In this document: piece after piece, positions 1 through 41,364 of the stretch
Position numbering within the stretch: the stretch's first letter is position 1
How the letters are laid out: each line of letters opens with the position of its first letter
Origin: a virus
Lineage: Duplodnaviria; Heunggongvirae; Uroviricota; Caudoviricetes
Direction: 5' to 3' (one strand)
Length of the DNA stretch: 41,364 bases
IMG/VR virus record: IMGVR_UViG_2909257012_000006
Coordinates: 1-41,364 of that record
Translations under genes and position numbers: made by a program
The notes under the pieces: generated by a model
What the model saw: only the letters and a program-made list of their open reading frames with translations
Databases searched by the model: none
What the model was told of the DNA's origin: nothing

Positions 1-1158
1 ATGCTCACCGTTAAGCAGATTGAAGCAGCAAAGCCGAAAGAAAAACCATACCGCCTTCTCGATGGTAATGGCCTGTACCTTTATGTTCCTGTATCCGGGA
101 AAAAGGTATGGCAGCTTCGCTACAAGATTGACGGTAAGGAAAAAATACTGACCGTCGGAAAATATCCGCTTATGACTTTGCAGGAGGCAAGGGATAAAGC
201 ATGGACCGCGAGGAAAGACATCTCGGTTGGCATCGATCCGGTAAAAGCGAAAAAGGCTTCGTCTAATAACAATTCCTTTAGCGCCATTTACAAGGAATGG
301 TACGAGCACAAGAAGCAAGTATGGTCAGTAGGGTATGCGACTGAACTTGCCAAAATGTTTGATGACGACATTTTACCTATCATCGGCGGCCTTGAAATTC
401 AGGATATTGAGCCGATGCAACTGCTGGAAGTAATCCGCAGATTTGAAGATCGCGGTGCAATGGAGCGAGCAAATAAAGCCCGCAGAAGATGCGGCGAGGT
501 TTTCCGTTACGCTATTGTCACTGGTAGGGCTAAATATAACCCGGCACCTGACCTTGCTGACGCCATGAAGGGATACCGCAAGAAAAACTTCCCGTTTCTT
601 CCTGCAGACCAGATCCCGGCATTTAACAAAGCACTGGCAACATTTTCAGGAAGCATCGTATCGCTCATTGCGACCAAAGTTTTACGCTACACAGCCCTCA
701 GAACAAAAGAGCTTCGTTCCATGCTATGGAAGAACGTCGATTTTGAAAACAGGATTATCACCATCGACGCCAGTGTGATGAAGGGACGCAAAATTCATGT
801 GGTTCCTATGTCAGACCAGGTGGTTGAACTTCTCACTACGCTAAGCTCAATCACCAAACCAGTATCAGAGTTTGTTTTTGCCGGGCGCAACGATAAGAAG
901 AAGCCAATCTGCGAGAACGCGGTACTGCTTGTGATCAAACAAATCGGCTATGAGGGTCTGGAAAGCGGTCACGGATTCAGGCATGAATTCAGCACGATTA
1001 TGAACGAGCACGAATGGCCCGCTGATGCTATTGAAGTGCAACTGGCACATGCCAACGGCGGATCTGTGCGCGGGATTTACAACCATGCTCAGTATCTCGA
1101 TAAGCGCAGAGAAATGATGCAATGGTGGGCGGACTGGCTTGATGAAAAGGTGGAGTGA
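1..1158 (+). CDS. int: Tyrosine integrase, P4/IntS-like (argW-targeting type)
   Basis: 385-aa ORF; C-terminal HGFRHEF...AHANGGSVRGIYNH catalytic region; from recall near-identical to E. coli IntS; directly follows xis at window end. Confidence 0.93.
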   Translation: MLTVKQIEAAKPKEKPYRLLDGNGLYLYVPVSGKKVWQLRYKIDGKEKILTVGKYPLMTLQEARDKAWTARKDISVGIDPVKAKKASSNNNSFSAIYKEWYEHKKQVWSVGYATELAKMFDDDILPIIGGLEIQDIEPMQLLEVIRRFEDRGAMERANKARRRCGEVFRYAIVTGRAKYNPAPDLADAMKGYRKKNFPFLPADQIPAFNKALATFSGSIVSLIATKVLRYTALRTKELRSMLWKNVDFENRIITIDASVMKGRKIHVVPMSDQVVELLTTLSSITKPVSEFVFAGRNDKKKPICENAVLLVIKQIGYEGLESGHGFRHEFSTIMNEHEWPADAIEVQLAHANGGSVRGIYNHAQYLDKRREMMQWWADWLDEKVE

Positions 1159-1186
1159 ACAATCTTAAAAATCAATGAAAACATGC

Positions 1187-1218
1187 AAGGCCTGGCACTC
1201 AAGTTACAGGCCTTGCGC
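1187..1218. terminator. Perfect 10-bp inverted repeat hairpin (GCAAGGCCTG-N12-CAGGCCTTGC) between convergent int and tailspike; probable bidirectional terminator
   Basis: Seen directly; lies between 3' ends of convergent genes; moderately U-rich on - strand side, AT-rich flank. Confidence 0.45.
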
Positions 1219-1266
1219 ATACAATTTATCAACTAATAATTTAATTTTTTAAAATATCAATTAATT

Positions 1267-3450
1267 CTATCTAATCCTGAACATTACAATTGGAGCAGAG
1301 CCAGAAGATAAAGGGCCTGACCAATGGTATCTAATTCTGAAAGAAGACTCACTTGGAGTTCCGATAATTTCTATTGGACTTAAAGTTGCACCTTCTGCAG
1401 AACCAGCAGGTTGTCTAAACCCCAACACAGCAATCTGGTTTGGTGTTGGGGCATACAGAAAATTATGCTCAATATCAACCTCGTTAGATTCGCTACCTGT
1501 TGGGTTTGGCATATTCCACTCAATATAATCGTCAGTTGATTTACCATTTATTGAGTTTCCAACTGTTGCCATAATCGTCCACGTACACGTCCTGTTAAGG
1601 GCTGCCATTCTATCACCTAAAAACCTATTATAACCATTTGCGCCTGAAGTGATTAATCTTATATTCTCTGATGCACATGTGCCAATGCTGTTAAATCCAG
1701 TGCAATCAGAAGAAAGCCCCTTCGCAGTTATATCTACGCTGTTCGCAAAACAAATTGTTGTTGAATTTACTGCATCGCGAATAAGAGCAGAACCCGAAAA
1801 CAAATTATCACACGAACCTCTTATATTATTACCACCGCCGGATAAGTAACATAAATTTCCTTTTATCCTCTTGGATGTAAAAGTAACATTGTTATTGTCA
1901 CCAGTAACAGAAAGAAGCGAGGCTTTAATAGGGGCATTGTCACTCTGTAACTGACCAATTTGGTTTATTGTAACTACATTGTTGTTGCCTGATATAGCTA
2001 TCTGATACCCATCATCATCAATTGAAGGTGAATATCTTTGTGCTTTTATATTGATGTTAAGTGTCCAGATTGTACCGTTATCCAGAAGCATGTCGCGGAG
2101 AGGAGAAATTGAATCGCCAGTGTAGTTATCTGGCATTCTTCCACACGCCCTGGCTTCTGCGATGGCAACAACACCATGTGCCCCGTTGGTAAACCAGTAA
2201 CCACCTAAACTATTATCAACACACACGTGCCTCGCATTGAATCGGTTAACACCCAGCGTCTTAAATCCATAGCCATAATACACAGCATATACATGGATGT
2301 AATTTATATCGACATGTCCTGTATAAGGAGACTGATTATCAAGAACAATTCCATGACATGGTTCTCCGGGATAAAGAAGGCTTTGTTGGCTTGTTGCTGT
2401 TAATCTTGCGCTGTAAGGAGGAAGTCCACACGGGCCAAAAACAATATAATCTAGGTTAATATCACCTGGCCCCCTGAACACAACCCCCTCTCTCCCTGAA
2501 ATTCTTCCCGTTATCCTCACTTCAGAGGCGTGTTCCTGATTATCATGAAATGATCCATACCCCTCTGAATAGAGAGCATGTTCTGCAACATTATTAATCT
2601 CAACGTCAATGTGGTACATGCTGCCGAATATTTTAATGGCAGTTCCATAGTCATTGTTAACAGTGTCGCAAGTTCTCCATGAGTTTGTATCTCTTTGCAA
2701 GTCAAGATAATTACCATCAATGGTCATATCTTTTATGCTAAATCCATATGGCGCATCAGACAGATTTTCCACAACGCCAAAGCCATGTGTTTTAAATACA
2801 TCTGTATTACTACCTTTTTTAACATACAGAAATGTTGCTCTCTTTCCAGAGCCTTTATGATGAACGCCTGTATAAAGAATGATAGGAGAATCTATTAAAT
2901 AAACACCTGGAGGGTAAAATATTTCCCCGCCACCATTATTAAAAGCAGCTAATGCTGCGGCATTAATGGCATCAGAATCTGATGTCAATCCATCTGCTTT
3001 AGCTCCATAGTATTGAGGTGTTTTCCTGATTGCATCGTAAACCGTTGAAGCGCCGAAACCGATATATTTACTACCATCTGTACCGCCAATAAGTAATTTA
3101 AACTGATCCGGGTCATACTTCAGCACATTCGGAAAATAGAACTGCTGTGTACCATACGCATCATAAACAGCCATAGAATGGCCTTGCACGGTTACGAATT
3201 TGGCAATCTGTCCGTTATATACCGGATATCCAGCAGCGTTAATGATTATTGGTTGCGAAACAGGAACGTGAGAACCGTCTTCATTCTCCACATAAACCTG
3301 AATCTGGTTTTCAGGGTTTACCGGGTCAGTGTCAATTTTACCGATATAAATTTTGCCATTGGCATTTGCTTTAAACGAGCGAGCTAAAGTAAATAACTGA
3401 CTTGGTTGTGAAACAACAACGTTGTATAATTGTTCTGGCATAATAAACAT
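1267..3450 (-). CDS. Tailspike protein; P22-like N-terminal head-binding domain with a different receptor-binding domain
   Basis: 727 aa; N-terminus [37 protein letters not shown]...[13 protein letters not shown] matches recalled P22 gp9 head-binding domain; remainder diverges. Confidence 0.85.
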
Positions 3451-3463
3451 TCCGGAGAAAATA

Positions 3464-3964
3464 ATGAGTAAAAGACGTCACGAGGTAGTAACTCGGGAGC
3501 GCCTTATGGAGGTTCTCGATTACAATAAAGAAACAGGAATTTTCACTTGGAAAAAGAAATTAAGCGCCAGAGGTGCTGTTGGGAAAGTTGCTGGCACAAT
3601 TTCTTATGGATATAACGCAATTAATATTGATGGCGTAAGATATTTTGCACATAGACTTGCCTGGCTGTATGTATATGGCGAATGGCCCAAACAAGAGATT
3701 GACCACATTGATAGAAATAGAAGAAATAACGCAATCTCAAACCTTAGGGATGTCAGCAGAGTCGTAAACGCATTAAATGTCGGACCTCGAAATAGCAATG
3801 CTGGAATCAAGGGGGTAACTTTCTGTCAAGCCAGAAATCAATGGCAAGCTCAGATAAATGTCTCAGGTAAAAACATAACCCTTGGGAGATTCAACACCAT
3901 TGATGAAGCGGCTATAGCTTATAAGGCAGCAAACATGGTTGCTGACCATCTGTTGAGTAGGTAA
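3464..3964 (+). CDS. HNH endonuclease with AP2-like DNA-binding domain (homing-endonuclease-like), paralog of 25106..25597
   Basis: Motifs [13 protein letters not shown]...[17 protein letters not shown] and GIKGVTF; GGAG RBS 6 nt upstream of ATG at 3464. Confidence 0.75.
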
Positions 3965-4106
3965 TGTCTGTCATTTAATTTGCTCCAGATACAAGGAATC
4001 ACCGCAGCATGGCTACGGTTGGAATTTGTTACATACCTAAACGGTACGATTGTTGATTTGTACAGTGGGTTTTACGATGCCATTCCACCCATTTGGTGAG
4101 GCATTG

Positions 4107-4364
4107 ATGATGTACAGCAAATACGATGAGGCGCAGTTCCACTTGAGGCTTACACACGAGTTGCACGCTAAGATTAAGCAGCGTGCAAAAATGAATAACA
4201 GGTCTATCAATTCCGAAATTGTGGCTACGATGGAAGAATCACTCTCCAAACCATCACCTGTAAGCGGGTATCGTGATGAAGAAGAGAGGCTGGCCTCATT
4301 AATCTCGGAACGAGTAAAAGAAGTTGCGGCTGATATCCTTAGAAAAGAAAAAACCCGCGATTAA
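4107..4364 (+). CDS. mnt: Mnt-like ribbon-helix-helix repressor (Arc/MetJ family)
   Basis: FHLRLTHELHAKIKQRAKMNNRSINSEIV...SLSKPSPVSGYRDEEERLA resembles recalled P22 Mnt; start chosen at ATG with GGTGAGG RBS. Confidence 0.65.
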   Translation: MMYSKYDEAQFHLRLTHELHAKIKQRAKMNNRSINSEIVATMEESLSKPSPVSGYRDEEERLASLISERVKEVAADILRKEKTRD

Positions 4365-4375
4365 GCGGGTTTAGT
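4353..4375. terminator. Bidirectional rho-independent terminator (ACCCGC-GATTAA-GCGGGT) between convergent genes
   Basis: Hairpin with T-run on - strand side (TTTTTCTTTTCT); mnt-like stop codon lies in the loop. Confidence 0.55.
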
Positions 4376-4378
4376 TGG

Positions 4379-4600
4379 TTAGTTATCAAAAAGTCCGTAC
4401 GTTTCTTCTTCTTCAGGTGTAAGGGGAAGAATCTCTACTCTATCTATAGATACCTTTTCAATGTACCCATGAGGTCTACTTAAAATTAAAGCTCTCTCAT
4501 GCCACAGAACTCCAAGAATGTGATACCTTCCAGCATCGCCTTTTACCCTGGCTCTTCCTTTGATTCTTGGAGGCATAATGCCATATTTTTTCTTTGCCAT
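4379..4600 (-). CDS. Hypothetical protein, last gene of ant operon
   Basis: 73-aa ORF abutting upstream gene; no recognisable motif. Confidence 0.45.
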   Translation of the reverse strand: MAKKKYGIMPPRIKGRARVKGDAGRYHILGVLWHERALILSRPHGYIEKVSIDRVEILPLTPEEEETYGLFDN

Positions 4601-5328
4601 TATGCAACATTACTCCCATGAATCAGGTGTTGTAGTGCTTTAACACCTTCCGCATTGTAGCGGAATGCTTCCACCTGTTTGCTGGAATGCGCAGATTTAT
4701 CCAGGAAGAACTTCCCGTACTGCTCAGTTTTGAGGTTGTTTGCGTTAGCAATGCGACCAATCTTGTTGGCCGTTACTCCAAGCTGCTCTGCAACCTCCCC
4801 TGCTGAGTAGTAATGCTCTTCTATTGCCGGAAGAGGTATTGCATTAAAACCAACGAGCGGGTTGATTATACTTGCTGCCGCTGTCTGCTTTGCCTCAGGC
4901 GCAAGATTTGGCATCAGATCGAACAGATTGGTAACAGCTTCAACCGTCATTTTCAGTGTTCGCGCCTGGCGATACTCAACAAGTCCACTCGACGATTTAC
5001 CGCTTTTAATGTGCGCTTCTTGCATACTTTCAAGTTGGTCTACAAGTGAGCGGCGAACAGCTTTAGATTCACGAGCAGCCACTCGAAGGGCTTGCTTAAT
5101 TGACATAACAACTTTTTCAGAAGTTGTCTTGTTTGATTTTTGAACTACGAAAATTTCGTAGTGCTCACCTTCAAGTTCATCCTTAATGCGTGCAATAAAG
5201 TCGTTATTGCGAACTTCTTTTTCCCCGCACTGTCTACGAGCATGATTGACCATCTCTAACAGGTACTGGCTATCAATGGTTTTATCCGTGACAACGGATC
5301 CGATGTTTGCTACATTCTTAAAAGTCAT
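4600..5328 (-). CDS. Second antirepressor-like protein with C-terminal KilA-C/ANT domain
   Basis: C-terminal YSAGEVAEQLGVTANKIGRIANANNLKTEQYGKFF motif; ATG at 5328 has AGGA RBS (the track ORF starts at a TTG at 5415). Confidence 0.6.
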   Translation of the reverse strand: MTFKNVANIGSVVTDKTIDSQYLLEMVNHARRQCGEKEVRNNDFIARIKDELEGEHYEIFVVQKSNKTTSEKVVMSIKQALRVAARESKAVRRSLVDQLESMQEAHIKSGKSSSGLVEYRQARTLKMTVEAVTNLFDLMPNLAPEAKQTAAASIINPLVGFNAIPLPAIEEHYYSAGEVAEQLGVTANKIGRIANANNLKTEQYGKFFLDKSAHSSKQVEAFRYNAEGVKALQHLIHGSNVA

Positions 5329-5415
5329 TAGGCATTCCTTATGTGGTAGTAAGGGTGTGACATAGGCCGCCAGCAGCACACTGGCGGTTTTCTTTTGCGC
5401 CGTCCTGGGCACCAA

Positions 5416-6054
5416 TCAATGAATCCATTCCTCGCCGCGAAGTTTTGCCAGCATTGGCTGAGCGTTCTTTACGACAAAATTGTTGGGATCAAGATTCTTC
5501 ATTTCACGAAGAAGCGATTTCTTGGTTTCTTCTGACATGTAGCGAGTCTCATATGCAATATCGTAAATCCTTCCTGAAAGCTCAGAACCAATTTGCTTCA
5601 TTCCTGGGTAGATGTGTTTGCACATTTGTTGACTCTTCTCCATCCACAATTGTAAGTAGCAGAGATTAACCAGTTCTTCGTCAGTAAACTGTTTTGCAAT
5701 CGGTGAGCATTCTGCCTGCCGATCCAAAATATCCAGCACCCAGCGGCGGAACTCTTTGGCCTTGGGCGTAGAAGCAAACATCGCCACCAAGTGAGCGCCT
5801 CGGAGCGAGTAAACTCTGACCGATTTGTTACGTAAGCTATTGTTTATTCCGTTGACCTTCATATTGAGGGTCAATGACATTGAGTCGGAAAATTCGTCAG
5901 CATTACGGGCATAAATTTGGCTGATGGCATCAGTTTTTTTATAGCCGAGAGCCTTAGCTAGTTCGGCGGAGGTGAACCAGATAGACCCGCCCTCTGTTAC
6001 AGGGTTAAAAGTGAATCCTTGGAAGTTATAATCTGATTTTGCTACAATATTCAT
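5416..6054 (-). CDS. ant: Antirepressor with Bro-N domain
   Basis: Bro-N-like N-terminus FQGFTFNPVTEGGSIWFTSAELAKALGY; ATG at 6054 with AAGGA RBS; position downstream of arc. Confidence 0.65.
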   Translation of the reverse strand: MNIVAKSDYNFQGFTFNPVTEGGSIWFTSAELAKALGYKKTDAISQIYARNADEFSDSMSLTLNMKVNGINNSLRNKSVRVYSLRGAHLVAMFASTPKAKEFRRWVLDILDRQAECSPIAKQFTDEELVNLCYLQLWMEKSQQMCKHIYPGMKQIGSELSGRIYDIAYETRYMSEETKKSLLREMKNLDPNNFVVKNAQPMLAKLRGEEWIH

Positions 6055-6127
6055 GTTAGTTTCCTTGGGTACGGTTACTGACATAGAGGCCCGGTTTGTG
6101 TTCGCGCACTTCCGGGCTTCACTATTT

Positions 6128-6304
6128 TTACTGGGCATTAGCTCTTTCCTCTCTCAGGCTTTTAGCCAGTCGCTGCACAATCGCAGAGTTGATAGAAATT
6201 CCATCCATTTCAGCTACGCGTCTGATCTCCTCCTTCATTCGCGCTGGCAAACGAAGCTGGAAACTCTGACTTTTACGACCACTGTAAAGAACATCGCTCA
6301 TCAT
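6128..6304 (-). CDS. arc: Arc-like ribbon-helix-helix repressor
   Basis: SQSFQLRLPARMKEEIRRVAEMDGISINSAIVQRL resembles recalled P22 Arc; GGAG RBS before ATG at 6304. Confidence 0.65.
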   Translation of the reverse strand: MMSDVLYSGRKSQSFQLRLPARMKEEIRRVAEMDGISINSAIVQRLAKSLREERANAQ

Positions 6305-6320
6305 CAATATCTCCGTCATA

Positions 6321-6341
6321 ATGACATCACCATGATGTCAT
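6321..6341. promoter_or_regulatory. 21-bp palindrome ATGACATCA-CCA-TGATGTCAT in arc/mnt divergent control region; candidate operator
   Basis: Perfect 9-bp half sites seen directly; located between divergent RHH repressor genes. Confidence 0.4.
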
Positions 6342-6421
6342 GACACCATTATGATGCCATTGCTCATAATGTCAATATGATGCTACTGTGTTTTTTATTG
6401 CTCATATGCCTTGCGAATAAG

Positions 6422-6676
6422 AAAATGTCAGAAAAAGACGAATCAAATTTCATAGAAAGATTTACGGTTAGAATGCCTGACGGCATGCGTAGTGCTATTG
6501 CGGAAAGGGCTAAACGAAACGGTCGATCTATGAACTCAGAGATAGTTCAAATTCTTGAGGATGCGTTATCATCTGACGTCTCATCAGTAGACAAATCATT
6601 AGATCTTAAACAAATAAAATCTTTACTTGATAAAATTTCCAACGAGTTACTGGATAGAATCCCAAAAGACACATAA
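6422..6676 (+). CDS. Second RHH (Arc/Mnt-family) repressor, divergent from arc
   Basis: FTVRMPDGMRSAIAERAKRNGRSMNSEIVQIL RHH signature; start uncertain (weak RBS). Confidence 0.55.
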   Translation, partial: KMSEKDESNFIERFTVRMPDGMRSAIAERAKRNGRSMNSEIVQILEDALSSDVSSVDKSLDLKQIKSLLDKISNELLDRIPKDT

Positions 6677-6722
6677 CAAAACATTATCATCCGGTGTTCT
6701 GCTCAAAACTAAGGAGGTTGGT

Positions 6723-7112
6723 GTGAAGCAATTTCTTACTGCTATGTTCTTATTCATATCTTTTGGGGCTACAGCAGAGTGCTGGGTCGTTGGAGATATG
6801 CGCGGAATAAGCTATTCAGAACGAAATAATTTCCATCCGGAAGAAGATGGTTTTAGTGGAACATTCATCATTAAGACAAACGGTGAAGATGCCAGCATCA
6901 CATATTCTGGGACAGATGCGGGCGGCATGGCTTACAAAGCATTGTCTAAAAACTCCATCATAGGAATCGGCGCGAATGGCGAAACTCAACGCGTTATCGA
7001 CTCATGGGTAATACATCCTACTGGAACAGTTTTAATGTCAAAAACCATTTCTGGTTATGGGAATATGGATTCAACCAAAGCTTTTGTTGGAAAAGTAAAA
7101 AGAAAATGTTAA
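6723..7112 (+). CDS. Small secreted/periplasmic protein with N-terminal signal peptide (moron-like), co-transcribed with RHH gene
   Basis: AAGGAGG RBS 5 nt before GTG; N-terminus KQFLTAMFLFISFGATA then ECW (AxA cleavage motif). Confidence 0.55.
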   Translation: MKQFLTAMFLFISFGATAECWVVGDMRGISYSERNNFHPEEDGFSGTFIIKTNGEDASITYSGTDAGGMAYKALSKNSIIGIGANGETQRVIDSWVIHPTGTVLMSKTISGYGNMDSTKAFVGKVKRKC

Positions 7113-7136
7113 CGATTGAATCCAATTCCCCATACG

Positions 7137-8978
7137 TTACTGCTGTGTTGCCTCAGTAGCAAGCAGCGGCCTGATGGCATTTGCAGCGTTACTCAACGCT
7201 CTTTCATAGGCTGGTGTTCCTGCTTTGGTGTTTGCCAGACGTAAGAGCGCATTCCTTGCTGCTTTGGACTCATACAAGCGCATCATTGCACCGAAACCAG
7301 CCTCAAGCCCCATTGATACGCCAAGAGTCGCAGTTGCGCCAATCGTCCTTATCCTGTTGGCTTGCGATTGCCCCGTCTGAGTTACTACATTTGCGGTGTC
7401 TGACCTTGCTGTTTGCTGCAGAACTTCATGAAGAGCATCAAGTTCTTTCATGTGCTTTCCAGAAAAAATAGTGTTGTAAATTTCACCGCCTGACTGAGAT
7501 TTCAGCTTATTAACTTCAGTGATGAACTTGGCTGGAGAGTCACCGGCCTTTTCCGCTATTTTGCTGACGTAAGCTGCACGCATAGCATCTTTCCCTTTAT
7601 CATCCAGTGCGCTCCAGATTCGTTTCACGTCAGATGGTTTTCTGCTTAATACAACGGTATTTATAAGTTCAGGACTGGCTTCACTGCTTGCCTTGTTGAG
7701 TTTGTTAGCAATGTTTTTATTAAGCACCTTATTATAAACGTTTGCATAATCGGAATTTGCTTTAAGGTATTTTGCTGCGTCTGATGCACCGAGGTTTTTA
7801 GCAACTGCGTTACGAAGGTCTTTTGACATTGCATTCTCTACCATATTGGTAGCTGCTTTTGCCTGGTTGGGGAAGACCATAGCATCTCCCTGAACATTAG
7901 ATCTAAATGCTGTTCTGTGCTGACGCAAGAGATCAAACGTAACATCCAAATCAGTTGCAGGGTTTGCTAATTCTTCACGTAGGTTACGCAAGGATGTAAG
8001 CAGGCTTTGATTGGCAGACGTCCCAAGCCGTTCCTGTCTTGCGATCGCTGTATTCAGAGCATTCATGGTATTTGTGGTATCAACTGCGGCATTACCCATT
8101 TTATTGGTGACGTCATTGATAACAGCGCCAGCGGCATCCTTCCGCCCCCTTAACGTGGTGGTCAGAGATTTCACCACATCATCAGGGTTGTAATCACCAA
8201 AACGGTCAAAATAATTGCTTACCAGCTTACTACGCGTTGCATATTGCTCCGCACGCTTTGAACCTGTCCCTAGCAAAGCCCCCTCAGCATCCTGAGTAAG
8301 GCCACGAGTGAAAGCATTTTTCGGCGGGATAACATCAGATGTCATTGGTGTCACGCCCATCGATTCTGATGTGGCAATTTTCTTCGCCACTTCTGGCGCA
8401 ATATCACCTTTTATGGCCGTTATTCCACGCCCTATTCCCTTTGCTGCGGCGGAAAGAACACCCTGAGCGGCAAGGTTAACTCCGGCATTTTTAGCTGCAT
8501 TTTGTGCGAAATCGCCTTTCTGATTTGCGGCCTCTGCCAGTGATCCAATAGCCATGCTTCCTGCCGTTCCAACTCCTGGAACTAAATACCCACCAATTGT
8601 TTCACCGGCTTGTGCGTAGGGGTCTGTCGGTCGATCGACAGGGCGATAAACATCATCCAAAACCTTGGGGCCACCAAGCCCCTGGCTGATTGCATTAATC
8701 AGACTTGCGCCACCCTGCAATACGTCAAATGGTATGTTTACCAGACCACGACCAGCCTGTTCTGCAATTTGCCCTGCACTTTGACCACCAGTGAGCCAAT
8801 CGCCAGCTTGTTGCATCAATGATGGTTCTTCCCGTGTTGGTGCATTATTGGCCTGATTAACTGTTTGTTGCTGAACAGCCTGACCAGCAAAATACTCATC
8901 AATGGCGGTGCCAATATCTTCGGTGCTCGTACCATCAGGAAAGGTAAATGTCTTACCGTTTGCAGTTACTTTCATCAT
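7137..8978 (-). CDS. Ejection/internal virion protein, P22 gp16-like
   Basis: 613 aa; size and synteny match P22 gp16; Ala/Gly-rich. Confidence 0.7.
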
Positions 8979-10390
8979 TCCACCGTAAATTGAATGCCTG
9001 ATTTTGAGGTATATGATCCAACCTGATTCCGTGGTTCTCCTGAAGGTGTCGAATCTTGTGCTGGCGCTGCGTCAGTATTCATTGACATATACCGCTTAAC
9101 GGCACTCCCCAATGATTCACCTTTTTTAACATCCAACCCCAATATCTGACCGCCATTACGCGATTGTCCTGGATTGCCATTCGCGCTCATCCACTCGGCT
9201 TTAAACTCATTAAACTGCGCGTTTCGTCGCTCAAGGTTTGCCATCGCATCAAGCCATCTTGCGACCGTCTCAGGGTTATCCATGTCAGTTGGTGCACCCT
9301 GCCGAACGATCTCAACGTCTTTATCCGTTGCGGGGCCGGGAGGTAGGAATTTAAGAACCTGACTGTTAACAAGGGCATTTTGGCGGATGCGCAAATCACG
9401 CAATGTTGTATCGCTTCCGGTAAGTTTTGCGAACATGTTCTGTGCGTTACCGAACAAACCTGTCGTTGGTTTTTCTGCTCTGAACTGTTGAGCAAGCGCA
9501 CTCATAGAATTGGCTGAGTTTGATGATGCTGTAGCATTGTTTACAGCCGTCTCGATGCCTTTTTCCATGTTTACTGACAGCTTAGGTGCTTCGCTAATCA
9601 ACTGCTGAGCCTTTTCCTGTGCTTGCTGCATCTTAAACCCGAACTCTTGCTGATCCAGAGCCAAGCGTTGTGCTGCGATATTGTGTCCAGTCATTGCTGA
9701 CTGATAGGAAAGGTTTTGCCCTCTCGCCTGAAGTGCTTCTCCAGCCTGATTGCTGCGGATTGTCTCTGCCAGTTTGCCTCGGTCAATTTCACGACCAGCC
9801 ATCTTGTCCTGAACAGCAAACGCCTTTTCTGGCCCAAGTGCACCGAGAGACATAGTAGTCAGCATGTGTGATAGCTGCTCTGGATTCTGAATACCTGTCT
9901 GAATCATCCAGTCAGCATTAGCACCAACGCGATTTAACCTATCCTTGTTGTCAGTAATGAATTTACTGTAGGCTTCCGGTCCCTGAGAAAGAGCGACGTT
10001 AGCCCTCATGGCTAAATCGCCCATATCGTTGCGTTGCTGCTCATTAAGACCGGAAAACGCCTGTTGTGCCTGTGCAACAAACGCTGGATTTTCCTTGGCA
10101 AACTTAAATAGTCCCGATGGATCACCAGAAGCCCATGCATCAGCGTGAACCTTATTGAACGCACTAATAGCTTTCTGTTGCTGTTCCTGATTGTAAATAT
10201 CAGCAACTCCAGCCAGACCACGTAACGCGGTCAGGCCAACGTTATTTGCACCTGAGCGAGCCAGTTCATTGTTTTCGCGGATCAGACCAAGCGTTGCGTT
10301 AATGTCGCTTGCCTTTGGCGCATTCTCATTTTGCGTACCGATGCCAGCCAGAAAACCACCAGAATTAATACCCTGTTGCCACGTAGCCAT
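8975..10390 (-). CDS. Ejection protein, P22 gp20-like
   Basis: 471 aa; size and synteny. Confidence 0.7.
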
Positions 10391-10399
10391 GATTACCCC

Positions 10400-11092
10400 T
10401 TAAAACAACGAGCCAAGCAGACCAAGACCAGCACCGATACCAGCACCCCACGGAGTTGATAGCTCGAGAGCACTGGCTATGCCACCACCCAAAAGCGCAC
10501 CGGATGCAGCACCACTAACCCCCTGCTGCAATGCTGACGGTCGGTTGGCGTTTGCCGCAGCCAGCGCCGCGCTTTGCTGTGAAATCTGACTCATGTTGTT
10601 GGCATATGTTTGCCCGGCGTTTGCCTGCCCCTGAAGAGCGCCAAGACCGATATTTGCCAGGTTGTTGTAATTGTTCATTTGTCCAGATAGCCATTGCTGA
10701 CCAAGCGTTGGTGCGATTGTTGCTAACTGATTACTGGTTGCGGTGGAACCCAATCCACCTGTTGCTTCCGCTGCCGCCAGACTCTGATAGCGAGCCTGAC
10801 CTGCAAGGCCTTTATACTGCTGAGAGTTGTAATACTGGTTAAGCGCCTGACCTTGCCCCTCCAGAGACGATAAGTTCTCGAGGCTGCCGACATACTTCTC
10901 AGCCAGAGGAGTAAACGGCTTCAGGTTGTTCATGATGGTGTTGAACTGCTGATTTTGCAGGTCTGCGGCATACTTCTGAGCTTCTGCGGCATACTTTGCG
11001 CTTTTATCAGAGCTGCCACCTTTCCCGCCTTTTTCAGGGCAATAAGGTTCCTCGCCGCGCAGTTTTCTGCCCAGCTTAAATGCATATAACAT
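10400..11092 (-). CDS. Ejection protein, P22 gp7-like
   Basis: 230 aa; Gly/Ala/Gln-rich; synteny. Confidence 0.65.
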   Translation of the reverse strand: MLYAFKLGRKLRGEEPYCPEKGGKGGSSDKSAKYAAEAQKYAADLQNQQFNTIMNNLKPFTPLAEKYVGSLENLSSLEGQGQALNQYYNSQQYKGLAGQARYQSLAAAEATGGLGSTATSNQLATIAPTLGQQWLSGQMNNYNNLANIGLGALQGQANAGQTYANNMSQISQQSAALAAANANRPSALQQGVSGAASGALLGGGIASALELSTPWGAGIGAGLGLLGSLF

Positions 11093-11094
11093 GG

Positions 11095-11550
11095 CTATCT
11101 CCCGTGATTCAGGAAGTCGATTAGTTCTTCGCGTGTGGCGCTGTAAAACGTCACGTCATCCACGCCTTTGAAGTATTTCTTGATGGTTCCTACACGCTTA
11201 AGGCCAATCATTGCGCAGTACATCTGACCGTGGCGGAATTTGCGTGCAGCGAACGATGTGACGCACTGAACGGTGGTGTTAGTCAGAATGTATCTCCAGA
11301 ACGCCATCCCGATTTCCTTGCTGAATCCGCGAATCTCTGGCAGGTACATGGCGTGGCAATCAAAGGTCAGCGGCTGAATCTCCTGATAGTAAACAATGCC
11401 GCCGAACTGCCCGTGCACGTTCACCTCAAAGTAACGGCAATCAGGTTTGTAGTCGTATCCATCACCGTTGTTGCTCCCGGCGATAATGTCAGGGTGATTT
11501 CCGACTGCTTCGATCAGGTCAATGTTTCGCGTTGGTTTGAATGTAATCAT
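11095..11550 (-). CDS. Head assembly protein, P22 gp14-like
   Basis: Position between tail needle and gp7-like gene; no motif recognised. Confidence 0.5.
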   Translation of the reverse strand: MITFKPTRNIDLIEAVGNHPDIIAGSNNGDGYDYKPDCRYFEVNVHGQFGGIVYYQEIQPLTFDCHAMYLPEIRGFSKEIGMAFWRYILTNTTVQCVTSFAARKFRHGQMYCAMIGLKRVGTIKKYFKGVDDVTFYSATREELIDFLNHGR

Positions 11551-12251
11551 CAGTCAATCAGCCCATGTAATCTAAGTGCCGTTTCAAGCGCCAGAATACG
11601 CTGCCTCGCCTGCTGCAAACCTGTAGCGAGAGCTGCGACTTCGGATTGTGTGTACGTAGTGCCGACCGTGTATGACTGGTTAGCGTTGAATGAGCCAAGA
11701 AGAGGTGTACCTGTGGCTGCAGTCCATCCGGTATTTCTTGCTCCAACAACCTGAATTCCATCAACTGAATATGATGTTTTTACATCCAGCGGTGACGCAA
11801 GAGACTGCGATTCGGTTACGGTTTTCGATACGTAATCACTCTTAATGTCAGATACATCGCTTTCTACGCCATCCAGTCTTTGGTCAACAGTGACCAGATG
11901 CGCCTGAATATCGATAACCTCATCCAGCAAGTAATCAACATCGCTACGCAGTACGACTATCTTCCCTTCGGCAGTTGTTAACCTGACCTCAAGGAGATTT
12001 ATCGCTTTTGTGTTTGCGGTGATTCTTGCATCGTGATCTTCCAGTTCGACGTCCTGTTCATCGTTTTTCACCTGAGCATCGTAAGCGCCCTGACCAGCCT
12101 GATTTGCCTTCCCGGCAATTGCGCCGACATCAGCCCCCTGATTAATGACATACAGCAGGTAAGACTGGCTGAATATATTGCGTGGAAGGATTGAAGCATC
12201 AAGGCGCGTAGCCTGAACCACAACAGGATCATTCAGTGATGAATCAACCAT
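11550..12251 (-). CDS. Tail needle protein, P22 gp26-like
   Basis: N-terminus [21 protein letters not shown]...YLLYVI and C-terminal [13 protein letters not shown] match recalled P22 gp26; 233 aa. Confidence 0.85.
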
Positions 12252-13669
12252 TACTCAATCCTTATCTGGCAGCCAGACAGAGTTACAGGTGACTTCGTGA
12301 TAACACGCAATTTGAAGCCGACATTTTTCCTGATGCGCCCGACTCGCTTCCACAAAACGCGTTTGTCGTAAACGAACGGTTCATTCTGCTCAATCATCTG
12401 CTCACGCCCGTAATTTATGCCGTCAGTGGTTGCAGAGAGAAAAAGGCGGTCAGCGTACTGCGCAACGCCAGTTGACGATTCAACCTCAAGGTCGAACACT
12501 CTGGCGTTATCTGCTTTGAACAACGGAGTAAACAGCAGATGTTCCTGTTGCTTGTCGTACTGGCTGCTGATATCGAATTGCAATTTCCCGGTCACCGATT
12601 CCAGCTTATCGCCGCACGTTATCTGATTGCCTTCGTAAATGAAGTCGATAGCGCGGTACACATCGTCATACAGGCCTGTTTTCAGCACACACCATTGCGG
12701 ACCACTGGCGCTTGAAGATGCGTCGTAAACAAGAACATGGCGCGGAAGATGGATAATCAGCAGCTCATGCGCATCAAATCGCAGAGACTCCATCACACCA
12801 TCAGCCAGTTCATCAGCAGTGTAGGAGCGTAGTATTTTCTCAATGCTCGCGCTGGCGATTGGTGATACCTGACCAGAGCCGATGATGTACACAGACGGCG
12901 CACCTGTTGCCGGATTGCTGATGAACGCATATGAATCAGAGAATGGCGTTTTGCAGTAAGTCCCGGCAATGCCTTTCTGCACCATCAGCGATGGCTGAGC
13001 GACATACAAAGCAGCACCAACTGTGGTTGCACCAGTCAGGGAGAAATATTCAATCGTCGATGAACCAAAGCAGACGATGAAGTCTCGCCATGTGCCGATA
13101 CCGATGATGCCGTCCGGCTGCGATTCTGCGCGATATTGTGCGCTGTAACGGTCAGGATGCGATTCGTCTTCAAGGTCAGTGATAAACCATGAATCAGTTC
13201 CGTCTTTTGACCACGCATAACGCCCGCGTAAGCGCGTAATGTCACGAACAGAACCTAACTCATACTGCGTGAATCCGCTATCTGTAGGCCAGTTTGAGAC
13301 GGTTTTAACCGTGCCATCATAGCGGTATTCGACCAGTTGCCCGTTAACACCTACCGCCTGTGATGTCCGACCATGAGCCATTGATACACGACCACTTCCG
13401 GCAACGTCACCGACTTCACTTTCGCCTTTGTACAGCTTGCCACCACACACGCGATAAACAGCATTCTGCGCCATGTTGTACTCGACGCCGCGCGATACAC
13501 CGTTTACATCAGAGCGTTTGGCAATGCCAGGGAATGAGCGAAGATATCCGCTGCTGTTGAGGATTTCTTTGGGTGTAGCCAACATATTCACTGGCAGATA
13601 GTCGATATAGTCGGCGTTTCGGAAGTCTTTGCCGACACCTTTCATAAGCGGAAGTTGCTGAATCGGCAT
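12251..13669 (-). CDS. Tail hub protein, P22 gp10-like
   Basis: 472 aa; synteny. Confidence 0.7.
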
Positions 13670-13678
13670 TTATTCACC

Positions 13679-14140
13679 TCACGTACTCGGATCATCTTTC
13701 TCGATGTAAAACCGATTCCACGTAAACGCGCTTTTGTTACCACTACCGCGAGGCATGTCATTTCGCCGCTCAAGTGGTGGTATTTTGGTTAAAGCGATGC
13801 AAATTGTCTGGTATGCACTGTCAGCAGCGGTAAGGAGAGCGTCTGACGGCTGAATGACGTTATCCATGCACACTTGCACAGCGAGTTTCAAGGCGACGCC
13901 ATCATTTGCCCATGCAGGGATACCTGAATCATCGTCAGGTAACGGCATGATGCCGTTTTCTGTATCAGCAAACTGATATCCAAGCTCGATACCTTTAGCC
14001 TGCCATGCTGCCATCATGTCTTCGAGGTCATTAATGGCATCTTCAATTGCCTGAGGGTCAGCATCTGTCAACGTGGCATTGGAATACAGCCCGGCTTTTC
14101 GTAAAGCCTTAAGAACGAGATCACCCTTCGTTTTCGCCAT
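13679..14140 (-). CDS. Tail adaptor protein, P22 gp4-like
   Basis: 153 aa; synteny. Confidence 0.65.
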   Translation of the reverse strand: MAKTKGDLVLKALRKAGLYSNATLTDADPQAIEDAINDLEDMMAAWQAKGIELGYQFADTENGIMPLPDDDSGIPAWANDGVALKLAVQVCMDNVIQPSDALLTAADSAYQTICIALTKIPPLERRNDMPRGSGNKSAFTWNRFYIEKDDPST

Positions 14141-14309
14141 CTTCTTCCGCCTTAGCCACTTTATGCTTCGTTGCGGTTTCTTCAGGAGTTTTTACCCAGC
14201 CTTTTTTCAGGTGAGATTTAACTTCTTCGTCATCAACAATGATGTAATCGACAGCAAACTGACCGCAGGTGATCATGTTGCCAGGCTTATAGAGCATTGT
14301 TCGTGCCAT
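14121..14309 (-). CDS. Small hypothetical protein downstream of coat gene
   Basis: 62-aa ORF from internal ATG; Sf6-like phages have a small gene here; weak support. Confidence 0.4.
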   Translation of the reverse strand: MARTMLYKPGNMITCGQFAVDYIIVDDEEVKSHLKKGWVKTPEETATKHKVAKAEEDGENEG

Positions 14310-14350
14310 TGTCTTCTCCCAATAAAAATGGGGCCGAAGCCCCACCAAAA

Positions 14351-15604
14351 TTACTGCCCGGCAATAACGATGCCCGTATATTCAGGAACCAGTACAGAGC
14401 AACCGTACAGAGTGGTGAAACGCGCAGTGGTTACACCTTTGATGTGGTCGAAGGCGTAAGACATGATCAGCGTAGCGCCCTGCTCGGTGGTTGCTGTCAT
14501 TACCTGTGGACCCTGACCAGTCGGGAACGCCAGTTTGCCGTACATCAGCTCAACAGAACCATCAGCCCAGAACAGGTTAGCAGGTGCTGCGTTCTTGTTG
14601 AGAATGGTGATTGCTGCTGATGCTGCCGGCTTGGCATCGACGTTTGCATATGGACGACTCGCAACATCGGCATTTTCAACAGGGAGAATCTTTGGAGAGA
14701 TTGTTACGGTAGTTCCGCTAACAGCCAGAACACGGAATACCTGCGGTTGCCCGGTGGTATCTTTTGTGATCTGGTGTACGGAATTCACACCGGCAATGGT
14801 GAACGCATCACCAACCTGCAAGCCAGATGCAGATACCGTAATAGTCCCCTGTCGGTTATCAACTGGCATACCATTTGAATCTTTCGCTTCAACCTTGTGT
14901 TCAGGTTGGCCTGATACCGTCAAGGATTCAGCGCTTCCTTTCGGTAATCGACCAGAAATATCGGTCTTGTAGCTATCAAAGGAAGCAACCGGAGGGATCT
15001 GCGCTTTTTCGTATGCTGTCAGGGTTGCGCCCTGAGCATAGGCACGGTGACCAAGCTCGCCAGCAAGATCTTTGTAGTTGAAGGGGTTCCAGAAAGAGCG
15101 ACGGTTGATACCCTGAGGTACACCAATCGCCGTCATGGTGGCATCAATGCCTGCCGCACAGTTCCACAAATCACGGCCCTGTGTACCTGTGGTTGAGTCA
15201 GCCATCGTGATCACGTTAGTAGCACGCTGCGTGACCATGGAAATCAGGTCAGAGTCAATCTGTGCAGCAAGGCGCATACCTGCGGCGCGACCAGCTTCAG
15301 TTTTATGTTCCGGGTCACGCATTTCACGCGCATCCAGAGTGTACAGAATGTTTTTCGGCTCCTTGAACACAGAAGGAACAAGGCGCTGAACCAGTGCTGT
15401 AGGCGTTTTTCCGCTGAGGTCGAGGCCTTCCTCAATGTTCATGTGGTAATGCTGCGGACGATACAGAACATCACCTGCTCGCTGCATTGCTGTATCACCG
15501 GGACGGAATTTTTTAGCGTTACGGGAAACTACGCAGGCGGCCTCAAAGCCTTCAACGTAGTTTTCGAACATGATTTCAAGGTCTTTTGCTGATTGGTTAG
15601 CCAT
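14351..15604 (-). CDS. Major capsid (coat) protein, P22/Sf6-like
   Basis: 417 aa; follows scaffold gene; size and synteny. Confidence 0.8.
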   Translation of the reverse strand: MANQSAKDLEIMFENYVEGFEAACVVSRNAKKFRPGDTAMQRAGDVLYRPQHYHMNIEEGLDLSGKTPTALVQRLVPSVFKEPKNILYTLDAREMRDPEHKTEAGRAAGMRLAAQIDSDLISMVTQRATNVITMADSTTGTQGRDLWNCAAGIDATMTAIGVPQGINRRSFWNPFNYKDLAGELGHRAYAQGATLTAYEKAQIPPVASFDSYKTDISGRLPKGSAESLTVSGQPEHKVEAKDSNGMPVDNRQGTITVSASGLQVGDAFTIAGVNSVHQITKDTTGQPQVFRVLAVSGTTVTISPKILPVENADVASRPYANVDAKPAASAAITILNKNAAPANLFWADGSVELMYGKLAFPTGQGPQVMTATTEQGATLIMSYAFDHIKGVTTARFTTLYGCSVLVPEYTGIVIAGQ

Positions 15605-15622
15605 GCTTAATGCTCCGATAGG

Positions 15623-16516
15623 TTATTTTTTTGCCTTTTTAGCGGCGAAATACGGCGTCCAGTCACCAGTTTCCAGCGCCTTGGCTTTCAGTTTGTCGAG
15701 GTTATTGATTACTGCGCCGTTGCTCCCCTTAACTGTCGGGGTTGTGGCTGCCGTGGTTTTTGCTTTTGGCATGATTCTGGCCTTAGATTCGATACGTTCC
15801 AGCAGACGACCAATTGCTACGGGGTTGGTAGCTTCTGCCAGTTGCTTGCGCAGTTCAGCGTTGCGACCAAGCGCCAGAACAACGATTTCCGGCTTCTCTG
15901 ACTCAAACAGGATCGCGTTTTGTGTCTCGATGGGGATTTCCTCGAGTACGGCCTGTTCTGCTTCCTGATAGCCAGGAACCTTGAGAGCCTTAACACGTTG
16001 CTGATATTTGGATAATCGCTCTTGATAAGCAGCCTGAAGCTCCTGCTCCTTCTGCTTGCGAGCCATCTCCTGTTGCTGGTACTTTCCGTTATCCTCTGCC
16101 CACTTAGCCATGCGTTGCTGATAGATTTCTTCATCGAAACCGATGTCCTCATCATCCAGTTTTGGCATTCGCGGTGGTTGAGTGATTACCGGCTGCTGCT
16201 CGACGGGTTTCTGAGACTGACGCATCAGCTCTTTCAGCTCGCGGTCTTTCTCTTTAATCGTCTTGCGCAGGTGTTTTACCAGTCCATGCTCTGCGCTATC
16301 TTCGCTGGTTGGCGAATCCAGCTTTTCGTCACCAAAGTAGAATTCCTGTTCTGATTCGTCGTCATCAGTTTCAGTAGCTTCCTCTGCATCATTGCCGGAG
16401 GACTCACTGCCATCTTCTGTTTCGACTTCTTCAGCCAGTTCGACATCATCAGGAATCTGCTCTGATGTATCGGTTTCGATTTCAACTTCTGGTGTGTTTT
16501 CTGCCATCTGGTCCAT
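15623..16516 (-). CDS. Scaffolding protein
   Basis: 297 aa; acidic N-terminus, coiled-coil-like charged repeats; between portal and coat. Confidence 0.7.
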   Translation of the reverse strand: MDQMAENTPEVEIETDTSEQIPDDVELAEEVETEDGSESSGNDAEEATETDDDESEQEFYFGDEKLDSPTSEDSAEHGLVKHLRKTIKEKDRELKELMRQSQKPVEQQPVITQPPRMPKLDDEDIGFDEEIYQQRMAKWAEDNGKYQQQEMARKQKEQELQAAYQERLSKYQQRVKALKVPGYQEAEQAVLEEIPIETQNAILFESEKPEIVVLALGRNAELRKQLAEATNPVAIGRLLERIESKARIMPKAKTTAATTPTVKGSNGAVINNLDKLKAKALETGDWTPYFAAKKAKK

Positions 16517-16606
16517 TTGTTACCCCTGTTTACTCGATGTTCAGCCCATCGGAAGGCAATAGGGTGCCAGGCCTCATAAAGACAGCCATTGCACGTTATG
16601 GGTTAA

Positions 16607-18805
16607 TTACTGCTGTGGTTGTTGCTGAGTTGATTTTTGCAGGATGCTGCTGATGTCCATGCGCTGCGCATGGCCCTGTGCCTGACTTTTCAGGACAAGC
16701 TCTGCATCAGCACGGGCATTATCTCCTTGCTGTTGCTGGAACTGTCCGAGCAGTTTCAGCGCCTCACGGATATCAGATTTTTGCTGGCTATCGGCAGATG
16801 CTAGGATTTTCACAACATTTGCCGCAGCAACCTGAGCATCCGTCTGTGCCTGGAATGCTTTAACCTGAATGGCTGCTTGTTCGTTCTGCGCTTTCTGCAA
16901 TTCAGCCTGACCAGCAAGAAGCTGACCTTGCGCTGCAACCATAGCCGGATCTGGCTGACTGGCCTGTTGTTGTTTCGCCTGTTCAACCATCTGCTGTTCT
17001 TCAGGCGTTCTCGGCTTGATAACGCCAGACAGAAGCAACTGATTGCGGTTGTATTCTTTCAGGTCGTCCATCCCTTCGCCGTCCATATTGTCGAGAATCA
17101 TCGACGATACAAGGTCGTGCTTCGGCGTTCCTGGTGGGATAAGTGCCAGCATGGAAAGTAACGACTTAACCGTTGCATCACGGCGAGTAGCGAACGACTG
17201 ACCAACATCGACCGTCACTTCATAGTTGCCCTGCGAAAGGTCATTAAGCGCGATAACCTGCCCTGTCTGACGGTCAACCACTTCACCAGTCATCAGCGCC
17301 ACGTCATCGCTGCCGTCCTCATTAACGATACGCATCGGCGTATCACTGCCATAGACCTCACGCGCCATAGAAAGCCACACAACGCCAGCGCGACGCATGG
17401 ATTTAGCCATGTTGTCCATGTAGATATAGGACTGCGTGTCCATCCGGTTAAAAATGCTATCAACGGTATCGGTGGCGACGTTGCTCGGCATGTTCTCAAG
17501 CTGCGACGCACCTGTAATTTGCTGAATAGCCGTTCCGGTGTACTGCAATAGCCCGGCAAGAGCAGGAGGCATTTGTGTCGGAGGTGTCCAGCCAGCAACC
17601 TGAGCCTCTGAAATGACCGTTCCGTTTTTGTCCTTCTTGCTGGTCATGGGAAGAACTGCAGGTCTTTTCTTATTCCTCTCTGCCCAGTGATTCATTAATG
17701 GACCGGGAATGAAATCAACATCCACGATAGGAATGCCATCACCGCCAGCCTGAGTAGCGTTATCTGCAATCATGGAAACCATCAGGTTCTCAAGACGCTG
17801 CGCATCCATCGCTTTTGCTGCGTGGCCTTCGATTCGCTCCTGATTATCAACAAATGAGCGACGCCCATATACCGGGATGAGAGGAATATGTTCGCCCGGA
17901 ATACGCTTCGGTTCTTCCAGCCATTCAGCGCCAGACAGAAGACCGCAATAAACTCTGCGTTTCTTCACTGTCCGCTCACCGATCAGTTCGAATGCACCAT
18001 CGGTTAGCTCGTCGACAATATCTTTGATTTGCTCTTCATCATAGATTGCCGTTTCTCCGCTAACAGGGTTGCGCCACGCCGTGAGCTTCACCTTCTCTAT
18101 GCGAACTTCGTAGTAGCGACCAACATAGATAGCATCAGGAGTTGACCAGTCATATTGAGTGCCAGTGTCATCACGAGAAAGACTTGCCGCGATGGAATCA
18201 GGGTATTCAGCCTCGAACGCTTTAGGCGTCATGGAGAACATTTCCATAGCCCACATAGCATCAGAGCGGTCATATTGCTTGCTGTCCTGATCGAAGAAGA
18301 CGCATGTCGCTGGGTCGTAAACAGGAAGAAGGCTGATGCGGCGCTGCTCGTTACTCGGATCCATTTCATCTTCGTAATCGGCACACATGCGGAAACAACC
18401 GAATCCGCCCGTTACAGCATCATCAAATGCGTTATCACACGCTTCGCCACCTGATGTTTCCTGATAGTCAGCGCGGAATTTGCCGTTCATTTTTTCGGCT
18501 AACGCTTCCGATGCCTTGTCATCCTTCGGCCTGAATTTAACGCTGATGCGATTCTGTCGATACTCGCCAATGATGCGATCACATTCACGGGCAATCTTAT
18601 TTAGTTCAAAGCGCGGGTAATGCTCAAACCTGCCTTCATCAAATGAGTAACCAGCGTTTGTGCTGCCTTCCCACTGTGCACCGGACACCCTGACGAAACG
18701 TTGAGCCTCAATAATCTGCTCACGCATATCCTGCGTTGCTGACCAGGCATTATCAAAGTTGCACAGCACCTTGCGATGCCAGTCAGTCATCTTTTTTTCT
18801 GCCAT
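16607..18805 (-). CDS. Portal protein, P22 gp1-like
   Basis: 732 aa; Gln-rich C-terminal barrel region; follows terminase large subunit. Confidence 0.85.
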   Translation of the reverse strand: MAEKKMTDWHRKVLCNFDNAWSATQDMREQIIEAQRFVRVSGAQWEGSTNAGYSFDEGRFEHYPRFELNKIARECDRIIGEYRQNRISVKFRPKDDKASEALAEKMNGKFRADYQETSGGEACDNAFDDAVTGGFGCFRMCADYEDEMDPSNEQRRISLLPVYDPATCVFFDQDSKQYDRSDAMWAMEMFSMTPKAFEAEYPDSIAASLSRDDTGTQYDWSTPDAIYVGRYYEVRIEKVKLTAWRNPVSGETAIYDEEQIKDIVDELTDGAFELIGERTVKKRRVYCGLLSGAEWLEEPKRIPGEHIPLIPVYGRRSFVDNQERIEGHAAKAMDAQRLENLMVSMIADNATQAGGDGIPIVDVDFIPGPLMNHWAERNKKRPAVLPMTSKKDKNGTVISEAQVAGWTPPTQMPPALAGLLQYTGTAIQQITGASQLENMPSNVATDTVDSIFNRMDTQSYIYMDNMAKSMRRAGVVWLSMAREVYGSDTPMRIVNEDGSDDVALMTGEVVDRQTGQVIALNDLSQGNYEVTVDVGQSFATRRDATVKSLLSMLALIPPGTPKHDLVSSMILDNMDGEGMDDLKEYNRNQLLLSGVIKPRTPEEQQMVEQAKQQQASQPDPAMVAAQGQLLAGQAELQKAQNEQAAIQVKAFQAQTDAQVAAANVVKILASADSQQKSDIREALKLLGQFQQQQGDNARADAELVLKSQAQGHAQRMDISSILQKSTQQQPQQ

Positions 18806-18806
18806 A

Positions 18807-20222
18807 TCAACCTACACCACAAGGAATTGAGTAACTGGAATAGTCTGGTTGCGCAACCGACTCCGGGCAATGCATACACATCATCAACGCATCAGCCAGG
18901 TTAGGAGATGGAATACCGAGCTTCTGCTTCATTTCGACCTTAGTCATAAGCTCCAGCTTCCCGTTATTATTGAATTTGCGCTGAATCTGCGTCAGTTCTG
19001 CAAACAGCTTCTCCAGCATCTTCTCGCCTATCGCTTCTTTGTCGAAACTCAGCATGTCGTCGGGGTCTGCATACTCACCGTGAACAACCGCCCGATATGT
19101 CAGATACAGCCTGTCAGCCAGCGCGTAATAGAATTGCGCTCGCTTATTGCGGAATACATCGCCAATAGTGCGAACGTTGTCGCCCTGCACGACTTCATCA
19201 GCCCATGCCCCGGCCTGATACGGTGCATCTTCATCGAATGGCGATTCGCTGCCCTTGAACATCGTGGCGGTGATTTTCTTGCCGGAGAACGCTTCCGTTG
19301 TCTGTCTGCGTAGCCCCGCACCAACACCATCACCATCCCACAGGTAATGGTCAGCGCCGTCTTCAATTGCCAGCGAAGTAGCCCAGTCAGCACCCTCGTT
19401 GATATCCATCAGCAGACCTTCGGCAATGCGCTTAACTACCGAACCGTGACGCGATGCATAACCTTTAGCATCCGGCCCTGTATCTGACGGGTCATGCGCA
19501 GAGACAACAGCGCCTTTCGCTTTCCATCCGAGTTTCTTGTGCGCATCGGTTGCGGCTTCAAGCCATTCACGTTTGATGATTGCCATATCACTTGCGCTTA
19601 CTGGCTCACCAAGCCAGATATGACGATACAGTGTCGGATTTCTGCGTTTACACTCTTCCATCTCCAGACGGAGAACTTCAGGAAAGTGCGGGTTGTCGGT
19701 GTAGTTCACCGTCAGCAGGCAAATATCATCTGGAGGATTTACGACGAATCGCTGATAGGTATCGTCAAGGATGTTCTTCGGGTTAAAGCTCACCCATATT
19801 TCGGAAAACGGCTTGCGGATGGTTGGTATCAGGATATCCCATGATTCCTTCGTTACCGCTTCCGCTTCTTCCACCCAGCAGATATCAATGCCTTCGAGCG
19901 ATTTAATCTTCGTCGGGTTGTTTTTGATGCCGTAGAACATGAATTCAGCATTCGTTCCGAGATGACGAATCATTGAACGCTGAATTTCAAACTCAGCCGA
20001 ATACCCTTCACGCTCGATGGTATCTTCAAGCAACCGGATTACCGAATCGCTGATACTGTTTTGCAGTTCACGAGCGCAGAGAATACGCACAGGCTGCCGA
20101 CGCGCCGCTTCAACAAGCAGCCTCGCAATTGCCCATGACTTACCGCTACCTCGACCGCCTTTGGCGACTTTGTAGCGATGCGCCTCAATGAACGGTTGAA
20201 AGATAGGATTAATCGAGGTCAT
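18807..20222 (-). CDS. Terminase large subunit
   Basis: Walker A KGGRGSGKS near N-terminus; 471 aa; overlaps small subunit stop. Confidence 0.9.
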   Translation of the reverse strand: MTSINPIFQPFIEAHRYKVAKGGRGSGKSWAIARLLVEAARRQPVRILCARELQNSISDSVIRLLEDTIEREGYSAEFEIQRSMIRHLGTNAEFMFYGIKNNPTKIKSLEGIDICWVEEAEAVTKESWDILIPTIRKPFSEIWVSFNPKNILDDTYQRFVVNPPDDICLLTVNYTDNPHFPEVLRLEMEECKRRNPTLYRHIWLGEPVSASDMAIIKREWLEAATDAHKKLGWKAKGAVVSAHDPSDTGPDAKGYASRHGSVVKRIAEGLLMDINEGADWATSLAIEDGADHYLWDGDGVGAGLRRQTTEAFSGKKITATMFKGSESPFDEDAPYQAGAWADEVVQGDNVRTIGDVFRNKRAQFYYALADRLYLTYRAVVHGEYADPDDMLSFDKEAIGEKMLEKLFAELTQIQRKFNNNGKLELMTKVEMKQKLGIPSPNLADALMMCMHCPESVAQPDYSSYSIPCGVG

Positions 20223-20644
20223 TTTCCGAATAGAGTACTCATCGGTGATGTTTCAATCTGGATTGCGCCGCCGTCTTTGCCGACAAGCTCGTTAGTTACC
20301 TTGTCGCCATACTTACGGGGATTCATTCGGGCCAGCGCCCATTTGCGGGTATCAACGCGAAGTCTTGCCTTTGCCACCTCGGCGGCATCAGGGATTACGT
20401 CGTCAGCAATTTCGAATATCTCTTCGAAAATAGAGTCGGCCCGAGTCTCTGTTGCCTTCGCGTACTGGTCACGAAACTCCTGATGTTCAGCCAGCCAGCG
20501 AAAAACTGATGTTTTGCTCGGCATTCCTGGGCGTTCGCAAACTTTGCGCAGACTCTCACCGGAGGAAAGCAATGCGCAAATGTCATTAGCCACCTCCGGC
20601 ATATAATCAGAGGGGCGACCACCTTTCTTTTTCTCAGTCGCCAT
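20219..20644 (-). CDS. Terminase small subunit, Sf6 gp1-like
   Basis: 141 aa; from recall close to Sf6 gp1 (GRPSDYMPEVA...RLRVDTRKWALARMNPRKYGDK). Confidence 0.8.
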   Translation of the reverse strand: MATEKKKGGRPSDYMPEVANDICALLSSGESLRKVCERPGMPSKTSVFRWLAEHQEFRDQYAKATETRADSIFEEIFEIADDVIPDAAEVAKARLRVDTRKWALARMNPRKYGDKVTNELVGKDGGAIQIETSPMSTLFGK

Positions 20645-20730
20645 ATTGATTATTTCCCTTCTGCTTGCTTATCCCATTCATCGCGGAATTTGGATGGGTT
20701 TGAAGTGGTCAACAAAAACTGGCCACCGAG

Positions 20731-21878
<1,148 letters not shown>

Positions 21879-21976
21879 TATGGCACCTGTGTTGTTCTGA
21901 GGTGAGCATATCACCTCTGTTCAGGTGGCCAAATTCAGTAAACCACTTCAGTTGTCGAAACCTTGAGTTGCCATGT

Positions 21977-22219
21977 TTATGCTCCGGTGGTGAACAGGTC
22001 TAACGCTTCCTTCGATTTACGCACCGCTTCGATAGTGCGGGTCGTGATATCTGAATTAGCGCCGCCTGACTGGAAGTGAATTTTGAATAGCTCAAGCTTC
22101 AGCTCGTCAGTGCCGATGAATTGAAATGCTTCTTCTGCGGCTGCGTTCTGGTTCATGACCAGCTTGTAAATCTCTAACTGGAATTTCTGTTCTTCAGTCA
22201 TGGGAATAATCTCTGCCAT
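21977..22219 (-). CDS. Small hypothetical protein at P22 orf80 position
   Basis: 80-aa ORF between lysis region and terminase, as in P22. Confidence 0.55.
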   Translation of the reverse strand: MAEIIPMTEEQKFQLEIYKLVMNQNAAAEEAFQFIGTDELKLELFKIHFQSGGANSDITTRTIEAVRKSKEALDLFTTGA

Positions 22220-22576
22220 TGTTGGCTCCGTTTATCCGTTAAAAGGGATATCAGTTAAGTTATCCCGTGTAGGGTATAAGCCATTGTCGAGACCACTCAT
22301 TGAATGGCATCTGCAATAACCGATGTCTTTCCATCAGTCCGCCACCACAAAGAATCTTTTTTGCCATAAGGCAGGAGGTTCATCTTTCAGTGGCTGCCAG
22401 TGTTATTTCCCCACTTACTGGCTTGGGTTGTTTCGCTGTACTGCCGTAACTGGTTACCCAGAATAAATTCCGGTTTCATTATCAAGCCCACCCGTAGATG
22501 GGCTTTGTAATGGATAGCTGTTTCTCAGTTCTCGTAATGCTTTGATTTTTCCGATAACGCAGTTTTGCGTTTGCCA

Positions 22577-23098
22577 TCAGCAAGCGATATCGAGAGTCAA
22601 CTGCAGTTGCTCGCGCCAGTACTCGACATTTGCTTCAATAACCGGCTTATCCCATCGCCAGCGAGCCATCTCTCTTGCCCCATTGCTGGCTTTTGATTTC
22701 CGGTCATCGCGAATGCGACATGCTTGCTCATATTTCTGCTGCTCAGTCAGTTCACCGCGAAGCAGACTATCAATGTGCAGGTCGCACCACACAGCAAAAC
22801 GAGCATCACACCAACGGGCAAATGCAACTGAAAGTTTTGGATGTAGCCACGTACCACCACCCCTGTCCTTTCGTGCCTTGCTGGTTTTTACATACCTCGA
22901 TTGTGAGGGATGTAAAATTTGAGATTCTTTCCCGGTCAACGCTTCGTCTAAAGCACGAACGTATTCAAGCGTTTCTGCCAAACGCATCCAGTTATCAATG
23001 CGTTTCCCAAATCTCTCAGCAACACCTGTGACGTTGATCCAACCATCAGTGTTGAAACTGACAATTTCACCTTTGTAATTAAGTGGCACGATATTCAT
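22577..23098 (-). CDS. KilA-N domain protein
   Basis: 173 aa; N-terminal pattern judged KilA-N-like from the translation; position corresponds to P22 orf201 region. Confidence 0.6.
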   Translation of the reverse strand: MNIVPLNYKGEIVSFNTDGWINVTGVAERFGKRIDNWMRLAETLEYVRALDEALTGKESQILHPSQSRYVKTSKARKDRGGGTWLHPKLSVAFARWCDARFAVWCDLHIDSLLRGELTEQQKYEQACRIRDDRKSKASNGAREMARWRWDKPVIEANVEYWREQLQLTLDIAC

Positions 23099-23212
23099 AA
23101 CGTTTACCTACCATTTGAAATGAACCTTTGCCGCACAGGAAACCAGCCCACCGAGGCTCGCCAGCACTAACTGGTATCCTCAAAGGCCCATTCCAAAGGG
23201 TCAGGCTCGGTG

Positions 23213-23268
23213 TAAAAAACATGCGTTGCGGTACGCATTTATTGCAAAAAAGCCCCGCATCGCGAGGC
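23213..23268 (-). terminator. Two tandem rho-independent terminators downstream of Rz
   Basis: On - strand: ATGCGT-accgca-ACGCAT + GTTTTTT, and GCCTCGC-gat-GCGGGGC + TTTTTT. Confidence 0.5.
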
Positions 23269-23300
23269 TCATTAAATGGACTTTGTGATTTGCAAAAAAA

Positions 23301-23738
23301 TTATTTCAGGCACTGAGTCCTGATGTATTCCTGCAGGTAGTTAACCTGCGCGGTTATCCTATCGATTCCACTTCGGAGACGGTAATAATTGAGTTCAGCA
23401 TCTGCTGTAAGTCTTGGGCTTTCTCCATCGCCCATGCTGCTGGCTCCGGTCGTTGACTTTGCACAGGTGGCGGCGACTTGCAGGCGCTTACGCCCAGCAG
23501 AAACATCAGCACGAAGGCTTTCGATAGTAGCGTTAGCATCAGCAAGCTCCTTTGTGTATCTGGCGTCGAGTTCTGCTACATCACGTTGACGCTTCTGCAT
23601 GTCAGCGATTGTGGATGTGGCCTTATCGCGCTGCTCTTTGTAGGCGATTGCGTTATCACGGTAATGATTAACAGCCCATGACAGGCAGACGATGATACAG
23701 ATAACCAGAGCAGAGATAATCGCGGTGACTCTGCTCAT
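23301..23738 (-). CDS. Rz: Spanin inner-membrane subunit Rz
   Basis: N-terminus [31 protein letters not shown] matches recalled lambda Rz; follows R. Confidence 0.8.
23354..23545 (-). CDS. Rz1: Spanin outer-membrane lipoprotein Rz1, embedded in Rz in +1 frame
   Basis: Embedded ORF with lipobox-like LGVSAC and Pro-rich mature part. Confidence 0.65.
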
Positions 23739-24211
23739 ACCTCAATCTCTCTGACCGCTCCGCCAGCCTCTTTGAATTTTGCAATCAGGCTGTCAGCCTT
23801 ATGCTCGAACTGGCCATAACCAGCCCCCGGCAGTGAAGCCCAGATGTTGCTGCAACGGTCGATAGCCTGACGGATATCACCGCGATCAATCATCGGCAAA
23901 GCGCCACGTTCCTTAATCTGCTGCAATGCCACAGCGTCCTGGCTTTTCGGAGAGAAATCTTTCAGGCCAAGCTGCTTACGATAGGCATCCCACCAACGGG
24001 AAAGAAGCTGATAGCGACCGGCTGCTGTTGATTTGAGTTTTGGGTTTAGCGTGACAAGTTTGCGAGGGTGATCGGAGTAATCAGTGAATAGCTCTCCACC
24101 AACAATGACGTCATAACCATGATTTCTGGTTTTCTGACGTCCGTTATCAGTTCCCTCTGACCACGCCAGCATATCGAGGAACGCCTTACGTTGATTATTG
24201 ATTTCCACCAT
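23735..24211 (-). CDS. R: Endolysin, lambda R-type lytic transglycosylase
   Basis: 158 aa; [39 protein letters not shown] near-identical to recalled lambda R. Confidence 0.93.
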
Positions 24212-24518
24212 CTTCTACTCCGGCTTTTTTAGCAGCGAAGCGTTTGATAAGCGAACCAATCGAGTCAGTACCGATGTAGCCGATGAACACGCTCGTTATA
24301 TAAGCGAGATTGCTACTTAGTCCGGCGAAGTCGAGAAGGTCACGAATGAACCAGGCGATAATGGCGCACATCGTTGCGTCGATTACTGTTTTTGTAAACG
24401 CACCGCCATTATATCTGCCGCGAAGGTACGCCATTGCAAACGCAAGGATTGCCCCGATGCCTTGTTCCTTTGCCGCGAGAATGGCGGCTAACAGGTCATT
24501 TTTTTCTGGCATCTTCAT
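24195..24518 (-). CDS. S: Holin, lambda S-type with dual start (MKM)
   Basis: 107 aa; [39 protein letters not shown] near-identical to recalled lambda S. Confidence 0.93.
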
Positions 24519-24910
24519 GTCTTACCCCCAATAAGGGGATTTGCTCTATTTAATTAGGAATAAGGTCGATTACTGATAGAACAAATCCAGGCTACTGTGT
24601 TTAGTAATCAGATTTGTTCGTGACCGATATGCACGGGCAAAACGGCATGAGGTTGTTAGCGCAACCTCATGCCGCCCGCTTTCACGAAGGTCATGTGTAG
24701 AAGGCCGCAGCATAACTATCACTGATGAATTCAGGATAGCCAGTGGCTACGGCTCAGTTTGGGTTGTGCTGTTGCTGGGCGGCGATGACGCCTGTACGCA
24801 TTTGGTGATCCGGTTCTGCTTCCGGTATTCGCTTAATTCAGCACAACGGAAAGAGCACTCAATGCATTTAAGCCAAGCCCCATAAGGGAGAATGCTCTTA
24901 CCTGTTACAC

Positions 24911-24974
24911 AGATATAAAAAATCCCGAAACCGTTATGCAGGCTCTAACTATTACCTGCGAACTGTTTCGGGAT
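24911..24974 (-). terminator. Lambda-type tR' terminator of the late leader (6S RNA)
   Basis: On - strand AATCCCGAAAC...GTTTCGGGATT followed by TTTTTAT; surrounding leader matches recalled lambda. Confidence 0.8.
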
Positions 24975-25105
24975 TGCATTTTACAGACCTCTCAGCCTGC
25001 GATGGTTGGAGTTCCAGACGATACGTCGAAGTGACCAACTAGGCGGAATCGGTAGTAAGCGCCGCCTCTTTTTATCTCACTACCACAACGAGCGAATTAA
25101 CCCAT

Positions 25106-25597
25106 CTATCCCATACTGGAGAATTCACCATGATATTTTATCCTGGCATTTTCCATTGCCTTTCTAGCCTCCTCGATATCGTCAAAACACCCTACATGAA
25201 TCCTTTTACCATTGACTCTAATTCTTCCAACCCACTTGTTTGCAGCAGAATTAAAAGTCACCCCCTTCACACCAGATGAATTGTTTTTCCTCATCTTGCT
25301 GTTCCATGAGTTTTGAGTGTTAGTAACAACACGAAGATTGGCTATCCGGTTATCAGACCTATCACCATTAATATGGTCAATCACATCGGCTGGCCAATCA
25401 TTGTAAACCATCAGCCATGCAATTCTGTGGACATATAGCCGCATTCCATAAAGTTTTACCTGCAGATATCCATTTGTTTTATAGCCAACAACAGCGCCAT
25501 AGGTAAATCTAGAGGACCGAGGTGGATTCCTCCATGTAAGAATTCCAGTATCTGGATTGTAATTAAAAAGTCTCAATGCATCTTCACGTTTTAACAT
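25106..25597 (-). CDS. HNH endonuclease with AP2-like domain (homing-endonuclease-like), inserted in pR' leader
   Basis: HRIAWLMVYNDWPADVIDHINGDRSDNRIANLR and GVKGVTF...KWVGRIRVNGKRIHVGCFDDIEEARKA motifs; paralog of 3464..3964. Confidence 0.75.
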   Translation of the reverse strand: MLKREDALRLFNYNPDTGILTWRNPPRSSRFTYGAVVGYKTNGYLQVKLYGMRLYVHRIAWLMVYNDWPADVIDHINGDRSDNRIANLRVVTNTQNSWNSKMRKNNSSGVKGVTFNSAANKWVGRIRVNGKRIHVGCFDDIEEARKAMENARIKYHGEFSSMG

Positions 25598-25797
25598 AGG
25601 CGAACCACATAGATATTAGAGCCTGCTGACATAGAAATATCACCACGAGAGAAGTCGCCAAAAGCGATATTTCTCAGGCTCTATTCCTATGTGCTCTCGA
25701 GTTTATGATGCGCATGTCAGTGCGCTTAGAACTTAAAGATGAGGTGGGTAAAAACTGAAAGAATGTGAACGGATATAAATCTGCCATTCTTGAGTCA

Positions 25798-25826
25798 AAT
25801 TTACCCAACTTTATTCAAAAAGTCAA
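25798..25826 (-). promoter_or_regulatory. Late promoter pR' with Q-utilisation region (lambda type)
   Basis: On - strand TTGACT-17 bp-TAAATT then TGACTCAAGAATGG; matches recalled lambda pR' apart from a few bases; directly downstream of Q. Confidence 0.8.
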
Positions 25827-25868
25827 TATCATGCCGTTAATATGTTGCCATCCGTGGCAATCATGCTG

Positions 25869-26492
25869 CTAACGTGTGACTGCATTCAAAATATTGTCTG
25901 CAATTGACTCTTCTTTGTGGCATTGCACCACCAGAGCGTCATACAGCGGCTTAACAGTGCGTGACCAGGTGGGTTGAGTAAGGTTTGGGATTAGCATCGT
26001 TACAGCGCGATATGCGGCGCTTGCTGGCATCCTTGAATAACCGACACCTTTGCATCTTCCGCACTCTTTCTCAACAACTCTCCCCCACTGCTCCGTTTTG
26101 GCTATATCAACCGCACGGCCTGTACCGTGGCAATCTCTGCATCTTGCGCCCGGCGTCGCGGCACTACGGCAATAATCCGCATAAGCGAATGTTGCGAGCA
26201 CTTGCAGTACCTTTGCCTTAGTATTTCCTTCAAGCTTTGCCACGCCACGGTATTTCCCCGATACCTTGTGTGCAAATTGCATCAGATAGTTGATAGCCTT
26301 TTGTTTGTCATTCTGGCTGAGTTCGTGCTTACCACAGAATGCAGCCATTCCGAATCCGGCCTGTGATTGCGCCATCCCCATAGCAGCCATCACATCGGTA
26401 CCGGAAAGAGAGTCAGAAGCCGTGGCCCGTGGTGAGTCGCTCATCATCGGGCTTTTTGGCGAATGAAATTTAGCTACGCTTTCGAGTCTCAT
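25869..26492 (-). CDS. Q: Late antiterminator Q (lambda type)
   Basis: 207 aa; MRLESVAKFHSPKSPMMSDSPRATASDSLSGTDVMAAMGMAQSQAGFGMAAFCGKHE near-identical to recalled lambda Q. Confidence 0.93.
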   Translation of the reverse strand: MRLESVAKFHSPKSPMMSDSPRATASDSLSGTDVMAAMGMAQSQAGFGMAAFCGKHELSQNDKQKAINYLMQFAHKVSGKYRGVAKLEGNTKAKVLQVLATFAYADYCRSAATPGARCRDCHGTGRAVDIAKTEQWGRVVEKECGRCKGVGYSRMPASAAYRAVTMLIPNLTQPTWSRTVKPLYDALVVQCHKEESIADNILNAVTR

Positions 26493-26677
26493 CGTCTTCC
26501 TCTCTTGCCCTGTTTGACCATCAGGACGCCGTTAACTATTACGTGGCGTTCGCCTTTGCTGTCTCGGTTGTACTTGAGCACCGTTCCTCTTGCGCAGGAA
26601 AGCATCCTCGCCACTTCGGTCTGATTGCCTCGTGTCTGGATAAGAAGCTCTGGTATCGTTTGAATTGTGGCGTTCAT
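26489..26677 (-). CDS. ninH: NinH-like protein
   Basis: 62 aa; position between rusA and Q; overlapping stop/start. Confidence 0.65.
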   Translation of the reverse strand: MNATIQTIPELLIQTRGNQTEVARMLSCARGTVLKYNRDSKGERHVIVNGVLMVKQGKRGRR

Positions 26678-27036
26678 ACGTTCTCCAGTTCGGTGATTTT
26701 TATTCCAAGCCTTCCGCCTGGTACTTTCACGCCACGAATTACGCGAATGTCATCGAATTGCTCGTCGTCTTCCGCAAATCCGGCGTGGATAAGGGAGTCG
26801 AGTAAACCCTTCAGGATGTTATCGAGGTCGCGGCGGCGGGAGTCTGGAACATCTGCGATGACTTTGATGCGGAGTCGTGATTTGGTGAAAATGTCTAACT
26901 TGAGTTGGCGGATGATTTGCTGAACGTCTTTTCGGTATTTCTGGCCTTTATCGCTGATGTAGTATTGACTCCCCCGTCTTCGCCAGTAGGTATTCACCGA
27001 CGGCGGGTATGGAAGCACAAACTGATATTCGTTCAT
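26674..27036 (-). CDS. rusA: Holliday junction resolvase RusA
   Basis: 120 aa; VNTYWRRRG...RRRDLDNILKGLLDSL motifs typical of RusA. Confidence 0.9.
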   Translation of the reverse strand: MNEYQFVLPYPPSVNTYWRRRGSQYYISDKGQKYRKDVQQIIRQLKLDIFTKSRLRIKVIADVPDSRRRDLDNILKGLLDSLIHAGFAEDDEQFDDIRVIRGVKVPGGRLGIKITELENV

Positions 27037-27323
27037 GACTTAATCTTCCCCTCCTTCAGCAGTATCGCCTGCGTCCTGATTACGCCTTCGAGGTGGTAAA
27101 GTCTGGCGTCTTTGTTGTCGAGGTTATGGGTACGTCGATCGATTTCATCGTGACACGCGCTACAAGCCCATGCGCCGATCAGGTCGTCAGGCTTCATTCC
27201 CGTTCCGCAAATTCCAGCCATCCGGTAATGTGCCAGAACTGTAGTTTCAGGATTGCCATTGCATACGCCGTAAATACGTACCTGGCATTCTCTGCCGCGT
27301 GCTTCTTTGCGTAGGTTAGCCAT
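27033..27323 (-). CDS. Cys-rich nin-region protein (YbcO/DUF1364-like)
   Basis: 96 aa with CxVRIYGVC...CGTG...CSACHDEIDRR cysteine pattern; position upstream of rusA as in DLP12. Confidence 0.55.
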   Translation of the reverse strand: MANLRKEARGRECQVRIYGVCNGNPETTVLAHYRMAGICGTGMKPDDLIGAWACSACHDEIDRRTHNLDNKDARLYHLEGVIRTQAILLKEGKIKS

Positions 27324-27528
27324 TTACCTTTCCTCGCAACTGAAGAATTGACTGAAGGTCTTTTTTAATAAATATGCGAGTGCGAATTGAGCAGTAGTTT
27401 TCCTTCATTCTGGCGTAGTAATAGTCCTTTCGTTGTTTAAGCTTGTTGGCATCCGCTGTCATCCAGTCTTTTACAGCAAACTTAATTAACCAGCGGTGGC
27501 AGAGATACCATTTCAGGTAATCACTCAT
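27316..27528 (-). CDS. Hypothetical nin-region protein
   Basis: 70-aa ORF in operon context; no motif recognised. Confidence 0.4.
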   Translation of the reverse strand: MSDYLKWYLCHRWLIKFAVKDWMTADANKLKQRKDYYYARMKENYCSIRTRIFIKKDLQSILQLRGKVNG

Positions 27529-27691
27529 CGTCTTCTTCCTCGTACATTGAGCTATTCGGATCGCTCATCAGTTCTGCGCAGCAATCGGAGCAAACGTGAA
27601 CTTCCAGCACATGCAGCTTCTGACCGCAGTTAGCGCACGTTAATGCCCGCTCGACGCTTTCTTGTTCGTAACTTCGATTTTGGTCAATCAC
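27521..27691 (-). CDS. ninF: NinF-like protein
   Basis: [33 protein letters not shown] resembles recalled lambda NinF; GTG start assumed, overlapping ninE stop. Confidence 0.55.
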
Positions 27692-27903
27692 CTTGTTTTC
27701 CTCGCACGATGTCTTAGCCACCGGATATCCCACAGGTGAGCCGTGTAATTGAAGGTTTTTACATCAGATTCTTTTGGGATTGGCTTGCGTTTATTTCTGG
27801 AGCGTTTCGTTGGAAGGTATTTGCAGTTTTCGCAGATTATGTCGGTGATACTTCGTCGCTGTCTCGCCACACGTCCTCCTTTTCCTGCGGTAGTGGTAAC
27901 CAC
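27688..27903 (-). CDS. ninE: NinE-like protein
   Basis: [50 protein letters not shown] resembles recalled lambda NinE; true start may be internal. Confidence 0.7.
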
Positions 27904-28010
27904 CCTGTTGGTGTTCTTTCACACCGGAGACACCATCGATTCCAGTAAGGTTGCCCGGGTCGAAAGCGATCGCCTTCCTTTCGCTCTCCACATCGATAAC
28001 AGTGCTTCAT
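27837..28010 (-). CDS. NinD-like Cys-rich protein
   Basis: [16 protein letters not shown]...WCLRCE; start overlaps methyltransferase stop (ATGA). Confidence 0.45.
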
Positions 28011-28597
28011 GCGATCACCATTTTGCATGGTTTAATCGCCATGCCGGTAGCCAGTTCAAAATCGGAGTCGCACTGATTGCCCCACATATCCCACCCGGTC
28101 ACTTTGTCGCGGCTAAATAACTCACAGCGCGGCACGTCGCCAAGCAACTTAGCTAACATGTCTCTTACGATCGGTGGTTTTGCACTGTGCTCCATTCTCG
28201 GTGCGGTAAAGTGCTGGCATATGGAAGCGTCCATTCTCTCAGGCAACCGCCCTCGAACAGCAAACAAGCAATCCTCGCTATTTGCCCTGGTCATATGCCC
28301 CATTCCGATCGCACTGTTGCCTTTGTGCTTATTGGTTTTGTGCCAGGTAAAGCCTTTCATAGTCATCAACCTGAATCCCCATGCCTCAACTACCTTTAGC
28401 GCTTCGGCTGGCTGTGTCGGCACCCACCACATCGCTAACAAGCAAGATTCTGGATCCGCTAAATCCCATACTGGCAGTCGGCAAATGTCCTGAACATTCA
28501 TAACATCGTATTTATGTCCAGCACCGCGATTGCCATCGTTGGCTTTGTCGCGATATTGCCAAGGCGGATCTGCGTAAATAAGTCGGTATTTGTTCAT
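28007..28597 (-). CDS. MT-A70 family N6-adenine DNA methyltransferase
   Basis: DPPW motif near N-terminus ([10 protein letters not shown]); 196 aa. Confidence 0.8.
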
Positions 28598-29034
28598 GCA
28601 GCTTTATCTCCCCATCGCGCTTTCCATTCCAGAGCCAGTCTCGCTTCGTCTGACCACTTAACGCCACGCTCTGCACCGAATGCCTGTATAAGCTCTAATA
28701 GCTCCGCAAATTCGCCTACACGCATCCTGCTGGTTGACTGGCCTATTACCACAAAGCCATTCCCGGCAAGGTTAGGAACAACGTCCTGCTGCTTTAATGC
28801 TGCGGTAAACACACACTTCCAGCTTTCTGCATCCAGCCAGCGACCATGCCATTCAACCTGACGCGAAACGTCACCAAGGCAAGCCCAAAGCTTCCGGTTT
28901 TGGTCTAAGCTGCGGTTGCGCTCCTGAATGGTTACTACGATTGGTTTGGTTGGGTCTGGAAGGATTTGCTGGATGGCTTGAATGGCGTTCTGCTGATGGA
29001 TGGGGCTTCTTAGTTCAAACGTTAGTTTCCTCAT
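28594..29034 (-). CDS. ninB: NinB/Orf recombination protein
   Basis: 146 aa; size, position and sequence character match lambda NinB. Confidence 0.8.
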   Translation of the reverse strand: MRKLTFELRSPIHQQNAIQAIQQILPDPTKPIVVTIQERNRSLDQNRKLWACLGDVSRQVEWHGRWLDAESWKCVFTAALKQQDVVPNLAGNGFVVIGQSTSRMRVGEFAELLELIQAFGAERGVKWSDEARLALEWKARWGDKAA

Positions 29035-29251
29035 GGGATGAACTCCAGTGTGCGATGTTAAATTCCCATTTAATTACCTTTGCATACCCAATTTTGAACC
29101 CATCAATACCTATCCACCGCTTGCCACTCCAATAAGCTGTACCACTATGCTTGAAATGATGTGGATGCTTAGATTGAGTGGTCACTGTTACAGGTAAATA
29201 TGGCTTCGGGTATTCCCCATTCCCTGGATAACCAGATTTAATTCTGCTCAT
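29015..29251 (-). CDS. Hypothetical protein (ren position)
   Basis: 78-aa ORF, His/Trp-rich; no motif recognised. Confidence 0.45.
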   Translation of the reverse strand: MSRIKSGYPGNGEYPKPYLPVTVTTQSKHPHHFKHSGTAYWSGKRWIGIDGFKIGYAKVIKWEFNIAHWSSSHEETNV

Positions 29252-29574
29252 TGATACCCTCTCTCACTTAATCGCCTCCACGCTTCGTTAAACTCTTCAC
29301 GAGTTGCGCCGGATTTTCTTTCTTCAAACATCATGCATTCGCTGATGTCTCCCCATGACTTTGGTCGCTTTTCAGCGAACAGATCATCCCATTCGAATAC
29401 CCAGCGGCCTGATTTTCGGTAGTGGTAAATGGTCAGCCATGTTGTGCTGTTCGCTGGATACCCATAGAGAACTTCGACTTTTTGATCACGGTCTTTATGC
29501 TTTTTCAGCAGGATAAAGCCAGCAACCAGCGAAGCTCCGGCAAGAATGACGATTGGAATTTGCCAGTCAGCCAC
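29248..29574 (-). CDS. Hypothetical membrane-anchored protein (ren position)
   Basis: N-terminal hydrophobic helix IPIVILAGASLVAGFILL then soluble domain; 108 aa. Confidence 0.5.
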   Translation of the reverse strand: MADWQIPIVILAGASLVAGFILLKKHKDRDQKVEVLYGYPANSTTWLTIYHYRKSGRWVFEWDDLFAEKRPKSWGDISECMMFEERKSGATREEFNEAWRRLSERGYQ

Positions 29575-29587
29575 ACTTCCCTCTCCC

Positions 29588-29621
29588 CCAAATAAAAAGG
29601 CCTGCGATTACCAGCAGGCCT
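29588..29621 (-). terminator. Rho-independent terminator downstream of the helicase gene (tR2-like)
   Basis: On - strand AGGCCTGC-tggtaatc-GCAGGCCT followed by TTTTTATTT. Confidence 0.7.
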
Positions 29622-29649
29622 GTTATTAGCTCAGTAATGTAGATGGTCA

Positions 29650-31101
29650 TCAGAATCCTCCTTTCTTCTTGGATTGCGGTTCCTCGCGTTCACGGCGGCG
29701 CATTTCAGCAGACTGTTGGTCTGTGTCATAAATAGCGCCATTTGCCTGAATGCAATACACCGTACCGGTATTGCCATGACGATTGAGGCGAAGGATTAGT
29801 TCGGTTTCACCAGGAGGAACGCTGTCATCAAAAGCGCCTTCACGATGGATCCCGACCCAATAATCGCAATCCTGTTCAATCTGCCCTGTATCGCGCGAGT
29901 CACTTGGTAATGGGCGTTTATTGGTTCGGCTTTCCAATGCGCGGTTAAGCTGTGTCAGAAGCACAACAACGCAATCAAGCTCTTTGGCAAGGTTCTTCAG
30001 TCCTTTGGTGATCATGCCGTAAGCAAGGTCGTTGCGATCGGCCTTCTCAGCGGTCATTAGTGTCAGGTAATCGACCAGAATCATGCCAACACATCCTTTT
30101 TCTCGTTTGATTCGACGGCTTTCGCTGACGATTTGAGCCAGAGATAATCCCGGCGTGTCGTCGATGTAAAGCAGGTCGATTTCACTCAAGCGATTGGCTG
30201 TTTCGATCGCCCTGTTGAAGTCACCATCGTAATCACCCTGATAGCCGTCATCAGCGTCATTTGTCGCCGGAAGGTAAAAAATATTCGGGTTAACACCTGA
30301 CTTCTGTCCCACCAGTTTTTCCAGTATCTGGTCACCTGGCATTTCAAGGCTGAACATCAGAGCGGGCTTTTTCTCATGCACTGCGCAGTTGATTGCCATC
30401 TGGCTGTATAGCGTCGTTTTCCCCATCTTAGGGCGAGCGCCAATGACAAACAGAGAGCCTTTCACCAGACCTTTCGGTGACAGCATCCTGTCCAGCGATG
30501 GGATCCCTGTGCTCATTCCTCGTTGTTCTCCTGACGGGTCAAATCGCTTCTCAAGGTCGCTAACCCAGTCTTCCATGACCTCACCAAATGAGCGAAGGCC
30601 GCGACGCGATCCGGTTTTTGCATGGTCTGTCAGTTGCGTGAAAATCGCCTGAATAGCTTCGTACTTCTGCGTTGCAGTCATTCCGTTGCGGGAATAGAGC
30701 AATTCCGTCGCTTCAGTCATGCGGTTGATGGCGTAGCGTTCCATTGCGGTTTCACGAACCTGCATTGCATAGGCAACGATGTTTGCTGCGCTTGGCGTGT
30801 TCTTTGCGATCTCAGCGATATAAGCAAAACCGCCAACAGACGCCGTTAACGATTTACGCTCCAGTTCATCGAAAAGCGTCAGGCCATCTACTGGCTTTTG
30901 CTCCCGGTGCATTCTGGTTATTTCTTCGAAAAGGATTTTGTGTGGTCGGCCGTAAAATGAATCAGGCTTCAGCATCGCCAGAACTTTCTGGACGCGCTCA
31001 CTGCTGTCATCATCCAGAAGCAATCCACCAATCACCGCCTGCTCTGCCTCGATGCTATGGGGCGGCGCATAAAAATTATCGGTCATCGTGTTCACCCTCA
31101 C
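29650..31101 (-). CDS. Replicative DNA helicase, DnaB-like (P22 gene 12 analogue)
   Basis: Walker A GARPKMGKTT and DnaB C-terminal motifs; start may be the internal ATG at 31086. Confidence 0.9.
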   Translation of the reverse strand: MRVNTMTDNFYAPPHSIEAEQAVIGGLLLDDDSSERVQKVLAMLKPDSFYGRPHKILFEEITRMHREQKPVDGLTLFDELERKSLTASVGGFAYIAEIAKNTPSAANIVAYAMQVRETAMERYAINRMTEATELLYSRNGMTATQKYEAIQAIFTQLTDHAKTGSRRGLRSFGEVMEDWVSDLEKRFDPSGEQRGMSTGIPSLDRMLSPKGLVKGSLFVIGARPKMGKTTLYSQMAINCAVHEKKPALMFSLEMPGDQILEKLVGQKSGVNPNIFYLPATNDADDGYQGDYDGDFNRAIETANRLSEIDLLYIDDTPGLSLAQIVSESRRIKREKGCVGMILVDYLTLMTAEKADRNDLAYGMITKGLKNLAKELDCVVVLLTQLNRALESRTNKRPLPSDSRDTGQIEQDCDYWVGIHREGAFDDSVPPGETELILRLNRHGNTGTVYCIQANGAIYDTDQQSAEMRRREREEPQSKKKGGF

Positions 31102-31975
31102 GAACTTTCAGGTAGGTATTATCGTTAAGCAGGAAATCAAATCCCTTTTTGTGCCAGACGGTTCCGCGTTGATGGTTTGGGCGCTCTTCGAACATCCATC
31201 GGCAATTTTCGCCAACGTAGCTCAAATAATTTCTCCAGTCCTGCATCGTGAACCCATGCCCGTCAAGCTGGCGGGTTATCACTCCGGCTTTGCGCCAGAA
31301 CGTTCGGATCTGGTTTTTACGCTTGTCATTCAGTGCGCGGATTCTTGGCGCTTCAGGAAGGATTTCGTGGTAAGCATCGACAACATCCTGACAGCTGACG
31401 GAAGGTTTTTTCTTGTCATACTTTTTGTCTGCTGTGGCACTCTCTAATACGTCAGTATTAGAGATATTATTATTATATTCTTTATCTGTGGTAATTTGCT
31501 GGTAATCTGCTGGTACAGTATTGCTTACAGGCATTGGTATTGCTGGCTTTGAGGTGGTAATTTGCTGGTAATCTGCTGGTACAAAATTTGACTGATAATC
31601 GTCATATTTCTCTACCGAGAAAACTGAGAATTTACCGTGTGAAACCCAGTCAATCATGCCGAGTTTTTTGAACTTTCTAAGCAGGTACTGAACGCGATCT
31701 GGTTTGAGTCCTGTTTCAAACGCCAGAGAGTTTCTACCGCCAAGTAGCTTACCTCTGCCTACCAGAATTTCTCCTGCGTCAGTCATTACATACTCAGGCG
31801 TATGCTTTGCTTTGAGGATTAAGTGAACCCACAGATGTGCTGCTTCTGCGTCCTTGTAAAACGGCACATCCATAATTTTACGGTGCAGCAAGGCATACCC
31901 CTTACCGCTGCTTTGATGCGGTTGTTGTAGCCTTCTGGCCTCTCTGGCTTCGGCTAGATTAGATATGTTACTCAT
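31076..31975 (-). CDS. Replication initiator (lambda O / P22 gene 18 analogue) containing the origin
   Basis: Position between cII and helicase; contains iteron repeats; N-terminal winged-helix-like region. Confidence 0.75.
31488..31584. repeat. Origin iterons: two copies of a 30-bp unit GTGGTAATTTGCTGGTAATCTGCTGGTACA, flanked by AT-rich tract
   Basis: Direct repeats at 31488..31517 and 31555..31584 with related TTGCTGG between; AT-rich run 31458..31486; inside initiator gene as in lambda ori. Confidence 0.65.
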
Positions 31976-32114
31976 GACCTTTCTCCTTCTGCATCAGCTT
32001 CACCTTTTCCAACTCAGCCCGGAATCGACCAGGCTGCTTGAAGCTGGACAGGTAGCGATCACGTAGTATGTGTTTGTGAATTTTGTCCTGGTAAGGACTG
32101 AGTTGTTTTGTCAT
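31968..32114 (-). CDS. Small hypothetical ORF between cII and initiator
   Basis: 48 codons with AGGAG RBS; stop overlaps initiator start; not in supplied track (below length cutoff). Confidence 0.35.
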
Positions 32115-32146
32115 AATGACTCCTGTGGATTGATCCAGTAATTCCC

Positions 32147-32446
32147 TCAGAATTCCATCTGGATTTGTTCAGAACGCTCGGTCTTGCACACCGGGCGTTT
32201 TTTATTGGTGAGTCCATCAAGCGCATACTTAAAAGCCCTGCTAATCGGACTGATGTCTGATGCCATTCCGAAAGCACACAAGACCGAAGCAATAAACCTC
32301 CAGTCCGTTCTGCTTATCTTCGATTCATGACAGCCAATCATCTTTGCCAGACCGCGCTGTGTAAGCGTTGACAGGTTGATGAGTAAATCTGTTTCTGCGC
32401 GATCAACGTCGCGCTGTGATAGTTTGCTGTAACTTGTTTGTTCCAT
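32147..32446 (-). CDS. cII: CII-like transcriptional activator
   Basis: C-terminus [20 protein letters not shown] matches recalled lambda CII tail; 99 aa. Confidence 0.8.
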
Positions 32447-32510
32447 TTCTTACTATTTCCATAGGTAAATAATCACTAATACCCATCTTTCGATGAGTGC
32501 TTAATTAGTT

Positions 32511-32545
32511 ACCGCGTTGTCGGCGGTGCAGATTGATAAAGAGCG
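32511..32545 (-). promoter_or_regulatory. nutR (boxA CGCTCTTTA and P22-type boxB hairpin ACCGCCGACAACGCGGT)
   Basis: Read on - strand between cro and cII; boxB matches recalled P22 nutR. Confidence 0.65.
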
Positions 32546-32555
32546 GATCCGCTTA

Positions 32556-32771
32556 TTAAGCGGCTTTGTGTTCCGGCGGGAACACGTCATCAAGACTGAC
32601 TTTTGCGCCTAACTTGTTTAGGCACGCAACAAGAGCACGGCATGTTTTAAGGTCTGGGAAGCGACGACCAGATTCCCAATGTCCGATAGCTCCCTGTGTG
32701 CATCCAACTGCCTTAGCAAGTGTTGTTTGAGAGATATTCAGTGACTCTCGATATTTTCGTAGGTTGCTCAT
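32556..32771 (-). CDS. cro: Cro-like HTH repressor
   Basis: MSNLRKYRESLNISQTTLAKAVGCTQGAIGHWESGRRFP HTH; GGAGG RBS; divergent from cI. Confidence 0.75.
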   Translation of the reverse strand: MSNLRKYRESLNISQTTLAKAVGCTQGAIGHWESGRRFPDLKTCRALVACLNKLGAKVSLDDVFPPEHKAA

Positions 32772-32888
32772 ATGCCCTCCATAGTAACCATGAAACAATA
32801 ATACGATATGTACTTTTGGAATGCAAACAAAAAATACATCTTGTGCATGGATGGTTTTAGTACAGAGCGTAATAATAAGGATATGAAA
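32772..32888. promoter_or_regulatory. Divergent OR/pR/pRM control region between cro and cI
   Basis: 117-bp intergenic region between divergent repressor genes with partial inverted repeats; operators not resolved. Confidence 0.4.
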
Positions 32889-33542
32889 ATGAAATGGTAT
32901 GAACTGGCTAGATCCAGAATGAAAGAGCTCGGCATAACTCAAGAGAAGTTAGCTGAAGAGCTTGGTATGACGCAGGGTGGAATTGGTCACTGGTTGCGCG
33001 GATCTCGTCATCCATCTCTTGACGAGATTGGTGTGGTATTTAAATACCTTGGTATTGATAACGTCTCATTCAACCACGACGGTACATTTTCACCTGTTGG
33101 CGAATACTCATCTGCCCCCGTTAAAAAACAATATGAGTACCCTGTTTTTTCTCATGTTCAGGCCGGGATGTTCTCGCCTGAGCTTAGAACCTTTACCAAA
33201 GGTGATGCGGAGAGATGGGTTAGCACAACCAAAAAAGCCAGTGATTGTGCGTTTTGGCTTGAAGTTGAAGGTAATTCCATGACCGCGCCAACAGGATCCA
33301 AGCCAAGCTTTCCTGACGGGATGTTAATTCTCGTTGACCCTGAGCAGGCTGTTGAGCCAGGTGATTTCTGCATAGCCAGACTTGGTGGTGACGAGTTTAC
33401 CTTCAAGAAACTGATCAGGGATAGCGGTCAGGTGTTCCTACAACCACTAAACCCGCAATATCCAATGATCCCATGCAATGATAGCTGTTCCGTAGTAGGG
33501 AAAGTTATCGCCAGCCAGTGGCCTGAAGAGACATTTAGTTAA
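32889..33542 (+). CDS. cI: CI prophage repressor: novel N-terminal HTH domain fused to lambda-CI-type C-terminal S24 domain
   Basis: C-terminal ~130 aa ([39 protein letters not shown]...) near-identical to recalled lambda CI; N-terminal HTH differs. Confidence 0.9.
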
Positions 33543-33574
33543 CCGCCTCACCGCCATAAAACACACAACAATAA

Positions 33575-33604
33575 CCCGACCTTAGCGTCGGGTTTTCTTT
33601 TTCC
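33575..33604 (+). terminator. Rho-independent terminator downstream of cI
   Basis: CCCGAC-cttagc-GTCGGG followed by TTTTCTTTTTCC. Confidence 0.7.
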
Positions 33605-33667
33605 AAAATATAAATCAATAAAATACAAAGTGTTATAAAAAACCAACCATATTTAGAACATTTTGTA

Positions 33668-33696
33668 TTGACTCAATAAAGTACACATCGTACTAT
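33668..33696 (+). promoter_or_regulatory. pL-like sigma70 promoter (TTGACT-17 bp-TACTAT)
   Basis: Near-consensus hexamers with 17-bp spacer, immediately upstream of nutL. Confidence 0.7.
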
Positions 33697-33741
33697 TTAG
33701 CCATCAGCAGGAAGCTGGAAGCCAAACGGAACAGATTGGCA

Positions 33742-33776
33742 GGCTCTTTAACTTCGATGGGGCGCTGACAAAGCGC
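33742..33776 (+). promoter_or_regulatory. nutL (boxA GGCTCTTTA and P22-type boxB GCGCTGACAAAGCGC)
   Basis: boxB identical to recalled P22 nutL boxB; located downstream of pL. Confidence 0.7.
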
Positions 33777-33804
33777 AAACAGATACCAAACGAGATGGGT
33801 TTGG

Positions 33805-33887
33805 CGGTGTGTAGCTCAGCAGGTAGAGCGGATTCGTTGGCTAAGCCGTGGAATCGCGTCACCAGTTCAAGTCTGGTCACACCACCA
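33805..33887 (+). ncRNA. tRNA-like element with canonical acceptor, D and T arms but a 15-nt loop in place of the anticodon loop
   Basis: Hand fold: acceptor CGGTGTG/CACACCA (6/7 bp), D-arm GCTC-AGCAGGTA-GAGC, 5-bp stem GATTC/GAATC enclosing GTTGGCTAAGCCGTG, variable GCGTC, T-arm ACCAG-TTCAAGT-CTGGT; no encoded CCA in register. Confidence 0.45.
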
Positions 33888-33913
33888 AAGCCATTTCACA
33901 TGGAGAAAAGAAA

Positions 33914-34033
33914 ATGCTGGAAATTATCACCAACCCAATTCTCGGTGGGGCAATCATCACTTTCGCAATCGGCATCGGATTCACTATCTGGTCTGAAGTA
34001 GATGACTGGATGTGGGAGCGCAAAAACAAATAA
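33914..34033 (+). CDS. 39-aa single-pass membrane peptide
   Basis: GGAG RBS 8 nt upstream; MLEIITNPILGGAIITFAIGIGFTIWSEVDDWMWERKNK has one hydrophobic helix and charged tail. Confidence 0.4.
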   Translation: MLEIITNPILGGAIITFAIGIGFTIWSEVDDWMWERKNK

Positions 34034-34073
34034 TCATCGACACACATTCATGTGTGTCTTCACGGAGGTCATC

Positions 34074-34388
34074 ATGACGGTAATCGTATACGGAAAATCA
34101 ACATTTGCAGGAAATGCCAAAACTCGCCGTCATGAGCGGCGCAGAAAGCTGGCTATCGAGCGTGATTCCATCTGCAACATCATCGATTCGATCTTCGGCA
34201 CAGACAGTGAGGAAGCTGTTCAGGAAGAACCGAGAAAGCGTTTAAGCCTTTCTGAAAAAGCAATATCACTCGGCATCATTAGTAAATCAAATACAGATGC
34301 GAATGGCGGAAGCGTTTGCCTGCCCGAAGTTGCACTGTATGCTGCTGGTTACAGGTCAATGAAATCAATTACTGCGAGATATAAATGA
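34074..34388 (+). CDS. N-type antiterminator (P22 gene 24-like)
   Basis: MTVIVYGKSTFAGNAKTRRHERRRKLAIERD arginine-rich motif matches recalled P22 gp24; GGAGG RBS. Confidence 0.85.
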   Translation: MTVIVYGKSTFAGNAKTRRHERRRKLAIERDSICNIIDSIFGTDSEEAVQEEPRKRLSLSEKAISLGIISKSNTDANGGSVCLPEVALYAAGYRSMKSITARYK

Positions 34389-34651
34389 CTAGTAAACAAG
34401 TATCATATAAATGCTATTGCCCTTTATGTGGAAGAAAATTCAGCGCCAAGGCAGCATGGAAGCATATCAATGATTATCATCCAAAAGCATCAGAACGTGA
34501 GTTGATGATGATAAGAGATGTAAAACGAGAAAAAATTTCTTTCGCAACAAAGCCACTAAACGCCAACAAAAACGCAATATTGTATCAAATGCATCGTTCA
34601 AGTGGTCCAGATTATTCTGGAGGTCTTCCATCTCTTGGAAAGAAAAAATAA
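34385..34651 (+). CDS. Small protein with C2H2-type zinc-finger motif
   Basis: YKCYCPLCGRKFSAKAAWKHINDYH (C-x2-C-x12-H-x4-H); start overlaps N stop (ATGA). Confidence 0.6.
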   Translation: MTSKQVSYKCYCPLCGRKFSAKAAWKHINDYHPKASERELMMIRDVKREKISFATKPLNANKNAILYQMHRSSGPDYSGGLPSLGKKK

Positions 34652-34784
34652 CCACGCTCACGCTGGTTTTTAATGACATAAATAACCGTATTTACTACCG
34701 CAAGCCACGCAGTGAAATGGGTGTGACTTGTGTTGGTCGCCAGAAAATGAAATTAGGCAGCAAACCACTTATTTGAGGTGAGAT

Positions 34785-35108
34785 ATGGAAGCATTAGTAG
34801 TAGAGCGAAGCGAGGATGGCTACTGGACGCACCCAGAATACGCCAACCTGTTTGGGGATAGAGAGGTAATTTCAGCTGATGAGTTCAGATCTTTCTGCAA
34901 GCAGCATGGCATTGAATCATCAATTGTTGAAATGGAAAACGACAACAATCAAACGGTAATTGACGCGTATTTTGAAGATGGGAATCCAAACATCAGTGGA
35001 TGGGAGCCAAGCATGCCAGATGGAGAAGGATGGTTTGTCGGTTCGATTCACGATACAGAAGACGGTCCGATCTGCGTTTGGTTCAGGAATGTAGATAAGG
35101 CCGCATAG
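34785..35108 (+). CDS. Hypothetical acidic protein
   Basis: 107-aa ORF with GAGGTGAG RBS; stop lies in terminator loop. Confidence 0.55.
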   Translation: MEALVVERSEDGYWTHPEYANLFGDREVISADEFRSFCKQHGIESSIVEMENDNNQTVIDAYFEDGNPNISGWEPSMPDGEGWFVGSIHDTEDGPICVWFRNVDKAA

Positions 35109-35122
35109 TCGGCCTTTATTTT
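35098..35122 (+). terminator. Rho-independent terminator
   Basis: AGGCCG-catagt-CGGCCT followed by TTATTTTT. Confidence 0.65.
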
Positions 35123-35207
35123 TGGCACTAACAACTGAAGTGGTTTACTGAATTTGGCCACCTGAACAGAGGTGATATGCTCACCTCAGAACAACACAGG
35201 TGCCATA

Positions 35208-36355
<1,148 letters not shown>

Positions 36356-36405
36356 CTCGGTGGCCAGTTTTTGTTGACCACTTCAAACAGAATAAACACT
36401 GCACT

Positions 36406-36433
36406 GTGTATTCATTCCAACGAGTGAATACAC
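36406..36433. repeat. 9-bp-stem inverted repeat GTGTATTCA-N10-TGAATACAC
   Basis: Seen directly just right of IS911 copy 2; no T-run; function unknown. Confidence 0.35.
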
Positions 36434-36495
36434 GGAGCAATGTCGCTCGTAACTAAACAGGAGCCGACTTGTTCTGATTATTGGAAATCTTCTTT

Positions 36496-36519
36496 GCCCT
36501 CCAGTGTGAGGGCTTTTTT
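36496..36519 (+). terminator. Rho-independent terminator
   Basis: GCCCTC-cagtgt-GAGGGC followed by TTTTTT. Confidence 0.65.
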
Positions 36520-36585
36520 ATATGCATACCAATAACGCTTCACTCGAGGCGTTTTCGTTATGCAATCAAACAGAAGGAGCATCCT

Positions 36586-36756
36586 ATGCAACAGTTCGCT
36601 ATTGCAGGGGCGGCATCGGTTCGCCCTTTCAACCCGATTTTATCGGTACAGCATTCACGAAAAAATATTTTAACCGGAGCAGACTTTAAACAACCAAGAA
36701 TGAAAAGCTTGCTCGAAAAGCTTTGGGATATTTTGAAACAACAAGGCCGTCCATGA
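36586..36756 (+). CDS. Small hypothetical protein
   Basis: 56 aa from ATG with AAGGAG RBS. Confidence 0.5.
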   Translation: MQQFAIAGAASVRPFNPILSVQHSRKNILTGADFKQPRMKSLLEKLWDILKQQGRP

Positions 36757-36860
36757 GTTTTACAGATAACTGGTCAGACGAAGAATTCATTCGTCTGATG
36801 AACAAAATGCTCAATCAGCACAAAGAACAGGAGAAAGATGATGATTCTGACTCTGAATGA
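36753..36860 (+). CDS. Small acidic hypothetical protein (35 aa)
   Basis: ATGA overlap with upstream stop; below track length cutoff; weak support. Confidence 0.35.
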   Translation: MSFTDNWSDEEFIRLMNKMLNQHKEQEKDDDSDSE

Positions 36861-37149
36861 TAAGCGTGAAATATCGCAAATAATCGCAAGTTTTACTGAT
36901 GAAGATTACGAACGAATCAACAGTGAAGTTAATCGCCTCTGCAAACGTTGCGACCCAATAAGCGAAATGCTTCGCTCATATAAACCAGATGAACACACTA
37001 AGGACGCTATCGACTGGCTGGAAGATTATGACTGTAACTATCAGGAAAAAGCCGCTGAATGGTTCTGGGATGCAATAACCGAAAGAGTTAAGGCTGAATA
37101 TGCCTTCGCAATATTCAAACGCAGACATATTTATGGAGAAGCTGCATGA
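36838..37149 (+). CDS. Hypothetical protein upstream of recT
   Basis: 103-aa ORF; stop overlaps recT start. Confidence 0.5.
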   Translation: MMILTLNDKREISQIIASFTDEDYERINSEVNRLCKRCDPISEMLRSYKPDEHTKDAIDWLEDYDCNYQEKAAEWFWDAITERVKAEYAFAIFKRRHIYGEAA

Positions 37150-38048
37150 GCAATATCGTTGAATTCGTTAAACAGCAAGAGCAGTTATTCTGCGGAGCAT
37201 TGACTGAACAGACGGTGACATGGGCTAAGGAAAGCCAGTTTGCAATTCAGTATTTCCAGAAAAATGATTACCTGGCTAAAACGGCACTGGCAAATCCAAC
37301 CAGCGCACAGAACGCCATCATCAATGTTGCGGCGATCGGCATCACCTTAAACCCGGCCAGCAAACTTGCTTATCTAGTTCCGCGCGACGGCATGGTTTGC
37401 CTTGATATCAGCTATATGGGATTACTTCACCTTGCACAGTCGACAGGATCAATTAAGTGGGGGCAATGCAAACTGGTGTACTCAAACGACACCTATGAAT
37501 CAAACGGCCTTGATTCAGCACCAACCCACAAATACAACGCATTTGGTGAGCGAGGCTCTATTGTTGGTGGTTATTGTACGGTTAAAACAGCAGATGGTGA
37601 CTACCTCACTGAAGAAATGAGTCTGGCAGAAATTAAAGCAGTGGAAGCAACGAGCAAGGCAAAGAATGGACCGTGGAAAACATTCTGGGAAGAGATGGCA
37701 CGTAAAACAATAGTTAAACGCGCCAGCAAATACTGGCCTAAAGCCCAGCGACTGGATAATGCCATTCACCTGCTTAACGAAGATGAAGGTATGCATCAGG
37801 AACCAGTTATGCCGCACAAATCAGAGGAAGATATCCGCGAAGATGAACGGAAACGCCAGCAGGAAATAATGGGAAAAGCACAACTTCTTTGTGATGAAAT
37901 GGCTCAGGCAGAAAACATGGATGATTTGAAGCGATATTTTGCAGAAGCATATCGCCTGACATCTGGAATGAAATTGCAGCAGAACGTACAAGCCATTTAC
38001 ATAGAATGCAAAGCGAAACTGGAGGTTGCCAGTGAGCAAACTATATGA
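37146..38048 (+). CDS. recT: RecT-family single-strand annealing recombinase
   Basis: 300 aa; RecT-type core (GSIVGGYCTVKTADGDY...WKTFWEEMARKTIVKR). Confidence 0.85.
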   Translation: MSNIVEFVKQQEQLFCGALTEQTVTWAKESQFAIQYFQKNDYLAKTALANPTSAQNAIINVAAIGITLNPASKLAYLVPRDGMVCLDISYMGLLHLAQSTGSIKWGQCKLVYSNDTYESNGLDSAPTHKYNAFGERGSIVGGYCTVKTADGDYLTEEMSLAEIKAVEATSKAKNGPWKTFWEEMARKTIVKRASKYWPKAQRLDNAIHLLNEDEGMHQEPVMPHKSEEDIREDERKRQQEIMGKAQLLCDEMAQAENMDDLKRYFAEAYRLTSGMKLQQNVQAIYIECKAKLEVASEQTI

Positions 38049-38514
38049 AATAGCCAATGAATACGCAAAATTGATGGATTCAGATTTAGAGCCAGAGATG
38101 ATTGCTGACACAATAGAAGGCATGGAAGGAGAATTTACCGATAAAATAGAGCAACTTCTTGCCATTATTAAAAATGAATCTGGTTATGCTGAACGCCTCA
38201 AGGACGAGGCAAAATCACTGAATGAACGAGCCGCAGTAATTCAAAATAAGATTGACAGCATTATGGCGTATATAGCGTCATCGCTTGAAATGGTTGGCAA
38301 GAAAAAGATTCGAGCGGGTATTCACCAGGTAACAATCCGCAAACCGTCAGAAACTGTAGAAATCATCGACTCAAGCGCCCTTCCTCCTGAATACGTTGAG
38401 TTTGAAACGACAATTAAAGCCGACAAACTGGCAATCAAACACCAACTAAAAGCAGGAATAAATATCCCCGGCGCTCAACTCAAAGTTGGGAAACCTTCAC
38501 TTCTTATCAAATAA
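38032..38514 (+). CDS. Gp157-like protein (Sipho_Gp157 family)
   Basis: GTG start with GGAGG RBS; coiled-coil-like N-terminus; family assignment from recall, moderate. Confidence 0.5.
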   Translation: MSKLYEIANEYAKLMDSDLEPEMIADTIEGMEGEFTDKIEQLLAIIKNESGYAERLKDEAKSLNERAAVIQNKIDSIMAYIASSLEMVGKKKIRAGIHQVTIRKPSETVEIIDSSALPPEYVEFETTIKADKLAIKHQLKAGINIPGAQLKVGKPSLLIK

Positions 38515-38525
38515 CGGTATCGCCT

Positions 38526-38840
38526 ATGAAAAAGACTCCATGGGAGAAATGGGAAGTCGATTTCTTACGCGAAGTAGCGGCGACAATGCCAGTTGAAGTT
38601 ATCGCAGAAAAACTGGAAAGGACTGAAAAAGCAGTAATGGCGAAAGCAACAAGGATTGGCGCTGACATTGTTAGCCGACTTCGTGGAAGACGCTGGACAA
38701 GAGCCGAAGTATCACTTTTCGGTAAGTTCTCCGCAGAAGAAATAGCAATTGCAACCTGCCGCTCAATTTATTCAGTAAGAGCTATGCGATACAAGCTAAA
38801 AAAACTCGATGAAGAAAGAGCAGGCATACGAATAAATTAA
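38526..38840 (+). CDS. Hypothetical protein
   Basis: 104-aa ORF in operon context. Confidence 0.5.
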
Positions 38841-38856
38841 CAAAGAGGAATTTACC

Positions 38857-39021
38857 ATGAGAGGACTTGCATACAATCCCGGCATTCTTCCGGCAGAAAT
38901 GATTATTCGCCAACGCGTAAAGCCAATGCCATCGAGAGAGGAATTGCTTAAGAGAAATTCTTTTCCATCAGTGAATCAAAACAAATATCTGAATGCGATG
39001 TGGAGGAGTGGGAAGAAATGA
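38857..39021 (+). CDS. Small hypothetical protein (54 aa)
   Basis: AGAGGA RBS; stop overlaps next start (ATGA); below track cutoff. Confidence 0.35.
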
Positions 39022-39527
39022 AACAAATGTCACTAATTGAGATGGATGGATTTCTGAAAGGTAAATGCATCCCACGAGATTTAAAGGTTAACGAAACAAA
39101 CGCTGAATATCTTGTCCGTAAGTTCGGTGAACTTGAATCAAAACTGGAAACGGCGTTGCGGGAGTGTCGTTCTGCTGGAATCACGATTGATAACCTTGAG
39201 GCCAAGTGCGCGGCGCTGGCAGCGGAGAGTGTGGGGATGAAGAAGTTCTGCAAAGACGCTGCATTCGATGCCGATTACGAAGCAGAGCTAGGTATGGAGC
39301 GTGGTGGATTCAGTGATGCGCTTAACGAAATCAAAACCCCAGCCACCGATGCTTTCCTGTCTGAAGTGCGGGCGCAGGGCGTGGAGATGCTGGCAAAAAA
39401 TCATCAGAGTATCGTCAATGCACTTAAGGGAGATTCTTTATTTTCTGATGGTGAATACCTGCATGCAGCTATTGTTTCCGCAGCTGTATATTTCGCTGCA
39501 GAGCTTCGCAAAGGAGGCAACCAGTGA
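39018..39527 (+). CDS. Hypothetical protein
   Basis: 170-aa ORF, translationally coupled to neighbours. Confidence 0.5.
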
Positions 39528-39778
39528 GTAATTCAGCACGACTACAGCTTGGTTTTTCACCGCTATCAAAAACTATCATGCTGGCAAAAATGCGCTATGT
39601 TGAAGGTGGACGTATGCGCGTTGGCAATGATCCAGGTCGTGATGTTACCAATGAGGCTGCTCAATTGGTGTGGCGACTGGTCATGGCTGAAGGTGGTGAG
39701 ATCGCGTGGGAGCTGGATGATGGTTCTCGCATGGTGTTGAAGGCAGAAAAGCAGGAGGCAACCAGTGAGCAAGATTGA
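39524..39778 (+). CDS. Hypothetical protein
   Basis: 84-aa ORF, overlapping stops/starts. Confidence 0.45.
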   Translation: MSNSARLQLGFSPLSKTIMLAKMRYVEGGRMRVGNDPGRDVTNEAAQLVWRLVMAEGGEIAWELDDGSRMVLKAEKQEATSEQD

Positions 39779-40454
39779 TTATCAGGCACTGCGTGCTAAG
39801 GCAGAAAAAGCAACGTGTGGCGAGTGGTCGCTCGAATATGGAGAGAGCCGATTTGATGGTGATGATGCGCTAATTCATCGTGAAGTTGCTGGATATATTC
39901 CCATTTGCAGAATTGAAGGAGCGCATCCAGAAAGCGGTTTCGATGAAGATTTCCAAATGGAACAGCAGGCCAATGCTGAATTCATCGCCGCAGCCAATCC
40001 GGCTACCGTCTTGGCACTGCTGGATGAACGGGAAAGAAACCAGCAATACATAAAACACCGCGACCAGGAGAACGAGGAGATTGCGCTTACGGTTGGGAAG
40101 CTGCGCGTTGAGCTGGAAGCGGCAAAAAAACGCATAGCAGAACCGGAAGCCGAACCTGTAAGCCAAACTTACAAGTTGCACGAGCTATCGGGCAACTCTC
40201 CGGTAACTCCGGATGGTTGGATAAGCTGTAGTGAGCGAATGCCAGAAATGGGAGAGCGACAATGCTATGTGTTAGCAGCTGACTTTAAAAACAACTACCC
40301 ACCAAACATCCCCAACACTCAGGTCGGCGTATATGTCGACTGGTTTAATGATGGCAATCCAACTTGGGATGACGGTGATGGCGAAGACCTGTATCTCAAA
40401 GAGGTAACCCACTGGATGCCTCTACCAGAACCGCCTCGATTAAAGGAGCTATAA
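39765..40454 (+). CDS. Ead/Ea22-like protein with C-terminal DUF551-type motif
   Basis: C-terminal THWMPLPEPP motif; 229 aa; common lambdoid early-region family. Confidence 0.6.
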   Translation: MSKIDYQALRAKAEKATCGEWSLEYGESRFDGDDALIHREVAGYIPICRIEGAHPESGFDEDFQMEQQANAEFIAAANPATVLALLDERERNQQYIKHRDQENEEIALTVGKLRVELEAAKKRIAEPEAEPVSQTYKLHELSGNSPVTPDGWISCSERMPEMGERQCYVLAADFKNNYPPNIPNTQVGVYVDWFNDGNPTWDDGDGEDLYLKEVTHWMPLPEPPRLKEL

Positions 40455-40568
40455 TAGTGAACTATTATATCTATTTGTATTAAAAGAGTTTTTATAAAAT
40501 AAATCTTCCAAAGCATGTAAAAACACTGTTAATCTTAACGTGTGTGAAACGTGAAGAGAGGTGTTGAA

Positions 40569-40850
40569 ATGAGCATTCATGATTTGTGTGAAGATCAAGA
40601 GCAATGGGCTATGCAGACCCTTATGGGATCAGGAGTTCTTGCAAGGTGCAGAATCCATAACGATGTAATTTTAGACAGCGGAAATGATGCTTCTTCTGCT
40701 TATAAATTAGGAACTTACCTATATCAAAAAGATAATAGCTGCAACTTATTCAATACTCTTACTGAAGCCCGCGACGCAATAAAGGATGCATATGAATCGT
40801 ATTGTGGGATTGATGATTGCCCACAATGCTCAAAATACATTGACGATTAA
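40569..40850 (+). CDS. Hypothetical Cys-containing protein
   Basis: 93 aa from internal ATG; CPQC motif. Confidence 0.45.
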   Translation: MSIHDLCEDQEQWAMQTLMGSGVLARCRIHNDVILDSGNDASSAYKLGTYLYQKDNSCNLFNTLTEARDAIKDAYESYCGIDDCPQCSKYIDD

Positions 40851-40938
40851 TAATATGAACAAGTAACTATCCTCGCACTCGCGGGGATTTCTTTTATCTG
40901 AACTCGCTACGGCGGGTTTTGTTTTATGGAGATGATAA

Positions 40939-41106
40939 ATGCACTTTCGAGTCACAGGTGAATGGAATGGAGAGCCATTCAACAGAGTTATCGAAGCAGA
41001 GAACATCAATGACTGCTATGACCACTGGATGCTATGGGCGCAGATAGCGCATGCAGACATAACCAATATTCGAATTGAAGAACTGAAAGAACACCAAGCC
41101 GCCTGA
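40939..41106 (+). CDS. Small hypothetical protein (55 aa)
   Basis: GGAG RBS 7 nt upstream; stop lies in terminator loop; below track cutoff. Confidence 0.4.
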   Translation: MHFRVTGEWNGEPFNRVIEAENINDCYDHWMLWAQIAHADITNIRIEELKEHQAA

Positions 41107-41121
41107 TGGCGGTTTTTTATT
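41096..41121 (+). terminator. Rho-independent terminator upstream of xis-int
   Basis: CCGCC-tgat-GGCGG followed by TTTTTTATT. Confidence 0.65.
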
Positions 41122-41125
41122 ACCT

Positions 41126-41145
41126 GATTTGCAGGTTCGATTCCC
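41126..41145. other. tRNA T-arm-like segment (TTGCAGGTTCGATTCC), candidate att core or relic
   Basis: 16-mer matches recalled E. coli argW T-stem/loop; located upstream of xis next to IntS-type integrase; downstream bases do not complete a tRNA 3' end. Confidence 0.35.
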
Positions 41146-41163
41146 TATTCGGAGATAGCACTC

Positions 41164-41364
41164 ATGCAACACGAACTACAGCCTGATTCACTGGTTGATT
41201 TGAAATTCATCATGGCCGATACTGGCTTCGGTAAAACCTTCATCTATGACCGGATTAAGTCCGGCGACCTGCCAAAAGCCAAAGTTATCCACGGGCGAGC
41301 AAGATGGTTATATCGTGACCATTGTGAATTCAAAAATAAGCTCTTAAGCCGCGCCAATGGGTAA
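41164..41364 (+). CDS. xis: AlpA/Xis-type excisionase or transcriptional regulator
   Basis: 66 aa; DLKFIMADTGFGKTFIYDRIKSGDLP HTH typical of AlpA family; stop abuts int start across the window boundary. Confidence 0.75.
   Translation: MQHELQPDSLVDLKFIMADTGFGKTFIYDRIKSGDLPKAKVIHGRARWLYRDHCEFKNKLLSRANG

Follow-up and report, generated by a model that had tools for sequence, protein, structure and literature searches.

Mosaic repressors in lambdoid phages

Mosaic CI repressors have been described in the immunity group of VT2-Sakai, Stx2 phage 1717 and Nil2, where Smith et al. (2012) reported a lambda-type C-terminus combined with a unique N-terminus ('cI2c-cro4'; PMC3430580). Fagerlund et al. 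(2022) assigned the Sakai-type CI to clade I, with an overall identity of 61% to lambda CI (PMC8951638). Lambda CI bound VT2-Sa operators with a KDapp of 3.7–6.4 μM, compared with 0.2–3 μM on its own operators (PMC10742460); this weaker binding is consistent with a different specificity and hetero-immunity.

The same mosaic pattern was found in Salmonella phage epsilon34 by Villafane et al. (2008). [quoted passage not shown] In the same work, the ST64T immunity type was equated with that of phage L (PMC2629481).

Here we characterized the immunity region of a phage-derived DNA stretch of 41,364 nucleotides, referred to below as the window. Its CI repressor is the same kind of mosaic as the epsilon34 repressor (gene 46; PMC2629481). 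It shares both architecture and junction with the group comprising VT2-Sakai, AP005153, Stx2 II, 1717, 2851 and Nil2, and the same CI type occurs in the P22-like coliphages vB_EcoP-683R2, Dewey, Louie and phi458. The ST64T immunity type was ruled out as a match for the N-terminal domain, the two being ~54% identical, and the epsilon34/ST64T-type specificity probably differs from that of the window phage.

Organization of the immunity region

A complete lambdoid immunity region was located within positions 32556–33700. Its genes, and the two modules that make up cI, are as follows:

32147..32446, minus strand: cII, 99 aa (Pfam Phage_CII, E = 6.3e-35)
32556..32771, minus strand: cro, 71 aa, all-helical HTH_3 type (Pfam HTH_3, E = 4.2e-12)
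32889–33542, plus strand: cI, ORF of the 217-aa CI repressor (Pfam HTH_3 and Peptidase_S24)
32889..33131, plus strand: cI module 1, 81 aa, non-lambda N-terminal HTH_3 DNA-binding domain and beginning of the linker
33132..33542, plus strand: cI module 2, lambda-type remainder of the linker and Peptidase_S24, Tyr101 to stop

The layout is that of the lambda switch: cro is divergent, OR and OL have three operators each, and cII and a homologous terminator are present. The original prediction had placed the repressor at 32772–33542; the cI ORF is present there, and bases 32772–32888 (117 bp) form the control region between the divergent cro and cI genes.

The start of cI is ambiguous, with in-frame ATGs at 32847 (231 aa, the choice made in other records), 32883 and 32889. 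The identical gene in phage vB_EcoP-683R2 is annotated from the last of these (217 aa). Speculatively, TAATAA (32870–32875) might precede a leaderless start at ATG 32883. Within CI, Pfam HTH_3 covered residues 10–57 (E = 8.3e-11) and Peptidase_S24 (PF00717) residues 86–208 (E = 8.8e-29). The locus thus combines the features of a lambdoid CI/LexA-family repressor: an HTH domain, an S24 domain with a Ser-Lys dyad, an Ala-Gly bond, and divergent cro with OR and OL.

The rest of the window corresponded to a CUS-3/phiv205-1-like P22-type prophage, which encodes a P22-type N protein and boxB. The early-left operon of the prophage carries an IS3-family insertion at about 35172–36355. The window also contains a tRNA-like element that matched only the generic tRNA model in Rfam; scans of species-representative genomes and metagenome returned no further copies of it.

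Transcription signals around cI were assigned as follows:

32798..32827, minus strand: PR-like promoter reading into cro; −35 TTTGCA, 18-nt spacer, −10 TATTAT (9/12 consensus matches)
33668..33696, plus strand: PL-like promoter directed toward N; −35 TTGACT, 17-nt spacer, −10 TACTAT (9/12 consensus matches)
32424..32437, plus strand: candidate CII-binding repeat of PRE, TTGCTGTAACTTGT (TTGC-N6-TTGT), inside the 5' end of cII and directed toward cI
about 33573..33604, plus strand: intrinsic terminator directly 3' of cI, 8-bp stem followed by a T run (terminator scan)

The PR-like promoter was called by consensus match only; its position agrees with that of PR annotated in AP005153, and it overlaps OR1. 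The PL-like promoter overlaps OL1 and OL2. No PRM was found by the consensus promoter scan, and PRM is expected to be a weak, activated promoter. The TTGC-N6-TTGY pattern was not enriched across the window (4 occurrences against 7 expected), and the repeat at 32424–32437 is tentatively assigned to PRE by its lambda-PRE-like position alone.

Positions 33565–33600 were 89% identical to lambda 35834–35799, the terminator that follows rexB, and the changes within the stem were compensatory (CCCGAC/GTCGGG here, CCCGGC/GCCGGG in lambda). The two terminators are thus homologous. The rexA and rexB genes, present in lambda, are absent from the immunity region of the window. In Stx phages, cI and OL are separated by additional ORFs totalling ~1.5 kb; the window phage has only the terminator there.

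Operator positions were taken from the homologous region of Stx1-converting phage AP005153, where three sites each are annotated at OR and OL. Six 17-mers with the consensus TAGTACAAATTGTACTA were identified at the corresponding positions, three in OR and three in OL, and are predicted to be the CI operators. They were ranked by a leave-one-out PWM over 41,348 window positions:

32799..32815, no strand assigned: OR1, TAATACGATATGTACTT; aligns with an AP005153 operator, PWM rank 2, overlaps the PR −10
32832..32848, no strand assigned: OR2, AAATACATCTTGTGCAT; aligns with an AP005153 operator, PWM rank 28, weakest match
32858..32874, no strand assigned: OR3, TAGTACAGAGCGTAATA; AP005153 counterpart, PWM rank 6, adjoins the cI start
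33621..33637, no strand assigned: OL3, AAATACAAAGTGTTATA; AP005153 counterpart, PWM rank 5
33654..33670, no strand assigned: OL2, TAGAACATTTTGTATTG; AP005153 counterpart, PWM rank 5
33679..33695, no strand assigned: OL1, AAGTACACATCGTACTA; AP005153 counterpart, PWM rank 2, best palindrome, top score with the full PWM (19.5)

Five of the six sites therefore ranked between 2 and 6 and OR2 ranked 28 among the 41,348 positions; with the full PWM, the six sites were the six best matches in the window. Of the operators, a repeat search of the OR region recovered the OR1/OR3 inverted pair alone. Each of the six sites has a homologous Sakai-type counterpart: the outer half-site bases are kept, and each 17-mer carries 1–3 differences, mostly central. 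The core proposed for epsilon34 operators, WTACRAWWTGTAT, also resembles the window consensus (PMC2629481).

The operators differ from those of lambda, as had been claimed from the sequence: no DNA similarity was seen at OR or OL, and the consensus is different (TAGTAC... here, TATCACCGC... in lambda). Spacing differs as well. Centre-to-centre distances were 33 bp for OR1-OR2 and 26 bp for OR2-OR3, and 25 bp for OL1-OL2 and 33 bp for OL2-OL3, compared with 24/23 bp (OR) and 24/20 bp (OL) in lambda. Because OR1 and OR2 lie 33 bp apart rather than 24, lambda-style pairwise cooperativity at these sites is not guaranteed, and which pair would be filled cooperatively cannot be read off lambda.

Mosaic structure and distribution of the repressor

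From Tyr101 to its end, CI was identical to lambda CI at 133 of 136 residues (98%, global alignment). The only differences were S139C, E217D and G236S, at residues not known to determine cooperativity or cleavage. The original prediction had described the C-terminal ~130 residues as near-identical to lambda CI and proposed alignment as the way to tell this from only generic S24-family similarity; the identity found lies far beyond such similarity. In a phmmer search against PDB, the lambda repressor 3bdn was the top match (E = 2.1e-96), and isolated lambda C-terminal domains (8gmu, 2ho0, 1kca, 1f39) matched with E-values of 1e-64 to 1e-90, while the next family, LexA, reached a mere E~1e-6.

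At the nucleotide level, module 2 (33132–33542) was 93.4% identical to lambda cI, and positions 33132–33536 aligned with lambda 37637–37233 over 405 nt, gap-free, at 94.1% identity. No DNA match to lambda was obtained for the rest of cI, the operator region or cro. In 15-nt blocks compared in register 5' of 33132, only 1–8 of 15 positions matched lambda, about chance level, so that lambda identity is lost within a few bases 5' of codon 101. A recombination junction inside cI had been proposed, and alignment to lambda CI placed it: the mosaic junction is sharp and falls at codon 101. This is within the linker between the two domains, and the Ala-Gly cleavage site follows 10 codons later.

The cleavage-site and catalytic residues of lambda CI lie within module 2 and are preserved in their local context:

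33162..33167, plus strand: codons of Ala111-Gly112 (lambda numbering); VQAGMF identical to lambda residues 109–114
33276..33278, plus strand: codon of Ser149, catalytic nucleophile; EGNSMT identical to lambda
33405..33407, plus strand: codon of Lys192, general base; FTFKKLI identical to lambda

We take Ala111-Gly112 to be the autocleavage site, as established for lambda CI. The whole oligomerisation surface is likewise as in lambda CI. RecA*-stimulated autocleavage would be expected because the cleavage and catalytic module is 98% identical to that of lambda, and RecA-dependent induction and cooperativity are reasonable inferences.

The N-terminal domain belongs to a different lineage. BLASTP aligned it with that of lambda only over a 26-residue HTH stretch, at 46% identity, and the N-terminal arm of lambda CI is missing. 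The two domains are nevertheless both Pfam HTH_3, and the description of the N-terminal domain as unrelated to lambda's therefore went too far. Cro was correctly assigned to a different family, since it matched HTH_3 only and lambda Cro matches Pfam 'Cro' (PF09048, E = 5.9e-35). Cro and the CI N-terminal domain of the window phage were 35% identical over 62 aa and have the recognition-helix motif TQG-IGHW in common, a likeness to be expected because both proteins would read the same operators. With N-terminal domain, operators and Cro fold all non-lambda, the locus is not of the lambda immunity (imm-lambda) type.

The stretch from cro to the N-terminal part of cI (32556–33130) was 94–99% identical in 68 phage records. 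Identity reached 99% in the P22-like coliphages vB_EcoP-683R2, 720R6, Dewey and Louie and 94–95% in 62 other records, including VT2-Sakai, a Stx1-converting phage, Stx2 phage II, Nil2 and 2851; phage 1717 matched a wider query (32100–33700) at 93%. By tblastn, 63 phage records, of the Sakai/1717/Nil2 group, encode a CI N-terminal domain at least 95% identical to that of the window (96–100%); for AP005153, 2851 and Stx2 II, identity across the 81 aa was 96.3%. The CI protein is identical to cI of vB_EcoP-683R2. Compared with AP005153, CI has three N-terminal amino acid differences, outside the HTH, and four C-terminal ones; the 23-residue HTH stretch is identical, as are all 71 residues of Cro and the putative Cro of AP005153. 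The Stx-phage allele and that of the window are ~93–94% identical in DNA.

Among 5426 complete E. coli genomes, the CI N-terminal module was present in 775, and lambda's own N-terminal module in 618, fewer than the Sakai-type one. The E. coli EC20 chromosome was 100% identical to the window in this region. Matches in assemblies labelled 'DH5alpha' were considered as possible phi80 sequence; this was ruled out, the region belonging to a P22-like prophage in that assembly.

The CI of the window is thus of the known VT2-Sakai/1717/Nil2 immunity type, and the mosaic, its operators and the group had already been annotated and published. The claim of a new immunity specificity has to be abandoned, as the same set of cro, operators and cI N-terminal module occurs in Sakai-group phages and in the 775 E. 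coli genomes. Homoimmunity with Sakai-type phages is suggested by these identities; strict homoimmunity we can only infer, because each operator departs from its Sakai-type counterpart at 1–3 positions.

Origin and function of the mosaic

Of the 27 nucleotide differences between module 2 and lambda, 23 were synonymous, and three codons were nonsynonymous. By the Nei-Gojobori method, dS was 0.32, dN 0.009 and dN/dS 0.03, which points to strong purifying selection on the C-terminal module. For the Sakai-type C-terminal allele, dS was 0.39 against lambda and 0.44 against the window, and the three alleles are thus roughly equidistant (dS 0.32–0.44). Distances of this size, roughly equal among the three, indicate that the module was not recently borrowed from lambda itself and that the exchange is old.

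When the C-terminal module alone was used as query, 288 database proteins matched at E ≤ 1e-30. Among 92 full-length ones, three main types of N-terminal part were distinguished: 36 carried the Sakai type, 31 the MKTMHEIIGERIK type and 22 the lambda type. All three types were found on the same C-terminal clusters (at least 88% identity), with 27, 12 and 12 members in the cluster designated C0. In the E. coli protein P0042, lambda identity begins only near residue 139, and other junctions therefore exist. Taken from these alignments, the picture is one of recurrent recombination at or near the linker, with N-terminal types reassorting on the same C-terminal clusters.

Such recurrent reassortment argues against an N-terminal domain that diverged in place, without recombination, under diversifying selection while purifying selection froze the C-terminal domain. 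That scenario would accommodate the very low C-terminal dN/dS, as well as the shared HTH_3 fold and the 46% identity over the HTH stretch. However, synonymous sites were kept too (93% nucleotide identity against approximately chance level just upstream), and synonymous conservation that switches abruptly within a few bases cannot come from selection on the protein. Together with the presence of three N-terminal types on one C-terminal cluster, of one N-terminal type on different clusters, and of a junction elsewhere in P0042, this makes the scenario very unlikely. A novel hybrid immunity, arisen when lambda itself recently recombined with an unknown phage, draws on the 98% protein identity of the C-terminal module and on the sharpness of the junction. 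It is refuted by distribution and by dS, and we regard it as extremely improbable: this combination of cro, operators and cI N-terminal module is shared by at least 63 phage records and 775 E. coli genomes, the mosaic pattern was already in print (PMC2629481, PMC3430580), and the roughly equal distances among the alleles, with a dS of 0.32 from lambda, do not agree with a recent event involving lambda itself.

The repressor could also be a decayed, non-functional remnant in a defective prophage, given the IS3-family insertion in the early-left region and the stop codon reported in VT2-Sa cI (PMC3430580). Against this, the cI ORF has its full length and encodes every catalytic and cleavage residue, the rest of the switch (cro, cII, OR, OL and terminator) is intact, and the identical CI protein is encoded by vB_EcoP-683R2, a phage deposited as a complete genome. 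Values of dN/dS of 0 against the 683R2 allele and 0.03 against lambda further point to ongoing selection, and decay has only a minimal chance of being the correct explanation.

Very probably, the CI encoded at this locus is intact and serves as the maintenance repressor of an E. coli prophage that is P22-like (CUS-3-like, Lederbergvirus) and belongs to the known VT2-Sakai/Stx2 phage 1717/Nil2 immunity group. In the mechanism we propose, CI dimers would bind through the N-terminal HTH_3 domain to the three 17-bp operators at OR and the three at OL, and their occupancy would shut off PR (cro, cII and the replication genes) and PL (N). Cro, with its related recognition helix, would bind the same operators. 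The C-terminal two thirds, of lambda lineage, would carry dimerisation and dimer-dimer contacts. Upon SOS, RecA* would stimulate Ser149/Lys192 self-cleavage at Ala111-Gly112; with the DNA-binding and oligomerisation domains separated, the prophage would be induced as in lambda, via CI cleavage. For this allele, binding to the predicted sites, RecA-dependent cleavage and cooperativity are all expected by homology. The mosaic itself would be one case of N-terminal specificity modules reassorting on a conserved C-terminal induction/oligomerisation module in enterobacterial prophages.

Two further consequences may be imagined, both of which we consider unlikely. Mixed CI dimers, or dimer-dimer contacts, with lambda-immunity repressors in a shared cell are conceivable because the C-terminal domains are 98% identical; if formed, they would couple hetero-immune prophages and could lead to their mutual destabilisation or co-induction. 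Genomes with several matching loci do exist (1433 places in 1206 genomes). Separately, a lambda-type cooperativity surface might operate on a different operator geometry, and cooperativity at OR1-OR2 over 33 bp, if real, would mean a switch wired differently from that of lambda.

The window copy contributes no more than a further allele, carried by a P22-like prophage, and the placement of the junction at codon 101 and the tabulated reassortment of N-terminal types by C-terminal clusters are modest refinements. The locus nevertheless offers a clean textbook case of intragenic module exchange in phage repressors, in which the specificity module (N-terminal domain, operators and cro) was swapped and the induction/oligomerisation module was kept. 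Many Stx-converting prophages are under the control of this immunity type, which occurs in ~14% of complete E. coli genomes and is therefore of medical relevance.

Operators and flanks of the repressor gene

The repressor gene cI is bordered by the following features.

32799-32874: predicted OR operators
33543-33604: stretch 3′ of cI, with a terminator and no rex genes
33621-33695: predicted OL operators

Centre-to-centre distances between the operators were 33 bp for OR1-OR2, 26 bp for OR2-OR3, 25 bp for OL1-OL2 and 33 bp for OL2-OL3. This spacing is asymmetric and differs from that of phage lambda, and the gap between OR1 and OR2 accommodates the -35 element of the predicted PR promoter. Neither rexA nor rexB is present at 33543-33604. 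The terminator located directly 3′ of cI is homologous to the one following rexB in lambda, with compensatory changes in the stem. In Stx phages of the same immunity (the VT2-Sakai/1717/Nil2 group), the corresponding site is occupied by other ORFs spanning approximately 1.5 kb.

Two assemblies of about 4.83 Mb labelled as DH5alpha, including NZ_CP026085.1, contained the immunity region at 98.8% identity, hosted by a P22-like prophage. Such a prophage is unexpected in DH5alpha, and the strain label of these assemblies may be wrong.

Among relatives retrieved with the C-terminal module of CI, the E. coli repressor P0042 combined an N-terminal domain of the MKTMHEIIGERIK type with a non-lambda linker, and its identity to lambda CI began only at about residue 139. 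A second recombination junction within the same gene family is evident in this protein.

A tRNA-like element in the PL leader

The leader transcribed from the PL-like promoter contains an aberrant tRNA-like element, positioned between a P22-type boxB and the N gene.

33792-33897 (core 33805-33885), + strand: tRNA-like element, detected by ARAGORN and the Rfam tRNA model

ARAGORN assigned it as an 82 nt tRNA-Pro(tgg), and the copy in E. coli EC20 is annotated by PGAP as ‘tRNA-OTHER’. The Rfam tRNA model scored 38 bits, but the ‘anticodon loop’ comprises 15 nt, within which the predicted fold forms a 4-bp hairpin. Beneath the cloverleaf, leader and trailer are predicted to pair over a further 12 bp (7 + 5 bp). 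The minimum free energy was −47.9 kcal/mol (z = −5.0).

The element is very rare. It was present in 1 of 5426 E. coli genomes, in two IMG/VR contigs, both from the same prophage, and, among phage records, in the P22-like Salmonella phage P6 alone, where it occupies the same position; scans of species-representative genomes and metagenomes returned no copies. It may serve as a site at which RNase P or RNase III processes the N leader, or alternatively as a decoy tRNA.

N, nutL and the early-left operon

33760-33774: nutL boxB, P22-type, GCGCTGACAAAGCGC
33914-34058: 39-aa hydrophobic ORF (MLEIITNPILGGAIITFAIGIGF...) with downstream hairpin (34039-34058)
34076-34388: N protein (Pfam N_peptide, E = 1e-36) carrying the P22-type arginine-rich motif GNAKTRRHERRRKLAIER
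about 35172-36355: IS3-family insertion sequence with two ORFs (112 and 272 aa)

The 39-aa ORF has a good Shine-Dalgarno sequence and, together with its hairpin, constitutes an insertion separating N from the tRNA-like element, whereas in phage P6 the two directly adjoin. The early-left operon also carries the IS3-family insertion sequence; the otherwise identical prophage of E. coli EC20 has no annotated transposase at this site.

Since boxB and the arginine-rich motif of N are both of the P22 type, the antitermination specificity is predicted to be P22-like, and is here combined with a lambda-like repressor C-terminal domain.

Follow-up and report, generated by a model that had tools for sequence, protein, structure and literature searches.

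What a tRNA-like RNA is doing in the leader of a phage antiterminator gene is the question raised by this locus. The original prediction, made from the letters alone, described about 300 bp inserted in the pL leader between nutL and gene N and not expected in P22-like phages. It assigned to this DNA a cloverleaf that cannot decode and a small membrane peptide, possibly an RNA antitoxin and its toxin. The window, by which we mean the whole stretch of 41,364 nt that was analysed, is a lambdoid, P22-like prophage of E. coli. Its leader region is 100% identical to those of E. coli strains AR_0058 and EC20.

Organization of the pL leader

A cI-type repressor gene ends at nt 33542 of the plus strand and is followed by a terminator and then by pL. 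The pL promoter and the P22-type nutL predicted upstream of the RNA are both in place (Table 1). Alignment with lambda pL sets the transcript start, and the two leaders also have CATCAGCAGGA in common. The nutL sequence is identical in the P22-like loci, and its boxB forms a hairpin in the folds.

A promoter scan identified pL as the sole promoter-like site on the plus strand of the region. Since this promoter is controlled by the repressor, the tRNA-like RNA and the ORF behind it should be silent in the lysogen. For the same reason the suggested role of the prophage in superinfection exclusion is unlikely.

Further along the pL operon, downstream of N, lies an IS3-family element at about nt 35172–36355, annotated in AR_0058 as a frameshifted ISEc52. 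An 88-residue ORF (nt 34385–34651) overlaps the stop codon of N. It has a zinc-finger-like motif, CxxC...HxxxxH, and hits phrog_20899, a family with no assigned function.

Table 1. Features of the leader from pL to gene N, in nucleotide positions of the window.
Feature	Position	Strand	Basis or remark
pL-like promoter, TTGACT-17-TACTAT	33668–33696	+	9/12 consensus matches
Transcript start, AUCAGCAGG	near 33703	+	Alignment to lambda pL; common to lambda
nutL boxA, GCTCTTTAA	33743–33751	+	Sequence
nutL boxB, P22-type, GCGCTGACAAAGCGC (also written GCGCUGACAAAGCGC)	33762–33776	+	Sequence
Alternative local hairpin, CCAAAC...GUUUGG	33785–33804	+	Fold of truncated leader
5′ arm of leader helix, GAGAUGG-G-UUUGG-C-GGUGUG	33792–33811	+	Folds, covariation; homologous to lambda +81..+96
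tRNA-shaped apical domain, tRNA positions 1–74	33805–33886	+	ARAGORN, Rfam, RefSeq
Extended "anticodon" arm: GAUUC/GAAUC stem, 3x3 internal loop, GGC/GCC mini-stem, UAA triloop	33831–33855	+	
3′ arm of leader helix, CACACC-A-CCAAA-G-CCAUUUC	33878–33897	+	Folds, covariation; homologous to lambda +187..+203
Shine-Dalgarno GGAG	33902–33905	+	8 nt upstream of ORF
39-codon ORF, MLEIITNPILGGAIITFAIGIGFTIWSEVDDWMWERKNK, one hydrophobic stretch	33914–34033	+	phrog_7482
Perfect 8-bp hairpin, GACACACA-UUCA-UGUGUGUC	34039–34058	+ (reported on minus strand)	Between ORF stop and N Shine-Dalgarno
N Shine-Dalgarno GGAGG	34064–34068	+	Sequence
Antiterminator N / gp24 gene	34074–34388	+	PF25694 N_peptide, 126 bits

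Identity and fold of the tRNA-like RNA

ARAGORN and the Rfam tRNA model, both among the checks that the original prediction named for its cloverleaf, recognize the RNA. ARAGORN calls a tRNA at nt 33805–33886. In a scan limited to the region, the Rfam model RF00005 gives 38.2 bits (E 1.2e-6), above its gathering threshold of 29. The gathering scan of the whole window missed it, most likely through the speed filters. The RefSeq/PGAP label on the identical E. coli loci is tRNA-OTHER. ARAGORN found no tmRNA, and Rfam gave no match to tmRNA, Y RNA or another family. When the Rfam limit was relaxed to E ≤ 10 over nt 33650–34100, one chance snoRNA match appeared besides tRNA (Afu_191, 20.8 bits, far below gathering).

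The arms proposed for the cloverleaf are present, with an acceptor stem of 6 bp plus a C1.A72 mismatch, a D stem of 4 bp and a T stem of 5 bp. The sequence 3′ of A72 is CCAA. The nucleotides that make tertiary contacts in tRNA are found as well, namely U8, A14, G15/C48, G18G19, A21, G53-C61 and the T-loop UUCAAGU. In the minimum-energy fold of the whole leader, the cloverleaf sits on a long helix (z = -3.15).

The GAUUC/GAAUC stem also encloses the 15 nt that had been described, GUUGGCUAAGCCGUG (nt 33836–33850), which RF00005 aligns as an insert where the 7-nt anticodon loop belongs. This stretch contains GGC-UAA-GCC and resolves into a 3x3 internal loop, G-U-N / N-U-G, and the GGC/GCC mini-stem, leaving no readable 7-nt anticodon loop with U33. 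The transcript of nt 33805–33886 is a genuine tRNA-shaped RNA that is incapable of decoding, and on this point the earlier reading holds.

The leader helix and its lambda counterpart

The two arms that carry the cloverleaf pair over some 19 bp, interrupted by two mismatches, between the end of boxB at nt 33776 and the Shine-Dalgarno sequence at nt 33902. In every relative examined, which are P22, SE1, phage 21, HK620, Stx phages and lambda, nutL is separated from the first ribosome binding site by a long helix of some 20 bp. Across leader types the whole helix measures about 18–25 bp and has a bulge or mismatch mid-way. Its lower part changes by compensation from one leader type to another, as GAGAUGGGUUUGG/CCAAAGCCAUUUC, GUUGGCUUUGG/CCAAAGCUAAU and, in phage 21, UUGAGUGGUUUUGG/CCAAAGCCACUUAA.

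The N leader of lambda folds with GGCUUUGG at +81, GGUGUGUG at +89, an apex of about 90 nt, CACACACC at +187, A195 and CCAAAGCU at +196; the Shine-Dalgarno sequence is at +211 and the AUG at +223. The stem of this hairpin, GGCUUUGG-G-GUGUG...CACACC-A-CCAAAGC, is matched by the flanks in the window, where the counterpart reads UUUGG-C-GGUGUG ... CACACC-A-CCAAAGCC. On this homology, GGUGUG/CACACC, which serves the tRNA-like RNA as its acceptor stem, is the upper portion of the hairpin's conserved stem. The two hairpins occupy the same place, from nutL to the first ribosome binding site of the pL transcript, and share an alternative hairpin upstream as well as the stem sequence. They differ in the apex, which in lambda is unrelated in sequence to the cloverleaf of the window, and in the upper stem, which in the window doubles as a tRNA acceptor stem. 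The gene next to the hairpin also differs, being the 39-codon ORF in the window and not N.

A direct link between the two is provided by locus L131, which has a lambda-like N (MNAQERRRAARAEKQ...) and Shine-Dalgarno context. Its flanks are those of lambda except at two aligned positions, CAUUCAAAGCAG(C)A(A)GCUUUGGGGUGUGU ... CACACCACCAAAGCUAACUGACAGGAGAAU, with CA for lambda AG, and it carries the tRNA-like RNA in place of the apex of about 90 nt. The view of the RNA as an insert in the pL leader must be replaced: it fills the apical slot of a conserved layout of nutL, hairpin and ribosome binding site that is homologous to the N-leader hairpin of lambda.

In every leader type, the (G)UUUGG of the 5′ arm can pair alternatively with CCAAA(C/G) just 3′ of boxB. 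Folds of truncated leaders form this local hairpin in all six leader types, with covariation; besides the window, it was seen in lambda (+70..+87), phage 21 (L127), HK620 (L130), L131 and L132, and in phage 21 it covaries to ACCAGAAC/GUUUUGGG. The local hairpin may act as a switch or arise as an intermediate of co-transcriptional folding. The 3′-arm sequence recurs, as ACCAAAGCCATTTC, about 190 nt into the coding region of the P22-type gene 24 (L012, L039, L047), and thus the 5′ arm could pair there also.

Exchange of structured RNAs at the helix tip

Between the conserved flanks (GGGUUUGG ... ACCAAAGCCAUUUCACAUG), the interior of the nutL-to-N interval differs completely between phages. Scanning IMG/VR for the right flank yielded 120 loci, to which later scans added. 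The slot interiors from these scans fall into at least seven unrelated cassettes, A to G, and overall the tip of the helix is occupied by at least eight unrelated structured RNAs. The commonest is cassette A, of about 64 nt, which occurs in Stx phages, phage 21 and HK620. Cassette B is the tRNA-like RNA. The others are C (about 100 nt), D (about 86 nt, including SE1), E (about 109 nt), F (133 nt) and G (229 nt). Each cassette brings its own matching terminal (upper) helix, for instance GGUGAUGUG/CGCAUCACC, ACUGGCG/CGCCAGU, GUUGCAGGUAG/CUAUCUGCAAC and GAUUUGAUG/CAUCAAAUC, and covarying hairpins are found inside cassettes C and D too. Rfam scans of the non-tRNA cassettes (A, C and G, with E and F in bulk) matched no family.

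The claim that some 300 bp are unexpected in a P22-like phage fails here. P22 and its relatives all hold a structured RNA of 64–229 nt at this place, and the only extra part of this leader is the ORF module of about 160 nt.

The tRNA-like cassette was found in 2 of 5426 complete E. coli genomes, in a single sequenced phage, Salmonella phage P6, and in 21 IMG/VR contigs that represent eight sequence variants. The GTDB species representatives contained no copy. Two of the loci that carry it, L131 and L132, have an unrelated nutL and N, giving three leader types in all. A literature search for a tRNA-like element in an N leader found none.

Cassettes A and E (L129, L006, L003), otherwise unrelated, have in common a hairpin of 5 bp whose 9-nt loops are similar, AGAUCAGCA / AGAUCGACA. 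This hairpin directly adjoins the 3′ strand of the closing helix, and the loop GAAGAU(C/A)AGCA hardly varies among P22-type leaders, phage 21 and HK620. At locus L046, a type C cassette is followed by an arginine-rich 60-residue ORF (MRKPKTTTKTIIHFTLKRRPEG...) and there is no P22-type N; the ORF may encode another type of antiterminator.

Two further ideas about the slot were set aside. The prophage small RNAs AgvB, AsxR and Pas are located at the pR′ moron site, not in the N leader. The reading of all cassettes as RNase P substrates with an ACCA acceptor end is weakened, as the upper helix has 6–11 bp and not a constant 7, and weakened further by the bulged base, which is G in phage 21 and HK620.

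The 39-codon ORF

The membrane-peptide ORF predicted behind GGAG is present, with its single hydrophobic stretch, and matches the phrog_7482 profile over its full length (residues 1–39, E 1e-22). A comparison of seven distinct nucleotide versions gave variable sites in the ratio 12:5:2 at codon positions 3:1:2. Given this coding-like pattern, the ORF is very likely translated. Its homologs keep an N-terminal TNPILGG and a C-terminal DDWMWERKNK motif. The ORF has no Pfam or PADLOC match, PADLOC found nothing significant in the ORF and its neighbours, and tblastn of the ORF against sequenced phages gave no match.

The ORF and the tRNA-like RNA are distributed independently. Only four of the 24 tRNA-like loci have the ORF; the other 20 have N directly after the hairpin, an order also seen in the Salmonella P22-like set. 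The ORF is found behind cassettes E, F and G also. Where present it adjoins the hairpin, and N comes after a perfect 8-bp hairpin which, with sequence changes, is kept in the other ORF-bearing loci. The ORF is a separate, optional gene between the leader hairpin and N.

The ORF is unannotated by PGAP in AR_0058. A 61-residue "hypothetical protein" of E. albertii in NCBI and UniRef (nt 33848–34033; P0001) is the 39-residue ORF extended from a GTG within the tRNA-like RNA.

Origin and variation of the tRNA body

A pattern scan with the D arm and T arm found ordinary phage tRNAs, nearly all of them tRNA-Thr. The D arm (alignment columns 8–25, 18 nt, UAGCUCAGCAGGUAGAGC) and a stretch covering part of the variable loop and the T arm (columns 54–73, 20 nt, GUCACCAGUUCAAGUCUGGU) are both identical to the tRNA-Thr(GGU) of IMG/VR contig L162. 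This identity with a genuine phage tRNA places the resemblance beyond chance. In the alignment compared with L162, the cloverleaf pairing is kept in 94.9% of cells, against 31–43% when the partners are slid, and 12 cloverleaf pairs change on both sides. The arm identity and the pairing counts indicate a body of tRNA-Thr type, which, judged from these sequences, is grafted onto the hairpin's own GGUGUG/CACACC stem. The search for a donor yielded generic tRNA-Thr relatives, L162 being the closest, and no specific donor.

Phage tRNA-Thr genes (GGU/UGU) share the D arm and the variable-loop/T-arm stretch with the tRNA-like RNA. Unlike theirs, its acceptor stem is the hairpin stem (C1.A72, G2-C71) and its anticodon arm is an 11-layer arm with a triloop. 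The identity elements of E. coli tRNA-Thr are G1-C72, C2-G71, G35 and U36; these are absent from the tRNA-like RNA.

The tertiary-contact nucleotides are invariant in all eight sequence variants. Most changes affect the distal part of the anticodon arm and those T-loop positions that are least constrained. In the T stem, one pair changes from A-U to G-C by compensation, and two singleton variants break a pair.

Predicted RNase III processing and P22B

The N-leader hairpin of lambda is a textbook case of post-transcriptional control, in which RNase III links early expression and the choice between lysis and lysogeny to the growth of the host. Wilson et al. (2002) reportedly described a leader in which NUTL is followed by a hairpin sensitive to RNase III and then by the N ribosome binding site, with cleavage relieving the N-mediated repression of N translation; the name of Kameyama et al. 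(1991) is reportedly also connected with this RNase III-sensitive hairpin. The lambda cuts, which we take to be at 88/89 and 197/198, leave the expected 2-nt 3′ overhang when placed on the computed helix. The part of PMC5371410 that cites Steege et al. 1987 treats the lambda N gene leader as an established RNase III target.

Transferred to the window by homology, the cuts would fall after G33804 and after C33886. The predicted product would be the 82 nt from 33805 to 33886, tRNA positions 1–74. The 5′ end of this product would be exactly tRNA +1 and its 3′ end would be ...A72-C73-C74, which the CCA-adding enzyme could in principle extend. The action of RNase P on the tRNA-like RNA may be hindered by the extended helix.

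A small RNA of 96 nt, P22B, was detected by small-RNA sequencing of P22-infected Salmonella at 642 reads per million in the cytosol, with its 3′ end 16 nt before the AUG of gene 24 (Naaz et al. 2026, PMC13397905). Its sequence is that of cassette C plus the 3′ arm ...ACCAAAGCCAUUUCA, from which it follows that P22 too fills the slot and that the slot gives rise to a discrete, stable RNA that accumulates. P22B and the tRNA-like RNA originate in one and the same slot of a single leader family and share the 3′ arm, but the two have no similarity in sequence or fold. The ends of P22B are not at the lambda-type RNase III sites. The RNA spans the predicted 3′ cut (ACC/AAAGCC, the slash marking the cut) and stops at the helix base, evidence that, at least for cassette C in Salmonella, this is not the main site of cutting. 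The residues beside the predicted cut are lambda-like in cassettes B, F and G and not in C; the cassettes may thus differ in RNase III cutting.

The arrangement has analogs elsewhere. In the leader-trailer helices of rRNA operons, a nut-like site precedes a long-range RNase III helix that encloses a structured RNA. The C4 RNA of P1/P7, the tRNA-like domain of tmRNA and mascRNA are tRNA-shaped elements that define RNA ends. None of these has a sequence relation to the tRNA-like RNA.

Proposed mechanism and alternatives

We consider it probable that the tRNA-like RNA is the apical domain of an N-leader hairpin that is processed by RNase III and controls early translation. On infection or induction pL would fire, and boxA and boxB would be transcribed next. 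At first, while the 3′ arm has yet to be made, the 5′ arm would be kept in the small local hairpin; the cloverleaf would fold after this stage. The 3′ arm would then close the helix (nt 33792–33811 with 33878–33897), bringing nutL beside the ribosome binding site. RNase III would, by homology with lambda, cut at the two predicted sites and separate the downstream mRNA, with the ORF and then N, from the nutL-bound N, which would set the level of early translation. The same cut would release the 82-nt tRNA-shaped RNA. The suggestion that the RNA could affect N-dependent early expression gains from its position, as the hairpin sits between nutL and N in the pL transcript. The tRNA shape of the apex perhaps adds a function of its own. 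The rarity of the tRNA-like variant speaks against the hairpin-apex explanation, and a purely cis-acting structural role leaves the kept tertiary-contact nucleotides and the T-stem pairing unexplained.

Those features would be accounted for if the apex is an exchangeable small-RNA locus whose RNase III-released, CCA-completed cloverleaf acts in trans as a tRNA mimic. As the first product of infection it could bind or titrate a host or defence factor that reads the tRNA elbow or acceptor end, and the locus would make different small RNAs from its other cassettes. The tertiary-contact nucleotides, UUCAA of the T-loop included, are kept in eight of eight variants, the T-stem change is compensatory, and variation is mostly confined to the distal anticodon arm. 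The cassette has reached leaders with unrelated nutL and N (L131, L132), the predicted RNase III ends are tRNA positions 1 and 74, the slot is hypervariable, and P22B is a stable small RNA from the same slot in P22. Yet without an anticodon loop the RNA cannot imitate the substrate of an anticodon nuclease, no target is known, and PADLOC shows no defence-related match nearby. The cassette is also rare, and its variants are few and closely related, such that their conservation may reflect recent transfer. We regard a mimic acting in trans as a rather unlikely proposal.

The opposite reading, that a decayed tRNA-Thr copy merely caps the hairpin as neutral filler, any stable fold being sufficient and the tRNA shape functionless, appears to us doubtful. 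It would suit the destroyed anticodon loop, the drift of the loop sequence, the rarity of the variant and the at least eight unrelated apices that work in the same helix. It does not fit D and T arms identical to those of working tRNA-Thr genes, the compensatory change in the T stem, the exactness of the graft, or the spread of the cassette to three leader types.

The RNA and the small, hydrophobic and conserved peptide are adjacent on one transcript, which invites the idea of an RNA antitoxin with a 39-residue toxin, or of an otherwise coupled module. The original prediction raised such a pair, and this part of it is very improbable. The distributions of the two are independent, as seen in the 20 of 24 tRNA-like loci without the ORF and in the ORFs behind cassettes B, E, F and G. 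The RNA is encoded on the same strand and hence is not antisense to the ORF, it is not a repeat array, and neither product is expected in a lysogen, with the repressor-shut pL as the sole promoter-like site. Least credible of all is a working decoding tRNA with a short intron or an expanded loop: ARAGORN does assign an anticodon (tRNA-Pro, UGG), but the "Pro" label is an artefact of the long loop, which has 15 nt, the called anticodon is not constant across variants (tgg, ggg), the tRNA body is Thr-like rather than Pro-like, C1.A72 is mismatched, PGAP labels the RNA tRNA-OTHER, and we know of no bacterial mechanism for removing an 8-nt insert.

Implications

The results correct the annotation of the locus: the RNAs labeled "tRNA-OTHER" or "tRNA-Pro" are non-decoding, and the 61-residue protein is a mis-started 39-codon gene. 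More broadly, they indicate that P22-like, 21-like, HK620-like, Stx and lambda-like phages all have an exchangeable slot at the tip of the N-leader helix, and one of its occupants is a complete tRNA body with predicted cut sites at the tRNA ends. The cassettes form a natural set of variants for asking what the apex contributes to the hairpin and whether the excised RNAs have functions of their own.

Follow-up and report, generated by a model that had tools for sequence, protein, structure and literature searches.

A zinc-finger gene overlapping the N gene of a P22-like prophage: a possible immediate-early factor of the N/Nun guild

The Early Left Region and Its Signals

The window analyzed here, a stretch of 41,364 nucleotides (positions 1 to 41,364 of IMG/VR record IMGVR_UViG_2909257012_000006), contains the immunity and early-left region of a lambdoid (P22-like) prophage, read in the direction of PL. 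The features of the locus are collected in Table 1. On the + strand, no sigma-70-like site other than the PL-like promoter precedes N and the small zinc-finger gene, hereafter ZnF, that overlaps its end. Between nutL and N lie a tRNA-like element and then a 39-codon ORF. The N protein of the window combines a P22-type arginine-rich motif with a P22-type C-terminal tail (..CLPEVALYAAGYRSMKSITARYK).

The sequence downstream of ZnF holds a record of how the locus arose. The N protein of phage SH2026Stx1, whose C-terminus is identical to the untranslated remnant listed in Table 1, matches the N of the window over its first 67 residues with one difference and then continues into a 21-type tail (..NRIYYRKPRSEMGVTCVGRQKMKLGSKPLI). 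This 21-type N fossil downstream of ZnF explains why 1450 E. coli genomes match positions 34639-34790, and it shows that ZnF and the P22-type tail were recombined into the N gene together, as one cassette.

Table 1. Features of the N-ZnF locus, in coordinates of the window
Feature	Position	Strand	Basis
nutR-like site, CGCTCTTTA plus ACCGCCGACAACGCGGT	~32510-32546	-	sequence
cI-like repressor gene	32808..33542		
PL-like promoter, TTGACT-17-TACTAT	33668..33696	+	consensus scan; consensus match only
nutL: boxA-like GCTCTTTAA, then exact P22 boxB GCGCTGACAAAGCGC (33762-33776)	33744..33776	+	exact pattern match, sequence
N antiterminator gene, 104 aa	34074..34388	+	Pfam N_peptide, E 6.9e-37; PHROG 271
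ZnF gene, 88 codons plus TAA stop	34385..34651	+	ORF listing and sequence
ATGA overlap of ZnF start and N stop	34385..34388	+	read directly from sequence
CCHH finger, C12 to H32 (CPLCGRKFSAKAAWKHINDYH), C-x2-C-x11-H-x4-H	34418..34480	+	conserved ligands, predicted fold, profile matches
Second helix, residues 37-50 (ERELMMIRDVKREK), family signature L40, I43-R44-D45, R48	34493..34534	+	predicted helix, conservation
Basic linker, residues 51-77, predicted disordered	34535..34615	+	pLDDT 53-60; dN 0.36
C-terminal peptide SGGLPSLGKKK, residues 78-88, short linear motif	34616..34648	+	conservation; dN 0.089
Weak terminator-like hairpin and U-run right after the ZnF stop	34650..34671	+	-6 kcal/mol, z -1.3; not significant alone
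Untranslated fossil, 3' end of a phage-21-type N gene (NRIYYRKPRSEMGVTCVGRQKMKLGSKPLI, then stop)	34684..34776	+	identical to the SH2026Stx1 N C-terminus

A Conserved Gene of Restricted Distribution

Is so short an ORF a gene? The boundaries, ATG start, length of 88 residues and translation given for it in the initial annotation are all correct. The ATG (34385-34387) shares bases with the TGA stop of N (34386-34388); 5 nt ahead of it, GAGA forms a weak Shine-Dalgarno-like element. Since no in-frame start precedes this ATG and the next methionine is M41, only the overlapping ATG yields a protein that covers the Cys ligands. The overlap makes co-expression with N very likely, and to that extent the translational coupling proposed in the initial annotation stands; as a feature of the whole family it does not, because stop-to-start distances vary from a 4-nt overlap to a gap of ~58 nt. 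In a close homolog, the N/ZnF junction reads TAA-gt-ATG with GAGG before it.

The sole family match of the protein is PHROG 20899 (function unknown), which is aligned over its full length (E 2e-64; residues 1-88 against profile positions 1-88 of 88). Compared with a 75%-identical homolog, the gene retains just 64% nucleotide identity, and synonymous sites are saturated. The rate of nonsynonymous change in the same comparison differs along the protein: dN is 0.90 over residues 1-11, 0.126 over the finger plus helix, 0.36 over the linker, above both finger and tail, and 0.089 over the last 11 residues. Saturated synonymous sites together with dN of ~0.1 place the gene under purifying selection. 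The ZnF ORF is thus a real, conserved gene. Its product is strongly basic, with a pI of 9.9 and a net charge of +12, and across the family the pI is ~10 and the net charge ranges from +6 to +14.

The gene is nevertheless rare, being found in 13 of 5426 complete E. coli genomes. An identical segment lies in an E. coli EC20 prophage adjoining torS, where ZnF (NZ_CM169481.1, 166854-167120) is annotated as a hypothetical protein. A tblastn search of 50,697 phage records found family members in phiKp_30, with a truncated tail, and in Wanchaivirus PDP110P2 only; taken as a whole, the family spans prophages of Escherichia, Proteus, Pantoea, and Arsenophonus. When 5.8 billion proteins were searched with a word index, only close copies were returned, and an exhaustive phmmer search of 1.84 billion representatives returned relatives of 60-90 residues at 38-64% identity, along with long multi-finger proteins that were matched via many repeated weak stretches. 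Literature searches found nothing relevant on the family or on a phage zinc finger associated with antitermination or Nun. The ZnF family is uncharacterized, its finger is a variant of a known fold, and the role proposed for it below would be new within the N/Nun kind.

A Non-Canonical CCHH Finger Followed by a Family-Specific Helix

The initial annotation described a eukaryote-like C-x2-C-x12-H-x4-H finger. The sequence string it quoted is right and the spacer is not: the ligands are arranged as C12-x2-C15-x11-H27-x4-H32 (CPLC-x11-H-x4-H). The C-x2-C and H-x4-H elements fit the classical pattern, and the central spacer of 11 residues is one short of the canonical C2H2 length, such that profile alignments to solved C2H2 fingers require a one-residue gap. 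The same annotation held that the finger would be called into question if its Cys/His spacing were not conserved in homologs; both ligands and spacing are conserved. The x2/x11/x4 arrangement is shared by all family ORFs recovered, which come from 64 of the 67 loci collected, and an alignment of 20 sequences, down to 23% identity, has C12, P13, C15, F19, H27, I28, H32, L40, R44, and D45 invariant. Of the two hydrophobic core positions of the finger, the first, F19, never varies, and the second, W25 in the window, is not conserved, being often P, S, or Y in relatives; I28, which comes after the first His, is constant. L40, R44, and D45 belong to the second helix, in which I43 and R48 are at least 90% conserved among the 20 homologs.

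The AlphaFold model computed with the family alignment has strands at residues 9-11 and 18-20, a helix at 24-31, and the second helix at 37-50 (pLDDT ~84), and leaves residues 51-88 disordered. The predicted beta-hairpin followed by a His-bearing helix is what the classical C2H2 fold requires. The family profile also matches solved C2H2 fingers, among them ZFAT (2elo, E 1.6e-3) and Aart (E 1.4e-5). At Pfam gathering thresholds, all zinc-finger models remain under their cut-offs for the ZnF protein: zf-C2H2 scores 14.1 bits (cut-off 25.2), zf-C2H2_4 scores 14.9 (27), and zf-Di19, the best, scores 19.6 (27.5) and is matched weakly by 19 of 20 family members. Foldseek against the PDB gave nothing significant (best E 2.1), with C2H2 fingers dominating the top ranks; NCBIfam gave no match and PADLOC a single meaningless one (E 0.038). 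The HMM comparison with zf-C2H2 suggested in the initial annotation hence returns weak Pfam matches below threshold and, from PHROG 20899, a full-length one. The term eukaryote-like holds as a resemblance, in the sense of a beta-beta-alpha CCHH finger, and fails as membership of the Pfam family. The protein is genuine and carries, as modeled, a CCHH finger of the classical fold class, a non-canonical variant rather than a Pfam-grade zf-C2H2, with zinc binding predicted.

A Terminal Peptide Shared with Unrelated Proteins

Beyond the helix, the variable linker leads to a terminal peptide in which G-G-x-P-S-L-G-K-K is invariant among window-type homologs. A DNA-pattern scan of IMG/VR for GGLP[ST]LGKK located the motif in unrelated viral ORFs, at the C-terminus or close to it; one instance is internal to a large protein and follows directly on a CxxC..H..C finger. 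When the motif was required to be followed by a stop codon, the scan matched 17 species genomes, where we estimate from the degeneracy of the pattern and the size of the collection that ~1 match would be expected by chance. These genomes include Acidobacteriota, Comamonadaceae, Aeromonas, Wenzhouxiangella, the candidate-phyla bacterium Roizmanbacterium, Polyangiaceae, and Desulfurivibrio. About half of the proteins carry one to three CxxC-x11-13-H-x3-4-[HC] fingers, and one begins with an arginine-rich segment. Their genes have integrases, recombinases, and restriction or defense genes as neighbors, and a Pfam census of 111 proteins encoded near 19 tail-motif genes revealed no common partner. 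No Pfam, PHROG, or NCBIfam model spans the motif, and no paper containing the motif string was found. The terminal peptide is a modular, very widely conserved C-terminal motif carried by otherwise unrelated proteins. Divergence from an N tail was rejected as the origin of the window-type tail, as hhalign against the N alignment gave a probability of 0.1%.

Three Forms of the Family at the Start of the PL Operon

A total of 67 loci was collected and classed by script into three forms, subgroups A, B, and C. In every locus examined, the family member is found close to the promoter, at the beginning of the PL operon. Proteins of subgroup A, the window type, end in SGGLPSLGKK[KR]. The N homologs that their genes follow, at a distance of 0-60 nt, represent at least five diverged lineages, and a terminator usually comes shortly after the family gene. 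At locus L039, ZnF comes third, after a lambda-type N and then a true homolog of Nun (E 3e-13 against the HK022 protein), an order that led us to reject the notion that window-type proteins always accompany a P22-type N tail. A strong hairpin-plus-U6 terminator stands directly 3' of the ZnF stop in L012, L037, and L040, which represent three other lineages. From these terminators, it follows that N and ZnF form one immediate-early unit, which is transcribed before antitermination is needed.

Members of subgroup C are short forms of 54 residues that end right after the helix, with neither the window-type nor the N-like tail. They follow N in three of four IMG/VR loci; N was not detected in subgroup C locus L065 or in Wanchaivirus PDP110P2 (L120).

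In subgroup B, the family gene comes first after the repressor and PL, with a GGAG Shine-Dalgarno sequence of its own; in prophages of the put type, it stands alone. Most subgroup B tails (e.g., LPQVAQFAAGFRKPTETVTAR, CLPEVARFAAGHR, LSILPQVAQFAAGFRKPTETVTAR, TCLPEVARFAAGHR, and VLPSMSLYATTHKKNGRVKDVTARC) resemble the C-terminus of the window N (VCLPEVALYAAGYRSMKSITARYK). The alignment of subgroup B with that of N by hhalign has a probability of 92% (E 5e-7) and runs end-to-end at both C-termini, pairwise BLASTP gives E 0.002, and hmmsearch with an N profile matches two subgroup B proteins directly. As these tails are homologous to the C-terminus of P22-type N, the finger module has been naturally fused to an N tail. 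In lambda N, the C-terminal part contacts RNA polymerase. Pantoea-type members of subgroup B have short tails with neither motif. An N-like ORF occurs ~1.5 kb downstream in the Arsenophonus-type loci L049 and L055-L057, so the proposition that subgroup B prophages never carry N was discarded.

What precedes the subgroup B genes? An element of ~77 nt ending in GGCAAAACCCAC sits ~70 nt upstream of most of them, often with a second copy on the opposite strand after cro; neither the window nor any locus of subgroups A and C contains it. It forms two stems with compensatory changes, 7 of 10 predicted pairs covarying. Neither blastn of the Proteus leader against phages nor Rfam gave a match to that leader, and only a direct motif search in HK022 revealed its homology to put RNA, the element aligning with putR. 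HK022 relies on put RNAs in place of N and encodes Nun at the N position (PMC9378689). With an HK022-like put RNA upstream, the subgroup B proteins therefore occupy the slot of nun.

Possible Roles of the ZnF Protein

What might such a protein do? The relatives of ZnF suggest, by their sequences and gene order, action on transcribing RNA polymerase rather than on restriction enzymes. The reading that we tentatively favor is that ZnF is an immediate-early factor of the N/Nun guild that may act on the transcription elongation complex. ZnF would be produced simultaneously with N, its gene preceding the first terminator on the PL transcript. It would consist of a recognition module at the N-terminus, joined by a disordered basic linker to a docking peptide at the extreme C-terminus, the recognition module being a CCHH finger plus helix in place of an arginine-rich motif. 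The docking target would most likely be the transcription elongation complex: the finger would bind nucleic acid or an elongation factor and the SGGLPSLGKKK tail would engage RNA polymerase, either aiding the antitermination of the phage itself or, like Nun, blocking that of competitors.

Several observations support this proposal: the position at the start of the PL operon in every locus examined; the chimeras of finger and N tail, together with the N-Nun-ZnF trio at L039; the location of the chimeras downstream of put RNAs, in the nun slot; the replacement of a 21-type N tail by the P22-type N tail and ZnF as one cassette; and immediate-early expression with N. The basic charge suits binding to nucleic acid or to the elongation complex. 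The succession of finger-helix, disordered linker, and conserved basic terminal peptide would parallel the layout of Nun, of which just the last 23 residues enter the RNA polymerase cleft, with K106, K107, and W108 needed (PMC5386594). On the other side, the tail of the window type has no detectable similarity to N tails or to Nun, and the link to RNA polymerase would come from the relatives and from analogy. Accessory genes commonly collect directly downstream of N, and position by itself therefore counts for little. The ZnF gene is rare, and N is clearly functional in its absence. Neither tail is present in Pantoea-type relatives, and the varied mobile-element and defense-island contexts of proteins with the GGLPSLGKK tail would fit a target other than RNA polymerase as well.

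We regard as unlikely an alternative in which ZnF is a sequence-specific nucleic-acid-binding regulator whose action does not involve RNA polymerase. In one form, it would repress or activate phage or host genes by binding DNA, comparable to Ros/MucR or to GAGA-type single fingers with basic flanks; in the other, it would regulate translation by binding RNA, as with Mu Com. The beta-beta-alpha CCHH finger with basic flanks and a pI of ~10 would suit either form. The GAGA factor is an example of DNA binding by a single finger with basic extensions, and Com of mRNA binding by a small phage zinc finger. ZnF, however, has no dimerization domain or second finger. The finger-helix module, moreover, is common to phages of the N and put types, whose leaders share no sequence, and its retention despite unrelated leaders argues against a phage-specific target site. 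A target-site model would also leave both the conserved C-terminal peptide and the swap of the N tail unexplained.

Slightly less probable still is a function in anti-defense or host takeover, the role put forward in the initial annotation, for which we found no specific support. Here the finger or the terminal peptide would neutralize a restriction system, another defense, or some other host protein. Such a function, which we consider unlikely, would agree with expression at the earliest time, with N and ahead of the first terminator, and with the patchy, rare distribution typical of accessory counter-defense genes. A gene of the ZnF family adjoins ral in some relatives, the same terminal motif occurs in mobile elements beside integrases and restriction or defense genes, and a motif that crosses phyla implies a conserved host target that is not necessarily RNA polymerase. 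Against these points, ZnF has no similarity to Ral or to any anti-restriction family in Pfam, NCBIfam, or PADLOC, including ArdA and the Ocr/KlcA type. DNA-mimic anti-restriction proteins are acidic, and a pI of 9.9 with a net charge of +12 argues against such mimicry by ZnF. In the relatives concerned, a separate ral gene sits beside the family gene and has not been replaced by it, and the N-type C-terminal tail of relatives would be left unexplained. Finally, a chance ORF or a decaying gene without function, which could be suspected from the short length, the absence from most related prophages, and frameshifted or truncated copies (P0003, P0004, P0007, and the tail of phiKp_30), is effectively refuted by conservation, since the ligands are invariant among homologs as low as 23% identity, dN lies far under the saturated dS, the position is kept in Escherichia, Proteus, Pantoea, and Arsenophonus prophages, and the PHROG match spans the full length.

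Returning to the reading of ZnF as a factor of the N/Nun guild, the family and its terminal peptide could be taken together. The family would then be a zinc-finger branch of the N/Nun factors, and [VF]SGGLP[ST]LGKK[KR]-COOH a previously undescribed docking motif that crosses phyla; this joint interpretation we hold to be doubtful. It would have mobile elements from Enterobacterales to Acidobacteriota and candidate-phyla bacteria attach the peptide to zinc fingers, arginine-rich segments, and other modules, so as to reach RNA polymerase or another universally conserved machine. The subgroup B proteins, with a finger and an N tail downstream of put, would be antiterminators independent of an RNA motif or, alternatively, Nun-like decoys that exclude phages dependent on P22-type N. 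If it were true, SGGLPSLGKK[KR] would be a new means of docking onto a core bacterial machine and could serve as a probe or inhibitor. The natural chimeras of finger and N tail provide a direct experimental handle, and the four ligands, the IRD-x-x-R helix, and the terminal peptide are the targets for mutation. Should the interpretation be wrong, ZnF would still define a well-delimited, uncharacterized immediate-early gene family.

Comparison with Known Systems

With the classical C2H2 fingers (TFIIIA, Zif268, and ZFAT; the Pfam families zf-C2H2, zf-C2H2_4, and zf-Di19), ZnF shares the C-x2-C...H-x4-H ligand set, the predicted beta-beta-alpha fold, and an aromatic residue, invariant in the family, four positions past the second Cys. 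It differs in its x11 spacer, where the classical fingers have 12 residues, in having a single finger followed by a family-specific helix, in its Pfam scores below the cut-offs, and in being encoded by a bacterial prophage. Mu Com, P2 Ogr, and P4 Delta are likewise small zinc-binding regulatory proteins of phages; Com binds mRNA and Ogr contacts RNA polymerase. Unlike ZnF, they have Cys4 ligand sets, other folds, and other genomic positions and times of expression. Ros/MucR and the archaeal-virus proteins AFV1p06 and B-129 resemble ZnF as non-eukaryotic CCHH fingers, and the latter two are among its weak structural and sequence matches, but they come from different hosts and have no PL-operon context. 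Ros/MucR has C-x2-C-x9-H spacing within a larger globular domain. At E values up to 10, ZnF has no Pfam match to Com, Ogr/Delta, or Ros/MucR.

The N protein of the P22 gp24 type (PF25694, N_peptide) is, like ZnF, a small, basic, and largely disordered protein encoded where the PL operon begins. Both run from a recognition module at the N-terminus through a linker to a functional C-terminal peptide, and the N tail has homologs in the subgroup B relatives of the window protein. Unlike such an N protein, ZnF adjoins a complete N gene and does not replace it. Its N-terminus (MTSKQVSYKCY) has no arginine-rich motif, the finger taking that place, and Pfam N_peptide does not match; the N-type CLP-x-V-A-x-Y-A-A-G-Y-R...TAR segment is missing from window-type proteins and occurs only in subgroup B.

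HK022 Nun, the transcription-arrest exclusion factor, relies on an arginine-rich motif and coordinates zinc through C-terminal histidines rather than through a CCHH finger. ZnF has no homology to Nun, including its C-terminal HAHQR-x-P-x-KKW segment (BLASTP E 4.4). What the two share is modular logic, as Nun acts via a basic peptide at its extreme C-terminus (PMC5386594), and place, as subgroup B relatives hold the nun slot and the L039 member directly follows a Nun homolog. If the N/Nun-guild reading is right, ZnF would represent a third kind of small modular lambdoid protein on transcribing RNA polymerase, besides N and Nun, in which a zinc finger would stand in for the arginine-rich motif.

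Surroundings of the zinc-finger gene

What is the history of the segment around the zinc-finger gene? Downstream lies an untranslated fossil, the 3' end of an N gene of the phage 21 type, which marks a recombination joint inside N; the segment that carries it is common to 1450 E. coli genomes. The insertion sequence farther downstream encodes an OrfA and an OrfB that are IS911-like. At the corresponding distance, the otherwise identical EC20 prophage of E. coli has a different small gene, so the insertion is probably absent there.

The PL leader upstream of N holds a gene identified by ARAGORN as tRNA-Pro(tgg). It scores 38.2 bits against the Rfam tRNA model, yet has 15 nt in place of the 7-nt anticodon loop, and in the identical EC20 prophage it is annotated by NCBI as "tRNA-OTHER". 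It could be a tRNA that has degenerated or contains an intron, or else a structured RNA of the leader. The hydrophobic ORF that follows matches PHROG 7482 (E 1e-22). On the opposite strand, the candidate nutR has a boxB-like hairpin unlike the exact P22 boxB at nutL.

Features of the window and of collected loci (L numbers)
Feature	Location	Strand	Remarks
nutR candidate	window 32510..32546	-	cro-cII interval; boxA CGCTCTTTA, then boxB-like hairpin ACCGCCGACAACGCGGT
tRNA-like gene	window 33805..33886	+	inside PL leader, between nutL and N
39-codon hydrophobic ORF	window 33914..34033	+	MLEIITNPILGGAIITFAIGIGFTIWSEVDDWMWERKNK; between tRNA-like element and N
N fossil (3' end)	window 34684..34776	+	3' of zinc-finger gene
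107-codon ORF	window 34785..35108		PHROG 1372
IS3-family insertion sequence	window ~35172..36355	+	directly 3' of 107-codon ORF
Conserved 451-residue protein	L005-L008 4289-5644	+	Proteus prophages
put RNA copies	L005 3861-3948 (+), 2510-2586 (-); L009, L045, L046, L049-L061
put RNA in HK022	L068 ~9446-9540	+
Terminal-motif loci	L103-L119 (GTDB genomes); L083, L085, L102, L069 (IMG/VR)
Three consecutive small genes	L039 3354-4234	+	one viral contig

A terminal motif shared by unrelated proteins

The C-terminal motif [VF]SGGLP[ST]LGKK[KR]-stop also terminates unrelated proteins from multiple bacterial phyla. CCH[HC] fingers, from one to three per protein, are present in many of these, and in one (L106) the N-terminus is rich in arginine. 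The motif is covered by no family model, and a literature search returned no publication on it.

put RNAs, N and Nun

Proteus, Pantoea and Arsenophonus-like prophages carry RNAs of the HK022 put type, with copies within the PL leader and downstream of cro. Each is ~77 nt long, with two covarying stem-loops and the 3' end GGCAAAACCCA; the family is without any Rfam model. In the Proteus prophages, a 451-residue protein for which no Pfam match is on record is invariably encoded 34 nt beyond the zinc-finger gene.

Can N and Nun reside in one phage? HK022 has put RNAs in place of N and encodes the exclusion factor Nun. The viral contig L039 encodes, in succession, a lambda-type N (107 aa), a homolog of HK022 Nun (97 aa; E 3e-13) and a zinc-finger protein of the window type (82 aa). 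With their genes adjacent, N and Nun thus co-occur in a single phage.

Follow-up and report, generated by a model that had tools for sequence, protein, structure and literature searches.

The DNA analysed in this study, to which we refer as the window, is a stretch of 41,364 nucleotides from a Caudoviricetes record of IMG/VR (IMGVR_UViG_2909257012_000006, positions 1 to 41,364). We propose, with a probability of roughly 0.7 for the explanation as a whole, that its phage attachment site (attP) belonged to a spacer between xis and int that was trimmed away, that the gap between int and the neighbouring tailspike gene holds a terminator, and that a tRNA-like 16-mer in front of xis is a conserved box that takes no part in crossover and may function as an operator. 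The window is an ordinary argW-integrating, P22-like prophage with the IntS-TorI recombination module of KplE1, HK620, Sf6, CUS-3 and Kapi1, and the finding as such is ordinary apart from the conserved box.

Base 1 of the window is the A of the int ATG. The int gene (positions 1 to 1158, + strand), as identified from the open reading frame list, Pfam and nucleotide matches, encodes an IntS-type tyrosine integrase of 385 aa, and the Pfam domains Arm-DNA-bind_3, Phage_int_M and Phage_integrase found in its product correspond to the arm-binding, central and catalytic domains of heterobivalent tyrosine integrases. We observed 96-97% nucleotide identity between this gene and the int genes of HK620, CUS-3, Sf6, HK633, IME10 and Kapi1, which bears out an earlier sequence-only reading of this DNA that had taken the integrase to be IntS-like and argW-targeting. 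A gene 100% identical to the window int, with the RefSeq name intS, is present in E. coli GN04171. At the other end of the window, the xis gene (41164 to 41364, + strand; open reading frame list and PDB match) encodes a recombination directionality factor (RDF) of 66 aa, TorI, and the last base of the window is the end of the xis TAA codon. The 66-aa protein gave no Pfam or NCBIfam match; it is matched over its full length by PDB entry 1Z4H, 'Tor inhibition protein' (E = 7e-43), and is 100% identical to the products of TorI loci in E. coli genomes. The tailspike gene (1267 to 3450, - strand; 727 aa), which is convergent with int, was identified from the open reading frame list and from the RefSeq product 'phage tailspike protein' under a 100% match. 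This gene is rare, being matched over its full length in 8 of 5,426 E. coli genomes. Positions 1-3500 of the window are contiguous and 100% identical in GN04171, and the prophage of that strain, measured from the int ATG to the torI stop, is 579 bp shorter than the window; for the right 4.9 kb of the window, no full-length 100% match was found among complete E. coli genomes. Every feature of the KplE1/HK620/Sf6 module that could be tested within the window is present, including the IntS-type integrase, the TorI-type RDF and the layout of the two at opposite ends. The source for the KplE1 (CPS-53) IntS-TorI module at argW is said to be the work of Panis, Mejean and Ansaldi from 2007.

The attP of the window would lie across its two ends, in DNA outside the window. 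In HK620, Sf6, CUS-3, KplE1 and Kapi1, attP is found to the 5' side of int, in the interval that separates int from the RDF gene (xis/torI) (PMC2951348; PMC8787464). The HK620 record annotates the attP core, CTGCAGGGGACACCAT, in a 249-bp spacer between the stop codon of hkaC, the TorI homologue, and the int ATG, and in the Sf6 record the core is annotated in the same way between the xis homologue and int. The CUS-3 prophage record opens with the 3' end of argW, reading TTGCAGGTTCGATTCC|TGCAGGGGACACCA-tttatcag..., and its int gene runs from base 192. With attP between the RDF gene and int, integration leaves int adjoining argW at attL and places torI at the far end, beside attR. This is the arrangement observed in GN04171, where an intact argW gene for tRNA-Arg(CCU) ends 161 bp upstream of the intS ATG; attL reads ...GATTC CTGCAGGGGACACCATT tatcag..., and attR, located 73 nt after torI, reads gtagatgt CTGCAGGGGACACCATT cttgtg... 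and is followed by the host gene dsdC. The sequence-only reading had suggested checking whether argW is intact after lysogeny, and in this prophage, which is identical to the window over positions 1-3500, it is.

From the prophage junctions, the core can be placed 73 nt after the xis stop, with a further 159 nt between it and the int ATG. The spacer of the circular form would then be made up of 73 nt of P arm, 17 nt of core (CTGCAGGGGACACCATT) and 159 nt of P' arm, for a length of 249 bp, which is equal to that of HK620. The P' arm would hold TorI sites, IntS arm-type sites and the int promoter. TorI sites of the GTTCG type and IntS arm-type sites of the GGGTAAAA type were seen in attL and attR of GN04171, in HK620 and in a diverged relative, L158; the window is without this spacer. 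All real junctions fall in CTGCAGGGGACACCAT, and no copy of this core exists anywhere in the window with up to 3 mismatches allowed, as would be expected if the window had been trimmed. In the circular phage, the xis-to-int junction would be expected to contain GTAGATGTCTGCAGGGGACACCATTTATCAGTTCGCTCC. The earlier expectation that attP should be found downstream of int therefore starts from a premise that does not apply to the IntS-TorI family, in which attP is located between xis/torI and int.

The window spans exactly the sequence from the int ATG to the torI TAA. Of the 80 IMG/VR contigs that carry this TorI, 29 have the torI stop as their exact end; of the 8 that share this tailspike, 3 begin at the int ATG, like the window; in a few IMG/VR contigs, torI is followed by an intact attP. 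From the window ends and from these relatives, we infer that the window is a provirus that was trimmed at gene boundaries, and a cut from the int ATG to the torI stop would leave both att halves just outside. The apparent attP anomaly, described in the sequence-only reading as an unusual att placement, can thus be attributed to the assumption of a lambda layout in combination with trimming of the provirus at gene boundaries. There is nothing atypical in the att placement for the IntS-TorI family: the arrangement is already known as a hallmark of the family, and what appeared unusual about it here is an effect of the window edges. For automated att-site calling, such trimmed proviral contigs call for caution.

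The IntS-TorI module of the defective K-12 prophage KplE1 is highly conserved in HK620, Sf6 and CUS-3 (PMC2951348; PMC3509656). By comparison with KplE1, HK620, Sf6, CUS-3 and Kapi1, the module of the window has the same int (96-97% at the nucleotide level), an identical TorI protein, the same leader including the 16-mer, and the same separation of int and the RDF gene to opposite ends of the element; and in GN04171, which has the identical left end, the argW-attL and attR carry the published core CTGCAGGGGACACCAT(T). The window differs from modules of the KplE1 type only in its cargo, that is, in the rare tailspike and a different mosaic of ea genes, and the att spacer is missing from it through cutting. 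In lambda, the order is xis, int, attP, with sib retroregulation, and int and xis are found together at one end of the prophage. Like lambda, the module of the window encodes an arm-binding tyrosine integrase together with a small RDF of the winged-helix type, whose gene is co-oriented with int, but its attP is between xis and int, whereas that of lambda is downstream of int. As a consequence of this location of attP, xis and int are separated on integration, and in the IntS-TorI module the int and RDF genes, once separated in this way, are transcribed independently (PMC2951348).

The gap between int and the tailspike gene (1159-1266) contains a perfect hairpin with 10-bp arms, GCAAGGCCTG...CAGGCCTTGC, at positions 1185 to 1216. 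The predicted folding energy of the gap was -21.4 kcal/mol for the + strand (z = -4.3) and -29.4 kcal/mol for the - strand (z = -4.5). A U-rich tail follows the hairpin on the - strand only, and for this reason the hairpin most likely terminates the tailspike transcript. Nothing tRNA-like and no core-like sequence was detected in positions 1159-1266, and in GN04171 the region is internal to the prophage. These observations agree with the sequence-only reading, in which the gap was said to hold only a perfect 10-bp inverted repeat and no attP. We conclude that the hairpin is a terminator-type structure between the convergent int and tailspike genes and that it is no att site. A lambda-type att site in the DNA to the 3' side of the int stop was considered and rejected, since the gap offers only a hairpin and is internal to the GN04171 prophage.

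The 16-mer upstream of xis, TTGCAGGTTCGATTCC, is located at positions 41129 to 41144 (+ strand) and matches E. coli argW exactly at positions 47-62 of the latter. The argW reference used was the tRNA-Arg(CCU) gene of E. coli GN04171 (L003, 2765-2839), which reads ...GGGCTAATTGCAGGTTCGATTCCTGCAGGGGACACCA. The 16-mer is made up of TT from the variable loop, the T-stem 5' arm GCAGG, the T-loop TTCGATT, and CC; its earlier recognition as a match to the argW T-stem and loop was correct. Equally correct was the remark that the bases after it fail to complete the tRNA 3' end, in that the window continues with CTATTCGG, whereas the argW tRNA reads TGCAGGGG. ARAGORN found no tRNA at the 16-mer, and no second match to it was found in the window at up to 2 mismatches (0.03 expected by chance). 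An identical 16-mer is present upstream of hkaC in HK620, K-12 MG1655 (KplE1) has both the identical 16-mer and the identical leader upstream of torI, and the 16-mer sequence is identical in 75 of 80 IMG/VR contigs.

To the 5' side of the 16-mer is an intrinsic terminator (41096 to 41121, + strand; terminator scan and fold), made up of a hairpin (41096-41115) with an 8-pair stem and a 4-nt loop, and of a T-run. This terminator closes the ea-gene region, immediately ahead of the xis module, and a hairpin with a T-run occurs at the matching relative position in several diverged lineages. To the 3' side is the xis/torI Shine-Dalgarno sequence GGAG (41151 to 41154, + strand), with 6 nt between it and the box and 9 nt between it and the ATG, and the position of this element is conserved in all box-carrying relatives. 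The core of the box, GTTCGATT (41135 to 41142, + strand), was delimited by its invariance among relatives and corresponds to G53 and the T-loop sequence. It includes the TorI recognition pentamer GTTCG (41135-41139), and its GATT together with the next two bases gives GATTCC (41139-41144), the putative attB-left half-site of IntS.

To follow the box through relatives, torI homologues were taken from one genome per species and from IMG/VR with diverged queries. In IMG/VR, a scan by TorI alignment gave only copies identical to those of E. coli and an Enterobacter query was dominated by such copies; the diverged lineages came from the Serratia and Edwardsiella queries alone. The T-loop-like box was found in about ten lineages with TorI proteins 74-88% identical to that of the window; the named sources are Enterobacter, Citrobacter, Serratia, Pantoea and Edwardsiella, in addition to proviruses. 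The spacing between the box and the torI Shine-Dalgarno sequence that follows it is 4-7 nt in nearly all lineages and 13 nt in lineage I (L012/L110), and the sequence around the box is largely unalignable among the diverged lineages. Across 15 representatives of diverged Enterobacterales, GTTCGATT does not vary at all, and mean pairwise identity is 0.93 for the 11-mer GGTTCGATTCC, as compared with 0.39 for the 14 nt to its left, 0.46 for the 4 nt to its right and 0.55 for torI four-fold degenerate sites, a comparison that took in only loci with the motif at up to 2 mismatches and therefore carries an ascertainment bias. Within the E. coli lineage, the number of minor alleles per column is 0.31 in the 16-mer versus 3.5 at the third positions of torI codons.

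Only in E. coli is the match to argW complete (16/16), and the ancestral shared part of the box is (C)AGGTTCGATTCC(TG). In other lineages, 13-15 nt (CAGGTTCGATTCC(TG)) are shared with the argW T-arm; the box is without the 3' T-stem arm and the acceptor strand and stands outside any tRNA gene as judged by ARAGORN. Tandem copies of the box, 16 nt apart, are present in L112-L114 (CAGGTTCGATTCCCGTCAGGTTCGATTCCC), and L116 and L010 have degenerate second copies. The box is absent from L014, as a clean deletion, and from L016, L017, L111, L161 and the Pantoea and Proteus groups, with torI and attR apparently intact in several of these, which indicates that it is dispensable in at least some contexts. 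Taken together, the box is conserved well beyond neutral expectation, with an intrinsic terminator on one side of it and the RDF gene's ribosome-binding site on the other.

The 16-mer is not an att crossover site. We searched 5,426 complete E. coli genomes with a chimeric junction query in which the 5' part of argW is joined to the torI leader at the 16-mer, and such a junction was found in none of the 5,426, while 5,422 of them match one half of the query or the other. The attR fragment used for efficient excision in vitro starts within the torI 3' end (primer attR-IHF2; PMC3509656 section 3.6), and we located this primer at window positions 41342-41361. Excision in vitro with such an attR fragment proceeds at about 80% efficiency (PMC2951348). 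As the fragment begins inside the 3' end of torI, the box is not needed for excisive recombination in vitro. In favour of the suggestion in the sequence-only reading that attP might lie upstream of xis with an atypical core, no argW-like sequence other than the 16-mer is present in the window. The suggestion is refuted by the junctions of GN04171, CUS-3 and Kapi1 and the attP annotations of HK620 and Sf6, all of which put the crossover in CTGCAGGGGACACCAT, and by the 0 of 5,426 E. coli genomes with an argW/torI-leader junction. In a variant of this proposal, likewise very improbable, the window would be a complete circle with the int start directly after the xis stop, attP having been deleted. 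The window ends would indeed be directly adjacent coding boundaries, but gene-boundary-trimmed proviral contigs with the same ends are common in IMG/VR. We also considered that the xis cassette might have split a longer tRNA-like attP, of which the 16-mer and the core, 31 contiguous argW nucleotides in sum, would be the two parts. This was rejected because relatives keep their own T-loop remnant, TTCGATGT, directly to the left of the attP core, and the box is accordingly a second copy rather than one half of a split site.

If the box is not a crossover site, it might be a functionless relic of argW, left by an old aberrant or secondary recombination event and carried along with the conserved xis module. 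The exact identity of the 16-mer to argW, the lack of the box in several related modules (including the clean deletion in L014), the result of a terminator/promoter scan, in which no promoter-like hexamers were found, and the location of the box outside the 135-bp attR that is sufficient for efficient excision in vitro (PMC3509656) are all in line with such an origin. However, neutral decay should have brought the box to the level of its flanks (39-46%), and GTTCGATT is instead invariant where torI four-fold sites have an identity of 55%; polymorphism of the box in E. coli is about 10-fold below that of synonymous sites; and the distance from the box to the Shine-Dalgarno sequence is nearly fixed, with duplications of the box in some lineages. 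A relic without function is for these reasons unlikely. Of the relic proposal made in the sequence-only reading we retain the part that concerns origin, the box being probably argW-like in its derivation, while its invariance across diverged lineages suggests that a function has been maintained.

Less probable still is an activity of the box in the torI leader RNA, either as a mimic of a T-arm or through an anti-Shine-Dalgarno pairing, AUU(C/U)CC:GGAGAU, that would limit translation. AUUUCC is paired with GGAGAU in single-sequence folds of L013, L130, L158, L160 and L015, and hairpins resembling a T-arm are possible in L012 (CAGG-TTCGATT-CCTG) and L018 (GACAGG...CCTGTC). Against this, RNAalifold detected no consensus structure and no covarying pairs in the 15 representatives, the T-stem 3' arm is unconserved, and the window itself can form only 3-4 pairs; for the anti-Shine-Dalgarno pairing, both partners are invariant, so that covariation cannot lend it support. 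Nor does the box correspond to a known RNA family, as Rfam yielded only a sub-threshold antisense match to STnc130 (24 bits against a gathering score of 55), and this match was driven by the terminator hairpin. The HK620 record offers a different account, in which the region is the cII-activated promoter pI and its likeness to a tRNA would be coincidental: a 'promoter, phage integration' and a cII-binding site (TTGCCTGATTTGC) are annotated over exactly this sequence, and the Sf6 record copies the annotation by homology. The cII repeat of the lambda type is TTGC-N6-TTGC, which straddles a weak -35 hexamer and goes with a usable -10 hexamer, but HK620 has TTGC-N5-TTGC and the window TTAC-N5-TTGC, and the TTGC repeat is absent in lineages E, F, G, I and J, all of which keep the box. 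Furthermore, no sigma-70-like hexamer pair is present upstream of xis, and a promoter for the establishment of lysogeny at this location, upstream of the RDF gene, would co-express an inhibitor of integration. The torI promoter is itself termed 'non-characterized' in PMC2951348. A cII-dependent promoter was rejected on the grounds of the N5 spacing, the TTAC in the first half, the missing hexamer pair and the lack of conservation of the repeat, and we regard the pI annotation as very unlikely to explain the box.

In the reading that we favour for it, a tentative one to which we would give well under an even chance, the T-loop-like GTTCGATT box may be an undescribed operator in the RDF leader that mimics the argW T-loop and the left half of attB, with feedback mediated by TorI or by bridging IntS. 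As an operator, the box may be bound by a protein of the module itself, TorI or IntS, and may in this way control torI. TorI binds five sites in attL, with cores of GTTCG, GATCG or GTCCG, and it is through two of these, I4 and I5, that TorI represses the int promoter (PMC2951348). The five-box array of TorI sites between the core and int is also found in the diverged L158, which has an intact attP. The box shares GTTCG with the KplE1 attL sites I1-I5, and in lineage E (L158) the sequence of the box in front of torI is CAGTTCG, as at sites I1 and I3. Binding of TorI at the box would amount to negative autoregulation of the RDF.

The box also differs from the mapped TorI sites in several respects. 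Its conservation runs on beyond GTTCG into ATT, as ATT(C/T)C, which the attL sites lack; the mapped sites read GTTCGC and GTTCGT. Since the conserved ATT is foreign to these sites, binding of TorI alone would not explain the box. The box is present singly or as two copies 16 nt apart, whereas the attL sites form an array, and this tandem spacing does not match the 10-nt phasing of sites I3-I5, which counts against the operator reading. Finally, the box is located upstream of torI, beyond the mapped att regions, and is to be regarded as a candidate site only. The ATT after GTTCG is a better fit to the T-loop and attB half-site than to the mapped TorI sites, and the CAG-GTTCG context fits TorI.

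Within the operator proposal, the alternative ligand would be IntS. The attB sequence GATTCC-TGCAGGG-GACACC and the attP sequence GATGTC-TGCAGGG-GACACC have an inverted symmetry, from which the putative core-type half-sites of IntS can be read as flanking a 7-bp overlap. IntS could bind the box through the predicted attB-left half-site GATTCC. The IntS arm-type repeat GGGTAAAAT occurs twice just downstream of torI, and from these arm-type sites a loop over torI, bridged by IntS, is conceivable. Either protein at the box would provide feedback control on synthesis of the RDF.

We found no description of the torI-leader box in the accessible literature, apart from the speculative annotation as pI. 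As a conserved candidate operator, the box would offer a testable handle on the regulation of torI, and in this sense it would represent an incremental advance within a known system. In the argW module family, expression of the RDF is considered in the literature to be the main control point of excision. If the operator proposal is true, the box would be part of the uncharacterised switch that decides on excision in a widespread family of argW prophages.

In the leader of torI, the xis gene that encodes the 66-aa TorI protein, the Rfam search returned a match to the Enterobacteria sRNA STnc130 at 41087-41214 on the - strand, running antisense to the xis leader and the xis start. The score of this match (24 bits, E ~0.2) is sub-threshold, as the Rfam gathering score for STnc130 is 55, and the match is due mainly to the bidirectional terminator hairpin; it is unlikely to be meaningful. 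We observed that the leader is polymorphic among E. coli prophages at position 41122 (position 2009 of the HK620 locus, L001), 7 nt to the 5' side of the argW-like 16-mer, where either TTAC or TTGC is found. HK620 carries an annotated "cII site" here, and the variable base belongs to its first half.

On the far side of the attR core, the crossover sequence found 3' of torI in integrated relatives, a second integrase-type gene apparently follows directly in ten loci (L116, L143, L020, L161, L121, L159, L016, L008, L019 and L130). This reading was made by eye from the sequence; a scripted motif check on the ten post-attR loci flagged none as an integrase. By inspection, these loci suggest that tandem islands may occupy argW in many genomes. 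In several of them GGTTCGAT is located ~140 nt past the attR core, between repeats such as GGGGCAT...ATGCCCC, which hints that the GTTCGAT box may recur in neighbouring P4-like integration modules. The attR cores of L008 and L019 are shortened or changed, for example CTGCAGGGGACAATCC and ATGCAGGGGGCAATAC in place of ...GGGGACACCA, suggesting that these could be decayed or secondary junctions.

Short contigs carrying a TorI homologue and leader were also found in 2 non-enterobacterial MAGs, labelled "Actinomycetes bacterium" (L011) and "Parachlamydiaceae bacterium" (L028). Their TorI homologues share 85-92% amino-acid identity with the TorI of the window, their leaders bear the enterobacterial-type box, and contamination or mis-binning is the most likely source of both.

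At the other end of the window, the tailspike gene (1267-3450, - strand) is a rare allele: just 8 of the 5,426 complete E. coli genomes carry a full-length match to positions 1-3500, at 97-100% identity. The gene is adjoined by a 180-aa ORF (3422-3964, + strand) that overlaps the tailspike start and bears the RefSeq annotation "HNH endonuclease signature motif containing protein". The sole tRNA gene detected by ARAGORN in the window is a phage-encoded tRNA-Pro(UGG) at 33805-33886.

Finally, we examined where IMG/VR proviral contigs of the window's phage family begin and end (loci L030-L109 and L272-L276). Many of them are cut precisely at a gene boundary: the contig end coincides exactly with the torI stop in 29 of 80 cases (L030-L109), and the contig start with the int ATG in 3 of 8. 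Contigs cut at these positions systematically lack both att halves, a trap that att-site prediction faces generally with such proviral contigs.
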